Assembly: GCF_037042905.1 (NCBI RefSeq)
Contig: NC_087262.1
Span: forward strand, 23,312,001 to 23,376,000
DNA length: 64,000 bases
From: Lytechinus pictus
Taxonomy: Eukaryota
Reading direction: 5' to 3'
Shown here: positions 1 through 64,000 of the stretch, piece by piece
How the letters are laid out: each line of letters starts with the position of its first letter
How positions within the stretch are numbered: the stretch's first letter is position 1
Translations under genes and position numbers: made by a program
Notes under the pieces: model-generated
The model's input: only the letters and a program-made list of their open reading frames with translations
The model's database searches: none
Told to the model about the DNA's origin: nothing

Positions 1-140
1 ACAGCAGCGGTCAGTGCTTTAAATGGAAATAGATATAACGCTCAATGAGAAATTTAGTCCCACTCATCATTCTGTATGACAATATACAAAATAAAAAGCA
101 CCTATGAAATACAACTAAAATTTATTTTTAAACTCTTTTA

Positions 141-998
141 TCAATCGGAATGGTAGTGATGATGGTGGCCGATGCGCTAGCTTACTCGATCTGTAACCAG
201 ATTTTCAAACCAGAAGATTTGGTTCAAACATGGACTGTTGTCATGGTTACACAAGGATTTGGATACATGCTGGGTTCCTTGTTTGGTATGTAGTCGGATT
301 GGCTTGTGAGATTAGGTGGAGAATAAGAAAAAAGAAAGAAAGAAAGAAATGAGGAACGAAAGAAAGGATAACCGAGAACATAAATACAAGAACGAGGAGC
401 AAGCCATATAAGATTCAAGATTTAAGACTCTTATTCCATTTCCATACCAATATTGTGAAAGTACTAGACAATTTCAGATATGTTGTTGTAGGTAACACAA
501 ATAAACTTACCTCCCGGAGACTTGTCCCAATTCAAAATACCCTGACGTTCCCTACTCTTGAAGAATGAAGGGGCGATTTAATCCGACGGTGAATAAAACA
601 TGATTTACAACTTTCTGAAATTGAGTCATCTTTCCTTTTCAAATGTCATACTAATTTGATAGTTTATTCACTCATTTCAATCAATTTACTTACCCATTTC
701 TTTTTTATATCCTATAGGTCAGAGCATAGATCGGACTGGTTCATAAAACTCTGCCATTTATTCGAGCATCGGGATATATGCCCTCTGCGCTTTGGTTTGT
801 ACAGCGGTTCCACTATATCAGAAGTTCTTCGCGCCAGAAATATTTGTGATGTTTGAAAACCAAGATGCATGTAGAAGAAAACAGACAATGAAGAAACGTA
901 CAAACCAGATGACCTTGTCAATATACCTGTTTAGTCGACACGTGCAACTCGAGAAACTCTTTGTTTTTATCTTGATAAATAGAGAGAGGGAGACATAA
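141..998 (+). pseudogene. MFS/SLC16 (monocarboxylate transporter)-like pseudogene remnant, last TM helices
   Basis: Exon ~141-285 reads SIGMVVMMVADALAYSICNQIFKPEDLVQTWTVVMVTQGFGYMLGSLF-G (donor G|gtatgt at 286). Acceptor cctatag at 717 continues in phase as GQSIDRTGS*NSAIYSSIGIYALCALVCTAVPLYQKFF. This fits the SLC16 TM11-TM12 pattern G-x-x-x-D-x-T-G-S-Y, with the Tyr codon replaced by TAA (744-746). No upstream coding sequence is recognisable. Confidence 0.6.
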
Positions 999-1011
999 TT
1001 TGGGAGAGAGT

Positions 1012-1055
1012 GTAGTAGTAGTAGTAGTAGTAGCAGTAGTAGTAGTAGTAGTAGT
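1012..1055. repeat. (TAG)n microsatellite
   Basis: gtagtagtag... run with one interruption. Confidence 0.95.
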
Positions 1056-1979
1056 GGTTGTATATGATGGCGCTCTTCAATCTCTCCAGATTATACGCGC
1101 CAGTCACTTTCGTAAGTAGGGTTTGGGCGTAGGAATGCCCATGGGACGTCAAACCATTAGGCGACGGTTATATGAATACCTTAATTTATATTTGTCACCC
1201 ATACACCTATTTAGTAAGTCATACAGAATTTCATTAAATCATAGAGCTATTTGTTAATAGCTCCATGATTGAATCTTCGCCAAATAATAAATCAGTATTT
1301 ACAAATACATATTTGTAAATAACGCGCGTGATACATGATTGTTCGTGGAAAGGGCGAGGTTGGTTGGATAATTGGTGTTTATTTTAGAAACCTCTGTGTT
1401 ATGTCTATTTTTTTAATTATATACTATACTAGATCGAAAGGTGCTTTCATTGGCTACGACTAATCATCAGCCGAGAAGACTTTCTCCAACCGCAGACCAA
1501 TGTCAAAATACTGGCCCCAGTATCCGATTGACAGAAGCAATTGAGAAGAGCATCCATCCTTTCTTGTTTTAAAAAAATGTTTCCTTTCAATCATTCACGG
1601 TGATAAAGATAAAATCAAATTGAATATTTACTTATTCCCTTTATTCATATATTTCATTTAATAATTATTATCTAAAAAAAAAAAAAATTCAAGAAAGGAA
1701 GACTGGGAAAACCCCTGACAGTTCATGCCATTCTTTAAGGGGAAATTTTAATAAAGCAGCCGTAAAACCACAAACTTTTAACAGATAACCAAAACGGTGA
1801 GTTGCATAACTAAAACATAGTAGTTCACGTATATAATCGGGGTTAGTTAACAATTGTTTAATAAGGTTCGGGTCATTAAATTTTCAGTTTTGTTAACATA
1901 ATGCGTCTCTCTTTTTCATATGTTGAACATAGTAAAATATAATGTTCAATAGTTTCAAAAACTTAGCATACCTCACATA

Positions 1980-2203
1980 CACTCTAAAAAGTTTTACCCA
2001 ATATTGGATAAAATTGGAACATGTACAACTGCTGGGTATTAATGATACCAAATACTTTGTAAATTTTACGCAATGGTTCGTTAAAATTTACCTTTTAAAC
2101 TTTAACATTTTGCCCAATATAGGGGGAAAATTACACAGCATACATGCTTTTTCTCTTTCTACCCAATATTGGGTAAATTTTTTACTCAATCTTTTTTAGA
2201 ATG
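1980..2203. mobile_element. CACT-ended MITE (EnSpm/CMC-type, 2-bp TSD)
   Basis: ta|CACTCTAAAAAG...CTTTTTTAGAATG|ta; internal ACCCAATATTGG motifs. A related degenerate copy lies at ~2485-2736. Confidence 0.6.
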
Positions 2204-2746
2204 TAGGCCTGACGAGTGCTGTTTGTTTTGAAATATAATAGTTTAATTTATACTTACCCTACTCTAATTCTATGTTATCTCGGCTGTGAGCATATCATTT
2301 TTTTTCACATTGAACATAAAATGACACAGGAGGGCGGAACAAACGCCATTCTGGGATTTTAGGCAATATATTATCCTGACACTCTACATGTACCTCATCA
2401 CTACAGGCATGAAGTTTAAAATGTCCCTCACCTTCCTTCTATTCGTGTCGGTTCGTATGATAAGTAAAAACCTCTCTTTATTTCAATCTAAAAAATATTG
2501 GGTGAAAATAATCCATGAGGGTAATTATGTGTCCAACCGACATTGGGCATTTCTTTTGGGCATTTTTATTTATCCAGTGTGATGACAATTTTGCCCATTC
2601 TAAATTAATTGCTGCTGAATTTTTTCAACCTTACTGGACAATATGCTCCCGCATTGGGTAAAATACTGCCCAAAATTGGTTGGACATATAATTATCCTCG
2701 TGCTGGTTAGAATTTTACCCAATATTTTTTACAGTGTTGGATGGTA

Positions 2747-3190
2747 TTAAGTGCTAAACAATAGATAATATCTAACTTTATCATTTAACAATTTTCTTTG
2801 AAGATACATGGGTAATTCACCGATCAAAACTTGTAGAGACTCTAACATGTCTAATGATGCATTGTATATTGTGCCTGTAATGATTTTCAAAGCTCTATAT
2901 TGGAGAGGGTCAATTTTTTTTCTTTCTTTTATACAAGCGGACTCATACATTTCACTTCTATAGTCTAAAATAGATAAAATAAATCTATTATATATCATCA
3001 TCAAAATTTGATACTTATCCCCCTTGAAGTGCCCGAAACACAACGTCATAAATTTAACCTTTTCTTACATTTACCAATAATCGCATTAATATGGACAGAC
3101 CAGGTTATTATAGAGTCTGCCCACATACCAAGAAATTTAGACTGCTCGCAATGAGGCAAAAGATGCCCATTTATTTTCAAAAATAATATC
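2747..3190 (-). mobile_element. Degenerate LINE ORF2 fragment (post-RT region)
   Basis: LKINGHLLPHCEQSKFLGMWADSIITWSVHINAIIGKCKKRLNL, then frameshift to IYNRFILSILDY...LQYRALKIITG. This is the typical KFLG...W..HI / SxLDY segment of LINE ORF2. Confidence 0.8.
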
Positions 3191-3513
3191 TTTGAAGAGA
3201 GAGAGAGAGAGACATGTAGAGGGGGAGGGGGTGAGAAAAATGTAAGAGAGAAATGTACAGAGGGAGGGGTGTGTAGAATACATATTTTTTGATAATTTAT
3301 ATTGTTCAAAAATCATTTGAATCGTAATTTCTTAAATAATTTAGCGGTGAAGGTCCTCTTTAATTATTTGTCCTCATTTTCCTACCAATACCTCGTTCTC
3401 AATGTCGTGCGATCCTTTACGAAAGCCACGATTGGCCTTTCGTAGCTGATCGCGAACATTTGTGAACCATTAAAAAAAATTATCTGATCAATACAATTGC
3501 CACGACTGATCTG

Positions 3514-3658
3514 GGGCCCGTTGCAGAAAGAGTTGCGATCAAACGCAACTAAAAAAATCTTGCGCAACTTGATTTTCAGCCAATGAAGAACCCTTATTCG
3601 GGACTTGCGCTTGATATTTTGACTTGCGTTTAAACGCAACTCTTTCTGCAACAGGCCC
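3514..3658. mobile_element. PIF/Harbinger-type MITE copy 1
   Basis: TIR GGGCCCGTTGCAGAAAGAGTTGCG ... CGCAACTCTTTCTGCAACAGGCCC; 3-bp TSD CTG. Confidence 0.8.
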
Positions 3659-3686
3659 CTGATACGATCTGATACAATGTGATAAG

Positions 3687-3831
3687 GGGTCCGTTGCAGA
3701 AAGAGTTGCAATCAAACGCAACTTAAAAAATCATGCGCAACTTGATTTTCAACCAATCAACAGCGCGCATTTGGGACTTGCGATTGATATTTTGACTTGC
3801 GTTTAAACGCAACTCTTTCTGCAACGGACCC
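3687..3831. mobile_element. PIF/Harbinger-type MITE copy 2 (same family)
   Basis: TIR GGGTCCGTTGCAGAAAGAGTTGC ... GCAACTCTTTCTGCAACGGACCC; 3-bp TSD AAG, different from copy 1, so an independent insertion. Confidence 0.8.
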
Positions 3832-5188
3832 AAGATCAATACGATCATAATTTAGTACGCTGTTTGAATCGTGGGGCAATCGCGACAGTGGGAACTAAGT
3901 ATAACAAGTGACTTTCACTAGGAATGAACAATATTTTTCTTTATTAATTTTCAAATCTATTTTGCGGTTTGTTGTCAAACATCTGACGGTACAGCTGTAC
4001 TTAATTGTCTGCACACCTCATACTTGGGGCCGGTAACACAAAGCATAGCGATTGATCGTGAGACTGATCTCTGCGATTAATTACATTGAACACTGTACAT
4101 GATCAGTCGTAAAGGTCAACCCCACGATCAGTCTTTAAGCTTTATGTTACCCGGCTCTGATGCAATTATGGTAAGATATACGTGGAGTATATACCAGCAT
4201 AATTCTCAAAACAAACGAGAACATGATACATCTGAATCAACGTTTAATGGTTGGGAATGGTGAGCAATGCATGCATGGTTATTTTTATGTGTCTCAGTCG
4301 TATTTTTATATGGTGGTGGTGGGGGGGGGGGGGGAGATGGTACAAAACCAAAGGTATTTTTTCGACCTTCAGTAATAGGCCCTATATTATGATATTAAAT
4401 GAATCTTGTAATATTGCATTTTGAACATTTTAGAAAGTGATGGAAAATGGTCAACGAATGATATCAGGCGCATTCATCACTCGGGAGCAATACCAAAGTA
4501 TTATGATAGAGAGAGAGAGAGGGGGGGGGGGATAAGCGACTTTAACAGCACATGCGACGTAAATTTCCCCCTCTTAATTGAAATACATGGGTAACATGGG
4601 GTTACACAAAGCAGACTCTTCTCCTTACAATACTCTACGTGCTCTTTTTTTTTTTTTTCCCCTTTTATTCTTCACTTTTTACTACTTAAAATCATTGGGT
4701 GCGGTCGGCTCCTAATCCTCCCCCTACCGTAGCGTCACCCCACTTCATATCGAGTTTTATCCTCGTATGTTGCATTTGTGAACCTAATTGTTTTCAAACC
4801 CTCCCAATCTTCTTCCTCTTCTGGAAACAGTACAGGACACCGTCTGGTGTATTGTCGTACCCTCGATTCAAACGAAAATTTTCAATGGAAAGTTAACGCG
4901 AAAATCTATTTAAGAATATGAATATATAAGGGACGCTGATTCCCTTCCCCCCTCCCTACCCTTAAAACGTTTAAGTGCTACGCAGCTGCGTTTAAATTAC
5001 CTCGACTGTTTTCCAGCCGTATCAATTACGGGTATGGTATAATTATAGTGGTGTCTACGTCTGTAGTGTATTCAAACCAAGGACCAGCTGAAAATGAGAA
5101 GGTTGTAGTAAATATACACAAGATCTGTAAACGAAAACAAAAAAATGAAATAGAAATATTTCTACTAATCGCATTTAAATAGATCGTC

Positions 5189-8100
5189 ATGGATTCGGAT
5201 ACTTCAACGAACTTACAACGTCTGCCCGACATGGTAGCGCTACTACTAGATGATGTCGTGAAGTATTCAGTGTCGGCTTCAGGATTCGCGGTGTTGGTTG
5301 TCGTTTTCTTCGTGTATTGTGTCTGTTGTCATCGTCGAGATGGTAGCGAACGCGATGTCAACCGGGTGCCCTATGATTGCTTGTTTATCGGTAAGTCACT
5401 CATGATCATGATTTACCTCCAAAATGATATAGGAATGTGTTGCATTATTTGTAGTCCGTTATTTATTGGTTATTTGTAAATCACATTTTCGTACGCCACA
5501 TGCACAGTGTGAGACTAGATAAATCTTGTATTTATCAACCGGTATATTTAAAAGTAGTGAATACTAATCCATTTTCGATGAACCTTCACTTAAAGGTGAC
5601 TTTAATGAAGCTACAGTCATACCAACGGAAATGACCCCAAACCGCCAAATTTGATGTAATTGAACAGTGTTGAAAACAACTTCATGTCTTAAATCTGAAA
5701 TCTGTTTCACCTGTATGATTGTTGCTATTCATCCTTGATCTTTTAACTTCTGTAACATGGCAATCAACAGAGCCGTTAACAGAGTTCACCAAACCCGGTT
5801 TGGATGGGTTATACCAACATTGCGTACTTTCTTTTGAATTGGGGTTTTCGTATTAAAGAAAGTATTATGTGCAATTGAAATTCGGTTGGCAGAACTCTCT
5901 TTAATAATGGCTCTGGCAATCAAGTCTTAAAAGCGCCATCGATAAAAATATATTATGTTCCGCGGTACTCTGCGATTACTACCGAGGCCTGTAACGTCAT
6001 GCTTGTTTCTACTTCCCTCTCATTTATTTAGATACCACAATTCGCCACGCGATGTCATTGATCACGTGGTACTGCCGTGTACGGTTGAGACGTCACAACA
6101 TGGACACCGAAAATAGGAAGCTTCTTAATGAGATACACGCTTTGTGTCAGACTAAAGCAGCACAGCGCCCCCAAGATCAGCACCCGACCCTGATCAGTGC
6201 ATCCGTCAACACCAGTCTTGACCTATTCTTCCGGGTCCAGAAGTACCCACCGGGATCAGAGGTCATTGTGACCGCAATCAACACGTCCGACACCGTGCAG
6301 GTACTGCTGCATCATGGACTTCAGGTGATTCCTTTGGATGTTACAAGGGGTCAGCTCTCACCAGACCTTGAAGCCCTGAGGCTTCTCATCAATGAAAGCA
6401 CGGTGGCTATACTAGTGACGCACCTATTTGGGCGGGTGTGTGACCTGTCGGCCGTCACCGAACTCGCCCATGAGCATGGGGTTCATGTTCTTGAAGACTG
6501 TTCCCAGGCCTGCATGGCGCCAGCCTATTCCACGAATCCAGAATCTGATCTCGTATTCTTCAACTTTGGGGTGATCTACCCGTGCACTGCGTTCGGTGGC
6601 GGCATCACAAGGATCAAGGATAAATATCTCCTTGAGAAAATGGACAAACTACAGGAAACATATAGCCAAGGATCTGAAGTAGAGTATATCCGAAAGGCTT
6701 TTAAATGCACCTTAACCGCAAAAGCTCTCCAGTATCCTCGCCTTTTATCTATGTTTTCTTCTTTGGCCAGACTTGTTCTTGTTGATCTCAAAAAGATCGT
6801 CAATGATTCCTTAACATCGCCCCCTACGGCTGGTCTGGTGCGTAATATGCGTCAGAGTCCTCCAACTTCGATGACATTTATGCTTTTTCAAAGGTGAAAA
6901 ATAATATGTCTAGATCCACATCACTTTAATGTTTATTTAGATGTAAATCATTTTTAAAAATGAATGTTTATAATACATACACAATTCAGTCAAAATAATC
7001 TATGTATTTATTATTCATTTGTTTTTTAATTACGATCTAACCAATTTTACCTTATTTTTGATGGCAGCGAATAGCCACTGCCCGCGATCAAACTATAACT
7101 TTTCATTTTAGAAAGAGGGAAAAAGAACATCTTCATTCCTAAAAAGTTACTCAAAAATTCAATCCCTGTAAACTTGTTCATCAATACTAAATTAATTGAT
7201 GATAGAGATAATTTATGCCTGTGATATCGATGTCCCTTTCTTGTTGTTTCCACGAACAGATTAAAGCATTTCGACTCGAATGGCGTGGAGAGATCTCAAG
7301 ATGTCGGGGACTATGTTTCAGATAGGCTTCCGCAGGTAGCAGGTCAGATAGGCAACGACGCCCTCATTAGAGGATACTGGCTTTTCCCAATCCTTGTTGT
7401 GAGTACTCTTATGATTTTTCATTTTTGGATTACACTAATAGAAAGATATTAAAATCTTTCTTTACTATTTTTTTTCAAAGTCTAGAAGCATGATTATGTA
7501 TCTTTCTAAATTTTTCTTCCCCCTTTATCTCGTTTGTGAAAGACAGGGGATTGCAATTTTGAACTGTACGGAATAAGAAAAGCGATTTAGAATTCTTCGT
7601 TTCTTTCACTTATACTTCTTTATTGATTATGAATAGTAGTTCATTAAATACTGCAAGCGAATTTGGAATATATCACATGGAAATTAATTTTGAGAAAAAT
7701 GTTAAAACATAATTTGAACAGATATCAGCATACACCGTGAAGCGAATTCGGCATTTGCTATATCGATATTTAATTAACCGAACACATTTGTACATTTATG
7801 TATAGAAGAGTGTTCATATTCACTCCTCATTGATATCAACCATTAACATTGGTTCTTTTCTCCCTTTTGACCGATGATTTCTTAGGATAATCCAGATGAA
7901 GTCTGTCAGCGTCTCAATCGACTTGGTATCGCAGCTGCAAGAGGCCTTGCCCAGATCGAGCTAATTGTCTCCCCAAGTACAACTCCAGATGCTCCACCAA
8001 CGAATCTAGTAGGCATCGATGAGACCCGATGCCAACCTACCACGGCATCCTTCATCATGGACCACATCATCTACCTTCCCGTCCACCGAGGCGTACCGAG

Positions 8101-8344
8101 ACACCACCTCGATCAAGTCTGCCTAGCTGTTGAGATCGTCCTCAATAAGCTTGCCATCCTCGCCCGCTACCACGCCAGCCTTGGTTCGAGACAGAAGGAA
8201 ACGCATCATGGTCCATATGGACCGATCACACCAAGAAGGAACAAGGAATCGTGTCGGAGGCGGATGGTTTCGTCTAATCGAAACGCAACTTCAAAGATGC
8301 AGCAGGCCATCGCAGCTAACGCCAATAGAAACGATTTGACATAG
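5189..8344 (+). CDS. DegT/DnrJ/EryC1/StrS-family (PLP-dependent sugar aminotransferase fold) protein, 553 aa, N-terminal TM anchor, catalytic Lys apparently absent
   Basis: Exons 5189-5390, 6032-6893, 7260-7398, 7886-8344. All introns are GT-AG with matching phases (1, 2, 0); total 1662 nt. Motifs: PPGSEVIVTA, TVAILVTHLFG, HGVHVLEDCSQA, DLVFFNFGVIYPCTAFGGG, YWLFPILV, IIYLPVH. AATAAA at 8417. Confidence 0.85.
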
Positions 8345-10370
8345 CCATGATTCTCAAGTACCGTTCACACTTATACCTTCCGCCATGATCCGATTACGGG
8401 AATCAGTCTCTATATCAATAAATCCTAACATGATGTTCCTGGTTAAAGTTCTCGTGTGAGGTTCGACTTACTGTGAATCCTGGTGAGCTTTTCATCTACA
8501 TTGCCGTTTGAGTTATCAGATCTTACACTTTTGCTAAAATTTAATTGGCTTTGAAGCATATAAATATAGGTGTTGACTGGTGCTATGCTAACTGTAGGAT
8601 GCGTCGGATAAACGCCAATCATGAACGATCCCCGGAAAAATAATCACACAACTTCTCTGATGTCACTTTAACTTGGAACCATTAACATACTGCTTGGACC
8701 TTCTCAAAGAAGAAAGGCCTTTAATACTAATTTCTATTTTACTTTCGTTTACTTTCTCTTCAGATGTTACATGCGACTATTCAAAAACTCATACAACCAT
8801 TTCGAAGCTATACATGAAACGCATTTTAGGGGTCGAGAAGTAGTATGCGGTTTATATTATGAGTTATGTTCAATCTTTGCCATCAAATCAGAGAATTTCT
8901 AGAGGGATATTGCTTTGAAAAGACAAATATAAAAATAACTAAAGAAGGCTAGTTGATGGCACCGCAGGGTTACCAGTCAGCTAGATTATGGACGTCAAAC
9001 ATATCATCAAAACCTTGATGATATGAATAGTTCCCTCTTCCATGTCTTCCTTTTTAAGAAGTTCATTTTGCATTATAAGGAAAGTATCGAACATCGCCTT
9101 AAAAGAGTTTACCTCGCCCTTACTGCGGCAGCCCGAACACGTACTGTGTTCGGGCTGCGTTGTGATTCACCCCGGCTAACCAGATCAAACCAGATGAGCA
9201 TCGGGAATCAATCAAAAATACATAAAATTGCACAATTAAGGAATCAATACATACTTACAACTTAAGCCGCAATATGGGCGGCCCTCAAAACTTCGAAATA
9301 ATTCCCCAAAACGAAGCAAAAACGTCGGAAAATTTTGCCGGTGTGCATTAAAAGTCGTTTGTACAGGAAGCAATGGAGGATCGATATAGCCTTTTGACGA
9401 GGCAACGAGATAAATTGATTTTTATCTTCGTGCTAGCAGAAAACAAAAACATTGTCTCTATATTTAAATTAGTTTCTTTATCATCTTTTTTTTTTCGAGA
9501 GAGATTATGCACGTGGTGTCGCACATTTTTTTTAATATGCATAATTGAAAACAATTGATACACCTTGTGAGTAAAAAGATAATTTGATAGCCTATTTTAT
9601 GTGGTTTGTATTGACGCTTGAAATGATGAAGCCTATTCTTTGCAAATAATTTATTTCCTTGTATTATATTAAGAAGTACTAGTAATTTGATATCATTTCA
9701 TGTTTGTATTTTAGTATTATTCTATTGTTGTAAATTGTTGTACAAAATAATTATTCAGCCTTTGGCTGCGAGGCATGTTTTTAACAAACCATTATTGAAT
9801 TGATTTTAGCCATATATATGGCTGCTATTTTTTCAAGCATTCAGCTTACGGTAGCTGGTCTCTGCATTTGAATTCATTTGTTATTGTTTACATAAATTAT
9901 GTCTATATCTTCTTATAACCATAGGCGGCGGAAGTGGGGGCGGGGGGAGTATCCCCCCTAAATTTTAGGTGGGGTTACGAACCCCCCTAAATTTTTTGTT
10001 GATAACCTTTTTTTTTTGGCTTCAATTTTTTTTGCTTGTCATTTTTTTTTGCTTTTCAAAAAAATGTGGTGCCCCCTAAAATTGTTGGCTTCCACCGCCA
10101 ACTACATTGTCACCGTTGTAATTTGATCATTATGTATGTTTGATTTTAAATAATTGTTATAAATTTGCAATTTTGAATAAATGCAGAAATACCTGCTTTA
10201 AAAAGAAAGAGAAATGCTCGCATATATGACGTCACAAAAAAAATAAAATAAAACTCTATTATTAGCCCGGGGGTGGTGGCTCAACTTACCCCGCCTTCCC
10301 CTATATATATATATACATTTTTTTTTTTACCACAACCGGCTGGATACGTCTTTCTCAGGCAACATCTTCC

Positions 10371-11021
10371 CACTAGCGTACCTATACTGCCCCCCCCTTA
10401 CGAGTCACACTCACAACCCATGCAAGGGACGTGTCCCTAGCTATGCCCCCCCCCCCCGATGAGTCACAACTGATCCCTGACAAGCCACCATAGTGGCCCC
10501 CTCCTTTGAAGTTGAATACCTTCTTTTTTCTTCTTTTTTTTTGCTTGTCAATTTTTTTCTGGTGCGAAATGTCTTTTACATCCTGTTGAGGATCATTTTT
10601 TTTTCCTTTTTTTTTTTCTGGTACGAAATCCTATAGGCCTATTTGTGGTTTAAGTCAAGACCTTTTCTAGGCGTGTCAAATTTGAGTCACACTCACAACC
10701 CATGCAAGGGACGTGTCCCTAGCTATGCCCCCCCCCCCGATGAGTCACAACTGATCCCTGACAAGCCACCATAGTGGCCCCCTCCTTTGAAGTTGAATAC
10801 CTTCTTTTTTCTTCTTTTTTTTTGCTTGTCAATTTTTTTCTGGTGCGAAATGTCCTTTACATCCTGTTGAGGATCATTTTTTTTCCTGTTTTTTTTTTCT
10901 GGTACGAAATCCTTTAGGCCTATTTGTGGTTTAAGTCAAGACCTTTTCTAGGCGTGTCAAATTTTTGGGCGGACGATTTTGCCCCCCCCCCCCCCCGTGG
11001 AAAATCCTAGGTACGCTACTG
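10371..11021. mobile_element. hAT-type non-autonomous element with internal 282-bp tandem duplication
   Basis: Ends CACTAGCGTACCTA ... TAGGTACGCTACTG; 8-bp TSD CATCTTCC (10363-10370, 11022-11029). Near-identical units start at 10402 and 10684. Confidence 0.85.
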
Positions 11022-11319
11022 CATCTTCCTCTTATACATTTTTAGTTCTTGTTTTGCGACATTTATATATTTAGAGCATGAAAAATAATAGCAAAAACAT
11101 GCAGCCATCGACTTAGCAATGGATCTCATTTCCACCATTTTTTAAAACAAAAGCTGATCGAATCGGCTTGGAAAAAAAATCACCGCGCATCACTGCACCG
11201 GTAGCGACGTCCCGTATCGTATTATACGGTATACCGCCGCGCCTCGCGCGCGCCACGTGTGTTGCATTGAAGTATTGTCGTCCTGTTCAAGAGTCCACTT
11301 TCGGATTCAAGGATTCAAG

Positions 11320-11520
11320 ATGAATTCTTCAAAATGTGCTATGTGCCTGTCATCTTTTGTGAAAGGATCAAAGGGATATGGTCGGGTAAGACTTGCCACT
11401 TTTACTTCTCCTAGGACAGCCCATCGATTTTGCCCCAAAACTGTAATTTGCGACAATTATGTTTGTCGAAAGTGCGAGCGCTTCATTGTCAAATTGGATG
11501 GTGCTGTTTACGTGGTTTAG
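11320..11520 (+). pseudogene. C2C2 zinc-finger N-terminal fragment, probably transposon-derived
   Basis: MNSSKCAMC...GYGRVRL...NYVCRKCERFIVKL (CxxC...CxxC), preceded by a CpG-rich stretch at 11180-11260. No continuation found. Confidence 0.45.
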
Positions 11521-12138
11521 TTATTTGCATTTTTTAAAAGCAATAAATCATACTTTAGAGTGACAATGCAAAAGATTCTGAAGAAGTATGTGTAGAGACT
11601 TAGAATAGGCCCTATATTTCAAATTAGAGCAGAAAGATTAATTTATGAACCATCTATTCCATCTCATTTAGAATTAGCTTCACGGTACCGTACGCCATGA
11701 CGTATTTTTCTTTACTTGGGCAAGTGTTGGTCCTGAAAAGGACCACCCAATCTCTTTAAAAAATAATAAAAAAAGACGTGTTGCATTTTGACCAAGAAAG
11801 ATCAGTATGGAATCCAGTTGAGTACTACTAGATTAGGACACAAGTAATAATATTGTGACCAGTAACAAACTCCAGTAGACTAATATTATATTAAGACCAC
11901 TTTAATTTCGAGTTAGTAATTCAAGATCAGTTTGACAAGTGGAATTTCAACTTGTAACTTTTTAAATTGACTGGTCTAGCTTAGTTGATCCAGTCTAATT
12001 TCATATGGACAAATATACGCGCAGCACTGAACCAGTAAGACAAGTAACCAATGTTGCAATTTCCAGATCGAGTTTCCAGTTGAAATTCTACTGGTCAGAC
12101 TGGTCCAGTTTAAACTGGTTCTTTGTGATTTATTACTT

Positions 12139-12292
12139 TCTCCATTAGGTTGTGATGGAGGGCAAAGCACGTGCTCTTTCCGTAACCCGTTGGGAGAATC
12201 ACGAGACTGTCGTTTCCTCTCTGGGCCTCTTCCAGGGCCTGTTTTTGAGGCACCTTTAATTTTATTGCAAATTCTTCTTCAAGTTCCTCCAT
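12139..12292 (-). pseudogene. RecQ-like SF2 helicase N-terminal fragment (Q motif and motif I), probably transposon-derived
   Basis: LKVPQKQALEEAQRGNDSLVILPTGYGKSTCF matches RecQ motif 0/I (Q...G.D...LPTGxGKSxCF). A possible donor follows (GAGAAA|gtaata). No DEAH exon is present. Confidence 0.75.
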
Positions 12293-13642
12293 ATTTGCAA
12301 CGCGAACTACGTTTCTGACGTCAATGTCGACTCAATATTGACCTTGATTCTAACTTATTACATCTCTAATTTAAAAAAAATGTATTTTGTAAACGCAGTC
12401 ATGTTTGTTCATAATATACAGATTGAGATAAATATAATTTTAATGAAATGAATTCTTCTTTAAATAATGTTTTTTTTTCTCTGTTAAATGCAAGCAAGAT
12501 TGATATCCATTACTGAAATACCTAAATCGCGATTTATTTGAAAAGCAAGTTCGTGATTCGACCGAAGTTTTCTTATCTCTTCTTGTAATGCATATTCATT
12601 AACCTTAACAGTGACGACATCTTATAAATATTCATGTTGCGCATGCGCATACATGTTTTTCATTTAATTCAACATGGCGATTCGTACGAAATCCGAAAAT
12701 TGATCCTCTATTGTACGATTCCATCGAATTTTCGTAATTTTAAGGAGAACGTATCTTGAACTCAGTTTGTTTAGGTAAGGTCAGTCCTAACTGTCGTATT
12801 TTTGGTTTCGTTTTATCATCCATGTTTTTGTAATTTAGCGATTAATCTAGTGCATCAGTGCACTCCGGTGAGAACGAGTGGGAGCGTTCAGGACCTCGAC
12901 ACTGTCTAAAGACGTCGTGTCGAGGTTCCCGGGGCAAACCTCGCCCTTGCCCAAAATCAGAGGCTCACATTTTCTCGTTTCCCATCAAGTGAATTAAAAT
13001 TGCCTATATTTTGTAATAACATCATGAAGTAAATTTTAAAAGACCAATTCGCCGTTTTTTTAATGTACTTCATGATGTTGAAAATCTATTTGCAATATAT
13101 ATTGAAAAGTATCGCGACGGTATACATGATGAAAGAGAAATAGGTTTTAGTAGTTTGTCTCCTCGTCCATCAGTGACGCAAATGGCTTTATCATAATGAT
13201 AATGCAGAAGCTGCTCTTCATAAGACTTTGAAAGCCTCTCAGAGCCAGTGTAATAAATCATTCATAAATACGAAACAAATATTTAATAATTATATCGTGA
13301 ATCTATACTAAACATCCTAAGCAGTTTCTATGACATTGGTTGTAAATCAAAATCGGTTTTGTGCCCCCGCGTATATTTCATTGAAGAATTATATTTTCAT
13401 ATGTGAAATATATTCATTTTTTTCTAATTTGCTTTCCTTATTGACAATACTCGGTATACATGCGCGAGCAGACAACGTTAAATTTGATCGCCTGAGACAA
13501 GAGAAGATTATTCTTAACGAATTATAAACATAGTCGGAGACGTTTCCTTAACTCGTTGCATAAATTCTGGTAATCTGTCAGACTCTATTTTTTCGATGAA
13601 GTACGCTTTAATATGATGAAGATAAATCAAGAAAGATACTGC

Positions 13643-13928
13643 CAGTGGCGTAGCCTACATATAGGGGGGAGGAGGGGCTTGGGGCTCCCCCAAAAAAAAA
13701 ATCACGACCAAGAAAAAGAGACAAAATGAAGAAAAGGAAAGAGAGAAGGGTAAAATATGGTATTATTTTCTCATTATCATGTAAAAATCTATCACAAATT
13801 TGAAAATTTGTAATAAAAATGTCTAAATTTTTGTTCGTTCACCTTGCTCGCTCGCAACTTAATTTTTTTATTTTTACGCGATACGCCATACCTAGCCCCC
13901 TTAAGATTTTTGGCTCATTATTCCACTG
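13643..13928. mobile_element. hAT-type MITE
   Basis: CAGTGGCGTA ... TATTCCACTG; perfect 8-bp TSD GATACTGC (13635-13642, 13929-13936). Related partial copies in opposite orientation at ~14100-14380 and ~40750-41030. Confidence 0.85.
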
Positions 13929-14972
13929 GATACTGCTAAGATCCATTACTCTGTTATTTTTTCTCTCTGTATAACTGTTTCTCATTCACGTAAAACACTG
14001 TGAAACAGTTTTTAGTTTATAACAGCACAATATGAATAAAATCAAGTTATCAATATCACAGCCTGCTTAACTAAAAGCTGTATGTGTCAAGGTCCTTTTT
14101 CAGTGGCTTAATGAGTCAAAAATGTTGAAGGGGCCAGATATGACGTATCGGGCAAAATTTGTAAACAAAAATTATTATAAAAAAATAAATAAAAAAAATA
14201 AAAAGTTTTTAGCGAGCAAAAATTTCGTCATTTTTCATTACAAAGTTCAATTGTGTGATTGATTTTGACAAAATAATTATTCAAAAAATTATATCACATT
14301 TCACCCTTCTCTCTTTCCTTTTTCCCTTTCTCCTTTTTTTCTTGGTCGTGAAAATGTTTGGGGGTCCATGGCCCCTACAAATAATAGACAAATGTTTGAG
14401 TAATATTCTCATGTAAACTAGTTTTATTTTATTTTCTGATTCCTAATGTATGTACAACCAATCCGAAAATCCATTGATTTCTTCAAATGAAATAATTATA
14501 TATAACACACTTTACATATTTGCGCGCATAGCTGCAAAAAAAATTAAAAGACTTAACCAAATAAGCTCCCCAGAAAGATTGCGAAAAAGAAATGAATTTA
14601 AATTTGCTATTGTTTTAATTTAAAAAAATCTATATCGCCGCTCTCTAAAGATATTCCAACTTCGTAAATGAAAGACAGTGCCTCTTTTAGTCGTAAATTG
14701 ATTTGGCATGTCTAGTATTGATTACCATTATAAACGATATGCCTTACTTTGAAATAATATCATAGTTTAGAATATATATATATATATATATATATATGTG
14801 GAAAATCTTTAGTGGTTTTATATTACAATGCTTACTAGAAGAAATAACTAGCTAGTTCCATATTACTACATTGAGGTAGGTGCACATTCAGTGACATTCC
14901 AAATTGTACACTCCCTTAATTGGTCAAACTCATACGTAATAAAAAAAATGACTTCATAGTGTTTGAACTGTA

Positions 14973-15210
14973 TTAAACTCCGAACAATTTAAAAAGATCC
15001 CGTCTGAATCTCTTGACGAGACCATTTACAATTGGGTTAATGATGTGGTTGATTAACAACAGGTCCCGAATGAAAGAAATAAGAATATCCACAAGAACGT
15101 GCTTATTTATTATACTTGAAATGGCTTTCTGAAGAAACGTATCGATTAGGAGAATGATGCGATCAGTTACTTCGACCCAATACCAGCATCCATATTTGAA
15201 ATGATAGCAC
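14973..15210 (-). pseudogene. Internally deleted paralog of the class A GPCR at 28460-29638
   Basis: VLVDILISFIRDLLLINHIINPIVNGLVKRFRRDLFKLF aligns to VFVELIIALLRDLFAVNQIINPVIYGLINKKFREDVLKVL (TM7/H8). Directly upstream, MDAG-(frameshift)-WVEVTDRIILL aligns to the N-terminal MDAGVWMQIITRTIIF. Confidence 0.8.
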
Positions 15211-17025
15211 TCTAAACGCATTTGAATGAAAAAAATAACTGTTCTGATATTTGATATAATCAATATTTAAGTGAGTCTTAATTTTGAAGTATTCCACCTC
15301 CGACCTGTTTGTCTCAGACAAGACACGTACAGCGAGTCATGTCTATAGATAGGGGGAATACAAAGCTTTTACTGCTTTTCAAACACGTCAAAATGTCAAT
15401 TTGATATCAGTGATGGTTGTGAAAGCAGCGTGAATATAGCATATCCAGCAAATTGGATTGGTAGGTGAGGTCTATAAGTTGGATAGGGGATTCTTTCATT
15501 TTTTTCTTAAAAAAAGGTGCAGTGTTGCATTTTGGTGCTATATTTTGTGATTTCTCAATTATTGTCACTGAAATTTACGCTTGCACATCTATTTCATTTG
15601 TGCTATAAATTTCCAGAGGGTCTTTTCTGACGATGCAGTCGGTGCCTTAACAATCTCTTAAGCTGAGCTGCCCGATTGATATCTGAACATGAATGTGATT
15701 CATGTAGTTCAGACGTTCATTGATTGGCCTATGTCAGTTATTTTTCTACATCATATTTTACATCCTGTCGATTAATTTGAATTCCAGTTTACAGTACTTT
15801 ATTCTTTTGATAATTATTTTTCTCTATATGTTTCTTGATATATTCTGAATTTAATTTTCCGAAATAAATTGGGAGTGAGTTCTCCAAGCCCCTTCCATAT
15901 CCGCCCACTGTTCAGCATTTTCGTACATCAATATATTTTCCACTCTTCTTTTGTGGATTCGTTTGGTTGCCAGCCCATGGTCAATGAAAGTAGAATCAAT
16001 TAAATGAATTTTCCATTCATTACAATCCAGCTTCTTACTATAATCCACACGGACGCGTTTAAAATAAATTACCAAACATTCCCCGAGACCTGCAGGATAA
16101 CACAAGTACTGTAAAGAGCTCATTTGGCTTTTCCCCTGTAAAAGAAACTGATGTACTCGAAATCATACGAAATTTAAGAAACACGAAATCAGTGGGACTG
16201 GATGGCATTTCTGTATTCGTTTTGAAATTATGTGCTTACGAAATAACACCCAGCATCACCTATTTGATAAACTTCTCGTTGAAATCGGGCAAATTTCCCA
16301 AACAATGGAAGATTGCAAAATTCATCCCAATTCATAAAAGTGGAGATAAAACAATTCCATCAAATTTTAGACCCATCTCCCTCATTCCTTGTGTGTCAAA
16401 ATTTTTAGAACGTATAGTTCAGAGGCAGGTCCTCTCGTACCTACATATTCACAATATTCTCTCGCCGGCACAATCCGGTTTCCGGGCAAAGCATTCAACG
16501 ATCACAACATTGATCAAGGTAACTGATGACTGGTACCATGCAATTGATAAGAAAGAGTATACCGGTGCGGTGTTTGTCGATCTCAAAAAGGCCTTCGACA
16601 CCGTAGACTGGGGAATTCTTCTAAAGAAGCTTACTAATATTGGGATAAAGGGTACTCCATTGCTATGGATGGAAAGTTACTTGACCGACATAATTTGTAG
16701 GACGCTTGTCAACTCTGAGCTTTCTGCAGAATCTAACATTACCTGCGGAGTCCCGCAAGGTTCACTGCTAGGACCACTATTTTCATCATGTACATAAATG
16801 ATTTAATGGACTGTGTGGAATTATGTCAGGTTCAATTGTACGCCGATGACACGGTTCTTTACTTTTCTCACCCATCTATCCAAAACGTAGAGTCAGCTCT
16901 TAACTCCGACCTGGAGAATGTTCATAAGTGGATGAATAATAACAAACTGAGTGTCAATTGTAATAAAACAGAATGCATCCTAATCGGAAGTAAACATATG
17001 CTTGCTAAGAAATGTCTTGAATGTA

Positions 17026-17221
17026 CACTCTTAAAAATGTTGGGCAACATACGGTCCACACAACAATTGGTTAAAACTTTATCCAATTCTGGGTAGTTTT
17101 ACACCAATAATGTGTGCTTTGGGTGAAAACTACACAGTATTGGTGTAAAACTACCCAGAATTGGATAAAGTTTTAACCAATTGTTGTGTGGACCGTATGT
17201 TGCCCAACATTTTTAAGAGTG
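17026..17221. mobile_element. 196-bp palindromic CACT-ended MITE inserted in the LINE
   Basis: 84-bp perfect TIRs (17026-17109 and 17138-17221), 28-bp spacer, TA duplication. Removing it restores LINE codons N-V-T-L-N-N. Confidence 0.92.
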
Positions 17222-17819
17222 TAACATTAAACAATTCCCGTATAAACCAAGTGCGTGAATTTAAGTACTTAGGACTGATTTGTGATGAAACTTTGACCTG
17301 GAATAAACATATCGAAAAACTAGTCCAGAAAGTAAGTAAGATGGTTGGTTTTCTAGGACGATTAAGACGCTCGTTGAATGAATCAGTTGTAAACTCCATT
17401 TATAAGTCTCTTTTACTCCCATATTTTGATTATGGTGACGTAATACACAGCTCAGCATGTAATAAATATATCGAACAACTCCAGAAGGTACAGAACAGAG
17501 CAGCTCGTATCATAATAAGAGTAAAATCAGAGTCACACATATCTGTCGCTGAGTTGCATAATTCTCTGGGCTGGCAATTTCTTAACAAAAGGAGAAATCA
17601 GCATTGTATTGTTTTTATGTACAAGGTAATGCACGAACTAACTCCTCAGTATTTACGTAATGAATTCACGGTCGCACCTCAATATTACTCTTTTCGTTAT
17701 GGCGAAAAACTACTTTTACCTAAACCACGGACAGAATTCCTTAAGAAATCCTTTAAATATAGAGGTGCCAAGGTATATAATGCCCTACCTTTGGACTTAA
17801 AATTGTCTCCTACTGTTAA

Positions 17820-19431
17820 AGTTGAATTAAGAAGGGGGTGAGTTTCCATAAATATGGGTTCCACACACAATATATAGTATATATCAGTTGTTAAAACAGA
17901 TAGCATGTCACAAAAATCCTCTGCCTTCTCGATATTTTGCTTTGAAAGTCTATGAAATTAGCCACCTGTCAGAGCCCGAGAGACGAGTGTACAGAAAAAT
18001 CACTCGGAGTGTGACGTCACCGGAGGGAATTAAGTATAAGAGGTGCCCGAATGTAATACAGAAATGCTATGCAGAGAGAGAAAGATGATTTTACAATTTT
18101 TTTTCAAAGCAACTCAAATCAAACAAATAGGACTCGTATGTACAAATCTTTACTTTCCCTGTATAAAAAACAGTATGAATAACTATCATGAACTCTTAAA
18201 TCATGATGTAAGATTGCAAACAGTGAGTTATTGAATGATACTTTCACTATTTCTCATTTATTTTATCACGATGTTCCATCAAGTGAGTAGCTGGAAAGTA
18301 ATTCCGGCGGCTAGCTCAGCTCTGCGCGCGCTGCACGCCTATACAATACACACAACACCCAGGCATTGAGTGTACTATGTCGACCCGCAGTTCATGACCA
18401 TGCAGCGATCCCCTGGCGTCTCTTTCTTCTTTCTTTTTGTCTTTGACTCCATTTTTATATCCTCTGGATCATTTCCACTCATAGCTCATTCCACAGAACA
18501 ATCTTGAATCAAACGTACTATTCTTCTCGGCCTTCCGAGTTGTTTTCTATATTTAATTACGCTAGGGGTCACCGTCACACATACAGACGCAATTCGCAAG
18601 TGAGTTGAAGACAGCAAGAAAGGTATGCGGTACGGTAGCTCGACAGCTAGCTGTGCCGGAGCGGGCGGCCGTTCGGCACAAAGCAATTCCGCAACCAACT
18701 GTGTTTTTTGCAAGAGCCGCGTCACACGCGGATAAATATGTCATAATAACACGTCTGCTACGTTATCGACTGGTGAGAAGATCTCGATCAAATTTCATAT
18801 TTATTCGCATTAAAATTATTCCTTTAGGGTCTATGGTATCATTCTGAGTGAATTTACATATTTGGAATAATAGTACGGCCATAAATATACTTTTAATCAT
18901 TCCCTCTTTGCAAGTTCTCCGGCTCGCAGATACAACTTCAACTGCAGTTTATTCCATTATATGACTTGTTTCGCCACGGACACAGTCCCGAAAGAAAACA
19001 GGGCGTTAAAATCGTCTAAAATCGCTACGAAGAAGAACAGTTTTAACAATGTAGGGACATGTTATTGACTATATGACTTTGAATAATCATTACTTCCTTT
19101 CAATATCGTTCACATAAAATCAATAGCGATAAAATGAAGTTTTGACACAAAAGTAAACATGAAGGCGTACGTGCATAGTACACAAAGCAGCACTGCCTTG
19201 TTTACTACACCGGGACCGAATACCCCCCGGTGACGTCACACTCAGAGAACACCTGTCTCGGTAGGCATTGCAGGAGCGAACTCAGGGAAAATGGTTAGGG
19301 ATAAATCGTTAAAATTCACTATTTTGAAAAACTAAAATGGGGGGTCGAATCACCTCTTAGTGTTTGGGGGGTTGTAAGGTTGCTATTAATGTAAATATCT
19401 CAATATTTGGAATCGTCTTCTTAATTCAACT
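17820..19431. mobile_element. Kolobok-type non-autonomous DNA transposon (1612 bp) inserted in the LINE
   Basis: TTAA TSD (17816-17819, 19432-19435); 15-bp TIR AGTTGAATTAAGAAG / CTTCTTAATTCAACT; subterminal inverted GAGTGTGACGTCACCGG (~18007 and ~19228). Removing it rejoins SPTV-NNFKTKL. Confidence 0.88.
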
Positions 19432-22400
19432 TTAACAATTTCAAAACTAAATTATCATCTCACTTCGGTGACCTGCTTACCTTGTCATGAAGTCAATATT
19501 GTATTTTTTTTTTCTTCCCCGTCTCCCCATTTTGTTTTCTTTTCTTTTCTTCCCCATTTCCCAATTGTTCTTTTAACAAACTTTAAATTACTAACTGATT
19601 TTGAGCTTATTCCACTAAATAGTTCCACAAAGTGCATTCTCCTTTTTGGTTTTTATTTCTTACTTCTCATATGAATCCAATCAGTGTATATACATGTTTT
19701 TATATATTTATTCCGATGTTGTCTCAATGCAATCGGTACTTTTATCCTGAATTTCTTTCAATATTTTTACGCTCTTATTGTTGTCCTCCTAAAATTGTAT
19801 GCGTGAACCAGAATCCTGTGTTATTATGACAGTTTACAATGATTACATATTCATTTATATTCATTGTATATTTATATTATTCATTTTCTATTCCTTGCTC
19901 CTTGTGAAAACCTTTTTCAATAACGTGATAGCAGCCTAATTCATTCAATTCATTCATTTAAAAAAAAATATTTAATGTAAATTCTTGCCAAACTATTTAA
20001 TTTTATGATCTTTTCTTATTAGTAACAACATATATCATGTCATTTTTGTTATTTTGTTTGATTTACCGTATATGTTATGCTTCTTTCATATGTGTTTACT
20101 TTTTACTTTGTATTGTATATGGACCCCATGGAAGAACAGTATAGTCATGTCGACTAAACTGAAAATGGGCTATTCATCCGTTTTGCATGTTGCATTTTTG
20201 TTTTTTTTGTTTTTTATACGGAAAATAAATACTATACTATACTACTATAATATATACTATATAAAAGAGCGTGTTTTTATGAACGCCCAATGCAGCCACG
20301 AAATCAAGTGAATAAAGGAGCTTAAACTTGGCAATATCGATGTATCAAAGCTTTTCAGATTGTATAATAACCGCACACGCATCTTAGATTCTTGTATGAA
20401 TTTACATAATATATGTGGGCCATCCTGGGAAAATGGGTATTATAGGTGAAATTTTGGATTTTGTTTTTTTTATGTTTTCTGGTACATGGACACATGTACA
20501 ATATGTATACAAAATATTAGAGTCTAATTCATATTTAAATTAGAGATATGGCCAATTGAATCAGGGGTACCCCCCCCCCTGCCTGGCTGTATGGGTCGTC
20601 ATGGTAGTCGGGCTTATTATTCATCTTTTCATGATATGGAAATGTTGGTTCTTTTGTAACGCCCAACATACCTGGCATAGGCGAGGTGATCTTTTGTAGT
20701 GCAGACATAATTTTTATATATACACAGCTAGGCGAATACAATAAAAGAAATTATTCTACATATTCAACCACACCCACACTAGAACCCACACACTCACATT
20801 ACATGCAAAAAAAACCTTATGGAGACTATTTGTCATACTATATATACTGTAGTTCGTCATAGCGCGTAGTTTTAAAATGGGAGGAGGTTCCCAGATCCAA
20901 TGACCAGGGGAAGATGGGGTTGGGTTATTTATCTGATTTTTTTGTTGTTGGGGGGGGGCAGCTTATCATTTTTTTGGGGGGTGCCCACCCCCACAGGCGC
21001 CGCAGAACATTTTTTGAAAATAGGAGGGGCTGTCCATGCAAAAAAAAAATCACAATCAAATGGTAATTTTTTACATGTTTATACATGCGTTCTGGGGAAA
21101 AAAAGTGGGGCCAAAGCCCCTGCCCAACTCCATCCTAGATTTGTCCCTGCCCTTAACCACCCCCCCCCCCAAAAAAAAAAGACACCACCTTGCTGTTTGT
21201 CTATACTTCACTTTCTCGCAAAGTAAAATCTAAAAAAAATCGTGCTTAAGCTTTGGAAAATAACCACAAACAAAATTCAATTTTGCAAAACCAATTTTTT
21301 TCGGTGGCAATACACAATGGTGAAAAGCTGATGCGAGCTACATTTCATAAAGATTTAATATGACAGCAACTCTTGATGAAATATCAACTTTCATTGAACT
21401 AGCGAATCAGGAAGCAGAAGGTTCACTGTTTTCATGGTAGTTTTCATTCGAGCAAGGGATCATATCAACATTTAATGAAATGGACCACATTTGGTTTCTT
21501 TTTAGGGATGGGGTAGTCATAAAAATATATTTCACAAATTGCTGCCAAATTATCTGGATCACTGAAGGATTTTTTTTAGGTCACTTCGTTTGAAAAGAAG
21601 AGTAAAACTGTGCATAAAAACTTGGCTCCACATATTAATACGACAGGTATTATAACTTACAAATACTCACAAATACATAGTCATCTTTTCTCTGCTACAC
21701 TCTGTACACGTGTAATGATATGCGTTGTAAACGTCTTATGCTTGAATAAAAAAACAATATCAGAGTTTAATTCTTGATATGGAAGAGACTACATACATTT
21801 ACTCTCTTCTATGCAGCAGTATTAGCAAAACTCAGGAATGTGCATCGCTCTCCACTGTCCAAATTTGCACTAAAAAGGATATAAAATATGATAATCTCTC
21901 CTTAGTGTGTGTGTTTAACATTATCACAAACTTCTTAATACAGCAGCAAACTTACCATATTTCAATTTTCTACAATGACATCCTTCTAATGGGTTAGCAA
22001 ACGTTACAAATTAAGTTTAATTTTTTTATCGAAAAACTTCAGAGTTTGTTCATTCAAAGTAAAACATGTATTCATTGTTCAATTTCCTCTTCTACCGGGG
22101 AGGCCGCGAGGTGCCTTGTCCTCATCTAAGATCTTTCCATATATCATATTCCCTCTATTTGGAAAATCCAGTTGATAGCTCATCTGGGAGTATCTGAGAG
22201 ACTATGTCAGCAGGGTTCACCAAAGGGGATAATTTTCTTCCTCTGCATTGTTTGCTTTCTTCATGTTCCAGTCCTAAATGCCACGTTCCGATGACTCAAA
22301 TCTACATTTTTGATGAATGCAATTGAAAAGTTCACCGATATTAATGTGTTATAAAAACAGTCACATTACACTCTCATTTCTTCATGATTCATGGACATTT

Positions 22401-25400
22401 ATCAACAACATGATATTTAAAATACATTAACTTTTCACTCTTTGGCTTTGTGTAAATGTTACTTGTATTTCTAATAAAGGTGGAAGTACTCCCTGATGTC
22501 ATATTTTTCTACCAAAAATAATAAGATTTAACTATTGATAAAGTCAAAACTGGCACACTATTTCCATATAGAATATGGATAAAGCATGGAAAGCTACCTG
22601 AAGCTGTGGTAATGGTGAATCCCATATCAGAGTCTTAAAGTACTTCTTGATAGGCTGCTGTCAGCTGTATGTTGGTGATGTCTTGTCCTCACTGCACTAA
22701 TACAGTTGCTCTGTAGATCCCGTGCCCTTAAAATGTTTAACACAACGAAAGAAAACAAGGCCAATTAGTTAACAAATTTTCAGAGTTAAAGTTTATTTAA
22801 AAAAAAACACTACTTAAGAAAAAAAACTAAAAAAAAAAAAAAATTAAAACTATAATTTTTTTTTATTTTCAAAAATATGCCTTTTTATTTATTTTTTAAT
22901 ATTGAATGATTTTGTGTAGAAAGTTGGCGAACCTCATGTAATGTAGCTCGACCAGATTGTAGAAAAAAATAAGAAATCCCCCCCACACCCGCCCCCAAAA
23001 TATATTGTTATTTTTGAATAAATTTCTTATAAATTGTGACAATCTGTTTTCGAGTTATAATTTCGATATCATTTGCACAGCTTTGGTGAAGCTCATACCA
23101 AATAGACCCCACCCCCTCCGAAAAAAAAAAAAAAATTGAAATCAGAAGTCCGACAAATAAGAATTTGTTAGGAGAGGGGATTTGAAAAATGTCCATAATT
23201 AACCGATTTAAAAGGGTACTCCGAGCTGAAAATAATTTCATCAAATGTAAACAAAAGCTGCAAATTTCATCAAAATCTGATAACAACTAGATCTAATAGG
23301 GTTTTTCATGCATTATAAAAACAGTTATATGCACGTCTTAATAGATATTCGTTAGATGGGCTGATGATGACACCCCACTTTAACTTTTCTTATAACAAAA
23401 CATGAAATCATACTTATTTTATTTGGTCATACGTGTGTGAATGATATGTCACCTTTTTACATTAATTAATATCTAGTCTTGGAGGGGGGGGGGGGATAGA
23501 ACAAACATAATTTCATGTAACAAGGTGAGACATCTTTGCATCAGTTTGTCAAGTAAATTCATAAAAACATGCATAGAACTGTTTCACCGAAATCCATATT
23601 TTTAAATTATCATAGCTCTTTTACTCCTTGTCCAATTTTGATTTTTTTTATATACATTTTTTACAAACTTGTTGCATGTGATAGATTTAACTTAAATGGT
23701 TACAAGTATGTAACGAAGGCCTATCTAAGTAGGTGCAGATCTAGATCTAGTTGATAGCCTAGGCATACATAAGTTAGATCTTAAAAAGGCCGTCAAAGTC
23801 CCGGACAAATACCGCGAATCGCTGCAGCAGTCGCATGTAATTTGACGTTTAAAGACGTTCCTAAAAAGCTCTCTCTCGATCGATCCACATAAACACGCAA
23901 CACAAAATTCACATTCACGTGTTTAGTTGCCATGCCCATGTTCCTCGCATCGCAATTATCAATTAATTTAACAAAACAACTCAATCTGCAACATAATTTA
24001 ACTTACCTTCATGGATTTCAGCCAAGGGAATTAAATTCAATCAACATGTATCCGAACCCACCACCAAATATATCGAGCCGATATATCCACAGTTCTGAAA
24101 AAAAAAAATGCGCCTGACATTTTTTTTTATTTCCCGCGGGTTGTTTGTTTTGTTTTTCCTCGCGACGCGCGCCAGACAAAAGTTTGATGACACGCGTATT
24201 TAAATGACGTCCTAGCGCATTTATTGTCTCTCACCAATAGTCTGGTTTTTGCGCGACGCCACACATATATTTTCCCAGGGATCACTTTATTATGAAAAGC
24301 GTTTTTGGTGCTTCAATTAACAAGGTGGAGGAGATTCTGAGAACCTGGATGGACATAATATCCAGAAAAATTGAGGAAGAAAATAAATGGGATAATATAG
24401 AGGATAAAAGAAGAGACATATATAGGGATGTGAGTATGGGGGTGGGGTGTATTAGTATTAACCGAAGTACCTAGATGCCTAGAAGCCATTCTTCTATATT
24501 TTTTCAAGATATTATTTCTTTAGTGTAATATTGTCTTTACATTATAATCATGTATCACTGTAGTCTCATGTATGTGAATGATGTAATCACGCAGGAAACA
24601 AAACATGAATAAATAAATGAATTAATAAATGAATAAATAAATAGTTGGTATTTCACATTGGAACTCATTGAATTATGAACCATCATTTTATAAATCACAA
24701 AAAAGGGTAACTGTATTGGTAGTCATGATTTATGCATCGTACAGATAGTCGTAAGAGCAACAGACCAAACAAAATATGTAATGGCCCGATTAGCAATTTA
24801 GAAACTCAGACTATACTCAAATAAAACAAATGGAAAAAAACAGAACATTCTTGTGCATTTATTTCAGATTTTTAAAGATGGTTTTCATACACATTTACAT
24901 ATAATAAAACATTGATATTCATAACTGACATCGTTCACAAAGCCCACACTTACATGGCAAAATTGTCAAATATCGACTAAATCAAACAAAATATGCATGG
25001 AAAACTGACAGTATATGTTTATAAATTGAAAATTGATTTTAATGAGAATTGACATCAATCACAAGTTAACCCTGACATAGCTCAAAGATTTAAAAAAATC
25101 ACGAAATATATTAAAACAGAGTCAGATATAAGAGTTAATACATACCAGAAAGGTAGTATTATAAGATGTGCAAAAAGGTAAACCAAATAGTGTATTTAGT
25201 TTGTCATCATCAAAATGAGCATTTGTTAAACAAAGAATAAGTACAATGATAATGACGGTAATTACAAAAATAACAATTATCATGATTACACAACAATAAA
25301 AATGAAGATTGTATAAACAACTTAATTTGATACAACGAATACGTGGAATATGTACATAATAATGATACGTTACAAATGACATACATGATTTACAAGGGAT

Positions 25401-25688
25401 AAAGATTAGACTTAGGTCTGTTGGCATTAACATAATTTTACAATTACACGAAGTGAGTAAATATTTCCAAACTGAGAATTAAAAACAAAATATTACTAAG
25501 GAACAGTTCAAAGAAGCCCGAGTCGGAATCCGAGGCTACTAAATGAAAATGTATAGCCCCGAGATTTGATAGACCACATTCGTGTACCCCCCCCCCGATC
25601 ATGATTTGAATGGTCATCACCGGCCATCGGTCAAAATTAATGTTTGGCAACAGCTTAACACAACCAGTCAAGTTCATTTTGATACAAG

Positions 25689-25835
25689 GTACCGTGGTCG
25701 AGTGGCCTTAGGCGCCTGATTACACACTTGTAAATCCCGGGTTCGAAACTCGGCCATGAAATCATACCCTTGAAGAAGGCATTTTATTTACACCCCTCTT
25801 TCTTGACGGTGAAGTTAACAGTTGGTACCAGACGT
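25689..25835 (+). mobile_element. tRNA-derived SINE head
   Basis: A box TGGTCGAGTGG and B box GGTTCGAAAC, followed by non-tRNA body; no intact cloverleaf. Confidence 0.6.
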
Positions 25836-25970
25836 AAATAATTGATCCGAATGATACGCACTAACCCCCACTCATAGCAGGGAAATCTATCCTGCTGATC
25901 CAGATGTAAACTTAATAATTTTGTTGATTTTTGTGCTGCGATCAGTTCAGGCGAGGCGAGAGGGTACCCG

Positions 25971-26362
25971 CACTGTTAAAATAAAACTGTAAAAAAAGTA
26001 ATTATTACTGGCAGCTGGGACAGTATGGACTGTTGAATTAGGATCGGCTGTAAAAATGCAAAAATACAAAAAAAAACCACCATTTTAACATTCATTTTAC
26101 ATGAAAATCGCTTTTAATTTACAAATACGAATATTATTTATACGATAGATAGCACTGCAATCAACGTAACAATAGTTCGTTGGTATTGTTATATTGGATT
26201 ATATATTTTACTTTGTTTTACATTTAACTTGTAATTATACGTTACATATCACTGCATAAATACGTTTGGTTTGTTAAATCATTGTGTCGTCTGTTTTTTA
26301 GAGGTAAACATCCTGTAAATTTACGATTTTTCTTTGTAAAATTACTAGTATTTTTAACAGTG
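25971..26362. mobile_element. CACT-ended MITE (EnSpm/CMC-type)
   Basis: cg|CACTGTTAAAA ... TTTTAACAGTG|cg; 2-bp TSD CG. Confidence 0.75.
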
Positions 26363-26532
26363 CGGCCGGATTTATTCGAATGCATGCACAACCGATTATT
26401 ACAAAGCGCTGTAAATTGAAATTGACATCGGCACATAACATTGACAGAGTTACATACTATTCAAATGTATCACTGACGATAAATAGCACTTCGAAACCAA
26501 ATACCTACTTAGCCCAGTTGATTTTATATATA

Positions 26533-28413
26533 CACAACAAAAAAGTAAGTCCCCCCTTAAACAAACATACATAATTTCTGAACCAAATCGAGTTTTTAAT
26601 ATATTTTTACATGAGCGTGTAGGTAATTTTATAAACTACCCTCTGAGTAAATGTTATGGACGTATTTTATGTCATGCTTCAGTGAGCACCGCCAGAAGGC
26701 AAAATTGTCACTTTTCAAAAGTCACAAGCCAAATATCATGATTTTGATTCCACTTTATTGGAACGAATTCCACATTATCATCATGAAAAATCGTCAGGTT
26801 TGTAAAAGGTACTTTCTAAAAGACTATACAAGTTTTTGGCTAAACTTCACGGTTCAATAAACACAAGTTAAAATTTGCTACAATTTGATTTTTTACACAT
26901 TTCTATCGATGAAAATGATCGAATATGATGACAGTTATTTTTGGGAAGAGTATCTTAAACAATATTCATCGTTTCACGGATCAATGAACATTTAATGAAA
27001 GCAAAAAATATGAATTTCAAATATCATAGGCAAGTATTGTTTCATTTTGGTAACTGAAAGGATCTTTTCTCAACTTTTTTCGTTATGTTCATGACCAATT
27101 AACATGTTCAATGATTTAAATGCGTTTAATTAAACATTCACGCTTGAATGAACATGTGGAATGTGATTAGCTCTTTTTTACGTTCTTGGAAAAAATGAAA
27201 TTGCTAGCTATGGATATCTGTCACAAACCTACTTGCATAGTTCACTTGATTTGATTTTTTTTTAAATCCCGATGTCTAATGCTTCAGTGAGCACACAATT
27301 TTCGAAAATTATGCAAATGAGAAGAAAGTTCAAGGCCTTGGCCCCACTCTGTTCCGTATCGAATGATTATTTTGATGTCCGCGCCTTTTGGATAGTATTA
27401 ATCTGAAACCATGTGCGAAGTTTCATGAAAAAATTGTTGGCAGAAGTAACAAAAACCGTCCATGAAACAAACCCTCATTTCATTTTTGTTAAAATTTTGA
27501 CTTCCTCTCTCATAGACATTGTGTACACTATGGGTGCATATTTTTAAGAATAGGTGACCCCTTATTCATTATGGTGGAACCTTTTTTCAAGGTTTTCTTT
27601 AGCAATGTCATTTGGCAGTTATGTTTATCAACCTACGGGCAGAATTATGTGCAAAAATGAAATCGATATGTTTATTTATGGATGAGTGAGCATGTATCAA
27701 AGTGTGAAAAGGGGCATTTTCAATGTCACAGACTCATTTTGAGGAGTCATATAGTGAATAATGGGGGCAACTTAATCGCTTTTGTTTTTATCATCCATCA
27801 GTTTTATCACCACGCACTTACCCAAACTTTTTACACTTTCATGGTTAAGCAAGCACATTAAAAACTTGGGAATGAATACTCTTTATACTGCATAAATTGT
27901 ATTTTTTTCCTAGCAATTTCTCAGGATCAGTTGAATTAATGGACAAATCAGTGGTGGATCCAGAATTTTTAAATGGGGAGGGGCTGAGTAATTGGGGGAG
28001 CCACCAACATTTTCCAATTTTAACATGTTTTAACAAGTTGTAGGGGATACTGCCATAAACCCCTATGATGATACGTCACAAAACATTGTGCTCTCTCAAC
28101 CATAAGCATGCGATATCAAAATTTTGTGTGAGGTGGTTAAATGATGGATAGTAAAACAGCATTAAAACCATAAATTCACCTAAAACAACCTTTGTCCAAC
28201 TTTGTATTTACACAATCTGAAAAACGACTCTTGTGACTTTCACAAAATGTCATTTTAAATTCAATCTTTGATTACTCATGCATGACTCAACCGATCAATC
28301 TCACTTTTCACCAGGAGTTGCATAATGAATGTAGAAAACCATCTACGAAACACACTTATTTCGTTCAAAAGTTACAGCAATTTGATTGAGGGGGGACTTA
28401 CTTTTTTGTTGTG
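26533..28413. mobile_element. Tc1/mariner-like non-autonomous element (1881 bp)
   Basis: 25-bp perfect TIR CACAACAAAAAAGTAAGTCCCCCCT; TA flanks on both sides; internal direct repeat ATGCTTCAGTGAGCAC (26674, 27279); no transposase ORF. Confidence 0.8.
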
Positions 28414-28459
28414 TATATATATAGAAAATCTCCTTTCGGCTGTAATTAGTTGTTTTTAT

Positions 28460-29638
28460 CTACCTCTTTAGCACTTTCAAAACATCCTCTCTAAACTTCT
28501 TGTTGATAAGTCCATATATAACTGGATTGATGATTTGATTTACTGCAAACAGGTCCCGCAAGAGTGCTATGATGAGTTCCACAAAAACGTTCAATTCTGT
28601 AGAGATCAATCGCTCGAAGAGGGTCACAATTATAACCTCTGGAACCCACGTAAGGAAGTAAATCACCGTCACGGCTAGCATCATCTTCGTCGTTTTATCA
28701 AGAGGCGCTCTTTTAGATTTCACTTTATCGGTCTTCCCTTTTCTATCTCCTTCACCACGTTCATTCTGAGCAGTGGATGCAATATTTTGTTGCGAGAGGG
28801 CGTTGTTGTTTGAGACACTGTCGACAGTATTTTCCTTCCAAGCTTGTCTGTCGGGGTGCAGGGTAGCAGATTCGTCAGGATGAATGGAGCCCGAGACAGA
28901 AGGAACTGTAGAAGCTCCATCGTTTGAGATTCCGTGGCTGATGTGGTCCTCTGCAGTGTTGGTTACAGATGGAGCGACACGGGACCCTCTGGGCTGAGCT
29001 CTCATCGTTGAACCCGCTCCACCTGGCTGCAACCCCGGAGCTCCAAACATGCGTGCCCGAACTTTAGAGTGGCCTTTGACGTTCCTATAAATCATTCCAT
29101 AACAACCGAACGCTATCGCGAACGCTATCAGATAAATGGTACTCGTAGTAATGTCTTGAAAGTCACCTTGAGCGCTCTGCGCGCAGATGACACCGTCGTC
29201 CTGCTTCTTCAAGGTTAGGAAGAGTAGAAATGGCGTATTAAAGCCAAAGCAAAAAAATGTGCAGATAGTCACGGTAACCTTTGCTCGTCGGGGACTGGTT
29301 TTGATTCTGATTGGATGGCAAATCTTGAAGTAACGATCGATTCCTATCAAGACCATCAGCAAAAGAGATAGGAAAACAAGAGAGACATAAGCGAAAACGA
29401 AAAGCTTGCAGAAAATGATGTTTGCGTATGTCTCCATGCTGTTGTAGACGATGGCGGGGCTGAGTAAGCAAACTCCTAGATCTACCACAGCGATGGCCAT
29501 GATGTATATTCGGGTACTGCCACCTGTCTTTCGTTTCCTGTACACCAACAAGATGGAGATATTACCTGGGATTCCCAGGAAAAAGATAATGGTGCGAGTG
29601 ATAATCTGCATCCAAACTCCGGCATCCATTTTGAACAT
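28460..29638 (-). CDS. Intronless rhodopsin-type (class A) orphan GPCR, ~392 aa
   Basis: Seven hydrophobic segments; GN in TM1, IAVVD in TM2, FCK...GIDRYFKIC in TM3, ECL2 Cys, long Ser/Thr-rich ICL3, TWVP in TM6, NPVIY and FR helix 8. First ATG is at 29638; the ORF-track start at 29668 is TTG. Confidence 0.92.
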   Translation of the reverse strand: MFKMDAGVWMQIITRTIIFFLGIPGNISILLVYRKRKTGGSTRIYIMAIAVVDLGVCLLSPAIVYNSMETYANIIFCKLFVFAYVSLVFLSLLLMVLIGIDRYFKICHPIRIKTSPRRAKVTVTICTFFCFGFNTPFLLFLTLKKQDDGVICAQSAQGDFQDITTSTIYLIAFAIAFGCYGMIYRNVKGHSKVRARMFGAPGLQPGGAGSTMRAQPRGSRVAPSVTNTAEDHISHGISNDGASTVPSVSGSIHPDESATLHPDRQAWKENTVDSVSNNNALSQQNIASTAQNERGEGDRKGKTDKVKSKRAPLDKTTKMMLAVTVIYFLTWVPEVIIVTLFERLISTELNVFVELIIALLRDLFAVNQIINPVIYGLINKKFREDVLKVLKR

Positions 29639-32225
29639 AGTTCCAGGAGGGCTAAAATCAGGATACAAGATATGATGTTATGCGAAGTTCCAGCAAATGA
29701 CGTTCTTACGTCTAGAGTCCAATTTTACGATATATGTTTAGTTCGTTTCCGATATTTTTGTATAAGTTTTTTTTTCGAGATCAGACGTTTGTAAATGTCT
29801 CCCGTCTCTATAGTCTCCTATCTTAATGGAAACTACCAGCAGCTGGACAGCTTAAAGTATCTGCATCAGACCATGGACTTTATAGTTCCTGCTCAGACTA
29901 TATCAGTGTGGGTTGGAAAGAATACAGATATATCCGCATCTTCTTTAAATATAAATGTAAATCTTTTTCACCAAACTTTGAGTTATTGACTTGTTATCTA
30001 TTAATGAAGGCATCAACGTCCCTTCAGGTTTAAAGATTCTTGCAGATGTTGTCATTGTGTGTGGGGCGGTTGGGTCATACATCCATGCTTGGCTGTAGGC
30101 GTTGTCTATTTAATCAGGTAAAAAAAAAGATTTTTGCTGACGTCCATTTCCTTTCATCGTTGTATATTCTTTGAAAGACACCCAAGTAATCTCCCAGCGG
30201 AAAGATATACTCTTTAATGCTTATTCTAGATATTACCGCTGCTTATTAAGACTTAATCATGTCGGCTTTGACAACCTTGAGTTCTATTAAAAATTGATTA
30301 TCGAATTATATATCAATGTAACCCAAAAGGCTTGGTCGAGTCGCACTATCTGACGCTGATCCTCTTAGCGCTAACTCAAATATAATGATAAATGGCGAAA
30401 AAAAGTTGAAATCATGGCAAAGGATGGAAATAAGCACGAACATAAATATTTAATTGCAGGGTGTTTCATAATACCCTGAAATACCCTGGATGTAATCATC
30501 AATCTTTACAGTAGAAGTTGCTAATTCATTCCTTTATGTACTTTAAGATTGCGAGTTTCTTGAGAATGAATTTACTTCCAATAGTTCAACAAATCCAAAA
30601 GCATTCAGACAAGACCCTGGGATTGAGGCAAGGATTATGTTCCATATAGCGAAGGGACCGAGAGGAGACAAGCCAGATGTGATCAGGTACATGACGTCTT
30701 GCAAAGAGATACCAGGCGCGGATTCAGAGTTGAAATTTTACGGGGGGGGGGGGGAGGACAGACGTACGCGCTTCACCACAAGAGCTTTTTGGATCTGCCA
30801 GCCTCAATACGTGTGCAGGAATAGCGTTAGAGTTTGTTCATAAGGAAGACTGGTTGTTGATTGATTGCCACAATCTGGTTCATAGGGTATGATAAACACA
30901 AGCCAAGTAGCCAGTGGATCTGAAATCTTCCTCCTTCTCCCCCAATTAACTTGTCTTGATATAGAAATTACAAGTCAGTATTTCTTTTTTTTAGAAAGTG
31001 GAAACTTAGTCAACTTATGCGACGCCCAATGCGGATGGTACTACAAGACAAGTTTTTTAATGACCATAACTAGATCTTGATAATCTTTTGAAACATCTTC
31101 TATTTTCAATCCTTATTCAAACCATCTCTTGACGATACCATCGGAAAAAGTGAGTCATAGGAATGATTAAAGTATGTATCATGTTTTCCTTTAGCACTGT
31201 GATACAACTTAAAGATAAATCAAGTTAAGCATGTTAAGTTTACAGAAGGCGGAAAAAACGGATATTAGTAATGATAAATGCATTTAGTGGTTTGAATACC
31301 TGCCATTGGGAAAATTGACGTAAGTAAACCTTGATATTTTCATCTATAGGCCTAAATTACATCGTGGTGATTTGGTTATGACATCTGAAAGCAGGAGGTA
31401 TATACCTTAAGATGATTATCTATACAAATTTGAATAGGGATTACCTTTTACCTATCCATCAAACAGTTCTAAAACCTATTTCCTAAGAATGGTTATTCAT
31501 CAACTGAAACGACTGTATTGCATATACATGTATATTTTTTTTAATTTCGACTTTTCGTCAGTCATAAAAAGAAGTTGTATATTTCGTGGTAGGTTTTATT
31601 TTCTGCATTATCATCTACGAAATGTAAAACGAATTTGATTGATGTAAAAATTTGATACTAGGCGATGCCAGGAAAAGCTACGTCAGTGTGAGTATATAAT
31701 ATATTTTAGAAAATGGTTTAAACAATACTGGGTTAAAATGATATTAGGATATGGCTTTGTTTAGTAAAATTACACCAACCCTGCGAGAGTTGGTTAAAAA
31801 ATTAGCAAAATTGACTGATGAAATATACATTTTGCCCAGTAAGGCTTTTATGAGAAGATAGAATATTATTAGTATTAATTATTAGAGAAATCTGTATGCC
31901 TTTATACCTTTCCAACTGCCGATTTGAATATCTATGTATTCTCCATTGAAAATCCTGCGCACATTAATCGTGCATTGGGGCTGTGTCTGTGGTTGGTGAG
32001 GGATGTACCGTACTTGCTTGCCTTTTGTTTCGAAGACTCGATTAATTGCTGATAATGGCGAACATAATCTGCGAGAATGAACCTTTAAGTATGTGTGTAA
32101 GTGTGTGTGTTTGTGTCTGTGTGGCTTAAGGATCGATGTACTTCTAATTTACCATGCTTCCAGTTGGCTGTATTATATGCTATTACATGGTTTTAAAAGT
32201 TTTCGTGTTGATCATGGCATCTGTA

Positions 32226-32944
32226 CACTAAGAAATTCGGGTTCAATTTTACACCCCTAGGGGTGCACAGGCTTGTCCCTATACGAGTACCCCTAGCGGT
32301 GCACACGTACACCCCGAATAGGGGTGTACAGTGTGCACCCCTATTTGGGGTGACCATCTGCACCTTAGAGGGTGTAAACGTCTACCCCTTAGGGTGCATA
32401 ATGTACCCCCACCTAAAATAGCAAAAAAGATTGTCGAGACTACTGGTCCATTCACTTTCTGTATCGTTTTTTTTAGTTACCTTAGTTGGGATTTGAACTC
32501 ACCTAGTTTTATGTGTAGTCAAGATTCTTCCCGCTATGCCAGCGAGAAGCGCTGAAACCTGATGAGGTCTCTAGCGATATGATCCGATACTTTTTTGACT
32601 TGTGCTGATAGTTGAGATTCAAGTAGCTCTATTTACTGATTCTCCAAAAGTACAAAAGTATACGTAATCAACGTGTTTTTGAAACAATTATCATCACATA
32701 AATATTTTACAAATCATTTCAGGTAAAGTGTGGCGTTAGTGCATTGTTATTTCGGGTAATCTTCGATCACAAATCAACTTTATATATACCATACGTCTAT
32801 CAGCGAGACTGGTGGGGTGCACGAAAAGAGTACATGGGTGTACAACAGACACGTACTCTCGCATAAGAGCTAACTTGTACCTCGATGGTATTAAGGGGTG
32901 TACGCACGTATCGTACACCCCATTTGCACCGAGATTTCTTAGTG
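32226..32944. mobile_element. CACT-ended MITE with ACCCC/GGGGTG subterminal repeats
   Basis: CACTAAGAAAT ... ATTTCTTAGTG termini; repeated TACACCCC/GGGTGTAC motifs at both ends. Confidence 0.65.
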
Positions 32945-34255
32945 TGTGTGTGTGAGTGTGCTTGTGTTTAATTATAGGAGAGGGTGTGTGTGTGTGTGTC
33001 GGCGAGGTTACATTTGGATGCGCATGCTGTGGATTCATGTGATGATATAGTAATCTTCAGAGAAGTTAATGAATACGTATATATTTTTTTTATTCATATG
33101 CGATATTATTGTCTATCGTATTTTTTTTCTTTAAAGTAAGCAAACAATGTTTTGATTAAAACGATTTGAATAAAATGGTTTAGGCCTGCCCTAATTGCCC
33201 CTATAAAGAGGTAATCTTTATCTGAATACATACACTCACACAATTCAAACATACTACCACGTAACTAAATACACGGATTCACAAACGCACGTGCACACTG
33301 ACACCCACACACCCATTCTCCCTTCCTCACTCTCATGTGTACACCCATACCCAAGTATAATGGTCACATACACAAATTCACACAGACACACACACTTAGC
33401 CAAACCATGCAATCCTCAATTATGAGTCCTTCTTTAAATTACATTACACCAATTTCCGACTGCCTAAGAGCGTAATAATGGAGATCCCTCTTGATATTCC
33501 CATCAATTTCGTTAAGAAATATCTAAATTCATCAACAAAAATATCCAACTCCAATTTACAATTTCTTGAATGAAGCAAAATATATAACTTATCAAGTAAG
33601 AGTGTGAATGTCACTCTTTATTCTATCACAATTGTATATTTAAGAACCATCATGAATAATACGAGCTGATTTTATGATAAGAATGGTCGGATGTTTATCA
33701 TCAGACCTTTACACTTTATTTTGCTAACGCGATTGTATTATAATGCATTGCACGACTGTGTCTGAAAACACCATTGTTCCCTTGGACATAAAGTTGATTT
33801 ATCTTCATAGGTTTGTTAAGATGAACTTTCCATCATATCCAGAATCGTATAAAATAACAAAATGTGTGAAGACAAGTTCATGGCATACAAATATCAAATA
33901 TTCAAAAGAAAACAACATGATTAAAATGAGCTAGTTTTGTGATAACGATGGATGCAGTAAATTCATATTTGCTAACGCAATTGCATTGTAGTGCATTACA
34001 CACTTATAGTTAAATTTACCGATGATCCCTTGGAAATATTATTTTTCATTACATTTTTCTTAATATCATAAACCTTCCATCATATCCAAGATAAAATGCC
34101 GTTTTAAGAAGGCGTTAGAATTTGAATGTGATATTAATGTTCCTTACATTAAATCAGAACACTACATACACTTTTAACATTAAAGGAATTCGGAGGTTGT
34201 TAACGCAGTTCAGGCCTATATCATCATCAGGAGAATTCCGATCTTACGTCCTATC

Positions 34256-37200
34256 CTATCTCTCCTCGATAAGAATCTCGTAACTTTGCAGAACTCGCCC
34301 TGCAGCCGTCTCGGGGAGGAGCTTCAGGAGGCACTTCCCAGAGCATCCGGGAACTTTCCGAAAGGTATAGTTCTGCATGAGCCATGTGAAGATGAGGAAT
34401 AGATCGGCCTTAGCAACAGCTTCTCCAAGACAACTACGACGACCGGTGCCGAAGGGTTGAAAGCTCGATGGATGTTGACGAGTTGTCCCGCTCTCATCCA
34501 GGAAGTGCTCTACAAATGACATGATAAATATCAAAGAGGGGCGGGCGTTCAACATTCTGCTTTAATTAATACTTGAAACACTCAGTTATAAAGTAATGGC
34601 AAATACTATTCTTATATTAAGTTTGAATTATCTTGTGACGCTTTTTCTTCAACATTTTGGAGGGAATAAAACCAGTTAAAGACCTACAATCCACTGAGCA
34701 AACAAGTTGCTTATACATTGAAACATATACATAATTCATTTAATACACCCTCTCATACTGGGTCCCCATTCACAACAATGATACAATTAATTATGATAGA
34801 ATAATTCTAATTGGTTCCTGGTAAATGTTCTAAACAAACTGCAGATATTACAACGATCTTGATTGGCCATCGCCAGTAATTTTAGAAATTGATTGTAAAC
34901 ATTTGTGCTACCACGGTTACTTATTCTGATTGGGTCTGGTGGAAGTGGTGGAGGTGAAAGAGCTGATATAGCGTATTACGCAGACGCTTTCTACAACGCA
35001 CAAATTCCTTTGAAAATGCTAGTCAAATCAAAATGGACAGCTGAGAGGTTTTGGTCGAAAGTCCAAAGTCAGCAGATCGTCCGACGATTCGGACCGGGTG
35101 AAAAGCTGCAAATATGTCGTTTGTCCATAGTTCAGAACGACAATGCAGTTTTAATTCACTATTCTTCGACAAAGGCTGTTTTTTCATTAAAGGGCTTTTG
35201 ACAATAGATTCCCGGCGTTACAGAAAACGTCTGCGTAGTGATTGCAAAAATTCCCTTACGTCACAGTCACGCCAACGAAACTGAAATAACGTAATAGCTT
35301 GTCAGTCTGGAGTAGGTTTTTAGTGTGCTAGTGGGACCATAGCACCAGAAAAGAGTATTAGACTTACCTGGTAGAAATGAATAAGGGTCTTTCCATTCCC
35401 TTTCATCGAAGTGCATCGAGTATTGGTTTAGAAGAATGATCGTGTCCTTTGGTATAAGAAAGCCACCTTTTGAGAGGGAAGGAAAATGAATTTAAAGTCA
35501 AGTTTTGTCTTTAATTTCAAAGCTCATTTCCGTCAATCAAAATATTTGATATTATCTACGTTCATGTCTGACCCCTTGAAAACATTAGTACATAAGAAAT
35601 AACAATATTTGAAAAGTTGTAAAGTTGTAATTATAGCTATATATTCATGGTTAAGCTATTTGGTTGATTATCAAATTTTTAGCGATTTTAAGATGTCTCT
35701 AGACAAATTATCGATTGCATACGTATATTATCATGAATGTGTAAAGTAAACACTTAATATCTTATCTATGCCAGTCTCTGACTTGTCGACATCAAAAGCA
35801 AATCAATTAAACAACAAATCCTACTTGACATATAAAATCTGATTAACTTTGATACCAAAAATTAATTCGTGTCAAGTAAGAATTACACAAGTATGCCTTG
35901 TGAAAAAGCCGCGAATAATGACAAACACTTTGATCCCGATATCCTATAGTTATTCCTAGTGTAACATAAAGTTCGTTCTACTTTGATTATCTTGATCAAA
36001 CACATTGCGTGGCGCTACGGGGGGGGGGGGGGGGGGGGCAGGGATTGTTCTTTCACGAAGTGACAAAAAGAATATACAATGAAAAAAATGAAGTAAAATC
36101 TTAATGAAGAAAGAAGAAATAAGAGTATATAAACAGATAATAATGCTAAAGACAGTGTCTCTTTAAATGCATTTAAACACAAACTCAACTTCTCCTGCTT
36201 CATTCTTGTCATTCTTCGTAACTGAAGTGACATTTCATATTTTCCCAACTTCTTCTATATTCAGATTACCTTAATATATTTTTACATGTTTTTCTTTGTT
36301 CTTTTGTTTTTTTACAATTACCTTTTTATAGTCCGGTTATATCATAGTTTAGTTTACTCCATGCTGCTGTATATCAATTTTAGTTATTTCACCATATTTC
36401 ACGCAATATTGGTGTTATCAACAAAGTTAAGTTTTTTTTCCCACTTCCTCCCTAAAAATGCTTTATTCAACATTAATTTTACCATACTTAAATTATGGAG
36501 CAATTGTTTGGGGAAATACACACTCAACCTATACCTTGATAGAATATTATTTTTACAAAAGAAGGCATTGCGTGTTATTTTCAACTTGTCCTGGAGATCT
36601 CACACAGATGAGTTGTTTTTTAACAATAACATTCTAACAATAAAAACACTGTACCAATATAACTTAGGTTAATTCATGTATCAGTTAAACATTAATATGT
36701 TACCACTCATATTTAATTCTTCATTTAACAAAAACAAAACTCTTCACAAATATCCCACACATCAATCAGATGAATTCCATTTACCACTACCCGGACCATC
36801 CTTGCAAAATCATTTTTTACTTTTGAAGGCCCTAGACTCTGGGGAACTATTAATAAAAACATCAAAGAATCACCAAGCCTTAATTTTTTCAAATATAAGT
36901 TCAAAACATTTCTCCAAGATAACCATTGAATTTAACTCTTCATCACTCAAACTCTTGTATTTTTTTAAAATCAAACATGATTATCATGTCACGTACGCTT
37001 TTCCATCTCTTTCGTTTTCCTGTTGATCAGCGAGGTCCGTCTGTGAGTGCTGGGGCTGGATTCTGGAGACCTTTAATCTATCTTTTTCTTATTTCCTTTT
37101 CTATTTTAATTTCCCCTATTTTCCTTTTAATTTAACTGGTTCATGCTCAAGTTGTTATTTTGATTTTTATATGCTATGCACATAACAGGGATATTTATTA

Positions 37201-39053
37201 GGAGGCTGCACTCTACAAGCTCCGCTTTTTAGCAGCCTCCTCCATTTCCAACCTGATATGTAATAATCTTGAATATAATTTTTGTACAGGGATACTTGAA
37301 ATATGTTTTGTTATTTATATGCTAAAATGTACAAAATAAACTGTAATTGTTGAAAATGGAAATAAACGAAATGAAATGAAATATCAAACTGGTATGGTAA
37401 GCCCCTCCCAAAAATGATAACCTCCTCTCCCTTTCCTGCTATGTTATCGTGTGTTTTTCTGTGAAATACCGTGTACCTCAGTCTGAATTTCACATTTGTT
37501 CGTTCCTTCCTCTTTCTTCTTTCCTATCTACAAATAATATCAAATTATTTATTTTCCTTTGACAGCATTACTTTCAGTGGACCCCCTCATTCCCATATGC
37601 TCTTTCTTCTACCGCTTTGTTGAATGTTAATACGCTAATTTGTATCTAAATCACATTACTTTGTTTTATGTTTGAATGGAAATGAAATAAAGAGTTGAAC
37701 TAAAATCAATTGACTGAGTCGTGTAACCGTATATCCACCCCTGCAATTCGATTGGAGAATACAATAACCTAATATTTAGGTCGTCTTGTATGTCACCTTT
37801 TCAACGCACTGTTCCGCCGCCCTTGATCAAAGTGTCAACCGTGATATTTAGGACTGTGATTTCAACTGAAAATTATCATTGATAATGGTATTACCGGCCA
37901 TGAACACTCATATACGTTAGGTAGAAATCAAATAAAAATTATCTTAAAAAAAGAGAACATGCATGGTTGTTAAGTAAAAATATTGCTCCATATATATTAA
38001 AAGGCTCTTTTAGGGTAAATCTTAAATCGACGTTGTTTAAATCTTACGCAATATTTGTCTTGATTTCAGTGAATATCAGACACACATGATTTTGTTCTAT
38101 TTTAACCAATTAGCATGATTAGTGTATAAACCGTTAATCATGTTAATAGGGTGTGGTATAATGGAAATATGCATAAACAATGATGAAGGCATAATGTAAA
38201 TGATTGCATAATCATTGGTTGTAAAATAATATAATTTCAATATGCAATTTCGTGAATGGGAAAAAGTTACCGTCAATGCATCATCAATGCAGTTTACGAG
38301 TATGAAGTTGTATATCTTCATTTTAAAAGCAGACGCTTTTCTACTTCGTCTACCCCTTTGGTCAAATCCGTTGTATTGCGTAATCTTGTTACACCAAAGT
38401 GCGTTCCCTTCATTGCTAAACACAGATCACATAAGCAAATAATTAATATAAAGTAAGTTTACCAACAATTGGTCACGTTTTGTTAGCTTTGTTTGCTGCT
38501 TCTTCCAATATGTTATCATTGGACTTTGGAAGATGATATAACTTTTGACATGATAGACAATTATGTTGTGTTAATTGCTCATATGTCTTACTTAATACAA
38601 ATTACGTTATACGAGATTGAAAGGGTTTTTTAAGATGCTTTGTGCCAGTCTACATTCCTGCTGATTCAGGATTTACCAAAGAAAGAGGGACAATTTTTTA
38701 TCTGACAAGCTAAAAAAAATGGAAAAGAAGAAGAAGATGACGATGATTAAGAAGAAGGGCGGTAATGGTTTTCCTAGGAAAGGATTTCTGAAAAGCATTC
38801 AACAACAGAATCATAGGAAGGCCCTTGAAAAAGAACGGGTTTTTGTTGCCCCCTGCATTCCAAGCTTGTGCATTACCCTAGAGAAGCTTTATTAATTTAA
38901 TACACCTTGCATTGTATATATCTTTACAAGTATAGAATAAGGTGGTGAGCAATTCAGACAGATTTCGAAATGATATTATGAATAATAATGATAACGATAG
39001 CAATGACTATGATGCCTTGATGATGACGGTGATAATAACAATAATAACAGTAA

Positions 39054-39089
<36 letters not shown>

Positions 39090-42000
39090 CACTACGAGTA
39101 AAAATGATAATAATAATAATAATAATAATGATGATAATAATAGCAATACAAATATTGATGATAATAATAGATGATAATAATAAGGATAATAATAATAACA
39201 ATTGTAATAATATCAATGAAAAATATACTAAGAACAGTACATGTACTATAGAGATCATAATAATGATAATGAGATAATAAATACAATAATGATTGTTGAT
39301 TCATTATTGTCATAAACAAACAATGGTGTGTATGATATAATAATGATAATGGTATTGATTGGACAGTGATAATGAAACCTCTTCTCTGAGTAATATCATG
39401 TACTATAATTAATCTGCTTTCACAAAATCATGGTAATTGATTATATCATGGTCTTTTTAATACTCCTAATGTACTCACGGAACTCGGTATCCACCATAGT
39501 TGAATGGGGTACTCCGACAGGTCCTACGGTGCTATATCGTATCATTTCATACAGTGTGGCTTCCGTGTAAGGAAGCTTACCGCGATCGCCGATGACCGGG
39601 TAACGACCAGGCCCGATCTCGACGTCGATTTCATGTTGTATTTTAGCCTGGATATCAGGGTGCTCGGTCATCAGAGCGATTGCCCAATAAAGTCTTTGCA
39701 TCGATGTCTCTATTCCAGCTATAAAGGGAATGACAAAAAGAAAGTGACACATCCCATACAGTCTTATAAGCCTCTCCAATTCATTCCTGCTCTTTTATTT
39801 CATTCTTCTCAGTCATCTCTTTCTTCTTCTTGTACGTCGTTTTTCTCTTATTTTTCCTCTTCCTTCTCCTCGTCCTCTCCCTCTTCTTATTATTCTACTT
39901 CACGTACTTCATCGTCTTATCTCACTTCTCTCCTCTCTTCATCGTCCCCTTCTCTTCTATTTCGTTCCTTTTTCTATATTTCCCTTTTCCTATTTCTTTT
40001 ATCTGTTTAACGTTTACGTTTCTTCCCCTCTTTCTTCTTAAATTTTTTCTACCTCCTCCTATTTATGTTTATTTCTCATTCTTTCTCATATTTTTCTTCT
40101 TTCCTACCCCATTTCTTTCTTTTTTTTCACTTCGAAGGATCAAGCAACTTTTCCCGAAGGACCTTTTGTTTTTCAAAATCTCAGAGCTTTTTTTATCCAT
40201 GATAATATGTTTTACCTAAAAAGATATCGTTGACTGTTTGGGCTAAGTGGGTGTCGGACAAATTCTTTGATATTTCCCTGTCTTCATCGCTCTCCTTGGC
40301 TTTCATCTGGGCTAAAAGCATTAGGTCACAGAAATCCCGAGCATTATCTGAAAAAAAAATAGAAAGACACCGACTTCATTCATATAAAACTAACATTTTA
40401 AACGCTTACCAAGGAAACAACCAGTTTTTGAATTATTTTTTTTTTCAATGTTTTAATCAGAAATTGAGTAGGCCTTTTAAAAGAAATTTGTCTTTCACAA
40501 TATCCAAAGGATGAATGTGAGGAAAAGAAAAAAAATATAGCTTCTAATCATACAGCTCTTAACAAAATCAAAGGGTCCGATAATATTGACTAAATAGAAA
40601 TGACAGAAACAAAGTCGAAAATATCAAACGCAATAAAAACTAAAACTTTAAAATGATTAGTGTGATTATTACACTCAGTTTGTCATCGTAATACCTATAA
40701 GGTTGAATTTTTCTATACTATTGATTACAATGGCATAATGAGTAAAAAATGTTGAGGGGCCAGATATGGCGAATCGCGTTAAATTGTGAAAAGTTGCTAG
40801 CGAGCGAACCGAGCGATCAAAAGTTTTTAATTTTTTTATTACAAAAATCCAATTTTGTGATAGATTTGTCATAATATTCAGAAAATAATATCACATTTCA
40901 TCCTTCTCTCTTTTCTTTTCTGTCCTTTTCTATTTTTTTTTCTTGGTCGTGATTTTCGTTTTCTGGGGGTGGGGGGGGGGGGGGGGGAGGGGTTGGCTTT
41001 TGCCCCAAGCCCCTCCATCTGTACGTCTGTGATTAATTACAACTTGCTAGTCTTAACAGTGTATCTACCTTGATTTAAGGTCTCGCGATGACGCTGAAGC
41101 TGAGGCGACGTCCACTCCATGTACTTCTGCTTCATTTTCCGGATGTATCTGGCTCCACCAAATGACATGAACCTGGCCCAAGGGAAGTAGTCCGCAACCA
41201 GACCAAACCCGACCTTCTCAGCCAGCTCCTGAGACATATCAATATACTCCATCATCCGGGGATCACTGAAGTCATAACTATTGGAGTTATAACATTAATT
41301 ATAACATTAATTATGTTCACAAATGGAATCGTAACATAGCGATAGTATTGTAAAAACTTCGTATCGTTTACTCGTAGTCAACTACGATGCCATTAAAAAG
41401 TCGTAACTAAAGCCCCTTTCACAATTGACGTACGACCACTTGCGACCTTTTGGTCGTGCGACAGGCTGCAACAGGCATCAATCGCCAGTCATCTCATAAT
41501 ATCGCACAGAGGCTTTCACAGTTGCAACAGCTGTCGTACAACAAAAACAACCAGTAAAACCCGTTGCACGAGTAAGTCGCTTATGATCCTATTGTGCTCG
41601 TGCGATCACATGCGAGTGTTGCACGAGGGATTGCGAGGGGAACGGTCGCACACAACGGTAGTGCAATGTTGTAAGCCGTTGCGATCGGTCTTGCAACAGT
41701 CTTATGGCACATCATATTATCGCACCCAGTCGCAAGACAGGTCTCTGTACATGTAGGTCGCTAGCACATGTGCAAGTGTTGTACGACCTCCAGTCGAGTA
41801 AATGCGACTACTTAGTTGTGCCACCTCTCGCACCAAGTCGTGAAACGTTGAACAACACTCCCACGATGATCGCCCGACCGATGGTACGACCCCGGATACG
41901 AGCTGATGCGAGTGAATCGGTCGTATTTGATCGCGTTCGGATTTTGAACATGTTCAAAGTTCAGATGTGACCAGTCACGACCACCTCGAGTTCGTGCGAC

Positions 42001-45000
42001 CGTCTACAACGAATGCGAGTGCTCGCAAGTCACCAAGAGATCGATCGTGCAACAGCAGAAAAAAACTGTTGCAGGCGGTCGTAAACTGGTCGGATGTCAA
42101 TTGTGAAAGGGGCTGTACGGTCGCATACATGCGAATGCAACGGTAGTGGAATGTTGTAAGCCGTAATTTCGATCGGTCTTGCAACAGTCTTATATTATCG
42201 CAACCAGTCGCAAGACTGGTCTCTGTAGGTATCTAGCGCATGTGCAAGTGTTGTACGACCTCCAGTCGACTAAATGCGACTATACGTAGTTGTGTCACCT
42301 CTCGCACCAAGTCGTACAACGTTGAACAACACTCACACGATAATCGCCCGACCGATGGTGCGACCTGATGCGAGTAAATCAATCGTATTTGATCGCGTTT
42401 GGATTTTGAACATGTTCAGATTCAGATGCGACCAGTCACGACCACCTCCGACCACCTCAAATTCGTGCGTTCGTCTAAAACCACTGCGAGTGCTCGCAAG
42501 ACACCAAGAGATCGATCGTGCAACAACAAGAAAAAACTGTTGCAGGCGGTCGTAAACAGGTCGTACGTCAATTGTGAAAGGGGCTTAATGCACCACTAAC
42601 ACCCCATTTCCCTGCTAATCTTACGACCTCCCTACGGTCGGGTAAGGCGATCGTACGATTTTCGTAGGGATTAACGATCATCGTAGGGTCTACGATTTTG
42701 CTTAACATAAACACACAATTTCCCTGCTATTCTTACGACCTCCCTACGGTCGGATAAGGCGATCGTACGATTTTCGTAGGGATTAACGATCATCGTAGGG
42801 TCTACGATTTTGCTTAACATAAACACCCCATTTCCCTGCTAATCGTACGACCTCCCTACGGTCGGGTAAGGCGATCGTACGATTTTCGTAGGGATTAACG
42901 ATCATCGTAGGGTCTACGATTTTGCTTAACATAAAATCGTAGACAGTAGCCACATACGGTGTCCTGCAAAAATCGTACACCACTCCAACGTATGACGACC
43001 GTTGCTAATGGAAACGAGGCATACGGGATGATGGATATTATAATGATGATATTAGCTGTGGTGATAATCACTGAAAATGAAAAAATGAAAATCCATATTT
43101 TATTGTTCAAAATAGAAATCTGAGAATATTTTTAATCATTTTCCCAAGCTGATCGCTGACCCGGCAGCCACTGTGCAGCGCCAGATCGACGAAGCTCTAT
43201 TCCTTAAATGTTGAACGCCAAACAGGGTAGCAACAACTCCCATCTTCAGTTTTTACGTCTTCTGGTCTTATACAGCCAGGGTTTGAACTCCCAAATACCC
43301 GGTTGTTAGACGGACGCTCTACCAACTGAGCCAACACAAGTCATGTATGTTGACCTGAATAGCCATTGCGATTATAAAGATGACGAAATGAAGTTGGTTA
43401 TACTAACGACAATGACGATGGAAATAACGGCGACGTTGGTGACAATTAAAATATCGCCTGCATCGGATCATAAATATTAATTTGGTAAACGTTTGAAAAT
43501 GTCAACGCTGGCCAAAATGGCAAAGACAATACAGCCAATTCCATTTTTTTAGTCGGCTTGTGAAATAAAGATGAAATGAAATGACGAAGATGATGATCAG
43601 GCGACGATGGCAATAATGATGAGGATGATGATAACGTACCTTTCATTGAAGCACATTTTGGAGAACATATTGTAAAGGGTTAGGGTGATCATTAGCTTTG
43701 GATCGAATGGCTTCCCACTGTTCTCTTTCAACATTTGTTGTACTTGAGGAAAGACACCGTGGACCAAACTATCTAACTTCCGTCCTGTAGCAAATTGTCT
43801 AGAAAGAGTTTTGATAGAAAGAAGGAGGGACATATGGAGAGATAGAGAGGGAGAGAGAGAGAGGGGGTGGGAGAAATAAAGGGACAACAAGTGAGAAGGG
43901 CTGCGTGTAAGAGTGTGTGTGTAGGGGGGGTCTTCGTCACTAATACTAAAAAGCTTGCTTTATATAGAAGAGGCGTGTGATCGTGTCTTTCTGACGGTCC
44001 ATGATGTACATGTACATGTAAATCTGCATCACACCCATCCCCTCCCAAACATTCATACTTAGTATCTGCCGAATCGGACATAGATTTTCAAACTTTATCT
44101 ATCCATCTATCCAAAAAAGCGGCAAGCAATGTACATTTTTGCGTCAGTCTTGAGCATTAGCGCCTCCGTCGGGTCAGGTTGGATTTTCTTAATAGGTATT
44201 CACAGTAGGCCTGCTACAGTATCTTATACATTTTGTAATATTTTTGTTAGTATGAGGATACTACCTATTTATCCGATCATTTGATATGTCTATCATTTCA
44301 ATTGCATCTCTTACCTGATAGCTGAATGGGCCAATTTTCGGTGTAGTTTCCAAGTTTCTGAGAAATTGCTGAAGACAATGTCTTTGAACCCATCAGAAGC
44401 AATTTCCGCTGTGAGAATAAAAAAATGGTCGAAGGTACAGGGGTATCAGAAAACATACATGGATAATCGAGTGTCATATATGCGAGGTGTTCCTCATGAA
44501 TATGGAGCAGGAACTCTGTTATTCATTATGTTCAGTGAAATCATTAATTCATTGGAAATACAACCTGACCTGACCTGAACTGTACTTTTTATTTGTTAAT
44601 ATATTAATATAGATTTATTCTTGTTAGCCAATTGTATAAGAGGAACTATGAAGAATCTGATAATCATTTTCACGTTTATGTTCCTTCTGTCTAATGAACT
44701 TAGACCTGGGTTTAAAAATTGTCACGTATTTTGAAGAGTTTCGTTTTTAATCTATAGATGATCCTCGAGATAAAGTTCAAAATCAGGAATACGTTTGTAG
44801 GCAATACTTATCATTTCCAGACGGTTTAATACAAACACAAAAAGTTGATTGAATAGAAAGGTAGGCCGATGCTCGATTCCATGATACTTAAAGTAAACTC
44901 TGAATTCCAAGGATATCAAATAAATCCAGATTAGTTGTGAATAGTGACCAGCCGAATATTAGATTAAGATTCAAACCATTAAGATTTAAACATAAAGCTA

Positions 45001-47212
45001 AAGGATTTGAATTTAAATCATTTGAGATTGTAAAGTTAATCCTAAAGATTAAAAATAAATCCAAAATTTGGCTGGTCACCATTCACAGCCGATCTGGATT
45101 TATTTTAAATCCTTGCAATTTAGGGTATATCCAATGAAGGTACCGCTATTCTCTATTTATCCTACCTGAATAAATCTGAGGTCTTCCGCTAAATTCGACG
45201 CCATACTTCAGCATTGCTTCTTTGATGACCTCCTGATGATTTAGAACAACGACCCATCGTTCCCCGACCCGAAAACTAAAGATGTCGCCATATATTTTGG
45301 ACCATTTGTCGAATAGAACTTCGCTGCTTGCTGTCAAATCTGTTATGTAGTTTGATTAAAAAAGGAAGTGGTTTTGACTGTATACTTACATAATGTGTGT
45401 AAAATTCAAGTGAAAATATTACGCTCTTATAATCATGATAATTATGAATGGACGGCGAATAAGTGAAGTATGAAAATAATTAACCTCAACGTTTTCCACA
45501 GACCCCGATATATCAATATTTGCCAACAACGGTTCGAAAATGTCACCGATCAATGAGCTCGCGTGTTTTCTTTTTATTATAGGTTTTCCCGTCCTATTTC
45601 GTCAAAATTTCAACCGATTTAATGATGTTATAATTCAATTTGCAACTAATTTGAATGACCTATAAGATCAATCTTTAAATTGCCAAATACTTATTTCAAT
45701 TTAATTTTATTGTCATACGATTCATGATTATCACATTTAAACATGATTGTATAAAGAACGATCAAATTAAAATAGCTGAAGAAGTGTTTTCCAATTTGCA
45801 CCGGTACCCTCCTTGAAAACGTTTAGGAATTCAAAATTATAAATATGCAATCACTTATAGGATATGGACAGTGTTTTTCGTTGGGGTTTTTATTTATTTT
45901 TTAACTTCTTTTGAATAACAATGGAAATGGGTTTTAGTTTAAAATTGGATGTTAACCATTTTACTGAAATTTATCATCCATCTGACAGACTATCATCGGA
46001 ACAACAACTCGTTTTTGTTCTACTTTCATAACTATAGACTGTGGTCAATACCATGTCTAATATCCATTCCCTAACACAATATAAATTACAATTATGTAAA
46101 AAAAAAAGAAAAAAGAAAGAAAAAGAACAAGAAGGAGAAGTTGATGATGTTGAAGAAAAAAATACCTATACCATAAGTATAGGTCATCCACCCACTAACC
46201 AATCACTAATATAATAACTGTTTACAACCATATCCTATAAGTGTTACATGAATTACGTCTTTATCAAACATAATGAAATAAAATGATCAGAAAAAATTGA
46301 AATATAAGATAAAGCATGAAAAATACTGTATAACGTAATAAAATAAATGAACACAGAACCATGTTATCTTTATTTGGACGTTTAAAGTGCAAAAATGTGT
46401 GCCGATAAATGAAATTGAAAGTGGTATTTAATGCAAAATTAAACGATCAGTCCGTCGTAGCGAAATTCAATGACAACTTTGGGCTATTAATTTGAACGAA
46501 TTTATCTCTAAATTGAATTTCTTCAAAATTCAGAGGAATGATATAGAACGGAATTGAATGCTGAATAAACGAAAATTAACCACGTGTGCAGTGGGTGGAC
46601 AAAAATATTTTGAATTTGAACGTCCTTTCATTAATTTAAATGCAACTCTGATGAAATTGGACGGGAAAACCTATATTTGACAGAATTAGAAGACGAAAAT
46701 AGTTTTATCTCGATTCCTTTCCGAATTCAAATTACGATCACACGTAGCAACGTACGTTTAGTATTTTTTCAGCTCACATGCGAAATGGCATATTTTAGTT
46801 TTATTCCATGCCAAACGTTCGCCAGCCAATACAAAGAACCCGTATATGATGTGGTTATATGTGAACATAAATTCAATCATTGAAAGTACTTATTGAAAAT
46901 GAATCGACTAAGATTAGCTAAAAATTAAAACTGTAAGGATGTTTATGATCAAAGGTGCAATGAGTTTGTTGTTTGCTCATGAATAATAGCCTGTATATCC
47001 AATATAAGGGCCAATGACCTACCGAGCACATTTCCGATGATTGGCATACCAGGAGGTCCAGGAGGAAATCGGCTTGGTCTCCTTGTATTCTTTACGAGAA
47101 CGACGACGACGATGCACAGGCAGATAGAGATCACCATACTGCCATAGCCATAGCCATCATTGGTCAATCCGATTGATTCGGTACTTATTGAACCAACGTC
47201 CATGATCATCAT
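34256..47212 (-). CDS. Cytochrome P450, clan 2 (CYP17/CYP1-like), 9 exons, 516 aa
   Basis: Exons 47212-47023, 45339-45166, 44408-44315, 43798-43640, 41277-41069, 40347-40216, 39718-39479, 35466-35368, 34509-34256. All GT-AG with consistent phases; total 1551 nt. TM anchor and PPGPPGMPIIGN, FSGRP, WKLHRK, AGIETS (I helix), EMIR (ExxR), PEHF, FGTGRRSCLG (heme Cys). Confidence 0.95.
34974..35240. mobile_element. MITE in P450 intron 8 (second copy at 47383-47633)
   Basis: TIR (C)ATTACGCAGACGCTTTCT ... AGAAAACGTCTGCGTAGTG; internal sequence is clearly homologous to 47383-47633. Confidence 0.65.
36395..37381 (+). mobile_element. CR1/L2-group LINE 3' fragment in P450 intron 7
   Basis: Degenerate ISRNIGVINKVKFF...MLYSTLILPYLNYG...LQKKALRVI...SHTDELF...MYQL; 3' stem-loop GGAGGCTGC...GCAGCCTCC (~37201-37240); (GAAAT)n tail. 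Confidence 0.8.
38980..39290. repeat. Compound (AAT)/(TAC)/(GAT) microsatellite tract
   Basis: Directly visible; gives rise to spurious poly-L/I/S ORFs. Confidence 0.95.
41411..42585. mobile_element. PIF/Harbinger-type non-autonomous element with duplicated 3' half
   Basis: TIR AGCCCCTTTCACAATTGACGTACGACC; TSD TAA (41408-41410, 42586-42588). Segment ~41642-42115, including a right TIR copy, is repeated at ~42117-42585. Confidence 0.85.
42599..42934. repeat. Tandem repeat, 3 x 112 bp
   Basis: TTTCCCTGCTA recurs at 42607, 42719 and 42831; units are nearly identical and rich in TCGTA/TACGA. Confidence 0.92.
43150..43338 (-). mobile_element. tRNA-derived SINE
   Basis: Minus strand reads GTGTTGGCTCAGTTGGTAGAGCGTCCG (A box) ... 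GGAGTTCAAACC (B box), followed by SINE body. Confidence 0.7.
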
Positions 47213-47382
47213 GATCAGAGTATATTTTTCATAGACCTATGATTATTTGCGGTTTTCTGTTCTCTCACTGCCCCTCAGTGAATTTGTCTTTCCGCTCTAT
47301 ATGGTACGCATCTGTTCTCATTCCATGTGGGGCTATTGTCTGCTGACCACGCTCTCCCTCAATAATAGGGCATTTTCGCAAG

Positions 47383-47633
47383 CACTACCCAAACGCTTTC
47401 TACAACTAACCAATTCCTTTGAAAATGCAAGCCAAATTACAATTGACAGCCGAGAGGTTTTTGTCGAAGCTGGTGGACCGGGACAATACGAATATTGCAA
47501 ATACATGTATGTTGTTTGTCCAGAGTCTAAGACGACGCTGCTGTTTTGATTCACTGATTTTCGAGAAAGGCTGTTTTTGTCATTGAAGGGCTTTTGACAA
47601 TATCTCAACTTTCCAGAAAGCGGCTGCGTATTG
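47383..47633. mobile_element. MITE ~170 bp upstream of the P450 start codon
   Basis: CACTACCCAAACGCTTTCT ... AGAAAGCGGCTGCGTATTG; homologous to 34974-35240. Confidence 0.65.
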
Positions 47634-48690
47634 CCGCGAAAACTCTCTAATACCCTTTCTATCCACACATTTGCTTTCTAGAAAAACTCTTCGTTCCATT
47701 CACCTCCTTTCTTGACAGTCGTTATTTTTCCAGAGATCCGACAGTTGACAAGCTGATATCAAAATGTGCGCACTTGTCATAATTCAACAATGAATCTAAT
47801 ATTGTGCACTGCAGTCCTTATCGGGAAAGAAACAATGGTCTAAGGCTGCGAATCTAAATAAATGTTTGTTGTACAGCTAGTTAAGTCAATACAATCGTCT
47901 AGGTCGTTCATGTGAGACGTCATTGTTTGCTGCTAGGGTCAAGCATAGATAGAAAAGGGTCCACGGTCCGATTTTTTTTTTTTTTTTTTTTTTTTTGGGG
48001 GGGGGGGTGCTGGACATTTATTATAGACTGCTGCTTTTCAGGAGGGGTATCGTTACCCGCCCTGTTCATAGTTGTAAACTAATCCATCTCGAACCCATCC
48101 CCTCGCTCTCCCTCCCTTCCCCTCCTCTCGTTGTCTCTCTCTCTCCCACAAACACCCTCACACACACACACACCCTCACTCACTCACACACACACCCACA
48201 CACACGCATTTTCTCTTTCCTACCCGATATCTCTCCATTTCTTTCTTCGACCCACCTCTTCTTAACATAATCATCCTCTCTTGTTCAATCATACTGCTAT
48301 GTTCTATCATTGCTTTACTCCCTTTAACAGTGAGCCATAATGCACCCGGTCTACGATATTCATAGGATATGATAATAATAATGTGTCCATTTATATAGCA
48401 CAGTTACTATGTGCATATACTCAACTGCACTTTGATACTTGGTATCATATCATTACCCTAGGATGTCCTAGGTTGATCATAAATGCTAGTCATGCATTAC
48501 AGTGGCATACAGCGACCATGCGATATTCATACGGATTCAAAATCATCATAGTGTCTACGATTCTGTTAAGCGCCGAGTTATCAAAAAACATTAAAAGAAA
48601 AATCGTAAGCTCGTAGACATTAAACACATCGCGTGTGCATCGAAATGATCAGCGCAGGGGACAACGCTAACACCTTATCATCGTACTCAA

Positions 48691-48779
48691 TGCTTGTTTG
48701 ATTTTATTCAAATGAACTTCTTGTTGGGTTGAGTAACTCAACCCAACAAGAAGTTGATTTGAATAAAGTCAAACAAGCA
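48691..48779. repeat. Fold-back palindrome, 44-bp arms, 1-nt loop
   Basis: 48691-48734 is the reverse complement of 48736-48779 with 2 mismatches. Confidence 0.9.
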
Positions 48780-49459
48780 CAGGTAGCAATGTCAAATTCA
48801 CCCCTCTTTCAACTTTATTAAGGCAATCGACTTTTGATTTGATTTTCATTTTTTGCTTGTTTTATATTTCTCTATTTATTCAACCCAACTGCTGCATAGA
48901 CTTTGAACTTATAGATTTATGTCAATAAGCTTATAGAGGGGAGGTCGGGCTGGACGACAATAATGACCCATGATAACTTTACCATCAATGGAAAAAATGG
49001 TAACAATACCCATAACAACCAACTAACCAACCAAATTTCAGTCTTATACATTCAGATTTATTGGAAAAAAACAATTGTGCACTTAATTGTATTTTCATTA
49101 TAGTAAGAACAAATGTATATGATTGTAAAATAAACAATACAATTCCTCTTTTCAGTATCATTAAATCCTCAGTAATCAATTATTACCAACATGAGAAATA
49201 CATTGCCTAACTAAATTTCAAACAACGCAGATTTGACAAAAGATGGTTTCGATTGAAAAATCTCTTTATTGTTTGACTTCCACATGTAAAATTATTTTGT
49301 TACACTTGTCAGTTCATTGTTTATATCAGTGATTGTATTGTTCATTGTACTCTGTATCTATTGATTTTTTATTGCCAATAAAATCACTGTGGAGGGGAAA
49401 AAGAACAAAAAAACATGACTGAACCACATAGTATTAAACAAAGCTAATTTCACATGTTA

Positions 49460-49734
49460 AGGGAGGAATCAATCGCTATTTCACTTGACAATGAGGAGAA
49501 AATTAGAATATTTCATGTAATAAAATAAATAGTGAGTGGATGATGTCATCAATCTCCTCATTTGCATACCAACCAGGATGCAAATACAACTATTCAGTGA
49601 AATTAAGCGAAACTTTAAAATGTCATAACTTTGTTATTTTACATCCGATTCTGATAAATTTTTAGTGTAATGTTTGTTAGATTTTTTTCTTTTTATTCAA
49701 ATCAACATTTTGTTGGGGTGGACTTGTCCTTTAA
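49460..49734. mobile_element. Kolobok-type MITE, partial
   Basis: Ends TTTATTCAAATCAACATTTTGTTGGGGTGGACTTGTCCT|TTAA, i.e. a CT terminus followed by TTAA. Confidence 0.55.
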
Positions 49735-50320
49735 AGAGAAAATTTTGAAGGATAATTTTATCTTCGGTTAGCATAATAACGTACTTGATAGAGAAAACTG
49801 AGGCACTTTGGGGTACATTGATTTTTAAAAGCGATTAAAGCCCTCATTGTTTATTTGAAAATCACGATCATGCCAATTTATTTTATCTGTCGGCCGCTGT
49901 CTAACGATAAAAATCCTCACGATGACCTTGATTCTTATCTTAAGCAACCGACATATCGCGACACCGCGAAATAATGAAGTACCGCGTGTTCACGCTAACT
50001 TGGGCCCCGTCTAAGATATACGATTGATCCAATCAATCGTAATTATATGGAAATCCATCAGTGGCGTAACTACGGGGGGGGGGCACGATGGGGGGCACGT
50101 GCCCCCCAATCAGCTGGCCCAAAAAAAACGGGGAAAAGGAGAAAAAAGAGGGAGAAAGGGAGAGGTAATAGGAAAGAAGAAATTATTATTCATTATAATG
50201 TTATATTATATTATAGTTATATTATCTCATATTACATTAAAAATTCGTAACTTTATAAAACATAATTTGCTCAGGGACTATGGCTTCATTGTTCCTGGTG
50301 CTCGCATTGTATGTTTAATG

Positions 50321-53300
50321 GGGTGTTGCAAGAAACTTGCGATTGAACGCAAATCGAACGCAACTCCCAAAATTGAGCGTAAGTCCTCCGATTAAACGCA
50401 AATCTGCAATTGAACGCAAGTTACGTTCAATCCTGTTGCAAGAAGAAGTTGCGTTTGATCAATTGAACGTAGATCAAGCGCAAGCTTTGCAATTGATTGC
50501 AAATCGAACGTAACTTATGTGAGATTTTGGAGGACACGCAAATTTGCGTTCGATTTACGTTCAATTGATTGTCCATAGGCTTGTGTACTAAAAATTCTGC
50601 AAATTTTTTTTTTTTTTGTATTTTGTTTTGAAAACTTGTGTAAATTATGCCATTTTCAACTTTCCATGGGTTTTTTTCAAGAAAAACTTGAAATAATGTT
50701 ATTTTTAATCTTTATAGGCCTCTTCAGCAATTATGCCATTATTATCACACAATTTCACTACATTCTCTCCTAATATCATTTTAAAGTGTGTCAATCACCA
50801 AAAATATTCTGCTCTTGTTATCAGAGGTCATGGAATATTCAAATTGTGATTTCTGAAATAATTTGTATGAAAAAATATTGAAGAAATATTAATTCTCCAT
50901 AAGCACAAAAAAGCCACTCTTCATTAAAACACTTCATGCACTGGCAAATGCTTATCAATATTTCTGAGGGTTTGCAGTAAATACAACTCAGAATTTGTTT
51001 TGCAAGAGCACCAAATTGCTTTAATGCTTTCATTCATAAATATCATAATGAATAACATGCCCAATTAAGTTATTTTAGTTTGATTTTCAAATAAAACATA
51101 CATTTCAGGAGATTGCTACACTTCAAAATCTGAAGCTCTCTTGTTTCTCTCTCTTTAATCATGAGATTGCATGGTAGATATATATCACACTTGCATACAG
51201 GGATGAGGTCGAGGCTGATTCTTCCGAGTCATGAGGCAGCTTGAGAGAACTTCCCATAGATTCTGTACAGTGACTCGGACCAAGGCCAGCAAATGTTGTC
51301 TCGAGGTCAGCATTGACTACATCCCTGCTTGGAAATGAAAAGATCCATTGATCTGTGCACAAAAAGAACACTGCTCAAGACATTCATTATTGATGGACCT
51401 TTTATTTTTAATTTTCATTGTTTCTTACTCCTGAGGAATTACTTCTGAGATTCATTTATATCAAATAAAAATTCATATCATCTTCAAGTGTTTTACCACT
51501 GAATGTCAGCCCACAGTCCTTAATGTTGGCAAGAAGAATCCATAGAAGTCCAGTCAGGAAAGCCAGTCAGGAAAGCCACAAGCTTCTCTGCTTGAAGGAA
51601 CAAATTTGGTTTCCAGAAGCAGTCTAATTTGAGATGAATATGGAGAGCTCCATGGAGTGAAGTTTTTAAACCAACACACTCATTCTGAAGTCCACTCTAA
51701 TAAGATGTTACTACAGACAGGAGCAGCTCTGAATTCAGTTCTGATAACCAACCTGTTCGTAAAAAAATAATAATATAGGAAATAATGCAAGCCCATAACC
51801 ATACATAGCTTGGGTTAGTTCAAATTTTGTCCTTTCAGTGCAAGAACGCCCTTAGCAAAACATTTTTGTGCACCCCATCAGTGCAGAAATGCCCCTATGC
51901 CTGCTGGTAAGGGCGTTGTTTGCAACGACAAGATGATATGATAGAGGGATAGTGGCTTACTCCTGAGACCATAATAATTGGCAATTTGCCATGATGTAAT
52001 CTAAAAAAGTGTGAAAACTTATTGTTTTTCCCCCAAATAAATGAATCATGGAAATTGAAATATGCAATAAATTAAATCAATGACAGCAAAATTCACAATT
52101 TCATTCAGTACACATTGGATGAGCACAACAACCACCCCCTCCCCCCCATCAATGGGGGTGTCTTCATTGCTGAGAAGTCCAAGTCAAGATAGAGATTTGT
52201 ATTTGCCTTTTTCATTTTGCATTATCCTTGGGTTAATGTGTACAGATTTCACCCCCATCCGCATTACGATCATGGTGAATAATTAATAATACAGTTTACA
52301 TGTAACCTACCATTTGAGAGTTAATAAAATGAATCAATCAGCTGGTTGCAAGAACACACATTGTAGCAGACACATTTATGGTGGTTCGGAGGTTTCTTGT
52401 TTATTCCAGATTTCTTTGTCATCATAACTGTAGTAAGCAATTAAAAGCAAAAAGCAAAGAGATAAAACATGTTCATGATATTAATATACAAGTTAAGCTC
52501 AGTTGCCAGGGTGTTAATCATTATAGTAGTCCCAGGGTGTTTTGATTAAAGTCACTTCTGGCCTGGGGAGGGGCACTATGGTTCCTCATCCATGGGCGGT
52601 GCAATTAAAAAAAATATGAAATCATACCTTTGATTTACTAAAAAAAGCTCGTAATAGAATGCTAAACTTTGGTGTACATATTCCTTTCTAGAGCATTCCT
52701 AACAACTTTACTTTAAAAAATCTGGTATAAAAATAAATTCCTTTCTTAACTTCTTAAATGTATTTCTTTTAATTGTTATTTTCAACACAAAGTTCATCAG
52801 TGACATTGAATTACTATTGTCAATAAAAAAATTACCCAATTATGAATATTGACTTTTTACATGTAATCATGTTTTTGTCTGACATGTACTTAAATTGCAA
52901 ATTTGGTCTCAAAAGTTGCGTGAGACTTGAAAGTAAAACGTCAGTCAATGGTGCGGTAATACAATTTTGAGTGGCAGATTTATTCTGAAAAATGTCAAGG
53001 GGGACCATATGCCCCCCCCCCGAGTATTGTGCTTGATGTAAAAGGATGTAAAAAAAAATTGATTATGCATTCAATATTAATAATGATGCACCAAATGAGA
53101 CACCCTTTTACTGTAAGTACCTGGAAAAGCATTGTAATCATCCATTAAATAATTTAAAGTGAAAAAAAAAAATCTGTCATCTATACAGCACCTCATGTGC
53201 TTGCATAAAAATCAAGTTAAGACTAGAGTCAGTTACATAGTAGCCCGGGGGGGGGGGTTACTCACAAAATAATGCATATGGGGATGTGCCGCTGGAATGG

Positions 53301-54881
53301 GTCGCCTTTTTTGAAGAAATCCCTAAACATGGGGTATGGATTTATGCTGGAAAATCCCTAAACATGGCCCAATTTTTAGATACTGGCCTTAAACATAGGT
53401 CCATATTCTACTCCAATGTCTTAGGTGCAAATGCAAAATTACCTTACATTTTGGGCGATAACCTTTTTCTTTTTTTTTTTTTGCTTGTCAAGTTTTCCAG
53501 GCGAAAATGTGCCCCCCCTTTTGGAAATCCTGGATCCGCCCCTGTAATGAATCCCCAATAATGGGCCCCTTTTTAGCCAAAATGACCTGTAAATATGGGT
53601 ACGGGTTTCAAACCTTCAGCCGCACACCTTTGTCCAAACCAAATCTAAGTACCTCCCCCCCCCCCGGCATAGTAGACCTACATATTGAATCTAAAAAATA
53701 GATGTATTTAGGCTTACATGTATATCTTTTTATATTTACATGTGATGGATATTAAACATGTGACTCATACGGCACATCATTACATATCAACGACACAAAT
53801 AGACTGCCCTTGCAAAGAACCTCTTGTGCAATCTGCCCGTAAGAAATTTTAAAAAGAGCCCCGGGCGGGCAACTCCCTATTCAATGTTAAAACTTCCCCA
53901 AGAATGAGGCAGATGTGGCCAATAGACTCTAAAAAGTAGCCCAATACATGTAGACCCCCTATACTTTTTTTTTTCTTGTCTGGCGAGATATGTGGAGTCT
54001 TGAGAACCCCCCCCCCCAAAAAAAAAAAAAAAAAATAAATAAAAATTAAAATGAAATTTTTTTAATCCTCCAAAGACAAAAGTCGAAACAGAAAAATTTT
54101 CACTTTATCCCAGGCCAGGCCAAGGAAAGTCCTAAAAAGGGAGGTTAACGTTAGACAGACTCTTAAGAGACAAATGGAGAGGATTTTTTTTTCTTGTTGA
54201 AAAAAAAATAGAAGGTAAACTAATGAAATTTTTAAAGTCTTTAATTTCTATTTACTGGATGGCTATTCGCCGTTGAAACCGATATAACTTAAAAATCATT
54301 TCCAATATGAACAAAAATTATCTTTAAAGGTCATTTTCGATGTTTCATACATAATTAGAACCTACAGTACATTTACTTGCTTCAGGGTGATTTTTAACAG
54401 CACTGCACCGGCAATGACCTGCCGTGTTGTTGATACAACCGTGCATTACCGACACAAAAAGTCAAGTGTGGGACTGGGATTAAAAGTGTGCAGTAGAAAA
54501 TTTGTTGAAGGTGAAATTTCGACCGGCGATGAAGATACATTTTCCCTCTTTTCAAAATAATTTTTTCCCTGGCATAGGTCTAAAATATATAAATTCTCTG
54601 AAAACATACATAATGGAGAAAGAATTTTCTGAAAAATGAATATTTTCTACTTACTCTCTTCCAGGTTCAAGATTGTTGCAAGCCAATATTTTGCTTTTTC
54701 GGCTAGTCTTGTGCTGCAGACCCTGTTTACAGCTGCAAATCAGCTGCAACTTGCGTTCAATCGCAAGCCGTTTTCTTGCAACGCAAATTGGCGATTGATT
54801 GCTAGTTGCAGTCAATCGGGATCGGCTGCAAAGTTGCAGTCGATTTGCAATCAATTGCAACGTAACTTTCTTGCAACACCC
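50321..54881. mobile_element. PIF/Harbinger-like non-autonomous element, 4.56 kb
   Basis: TIR GGGTGTTGCAAGAAA / TTTCTTGCAACACCC; subterminal TTGAACGCAA/TTGCGTTCAA arrays; termini resemble the 3514/3687 MITEs; no transposase ORF. Confidence 0.75.
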
Positions 54882-54884
54882 CAT

Positions 54885-55071
54885 AAGAAACATATGTCAC
54901 TACATAAAACAATAATAATTCGAAGTCCAAATATATTTGGTGTATATTGACTTGAAAACGGGAGGTTTTAGTACAATGTACTAAAACCTCCCGTTTTCAA
55001 GTCAATATACACCAAATATATTTCCTCTCACTTCGAATTATTATTGTTTTATGTAGTGGCATAGGTTTCTT
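54885..55071. repeat. ~187-bp fold-back inverted duplication
   Basis: 47-bp perfect inner arms (54929-54975 and 54977-55023), 1-nt loop, near-perfect outer arms. Confidence 0.92.
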
Positions 55072-56944
55072 TTTCACGACTACTTAAAGTGATTGCCCCA
55101 TTTTAAGGTCTTGATATAGAACATTTCCTGCCCGAGCTTACATTCACATTAGTGGATTGATGAGATGTGTCTGCTCTACATGAATTCCTAAAATCAGTCC
55201 TTAAAATTTCCCTTTTTCTGATCTGAATATCAAAAGTTTTCAGCTTGCGCTTCGCGCTCGCACAATTTGGTTAGTAAACGAAAATACGTATGATCTTCGT
55301 GAATACCTACAAACAAGCCTTAAAATGCCCCTCTTCAGGTCTGAATTTCCTAAATTTTCAGCTCGCGCTTCGCACTCGCAATATTTGATAAGTAAGATGC
55401 GTATGTTAATCATGATTACAAGACAAGTGCATCATGTGTTTAGATGTTTATAATTCTAACAAAATCAGCATGCGATTAGCACTCGCATTAGATGACTTCT
55501 ATGGTGAGATATTATGTGTACTCTTACTGGATTCCTTTAAAAAAAATACTCCTTAAAATATCCCTGTTTGGGGTCACTGTATACAAAAATTTCAGCTCGC
55601 GCTTCGCGCTTGCATTGTTTAGCGAGACACGTACGTATCATGATTACATGATTGCTGATAATGTCCCTTTTTAGGTCAGAACGTAAAAAAAATTCAGCTC
55701 GCGCTTCGCACTCGCATTATGTGATCGGTAAGATATATATCCGTTTAATGGCACTGTCCTTAAAATGTCTCTATTAGGTCAGTATACCTGGCAACTGAGC
55801 ACGCTTCGCGCGCTCACTAAGTGACTCAAAATGTTTGCTTGTGCCCCCCAATGCCGTGACCCATGGTACGCCACCGAGTTTCATAACTTTCTACAGGAAA
55901 TTTGCAAAATGTGTTTAGTAAACAAAGGAGAACACACGAAATTGTCAAGTAATCTATTAATTTATAAGTATACATCATATCTAGAATTTTTTTAACATGC
56001 ATTTTATATGATGACGTTGCTGGCCGTCCATAGTTGCGATTGATCGGATCAATCGCAACTCTTTGTAAGAGGGACCCCTGGTATTTTTTGTATTGTATTA
56101 AGTGGAATTACATACGATTATCGTATCACTAATATTTTTATTTCTTTTAAGAGCTATTTTTATTTTCATCAATTTTACTTTTCGTAGAAGAGGCGACTGA
56201 CGCACACAAATGCACAGGCTCATCCACGCGTCTCTCCATATGCAGTAGATTAAATAAATATTATCCAAAATAATTGCATAAATAAAGTTGGTTATCTTTG
56301 ACAAGGCCGTATGACTTAAATTGCTATATTCCTCGTCAAGTAGTGACTGAGACGAGATTAACGACCGACTAAGAGAACTGCCTTTAAAGCAGCGCTGATC
56401 CATTTATGCATCAAACTTTTATTACCACAAAATAAGACAAATTAATCATAGGCGTAAATATTCATATCTGAATAGTATGCGCCTTAAAACCCAAGATAAC
56501 AACAACAAGAATAGAATTGACGCGGCCCGAGTGTGGTCTCGCAATCCACGGATTCACATGGCCTTTCGCGAATAGTCTCCCCCGTCGGTAGGCATTTGAT
56601 ATAAATATCAGAACAGACGCAGGGCCATTAAAGGCTATGGTAATCGTAGATTGAAAGTTAGCTTGTGTTGTCATAAACAATCATTACCCTATGAAATGCG
56701 TTGCATTATATTTCATTTAATGAAATTTGTTGGTTTGCAGGATCCAACTACTGTTATTATAACAAAACTGCTAAACAGACTTTTATTTGCATATTATTCT
56801 CTAGATTCCTTTACCAAAAACAAAATCTTATATGACACATATTAAAACCATGACTTTTGGCACATGAACTCATGGAATAAAAAAGTAAAGCAATGACAAA
56901 ATAATAAAAAGTGTATGTTAACCAAATTACTTTTATTAATAAAT

Positions 56945-57095
56945 GATAATGCAACATTTATATAGCGCTCTAAGCGCTGAAGCGCTGCGTTATATTACCC
57001 CGGCTTTGGCACGGCTACCCTGATCGGACGCTCGAGCATTCCGGGTACCCATTTACTGCATCGGAGACTTTATCCTCTGAGCCACAACGCCTCTA
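56945..57095 (-). mobile_element. Degenerate SINE remnant
   Basis: ATTTATATAGCGC tail, GGGTACCCATTTAC core, TGAGCCACAACGCCTC head (A-box complement). A similar tail fragment lies at ~48385-48460. Confidence 0.5.
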
Positions 57096-58539
57096 CCTTT
57101 TGTAATCATATACTATTACTGAATTCAGTTGTCAATAGTATGTTTGAAATAAAGTTGTTTATCTGGTTTTCACAAACATTCGAACATGCATATGAATATT
57201 AGGTAATTATTTTGTTCCGCATGGGAATATTAAGTAATTATTGTTAGCATGCAAACTACATGTATACTAAATTCAGTTATGTGTTCGAATGTATATAATT
57301 TATTAATCCAACAATTTGATCAAAAACCTTTCTTCCCATAAATGAATCTTGTTATTATTATAACCCATGGTCAGGTGGTATATCTGGGATTTTGATCTCA
57401 AGACGGTTAGTAATCAAAATATATATTTTTTAATGATGTTCATTGTTTTTCTCTCAAATAAAATTCATGCAATACAATTCATCAGGAAGGAAACCAATCA
57501 TACAAATTATGGATTATTGATCGATATTAATAATTTGTTATTAATCAAAGTTAAACCATTAACCGTTAAGCCTCAAACATGCAACCAACACCCGAATGAC
57601 CAAACCTGCTACGTTATTACCAATGACATAGTACTCGGTCATTTGAGTCGGTTAAGTTGGTGTGACTTCAAAAGCAAATGAGAAACAAGAATGTTCAGTT
57701 ATTTAACATGTCATGATGAAGAGGGCAGCTTCCATAATTTCTAAACTTCCATTTTTTACTGTGCATAGTACCACTCTGTATACATGTCTGATTTTTTAAT
57801 GTTATTACGGTACCTAAAATGACAAAATGATAGAAGAAACAACTTGTGTTACTTTACCCAAATTGCTTACTCCATTGACCAATTCGCTCGACTTACTCTT
57901 TCCAATGAAAAATAAAATATTTACAACACAATTATAATTGCAAATATTGTTATCATTATTATCATCATTATCATTATTATTATTATCGAATAAGTATCTG
58001 GTATTGCAAAATCGGAAAAAAAACTGGCATATTGGACCAGATTTTAATGTTATTTACCGATTTTGCAGTGTTTTTCGACATGAACTCCTCGGAGTAAAAT
58101 CGTATGAATAACAGAACACTTCAACGAAACAATATATCATAGAACAGAAAAAGATAATGGTGCTAGAGGACGAGCTGTGATTGGATGTCATGATAAAGCA
58201 ATAATGATTTCTATGCTAAAATCACACTTTCATCGCATTTGTACACGAATAATTTTTTTTTCTTTTGTTGTTGATTTTTTTTTGGAGGGGGATTTTTGGT
58301 CTGATATACACTTGCAGAATGCTGCGTTATTTCGGAACCGAGTACCTGGGGGTCGCAAATTTGGTCTCGAAATTTGCACAAGGGTCCTTGTTTGGAATGA
58401 ACTCTTTCTTAAAATCTTTCTCTGGAATTAGCTCTAAAGATCCCATGACTGGAACAGTCTTTCCCTTAAAACGAATCTCTGAGCTTAGCTGGAATGTTCT
58501 TTGGTTAGAATGGCTTCTTCCTCGAAAATGCTCCCTGGA

Positions 58540-59765
58540 ATCGGCTCCGAAGGTACATCGACTGGGCCATCGACAACATTATTTTAAGGCCTCCTGTGCT
58601 TTAGCTTCAGTGAGAGTTCAGAACGGAAGGTGCGAGCTCCTCTGGCCTCTCCAGTAATCATATCATAATCATCCATATTTGCTGGTTGCGATTTATCTTC
58701 GACATGCTCTGGACCCAACTCCGAAGGTACCTTGAGTGGGTCGTCGAAAGTATCCTTTGGAGGCCTCTTATTTTTCAGCTTTAGGGAGAGTTCGGAACGG
58801 AATCGACCTTCTCCGACCTCCCCAGTAGTCATATCATAATCATCCATATTTGCTGTTTTCGATTTATCTTCGACGTGCTTTAGACTAAACTGCGAAGGTA
58901 CATCGACTGGACCGTCGAAAACATCCTGAACAACATTCGGAGACCTTCTGAACTCTAGCTTCGGAGTGACTTCGGGGCGATAGGTGAGAGCTTCGCCGAC
59001 CGCCCCAATCCCAATCATCAAACGATAATCATCTTTATTGACTGGTTCTGATTTATCTTCGACGTGCTCTGGACCAAACTCCGAAGGTACATCGAGTGGG
59101 CCGTCGACAACATTCTTTTGAGGCCTCCTATACTTTAGCTTCGTAGAGAGTTCAGAACGGAAGTTCTGAGTTCCTCCGACCTTCCCAGTCATATTATAAT
59201 AATTATTTGCTGGTTCCGATTTACCTTCGACGTGGTTTAGACACAACTCCGAAGGTGCATCTGGACCATCGACAACATTCATTGAAGAGCTCTTATGCAT
59301 TAGATTCAGAGAGAGTTCAGAACGGAACCTGCGAGCTTCTTCGACTTCCGATGTCATCATATCACGATCATCTATATATACGGGTTCCGTTTTATTTTCA
59401 GCATTCTCCAGACCCGACTCCGTAAATGCCTCCACTGACATGAATGGGTAGTCGACAACATCTTCAACGAACCCTGTAGGCCGCATGAACTCCAGCTTCC
59501 GGGTGGCTTCGGGATCGTAGTTGAAAGTTTCTCCGACCTCCCCAATCATAATACGATAATCATCCACTTGGACTGGTTCCGATTTGTCTTTGACATGCTC
59601 TAAACCCGACTCCGGAGATACCTTGGCTTGGTCGTCGAAATCATCCTTAACAAACTTTGGAAGCCTCATGATCTTCGGGACTTCGGGATAGTAACTGAGA
59701 GCATCTTCGAACTCCTTGATCATCATACGACAGTTATTCACATCGACATCAATAACTGGGTAATC
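58540..59765 (-). repeat. Coding tandem repeat, 7 units of ~170-190 bp (56-64 aa)
   Basis: Recurring PxxxDDYxMxxGEVGE...(FRSELSLKLK or YxPExTxKLEF)...VVDGPxDVPSExGxEHVEDKSE. Confidence 0.9.
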
Positions 59766-62700
59766 AAGTTGAATGAGATTGTTGACTTCACTTATCATAC
59801 CAGAAATCTCGTTAAAGATGTCATCCATATTAAAGTATTGTATCTTGAATTTGCCAACAGTCTCCCATATCGCTTCAAGCATATCTTCGATGACTTCAAG
59901 GTTTTTTCTGACGTTGAACCTGAGTGAAAAGAATTGAGAAGAATATGATAATCGAATAGAAAATTCTTAGTGTATGTCTCATTTAAATTTGGTGTACGAT
60001 CATCGTACCGCAGCGTAGCCATGGTAAGATATGTACGATTTCCAGAAGCCCCTTTATGGTTTTGTATCTGGACCTCTGTGATGATTATAACACCCCAAGG
60101 GAAAAAAAAGAAACGAAAAAGAAAAAGAAAAAAATAAATGAAAATAATGATAAATAAATACAAATCGTACGATTGCTGTAAATAATGTAAATACAAAAAT
60201 GAAATATATAGCACGTAGCCAGTTACGATGTCACCCCCCGGCAAATCGTAAACTGATCAGGGGGCCGTTTCATAAAGCTGTTCGTAAGTTAAGAGTGACT
60301 TTAAGAACGACTCGTGATCTTTTCTTGTGGTAAATGGTATATTACAAAACGTTCATTGGCGATGGTTTGGCGCGTAAAAAAGGATCACCAGTCGTTCTTA
60401 AAGTCGCCCATAACTTACGAACAGCTTTATGAAACTCACACCTGATTCACTGTACGATGATCGTAGCAAATGTTAACTTAACTATGACTATACCATCAGA
60501 GTAAACATGGCAAAGCCTTCAAATGAACACATAAAAAAACTTGTTCATGGATACCAGATGGGTGGCATTTAATGTTATTTTCTGACTTCGTCATAATTAC
60601 AAAAATTAGTCAGGGCTCCGTTTTTATATTATTGAAATTTTGGTATATGACCATGATGACTGGCTAAAATTATTATTTATTTTAATTAAATTATGCATTT
60701 TTTTTTCAATCTGCACGCAGTTCGTAAATACAATATGTTTCTGGATGTATAAGGATCAACATATCAAATGAACCAACCTTTTAAAATCAGATGACTATTT
60801 CATTTACTATTCTCTTTGCAAATAAGTTCCATTGTTCAAGAAGAGAATATGTTACGCATTGATAGATGAATAAAAACTTGAAATAGTGAGCCAATAGAGT
60901 CAGGAAGATTTACTTTATCATGAATATCAAAGTAAGATTGATAAATTTACATGTAAGTCAGTCAGTCTCGAGTCTATATGTGGAATTCCTAAACATCTTC
61001 CAACATTATTTACATTTTGAAATTGTAATCACAATCCCTGAAAGGTTCTCTGAACCTCCGCTCAGTTAGTTGACCGGTCCAGAACACATAGTAGGTGAGT
61101 GGTGACGATGAACATTGTGCATGGTCGGGCCGAATTTTAACCGGTTCAAAATCCGGCAGGCCATCAGAAAGACCCTTCCCCCATCCCTCCCTGTCGTACC
61201 ATGATTGTTTGGTCGCACCATGGACCTACTTCTTGGCTGGAAAGATGTGTATAAGACCATGTAGTAGGTCCATGATAAAACTTACTTGACCGTGATGAAA
61301 TCTTCGCGGAGTTGACGGAGATCTTCAATTCCGATCGAATCTTCCCTGTCTTCTGGTATCTCTGTCTGCGATGCGTTATATCGCTCTAATAACTTCTTTA
61401 TCACTTTCTGCGATATGAAAAAAGCACGATAGACATAACATTTAACTTCCGGGCGATCCTTTTTTATGATAATACTTTTAAATCGCCTATTTTTTTAAAT
61501 CGATAATTGCATTATTAATTACCTGCAGTGTAAACATGGTATAGTATTTGACTTTGATGTAGGTGATTGCAAAATGCGATCAAAATTTTTTTACAGCATG
61601 GCTTCTTGATATGTCACAGTTTTTTTTTTAATTCGACTAATGCAAAAACATTGTATGGATTGTATTTAATAAAGCAAATCGCATACCGGATCCGGATTTG
61701 ATCCGGAAACTATGCCAGATAACAACTTGGAACAAACGGACATGAACGGATGATCTGCCATCTTGGGAGTGTTTCATCAACATTTGCGTCCGAAAAGTTG
61801 TCATAAGTATCCGACAACTTTCCTGGATTTTGATTGGCTGAGGAGCACTGATACTATCAAAGGTGGCACTATGATTTTTAGGGAGGCAAAATAACATATA
61901 TATGTACATACATTTTTTTTTGGGGGGGGGAGGGGGGAAGCCGGACAAAATATGATTTGCCTGTTTTACAAAATTGAGGTTCAATCCCTCCTGTTCCCAC
62001 TATTTTAGTGACTTATATTGTGCAGAAATCGAGCATGCAGCATTGGTGCATGCCAAAGGTTCCTTCGATTACTCCGACTGCATCAGGAAGCTCCTTTAAA
62101 CACTGGTACAACTGACATGACTGATGGTGGCCTCTGATTTTTGCAGCAATTTAGATATACTTTATTATGCTCTATCGCAAATCGTTGTCTAAAAATGGGG
62201 GAAAAACTAATAGAAAATAAACCCTCAACACATACCTTTGCGCTGAGATCCTTTTTAGGTTTCTTGTCGTGCTCCTAAAAACATGATGGATAAAATGGTA
62301 GGGAGAGGTTAGCACTTTTTTATGATAAGAATCAATAGCTTTCATATTAAGAAAATTTGGAAGAGTTAATGCGTTGCATCATAATATTTACAACATATAA
62401 GGATCAAGGGATGTATTACTATACAATCACATGTCAAATCCTAAGTATATAAAACGTGCCCCATTTATGTATGCTACTAGTAAAGGGGGGGGGGTCTTTA
62501 AATTTCCCAGTGTGTAGGCCTTGTCTAAGCAAGTCCAATGGCCTAATCATAAAGAACATTGAATGGACTTTCATTTGCATAAAAAAGGAAAACAGGTTCT
62601 TTGTGCGCGCCTTTTCAAGAGCTGCTTTTTTCGCGTACATATTTTTTTGGGGTCCCGAAATTTTCGTGGGTTGATGAATTCGCGATTGGAAGATATACCA

Positions 62701-63358
62701 AACACTTCCACAGCATTTCAGAGCAGCAAAATAGTGCAAAAATATGCTCCTTAAAACCCCTATGCTGACGTGTATTTTGTACGTAGATTGTCCATGTAAA
62801 TGAACAGTTATAAAAGTGCGAAAATAGTGGCTTAAATTTCATATTTTTGTACCGTTAAATCTTAAAAATCTATCATGTCACAGTTTGATATGTAAGGGTG
62901 ATCTTACATTTATATGATTATAGTTAAGTTGTGTTTTCATTCATTTTCGAATAGTTGGTTTAAGTGAAAATGTAGAATTTTGTGAAATTTGCGGCCGTTT
63001 TGCAAATCGCGAAATTCGCTAAAATAAAATTACAAAAATTCCAAAATTTCGTATTTACACTATGCGAGAGATTTGTCCCCATCGATCCCCCTCTCTCCCT
63101 CTTAACCCCCCACTCTCTCTCATTTATGCCCCCTTTTGTCTACTGTTTATCCCTCTCTTTTAAGGACAAATTTACCTTGGACTGTCTTTGCTTCGTCTGT
63201 GTACATCCTGTACAAAACAAACAACACTTCTTGAAGAGTCGGATAATGAACCCGGTTGTCGGTACGAGGTTGAATGGAGGTGGTAGAACGATATCGGTTC
63301 GGATAAACCTAAGCCACATCTTTGTTCGCCCGAACTTCCACTCGGTATCCGAATTTTC
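58584..63358 (-). CDS. TRPC-like (short transient receptor potential) channel, 3' four exons; 5' part lies beyond the window
   Basis: Exons 63358-63176 (ENSDTEWKFGRTKMW...LPPPFNLVP: TRP box 1 and 2), 62274-62236 (EHDKKPKKDLSAK), 61407-61286 (KVIKKLLERY...EDLRQLREDFITVK: rib and coiled-coil helices) and 59919-58584 (FNVRKNLEVIEDML... plus repeats). GT-AG introns with matching phases 0, 0, 2. Confidence 0.85.
60260..60442. mobile_element. Harbinger-type MITE in TRPC intron
   Basis: Long inverted repeat GTTTCATAAAGCTGTTCGTAAGTTA...ACTTTAAGAACGAC / GTCGTTCTTAAAGTC...TAACTTACGAACAGCTTTATGAAAC. Confidence 0.75.
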
Positions 63359-63524
63359 CTTATTGAGAATAATGGCACGACGAGAGATATTATACATCAT
63401 TCATTCTGTCATGATGCTGATAGAGGCTTCTATAACGGCTTATCTGATAGAACGGTTCTTGGTGGAAATGGTGGAAATATGAGCTGCTGCAAATATCACA
63501 GTGCCACAGAGGATGTTCATAGTA

Positions 63525-63745
63525 TGGGTTCCATGACATTTGCTCCGGCGACAATTGCTCCGATGGAAAATCTACACGACTGTTAAACCAAATGTGACAC
63601 CTAACCTCAAAAGCTATATAAACCCTAATCCTAATCTTTACATTATTCTGCAACGAGAACTCTACAGCAATCCTAACTCTAAGTCGATGCCCTCTGAGAT
63701 ATCAAGACCGGGGCAAATGTCACAGAGGCAAATGTCGTGTCACCG
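63525..63745. mobile_element. Small non-autonomous element with GACATTTGC inverted repeats and AACCCT-like core
   Basis: GACATTTGCTCC at the left, GGCAAATGTC twice at the right, CCTAAC/CCTAAT repeats inside; superfamily uncertain. Confidence 0.45.
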
Positions 63746-64000
63746 TAGTGTTAACATGTATTTCTATCCGGACTATTTGAACATGTGATTCACAATATTA
63801 GAATGCTACAACTCATCAATATAATGTTAATTTCGCACGGCGGATACCGCCAGTTTGTTCAGATTATGGTGGACTATGTGAATAATACGAGATACAATAA
63901 TGTTAGCATTAGAAAAGTGTGAAGATGACGTCATATCATGTTCCACACTTCATACACACGGTGGGGCATTGTGTTCGTTTCAGTAGAGAAATAGGTCTGT

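Follow-up and report, generated by a model that had tools for sequence, protein, structure and literature searches.

Paralogues of PLP-dependent enzymes that lack the catalytic lysine are already known, SPTLC1 among them. SPTLC1 bears an N-terminal transmembrane helix. The DegT-type enzymes, for their part, form dimers whose active sites lie between the two subunits. SPTLC1 (LCB1) is a fold type I PLP-enzyme paralogue devoid of the PLP-binding lysine and of other catalytic residues (PMC3794620). In the literature, we found no described Lys-less paralogue in the DegT sugar-aminotransferase family, none in animals, and no paper on the gene reported here or on its DegT-like family. This gene lies in a 64,000-nucleotide window of the sea urchin Lytechinus pictus genome (positions below refer to this window, and all features are on its forward strand), and it is most likely an old, selectively maintained pseudo-aminotransferase.

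A previous sequence-only reading of the window had proposed an intact, spliced reading frame of 553 amino acids with a DegT fold, and this gene model was borne out. The four spliced exons, separated by GT..AG introns, amount to 1662 nucleotides, or 553 codons and a stop. Exon 1 (5189-5390) encodes residues 1-67 plus one nucleotide, including an acidic N-terminus, a predicted transmembrane helix, and the start of the conserved V-P-Y-x-C-L-x-I-D motif. Exon 2 (6032-6893; residues 68-355) encodes the large PLP-type domain in the DegT fold, together with the helices after it, with model pLDDT mostly above 90. Exon 3 (7260-7398; residues 355-401) has the conserved Y-W-L-F-P-I-L-V at its end, and exon 4 (7886-8344; residues 402-553 plus the stop) contains the small domain, a clade-specific helix (L-A-V-E-I-V-L-N-K-L-A-I-L), and a disordered basic tail without PTS1. 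The reading frame is closed by an in-frame TAG at 5180-5182, 9 nucleotides 5' of the ATG. RNA-type contigs in two runs (X1 and X15) from two studies consist of exons only, joined at exactly the three predicted junctions, with the exon 1/exon 2 joint (5389/5390 to 6031/6032) present in the contigs of both runs. Their spliced contigs start at 5088 and 5095, respectively, and overlapping contigs run unbroken to 8991 (X1) and about 9148 (X15), giving minimum extents of 5088-5188 for the 5' UTR and 8345-9148 for the 3' UTR. The raw RNA-seq runs X19 and X20, of which approximately 6% was sampled, yielded a couple of reads on exon 1 but no others, too few to infer strand or expression level. The database protein P0151 (L. 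pictus, 553 aa) differs from the gene model at six residues.

Exon 2 matches Pfam family PF01041 with an E-value of 4.7e-24 and 85.7 bits, and P0151 does so with 88.3 bits (cut-off 19.8). The AlphaFold model of a 99%-identical L. pictus protein (pLDDT 86.4, pTM 0.83) has the full DegT-type fold in the two-domain fold type I (aspartate-aminotransferase-like) architecture. The best PDB matches of this model are sugar aminotransferases, as Foldseek gave a probability of 1.0 to perosamine synthase, ArnB, DesV, and WecE, with target-normalised TM scores of 0.63-0.76 among the matches listed. No NCBIfam equivalog was found for the dead copy or its Lys-bearing relatives; the dead copy scores about 50 bits, far short of the equivalog cut-offs of 375-650.

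Our family alignment comprised 114 sequences, including six members of an echinoderm clade to which the window gene belongs and 108 sequences outside it. The Schiff-base lysine column holds Lys in 108/108 family members outside the clade. The window protein has Tyr250 (TAC, 6577-6579) in this column, within the motif F-N-F-G-V-I-Y-P-C-T-A-F-G-G-G, and a phmmer search against the PDB sets F-N-F-G-V-I-Y opposite F-S-F-H-E-T-K of WecE, so that the tyrosine faces the catalytic lysine. The codon shows no difference in the RNA-type contigs of the two studies, and P0151 likewise has Tyr. Together with both alignments, these data confirm the sequence-only reading, in which the Lys motif carried Tyr and the E-D-C-S-Q motif (6493-6507) was retained. 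The latter keeps Glu222, Gln226, and Asp223, the aspartate pairing with the pyridine nitrogen in the E-D-x-x-Q/E motif and invariant in 114/114 aligned sequences, and non-covalent binding of PLP or PMP by the urchin protein may thus still be possible. Inside the clade, the Lys column is occupied by Tyr in Lytechinus and S. purpuratus, His in Diadema, Arg in Holothuria and P0152, and Gln in Antedon, that is, by four residue types in six sequences, and its variability puts it in the top 24% of core columns.

Other invariant or near-invariant columns near the Lys motif have also changed in the clade, namely Arg127 (to N/K), Ala225 (to S, clade-wide), Ser245 (to N/D), Gly247 (to D), Arg329 (to T/I), and Phe331 (to P/E). 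Of the subfamily-invariant Arg127, Ala225, Ser245, Gly247, and Lys250, the window protein keeps only the glycine and differs at the other four (Asn127, Ser225, Asn245, and Tyr250). Its Asn127 (6208-6210) occupies the column of the S-V-R-T motif in which 99% of the family has Arg; in the WecE alignment, this column falls in the S-C-T-A-S-L stretch, which we take to correspond to the phosphate-binding G-T/S motif known from DegT enzymes. Asn245 (6562-6564) stands where the S-F-G-x-I-K strand has its family-invariant Ser, and the clade reads N, N, S, D, D, S here. Positions 127 and 245 are thus neutral and non-acidic in Lytechinus, which would also leave room for non-covalent binding of the cofactor. 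The family R-G-F loop, with Arg329 and Phe331 conserved in 89% and 91% outside the clade, is represented by L-T-S-P-P (6811-6825). From the alignment and general knowledge of the family, positions 127, 245, and 329-331 presumably belong to the cofactor site. The scaffold residues D131, H162, E222, D223, F246, G257, W395, and P466 are retained in the clade, where Lys263, Lys292, and Lys489, any of which might conceivably reach the cofactor site, are invariant, and 90 of the 342 ungapped core columns are invariant across it.

The Lys-less echinoderm clade is monophyletic (support 100/100, stem 0.48) and nested in the starred ambulacrarian clade (97/93), itself within the eukaryote-side clade (100/99). 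Its internal branching order matches the species tree, with intact orthologues of the window gene in echinoids, a holothurian, and a crinoid. We found no asteroid or ophiuroid members, and do not conclude that they are absent because the word-indexed searches (with the clade profile and with the clade-specific C-terminus from Holothuria), which yielded no further clade sequences, missed even known members; some echinoderms may nevertheless lack the clade. The summed branch lengths from Lytechinus to Antedon are 1.41 for the dead copy versus 1.36 for the enzyme paralogue, and since the stem branch the dead copy has been evolving about as slowly as that paralogue. Exact-protein look-ups for the L. 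pictus and S. purpuratus orthologues returned no coding DNA and gave no basis for a between-species dN/dS, and therefore selection was assessed from polymorphisms in the run contigs (14 synonymous and 11 non-synonymous; pN/pS 0.25). The dead copy is conserved, transcribed, and under purifying selection.

Whether Lys-retaining and Lys-less paralogues coexist had been suggested as a check, and such coexistence was found in this very genome. An intact Lys-bearing paralogue ending in -SKL (P0028) is located on another contig (C4:20064672-20074239), and dead and Lys-bearing paralogues likewise coexist in Diadema and Antedon. Three intron positions are common to the window gene and this paralogue. 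Intron 1 (5391-6031, phase 1) splits the Asp68 codon, and the acceptor in the paralogue lies at the same G|AT Asp codon; intron 2 (6894-7259) occupies the same position as the paralogue intron after M-L-Y-R-R; and intron 3 (7399-7885, phase 0) corresponds to the one between F-P-I-V-V and D-N-P. Because these positions match, the gene is a duplicate of an intron-bearing animal gene, and the proposal of an old horizontal transfer with later intron gain did not hold. Given that the introns are shared and that the family is broadly distributed in animals, recent horizontal transfer has no support; the eukaryotic DegT-like family as a whole may still have had a bacterial origin in the very distant past. 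The parental DegT-like family is widespread in invertebrates, with peroxisomal -SKL tails, and the parent enzyme is probably peroxisomal. The duplication of this Lys-bearing, mostly -SKL-tagged eukaryotic family had taken place by the time crinoids and sea urchins diverged. According to the alignment and tree, the Schiff-base lysine and several family-invariant residues near it were replaced along a single long stem branch.

The predicted transmembrane helix (residues 31-47, 5279-5329), followed by Cys-Cys-His-Arg-Arg, emerges both from hydropathy (mean Kyte-Doolittle value of 2.47 in the best 19-residue window) and from the model, which has a helix at 30-48. All full-length clade members reach transmembrane hydropathy values of 2.3-2.7, whereas the Lys-bearing relatives reach at most 1.8, in core strands only; such a helix is predicted for all of the former and for none of the latter. 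One K/R residue flanks the helix on its N side and four on its C side. The dead copy has thus acquired a predicted N-terminal transmembrane helix, and it has no PTS1, as PTS1-like C-terminal tripeptides occur in 0/7 clade rows versus 30/38 eukaryote-side Lys-bearing rows, and the window protein ends in -D-L-T. Its tail carries the motifs G-P-Y-G-P (residues 510-514) and R-R-R-M-V-S-S (residues 525-531) at 8210-8275, where pLDDT is below 50, and an RVxF-like tail motif is still present in Diadema, holothurians, and Antedon. The predicted targeting has clearly switched, with a membrane anchor in place of the peroxisomal tail, and the protein is probably membrane-anchored with its domain facing the cytosol.

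We consider it probable that the gene encodes a conserved pseudoenzyme of the DegT/DnrJ/EryC1/StrS fold that has lost the internal PLP aldimine, is anchored in a membrane, and acts by binding. The catalytically dead DegT-fold protein envisaged in the sequence-only reading is supported by the clade-wide loss of Lys, the variability of the residue replacing it, the loss of neighbouring invariant residues, and the conservation, transcription, and selective maintenance of the protein. The N-terminal helix would anchor the protein N-out and C-in and would therefore leave the dead domain on the cytosolic side, where it might bind either a protein partner or a ligand akin to the ancestral substrate, perhaps with a contribution from the disordered basic C-terminal tail.

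As a special case of such a pseudoenzyme, the dead copy might form a heterodimer with its Lys-bearing paralogue and serve in it as the non-catalytic subunit that provides the membrane anchor, like SPTLC1/LCB1 for SPTLC2/LCB2, tethering the enzyme copy to a membrane or keeping it outside peroxisomes, with at most one working site. This arrangement appears unlikely. Both paralogues are present in Lytechinus, Diadema, and Antedon, with the predicted anchor in the dead copy and none in the live one, and serine palmitoyltransferase offers the precedent of a Lys-less and a Lys-bearing paralogue forming one active site (PMC3794620). However, the R-G-F loop is degenerate in the dead copy too, and the mixed site would also be impaired should this loop extend into the site of the partner, as it does in other DegT dimers. 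Moreover, the live paralogue would go to the peroxisomal matrix, a compartment other than that of a cytosol-facing anchor unless the membrane is the peroxisomal one. A complex prediction for the dead and live pair of Antedon, made with no controls, scored 0.00 and counts neither for nor against binding. We regard as more doubtful still the fuller proposal that the dead copy and the -SKL paralogue form a membrane-tethered single-site enzyme, or an enzyme held on the cytosolic side to gate peroxisome import, which would be SPTLC1-like but independent in origin, confined to echinoderms, and ancestrally perhaps coupled to protein phosphatase 1 via the RVxF-like motif.

The sequence-only reading had also allowed for altered chemistry, in which the protein would still be a Lys-independent enzyme holding PMP tightly but non-covalently, as do the ColD and E1 3-dehydratases, with the acid/base role taken by the residue in the Lys column. 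The retained Asp223, Glu222, and Gln226 of the cofactor motif would suit such an enzyme, as would the ColD and E1 structures among the sequence matches (E ~1e-7) and the His that the Diadema orthologue has in the Lys column, like ColD and E1. We nevertheless disfavour this chemistry and consider it highly improbable, because His occurs in Diadema only and the column is not conserved, varying among Tyr, His, Arg, and Gln in one clade. Also against it, Arg127, Ser245, and Gly247 have given way to other residues, in holothurians to Asp, and the gene is nested in a subfamily that is distinct from ColD/E1 and whose members outside the clade all keep Lys. Finally, a decaying or neutrally drifting duplicate, or young pseudogene with an open frame by chance, is hardly credible despite the lost catalytic Lys and the few reads in the two raw RNA-seq runs, being already contradicted by the intact orthologues across three echinoderm classes, the spliced transcript in two studies, the pN/pS value, branch lengths equal to those of the enzyme paralogue, and the invariant core columns.

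The crinoid-echinoid split corresponds to several hundred million years of separate evolution. The live paralogue in the same genome provides a built-in control, and sea urchins are experimentally tractable. The case also points to the parent family, a widespread invertebrate DegT-like enzyme.

Like the urchin protein, SPTLC1/LCB1 is Lys-less and selectively maintained, and it is membrane-bound, as the urchin protein probably is (PMC3794620), but it belongs to the alpha-oxoamine synthase family, outside PF01041, and its heterodimer is established, whereas that of the urchin protein is hypothetical. The PMP-dependent 3-dehydratases ColD and E1 are PF01041 members that also have no Lys and are still functional; they share a conserved catalytic His, in contrast to the Y, Y, H, R, R, Q of the urchin clade, and E1 additionally has a Cys motif for an iron-sulfur cluster. 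The bacterial DegT/DnrJ/EryC1/StrS enzymes (WecE 4piw, perosamine synthase 3bn1/3dr4, ArnB 1mdo, PseC 2fnu) have in common with the urchin protein the Pfam family, the two-domain fold type I, the E-D-x-x-Q cofactor motif with its Asp, and the S-F-x-x-x-K strand geometry. However, their identity to it is just 14-19%, and the urchin protein has Tyr for the Schiff-base Lys and Asn for the strand Ser, and adds an N-terminal transmembrane helix (predicted), inter-domain helices, and a long basic tail. The direct parent family is formed by the eukaryotic PTS1-tagged DegT-like proteins (Octopus, Nucella, Strigamia, Saccoglossus, Acanthaster, Amphiura, Antedon, and P0028), every one of which is annotated as uncharacterised; we found no source giving a function to this -SKL family. 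These proteins are 30-39% identical to the urchin protein over the whole domain and share the motifs V-P-Y-x-C-L-x-I-D, Y-W-L-F-P, and Y-L-P-V-H with it, but they retain Lys, Arg127, Ser245, and the R-G-F loop, lack a transmembrane helix, and in most cases terminate in -SKL.

The gene at 5189-8344 is best read as encoding a selectively maintained pseudoenzyme. On this reading it derives from a DegT-like enzyme, probably peroxisomal; early in echinoderm history the copy was re-addressed to a membrane and lost its cofactor chemistry. The gene is publicly annotated already, as an uncharacterised protein.

The four exons (5189-5390, 6032-6893, 7260-7398 and 7886-8344, + strand) are separated by GT..AG introns and give a spliced coding frame of 1662 nt (553 codons and a stop), with an in-frame TAG stop 9 nt 5' of the ATG. 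Exon 2 matches Pfam PF01041 (DegT/DnrJ/EryC1/StrS; E 4.7e-24), and several NCBIfam sugar-aminotransferase models match it weakly, far under their cut-offs. Since phmmer against the PDB pairs F-N-F-G-V-I-Y of the window protein with F-S-F-H-E-T-K of WecE, Tyr250 (TAC, 6577-6579, + strand) falls in the column of the Schiff-base Lys. The gene model and Tyr motif of the sequence-only reading were thus borne out in all details.

HMMER, run exhaustively with exon 2 as query, yielded 8215 relatives. The closest, all with another residue in the Lys column (given here by database handle), were P0151 of Lytechinus pictus (553 aa, 6 residues off the gene model; Tyr), P0001 of Strongylocentrotus purpuratus (461 aa, 79% identity; Tyr), P0002 of Diadema antillarum (564 aa, 55%; His), P0158 of Holothuria leucospilota (588 aa, about 40%; Arg), the holothurian-like P0152 (405 aa, about 41%; Arg) and P0003 of Antedon mediterranea (525 aa, 43%; Gln). 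P0151, P0001, P0002, P0158 and P0003 are annotated as uncharacterised or hypothetical. An IQ-TREE analysis of 53 rows and 429 columns unites the Lys-less proteins in a single clade (support 100/100, stem 0.48), which is nested with Lys-bearing proteins of Saccoglossus and echinoderms (97/93); Antedon branches first, then holothurians and echinoids, as in the species tree. Because crinoids are sister to the rest of the living echinoderms, the presence of both paralogues in a crinoid as well as in echinoids dates the duplication to before the last common ancestor of the phylum's living members. The summed path between Lytechinus and Antedon is 1.41 for the Lys-less copy versus 1.36 for the Lys-bearing one, and between Lytechinus and Diadema 0.71 versus 0.85; once past the stem burst, both copies evolved at similar rates.

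The Lys-bearing relatives fall into two groups in the trees: a prokaryote-side one, to which a Planctomycetota protein belongs, and a eukaryote-side one with Octopus, Nucella, Strigamia, Saccoglossus, Acanthaster, Amphiura, Antedon and Diadema proteins among its members. A PTS1-like C-terminal tripeptide, mostly -SKL, was found in 30 of 38 Lys-bearing eukaryote-side rows, one of 30 prokaryote-side rows and none of the seven Lys-less rows. As -SKL is the type 1 peroxisomal targeting signal, these tails suggest that the Lys-bearing eukaryote-side proteins are peroxisomal. No NCBIfam equivalog fits the Lys-bearing relatives, and in the literature we found no paper on their eukaryote-side members and no description of any Lys-less clade in the DegT family or of the parent -SKL family.

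Searching the window's own genome (812 Mb) in six frames located one further locus, on another contig (C4:20064672-20074239), encoding the 725-aa P0028 at 92-99% identity per exon. P0028 carries F-F-S-F-G-L-I-K-T-N-T-A-F-G-G and ends in -SKL, and Lys-retaining and Tyr paralogues therefore coexist in this genome, as the earlier reading had proposed to check. Its introns after M-L-Y-R-R and F-P-I-V-V occupy the alignment positions of window introns 2 and 3, and its first matched exon starts at an AG acceptor splitting the same Asp codon (G-AT) as window intron 1. The duplicated gene therefore already bore introns, and the suggested descent from a horizontal transfer that later gained introns does not apply to the window gene; such a transfer might lie at the deep origin of the whole eukaryotic DegT-like family. 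The annotated N-terminus of P0028 (M-I-K-E-T-H-L-F-I-F-K, C4 ~20064630-20064680) resembles a polypyrimidine tract and AG acceptor read through into the frame, and its true first coding exon, expected to encode the V-P-Y-x-C-L motif, was not found within 1.5 kb upstream. A Ser-rich insertion of 250-300 residues occurs in the echinoid Lys-bearing paralogues (Diadema P0010/P0159 and P0028), preceding the last strand and helix of the small domain in P0028; the Diadema copy ends in -GHL, not -SKL.

In every full-length member of the Lys-less clade, an N-terminal segment of 19 residues averages 2.3-2.7 in hydropathy, whereas Lys-bearing relatives lack such a segment, their hydropathy maxima (at most 1.8) lying in core strands. 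The predicted helix of the window protein (aa 31-47) comes after an acidic stretch and before C-C-H-R-R; with one K/R on its N side and four on its C side, the positive-inside rule would place the DegT-like domain in the cytosol. Cys at the cytosolic helix end of this predicted topology recurs across the clade and, speculatively, could be acylated. The clade also has a specific C-terminal helix (L-A-V-E-I-V-L-N-K-L-A-I-L), and the window protein a basic, disordered tail containing G-P-Y-G-P and R-R-R-M-V-S-S. The tail motif [RK][RK][RK]-x-V-[ST]-F, which fits the RVxF consensus for docking to protein phosphatase 1, is found in P0002, P0158, P0152 and P0003; its aromatic is absent from Lytechinus (R-R-R-M-V-S-S, 8255-8275) and S. 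purpuratus (R-R-R-T-V-S-V).

The AlphaFold2 model of P0151 (114-row alignment) reached pLDDT 86.4 and pTM 0.83, with low-confidence parts limited to the N-terminus, a loop at ~430-450 and the tail. The top Foldseek matches in the PDB were DegT-type aminotransferases only (probability 1.0, 14-19% identity; target-normalised TM 0.63-0.76 among the matches listed), so that the model keeps both domains of the fold intact. By analogy with SPTLC1 (PMC3794620), it is attractive to regard the window protein as the dead, anchoring subunit of a heterodimer with P0028; this idea is unsupported, as a single complex prediction, for the Antedon pair of paralogues, gave no support for a heterodimer and is no evidence either way.

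In a 114-sequence alignment, Lys occupies the catalytic column in 108 of 108 sequences outside the clade, and a motif scan found it in 136 of 142 matches; the inspected outside relatives, P0157 apart, read F-S-F-G-x-I-K-x-x-T-A-x-G-G. P0157 (metagenomic, 438 aa, ending in -SKI) has Arg in this column (L-S-F-G-M-L-R-H-Y-T-S-F-G-G) and may represent an independent Lys loss beyond the named echinoderm clade. Within the clade, the former Lys column holds four residue types in six sequences and is within the 24% most variable core columns. In the series AAR (Lys), CAR (Gln), CAY (His), TAY (Tyr), each codon is one substitution from the one before it, and the order parallels the branching order of crinoid, Diadema and camarodont urchins; such a path would account for Tyr, two substitutions from Lys, as the product of drift once the site had ceased to be needed. 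The clade-invariant Lys263, which the model's secondary structure puts at the distal end of hairpin strand 258-262, is unlikely to substitute for the lost Lys because its column holds K, R, N, H or G in aligned Lys-bearing relatives.

Columns with a conservation of 80% or more in the 108 Lys-bearing sequences were compared with the six clade members. Scaffold positions are kept (D131, H162, G201, E222, D223, F246, T253, G257, R341, W395, P398, G415, P466), and the changed ones are concentrated in the Lys motif and its surroundings: Arg127 (S-V-R-T) to Asn or Lys, Ala225 to Ser (6/6), Ser245 to Asn or Asp and Gly247 to Asp (four members each), Lys250 to Tyr, His, Arg or Gln, and the R-G-F loop to T-x-P or T/I-x-E. 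By the WecE alignment and known DegT structures, positions 127 and 245 would lie at the phosphate site, and Asp223 would pair with the pyridine nitrogen. The sequence-only reading had offered either a catalytically dead protein or altered chemistry; the former stands as the best reading, and PMP chemistry like that of ColD or E1 is unlikely, because the would-be catalytic residue varies within the clade.

Two raw RNA-seq runs, sampled at ~6%, gave only a couple of reads over the gene. Contigs from two runs, each of a different study, were inspected over 4400-9400; they span ~5088 to ~9148 without a difference at 6577-6579 and contain exons only, depth being zero across all three introns. Their joints (5389/6031, cut +1; 6891/7258, cut +2; 7398/7886) coincide exactly with the three predicted junctions, so these runs hold spliced mRNA. 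The contigs differ from the window coding sequence at 25 single bases, 14 synonymous and 11 non-synonymous (396 and 1263 sites, respectively; pN/pS 0.25). Conservation, splicing and this ratio rule out gene decay. Flanking the gene, ~4817-4860 and ~9120-9400 show summed contig depths of 131 to more than 900 with many loose ends in the RNA runs; they most likely represent dispersed repeats that occur in numerous transcripts. Open frames of 201 and 226 aa at 16192-16797 and 17161-17841 (+ strand) read like pieces of non-LTR retrotransposon reverse transcriptase.

As a maintained pseudoenzyme, the window protein would belong to a known kind, the PLP-fold pseudoenzymes.

Follow-up and report, generated by a model that had tools for sequence, protein, structure and literature searches.

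Positions 59919-58584 (minus strand) of the 64,000-nt stretch of Lytechinus pictus DNA analysed here (the window, to which all coordinates refer) are the terminal coding exon of LOC129282077, a TRPC-family cation-channel gene. The reading that we favour, and hold to be reasonably probable, is that this is the last exon of a lineage-specific, fast-evolving member of the family, and that the tandem array it encodes is a disordered, net-acidic extension acting through its bulk properties. The tail is a lineage-specific curiosity rather than a new kind of system, and its gene model is already in RefSeq.

A spliced terminal exon of a TRPC-family gene

The 3' part of the gene comprises the following features upstream of the repeats.

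63176-63358, minus strand: TRP-box exon (ENSDTEWKFGR...LPPPFNL...), 61 codons with AG/GT borders, aligned with the TRP box and proline motif of TRPC5
62236-62274, minus strand: 39-nt micro-exon (EHDKKPKKDLSAK), placed by transcript-contig joints in X1 and X14 and by a spliced translation equal to the RefSeq protein
61286-61407, minus strand: exon coding for the beginning of the C-terminal helix (KVIKKLLERYNASQ...REDFITVK); its last nucleotides are AA (phase 2) and it aligns to TRPC5 residues at about 715-757
59920-61285, minus strand: last intron, GT..AG, 1366 nt, skipped in X1 and X14 contigs
59694-59919, minus strand: head of the terminal exon, with the end of the coiled-coil helix and a helical acidic module of about 75 aa (..YPVIDVDVNN..IKEFEDAL)

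In transcript contigs from X1 and X14, runs of two studies of this species, the segment 59920-61285 is spliced out between GT and AG borders on the minus strand. These contigs match exactly the junction 61286/59919, in phase AA/G, that a sequence-only reading of the window had predicted, and they also carry joints 61407/62236 and 62274/63176; raw stranded reads map to the expected strand. Spliced in silico, exons 63358-63176, 62274-62236, 61407-61286 and 59919-58584 reproduce residues 601-1159 of XP_063969277.1 exactly. This 1159-aa RefSeq protein, named "short TRP channel 4-like", already includes the whole tail, which rules out orphan status for the exon. The open reading frame 58584-59882(-) is present, and its frame extends upstream to the AG acceptor at 59920/59919. 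Downstream, transcript contigs reach about 351 nt below 58300. RefSeq isoform X3 skips the TRP-box exon. An Rfam and tRNA scan of the neighbourhood returned a single match, a sub-threshold mir-7-like hairpin in an intron.

The assignment of the tail to a TRPC-family channel, also made from the letters alone, is borne out by phmmer against the PDB, where the best matches (TRPC5/4, E~1e-42) extend up to residue 723. TRPC5/4/1/3/6 and TRPgamma matched at E 1e-42 to 1e-20 in two to three stretches across residues 27-723, and the next-best TRP families (NOMPC, TRPM2/8) reached only 7e-5 to 1e-2. The TRP box EWKFGR (one substitution) and LPPPFNLVP, both in exon 63358-63176, align to EWKFAR and LPPPFNIIP of TRPC5. 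The C-terminal coiled-coil helix aligns as far as TRPC5 residue 762, which is query residue 723 and lies 8 residues into the terminal exon; AF2 predicts a long helix at residues 701-738 of XP_063969277.1. The N-terminal ankyrin/linker-helix regions align to TRPC5 residues 35-164 and 224-449 (27.7 and 47.7 bits). Pfam Ank, TRP_2 and Ion_trans are unreported for XP_063969277.1 at E<=0.01, a genome scan at the L. pictus locus found no TRP_2 match, and TRP_2 is 'weak' in the L. variegatus orthologue; all three families are on record for the Lytechinus paralogue and a Strongylocentrotus purpuratus relative.

The core is homologous to that of vertebrate TRPC4/TRPC5 (and TRPC1) through S1-S6, TRP box, LPPPFN and coiled-coil helix, and apparently through the ankyrin region and linker helices as well, although the L. 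pictus core is divergent relative to TRPC4/TRPC5. In both, a tail follows the coiled coil. Vertebrate TRPC4/TRPC5 tails are not known to be repetitive and end in the PDZ ligand VTTRL, whereas the L. pictus tail is a 55-64-aa tandem repeat that ends in ..KHRRP and has no similarity to solved vertebrate chains past residue 723.

Anatomy of the repeat array

TRF reports a 171-bp period in 5.0 copies (70% matches, score 596) at 58545-59422. Our unit map resolves an array of about 370 aa, with DNA identity among units of 59-79%.

59520-59693, minus strand: unit 1 (U1), A-type head YYPEV, 58 aa
59328-59519, minus strand: unit 2 (U2), 64 aa with A-type head YDPEA, more divergent than any other unit
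59163-59327, minus strand: unit 3 (U3), B-type head FRSELS, 55 aa
58983-59162, minus strand: unit 4 (U4), B-type, 60 aa; the older RefSeq model P0009 is frameshifted at its CAAAAG run
58803-58982, minus strand: unit 5 (U5), 60 aa, with A-type head YRPEV and B-like body
58629-58802, minus strand: unit 6 (U6), B-type, 58 aa, removed from RefSeq isoform X4, which has a 189-nt internal GC-AG excision
58584-58628, minus strand: unit 7 (U7) stub (FRSELSLKLKHRRP), 14 aa, cut by a TAA stop where other units have CAA
58488-58583, minus strand: untranslated unit 7 remnant running on in frame past the stop, 32 in-frame codons (NNVVDGPVDVPSE...), with a second TAA at its end
57950-58487 (end approximate), minus strand: rest of the 3' UTR, with ATTAAA at 58048 (poly(A) signal scan)

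The sequence-only reading had described seven repeats in the order A-A-B-B-A-B-B. Tandem repeats are indeed present, and the order of heads is as described (A, Y.PE.., in U1, U2 and U5; B, FRSELS, in U3, U4, U6 and U7), but the array consists of six full units and a 14-aa stub. The figure of 28 copies per tetramer is accordingly corrected to 24 full units (six complete units per chain), and A units, described there as long, turn out not to exceed B units in length consistently.

A maximum-likelihood tree of the units groups U3, U4 and U6 (74%), with U5 as their sister (80%) and U1 and U2 outside. The U2+U5 and U3+U6 pairs expected of the proposed ABB block duplication are absent from this tree, and whole-unit, head-only and body-only identities likewise fail to pair U2 with U5 or U3 with U6, so the proposal was abandoned. 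Only U4/U7 and the heads of U2/U5 are consistent with it.

Frame and length are constrained, residues are not visibly so

The L. variegatus gene has the same seven-unit array with its stop at the identical place. Orthologous units of the two species pair at 99-100% bootstrap, and all six units have been kept one-to-one since the species split. Comparison of the two species indicates that selection holds the frame and length of the array, with residues apparently drifting almost neutrally.

The evidence on frame comes from indels and stops. The last intron (59920-61285) served as neutral benchmark and differs between L. pictus and L. variegatus by 8.3% substitutions and 20 indels. The repeats carry one indel, in frame, against about 15.6 expected from introns and UTR (P=3e-6, about 15-fold depletion), and no indel of non-3n length against about 10.8 expected (P=2e-5). 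The frame in use contains 0 stops and the two alternative frames contain 27 and 36, and a frameshift into either of these would cut the tail within about 12-16 codons. The 1.1 kb array has no frameshifting indel or nonsense change in either species. The argument for selection made in the sequence-only reading, that indels between units are all in frame, describes what already follows from the open frame itself; selection on the frame stands on the stop counts and the between-species indel depletion.

Selection on the protein sequence, which the same argument was taken to imply, is not upheld. Between units, dN/dS is about 1 and a third-position excess is absent, and purifying selection between units was rejected on this basis. 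Between species, omega for the repeats is 0.66 and not significantly below 1 (p=0.10), so function at the level of residues cannot be shown; omega for the head of the terminal exon is 0.33. Substitutions amount to 7.7% in the repeats versus 9.3% in non-coding DNA. The post-stop unit 7 remnant diverges by 9.7%, the level of the 3' UTR. Read-through of the stop into the 32 codons beyond was considered and dismissed given that divergence, the frame there being open simply by descent.

A substitution rate so near that of introns (7.7% against 8.3-11%) would also suit an array that is effectively a neutral by-product, expanded by slippage or unequal crossover in the tolerant tail of a young, fast-diverging paralogue. 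Omega not significantly below 1 fits this too, as do allelic differences in the repeats that are all nonsynonymous (5, with 0 synonymous), the loss of unit 7 to a stop, the longer branch that LOC129282077 occupies after a recent duplication and the unit 4 frameshift in P0009. That frameshift, however, is not in the transcript contigs, and neutrality is hard to square with the one-to-one retention of six units or with 1.1 kb free of nonsense changes and of the roughly 11 non-3n indels expected. We regard it as decidedly unlikely.

Candidate motifs within the unit

The array might instead be a specific multivalent docking or phosphorylation array, in which a short linear motif in each unit recruits several copies of a defined partner, putatively a kinase, adaptor or scaffold. 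Candidate motifs are the FRSELSLKL / YRPEV..KL head, VVDGPxDVPSE and the acidic DDYxxM/I. Across the 12 units aligned, E4 and D20 are invariant and D45 and V55 are conserved in at least 90%, all of which speaks for such motifs. The first half of the unit, with the head and VVDGP..VPS, changes at about half the rate of the second (19/170 versus 37/185, p=0.03, a post hoc comparison), leaving room for a short conserved motif, and it is this half that matches a segment kept single-copy in a related tail.

DDY-x-x-hydrophobic occurs in four of six L. pictus units, but the DDY tyrosine is replaced in two of five units of L. variegatus. Basic residues before the FRSELS serine vary among units, as read from alignments. 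Substitutions between the species show no significant heterogeneity among columns (permutation p=0.78), a result on which motif-level constraint was rejected, and the dN/dS between units argues in the same direction. A YxxPhi or pYxxM motif in every unit was also tried and fails on conservation across the two species. We consider a docking array unlikely, and an 'intrinsically disordered spacer', the other function proposed from the sequence, fits better.

Composition and predicted structure

The repeat region is a net-acidic polyampholyte (D+E 72, K+R 51, pI 4.9; 33% charged). AF2, given a single sequence or a shallow alignment and in that setting a weak predictor of disorder, returned the array at pLDDT 26-38 with secondary structure absent, the unit with a 12-unit alignment at pLDDT 56 and pTM 0.12 without structural elements, and the head module as helices at pLDDT 50-60. 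On these predictions, the array is probably an intrinsically disordered tandem-repeat region.

A unit of 55-64 aa with regular boundaries does fall within the range of small domains, and each could in principle be a folded repeat domain of a new type, arranged as a solenoid or as beads on a string. The low-confidence AF2 models of both the whole tail and the aligned unit speak against this, as do the charged, Pro/Gly/Ser-rich composition (GRAVY -0.85), the dN/dS near 1 between units and searches of Pfam and PDB that gave no match. We judge a folded domain highly improbable.

Under the favoured reading, the disordered net-acidic extension would hang below the cytoplasmic coiled coil of the tetramer as four tails bearing the 24 full units. 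It may act through length, charge, flexibility and weak or low-specificity multivalent contacts, with neither a folded domain nor a strict residue motif as the basis of its action.

Distribution and origin of the unit

The unit had been called unrecognised, and it remains so after database searches. In Pfam, the tail and all 12 units gave only a sub-threshold T4_MRH match in one unit; a PDB profile search found nothing at E<=1; the ESM Atlas gave no usable match; and a homologue search with the tail region recovered its own protein and nothing else. Among 1.84e9 representative (clustered) proteins, the unit is absent beyond its own protein, and two further fragments match in the head. For the S. 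purpuratus relative, the analysis covered the 741-aa X2 isoforms, which end at the coiled-coil exon. A dispersed transposon or satellite can be dismissed: when units 3-6 were searched as DNA against the whole genome, nothing matched but the array and the post-stop remnant, and a genome protein search finds this locus alone, plus the heads of two paralogues. As far as these searches reach, the unit is seen so far only in Lytechinus.

The head module of about 75 aa is common to echinoid paralogues, Diadema and the ENA fragments P0002 and P0003. In Diadema antillarum XP_071488004.1, P0002 and P0003, the same helical head (..YPV[IL]DVD..) leads into the motif Y-[RE]-P-[EK]-V, but their tails are about 140-155 aa with one copy of the segment, and continue into a proline-rich stretch and the motif ..SLxLxMAxMFxGGRT.., which is absent from the L. 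pictus gene. By hhalign, the unit profile matches P0003 residues 64-96 (E=5e-5, probability 67%; one fragment only), and the part that matches its single-copy tail segment (YRPEV..DVIDGP..VP) is the first half of the unit, which suggests that a segment already present in the tail was amplified to give the array. The unit profile has no match in the Diadema tail.

We propose as the probable origin of the array the tandem duplication of a segment (YRPEV..PK..RR..DVxDGPxxVP) that a related tail has in single copy. The B-type units would derive from an A-type unit, and the amplification would have taken place well before L. pictus and L. variegatus split.

Comparison with the sister paralogue and Drosophila TRP

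The neighbouring Lytechinus paralogue (XP_063969246.1; L. variegatus XP_041485518.1) is a sister gene on the same contig. Its exons follow the same plan, the head of its tail is homologous, and the tail is likewise acidic (pI 4.2) and made of tandem units, four of about 69 aa. Its unit, EESLNVVTRIQRFIGVG..PPEVPPDPS..DDYDNIP..EEPRRTSS, differs from that of LOC129282077 without significant similarity. Homology of the two units, tried on the strength of elements shared by eye (SExSL, PxxVP, DDYD), was rejected at an hhalign probability of 0.1%, and a comparison of the unit profile with the entire tail of the paralogue gave only E=0.029 at a single RPDATPELELKK segment, leaving homology unsupported. 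The paralogue tail is better kept between the two Lytechinus species (90% versus 85% for LOC129282077). These sister TRPC-like genes, apparently the products of a duplication in the Lytechinus lineage, have terminal-exon tails of 430 and 444 aa built from dissimilar units, compared with about 150 aa in Diadema and relatives. That tail length has itself been selected is a speculative reading of this likeness, and we think it quite unlikely.

Drosophila TRP provides another TRPC-family tail extended by lineage-specific hydrophilic, presumably disordered tandem repeats, namely Lys-Pro dipeptide repeats and an 8-residue DKDKKPG/AD repeat. Set beside it by description, the L. pictus unit is 7-8x longer, net acidic versus basic, and apparently unrelated in sequence.

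Implications

Most of the tail sequence in TRP channels is disordered and absent from solved structures, and little is understood of what it does. LOC129282077 offers what appears to be a natural case of a TRPC tail tripled in length by amplification of its own segment, with frame and copy number held while residues drift, beside a sister gene that has a different repeat and a similar total length. On the speculative reading given above, if the two arrays arose independently, selection would be acting on tail length or charge as such. The tail could in that case be a molecular spacer or tether setting the distance of the channel from a structure underneath, with repeat amplification as the quick route to the length required. 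The pair poses a testable question, whether tail length and charge or a specific motif tune channel localisation or gating, and its value may lie in showing how disordered regions of ion channels evolve, as a model case.

Gene structure and transcript evidence

The open reading frame noted from sequence alone is confirmed at 58584-59882 (minus strand), and its frame stays open upstream as far as the AG acceptor at 59920/59919. It belongs to the terminal coding exon of LOC129282077.

Exons at the 3′ end of LOC129282077, in positions of the window (G000 C18:23312001-23376000; G000, L. pictus genome assembly; C18, the window's contig)
63358-63176, minus strand: TRP-box exon with EWKFGR and LPPPFNL; AG/GT borders
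62274-62236, minus strand: micro-exon of 39 nt; AG/GT borders
61407-61286, minus strand: exon coding KVIKKLLERYNASQ...REDFITVK; 3′ end AA/GT; AG/GT borders
59919-58584, minus strand: terminal coding exon; AG acceptor at 59920/59919; tail and TAA stop

Spliced and translated, the four exons exactly match residues 601-1159 of P0001 (RefSeq XP_063969277.1, "short TRP channel 4-like", Lytechinus pictus), which is isoform X2 of the five RefSeq isoforms of this gene. At the level of sequence, LOC129282077 is assigned to the TRPC family: residues 27-723 of P0001 are homologous to TRPC5, TRPC4 and TRPC1 in a search of solved structures (E~1e-42), with other TRP subfamilies far below. Because the TRPC alignment enters the terminal exon by 8 residues, this exon starts inside the C-terminal coiled-coil helix. 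Pfam reported no TRP_2, Ank or Ion_trans in P0001 at E≤0.01, and these domains are on record for the neighbouring paralogue and the S. purpuratus relative, so LOC129282077 is a divergent family member, too divergent for the TRP_2 model to pick up. The L. pictus genome has at least 13 TRP_2-domain loci, indicating an expanded TRPC family.

The predicted junction 61286/59919 is used in RNA. Assembled contigs from two L. pictus studies (run X1, 2,214 nt; run X14, 3,151 nt) cover 58300-59919 unbroken, skip 59920-61285 and resume at 61286-61407 with the exact joint; they then jump to 62236-62274 and again to 63176 onward. In plus-strand reading each skipped piece begins with CT and ends with AC, corresponding to minus-strand GT..AG introns, and the contigs differ from the window only by substitutions, with zero indels. 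Raw stranded reads (runs X18 and X19, ~6% of each sampled) cover the terminal exon at a depth of 1-3x, and their first mates map to the plus strand, the orientation expected of minus-strand RNA. The terminal exon is thus transcribed and correctly spliced as the last exon of a TRPC-family gene. The contigs reach ~350 nt beyond 58300 toward lower positions, so that the 3′ UTR comes to ~630 nt, and an ATTAAA signal lies at 58048.

Sequences of isoforms X1, X3, X4 and X5 were also compared with X2. The complete tail ends X1, X2, X3 and X5. Isoform X4 (XP_063969279.1) lacks 63 aa (189 nt) inside the array, at ~58590-58780 on the minus strand, and ends ..FRSELSLKP, which implies a GC-AG internal excision taking out unit U6; no such joint was seen among the four RNA runs examined. 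Isoform X3 lacks the 61-codon exon at 63176-63358 (minus strand) and with it the TRP box and LPPPFN motif; if made, it would be a channel subunit without the TRP helix. In XP_054773988.1 (971 aa), an earlier RefSeq model of the gene, the C-terminal end is a frameshifted peptide matching a 1-nt loss in the CAAAAG run of U4 (~59135-59140, minus strand). Transcript contigs have no indel in this run, so the frameshift reflects either an error in the assembly or a rare allele.

Three short intronic elements (60258-60435, 61738-61928 and 63526-63578) are members of abundant repeat families and have very high RNA contig and read depth on both strands, with many loose ends. That at 60258-60435 is an inverted repeat with a sub-threshold mir-7-like Rfam match (30.5 bits versus a gathering score of 51.8).

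Repeat anatomy

Tandem Repeats Finder described 58545-59422 as 5.0 copies of a 171-bp period with 70% matches. Anchoring on unit heads set the unit lengths and bore out the head order A-A-B-B-A-B-B.

Units of the terminal-exon array
U1: 58 aa, A head (Y.PE..)
U2: 64 aa, A head
U3: 55 aa, B head (FRSELS)
U4: 60 aa, B head
U5: 60 aa, A head
U6: 58 aa, B head
U7: 14 aa up to the stop, B head

The A units, called long in the sequence-only reading, show no consistent excess of length over the B units (range 55-64 aa), and the two heads are plainly variants of a single motif, [YF]R[PS]E[VL][TS].KL..RR. The array is a net-acidic polyampholyte (369 residues; D+E 72, K+R 51; pI 4.9; GRAVY -0.85), and DNA identity among units is 59-79%. 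The TAA stop of U7 stands where sister units have CAA and is followed by a remnant of 32 in-frame codons (NNVVDGPVDVPSE...; 58488-58583, minus strand) closed by a second TAA. Both stops occur at matching places in L. variegatus, with a 3-nt deletion between them; post-stop divergence between the species is at UTR level, with no sign of read-through.

An ABB block duplication, suggested by the sequence-only reading, would pair U2 with U5, U3 with U6 and U4 with U7. U4/U7 pairing is consistent in heads and bodies, and U5 is nearest U2 in heads only; in unit bodies U5 is nearest U6 (82%) and most distant from U2 (66%). A maximum-likelihood tree of the 12 full units of two Lytechinus species joined U3, U4 and U6 (74%), with U5 as sister (80%) and U1 and U2 outside. 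Neither the tree nor body identities give the U2/U5 and U3/U6 pairs, and stepwise duplication is the simpler reading of the units' history. On that reading the B head would derive from an A-type unit, and U5 would be either a retained intermediate or a recombinant.

Origin of the unit and related tails

No known domain or dispersed family, either of which would have undercut the original interpretation, was found. Pfam returned nothing above threshold for the tail or each unit, the unit profile had no match in the PDB, and the ESM Atlas gave no usable match. Across the 812-Mb genome, DNA of units 3-6 matched only the array and its post-stop remnant, and the tail protein matched only this locus and, in two paralogous terminal exons lying 54 and 118 kb from it, the first 83 residues. 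The unit thus belongs to no transposon or satellite family. When 1.84 billion representative proteins were searched exhaustively with HMMER, in a library whose single protein per 50%-identity cluster limits what absence elsewhere proves, the matches were P0001 itself and two short fragments of one ENA assembly, P0002 and P0003, which match only in the tail head (the ~75-aa helical acidic module before U1) and the start of U1. No description of echinoderm TRPC tails was found in the literature searched. The repeat unit is undescribed; the gene model is already public through automatic annotation.

P0003 carries ...ELNYRPEVAPKPRRKEIGQDVIDGPPIVPPDP... immediately after the conserved tail head, and the first 36 positions of the unit profile align with it (E=5e-5, probability 67%). 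Diadema has MYEPKVPVKVPPP at the equivalent position, with a profile match below significance, and the paralogue has NRPDATPELELKKPP at the equivalent place (E=0.029). Tails of Diadema and of P0002/P0003 are ~140-155 aa, with motifs in single copy. This sequence evidence, moderate in strength, suggests that a segment present in single copy in the ancestral tail was amplified in tandem to form the array.

In the core-domain tree, LOC129282077 and the neighbouring paralogue (P0010; P0014 in L. variegatus) are sisters with 100% support, S. purpuratus falls outside the Lytechinus pair and Diadema is the outgroup; the LOC129282077 branch is longer (0.28 versus 0.16).

Terminal exons of two neighbouring TRPC-like paralogues, in DNA pieces L002 and L003 (proteins P0010 and P0014)
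L002:457-1830 and L003:451-1815: G000 C18, ~23.49 and 23.43 Mb

The paralogue tail (430 aa, pI 4.2), present at both neighbouring loci, is also acidic and nearly equal in total length, but is built of four ~69-aa copies of a different unit (EESLNVVTRIQRFIGVG..PPEVPPDPS..DDYDNIP..EEPRRTSS). Profile-profile comparison of the two units was null (probability 0.1%). The two Lytechinus arrays may have originated independently or may have diverged from one old array. P0016 (XP_063969492.1, L. pictus, 677 aa, 'FK506-binding protein 5-like') shares a 90%-identity cluster with P0010 and probably represents the acidic tail of a paralogue under an incomplete model or a wrong name.

Conservation and selection

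In L. variegatus the orthologue (XP_041485927.1; DNA piece L007) has six units, stub and TAA, all as in L. pictus. Orthologous units pair with 99-100% bootstrap, so the array is older than the species split and its units have not been homogenised since. Copy number and frame of this ~370-aa tandem-repeat tail are conserved between the two species.

Amino-acid identity, L. pictus versus L. variegatus
Channel core: 93.6%
Tail head: 90.7%
Repeats: 84.6%

Selection had been proposed on the protein; it is supported for frame and length of the array, and not for its residues. Between species, dN/dS is 0.33 for the tail head; for the repeats it is 0.66 (dS 0.11), not significantly below 1 (p=0.10). 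Between units the values spread around 1, and variability does not peak at third codon positions. The transcripts carry allelic differences, 5 nonsynonymous against 0 synonymous over the repeats and 0 against 2 over the tail head. Interspecies substitutions reach 7.7% in the repeats, compared with 8.3% for the adjacent intron and 11% for the 3′ UTR. Together, the repeat substitution and dN/dS figures indicate that array residues drift near the neutral rate.

A purely neutral expansion is nevertheless contradicted by indel depletion. Flanking introns and UTR hold 33 indels in 2,348 aligned bases, and 23 of these have lengths not divisible by three; the repeats hold one (3 nt) in 1,107 bases, versus 15.6 expected (P=3e-6), and no frameshifting indel versus 10.8 expected (P=2e-5). 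The coding frame has no stops over the array and the other two have 27 and 36, so any frameshift cuts the tail short within about a dozen codons. Selection thus preserves both the frame and the full length of the tail, and most substitutions are tolerated.

Predicted structure and proposed role

AlphaFold2, run on shallow inputs, placed helices in residues 680-1159 of P0001 only in the coiled-coil and tail head (pLDDT 50-60) and left the entire array without secondary structure (pLDDT 26-38); a single unit folded with a 12-unit alignment gave pLDDT 56, pTM 0.12 and zero structural elements. A folded repeat domain is unlikely, and the predictions fit a disordered region, as do the composition and the way the array evolves.

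Of the two options in the sequence-only reading, a specific docking or phosphorylation array is possible and less well supported than a disordered spacer. Within the unit, the first half (head and VVDGP.DVPS) has changed at about half the rate of the second half (19/170 versus 37/185, p=0.03, post hoc); column-wise heterogeneity is not significant (p=0.78), and two of five units of L. variegatus have another residue in place of the conspicuous DDY tyrosine.

The tail of Drosophila TRP is repetitive and hydrophilic and would be the closest functional analogy; it is not known to be related in sequence to the LOC129282077 tail and differs from it in unit length and charge. Our favoured reading is an intrinsically disordered extension; such regions of TRP channels have been reviewed (Goretzki et al. 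2021, J Mol Biol 433:166931, as cited in PMC8857925). We infer that the array would form a net-acidic extension under the cytoplasmic coiled-coil, where four tails would bring 24 full units to each tetramer and may act through length, charge or weak multivalency.
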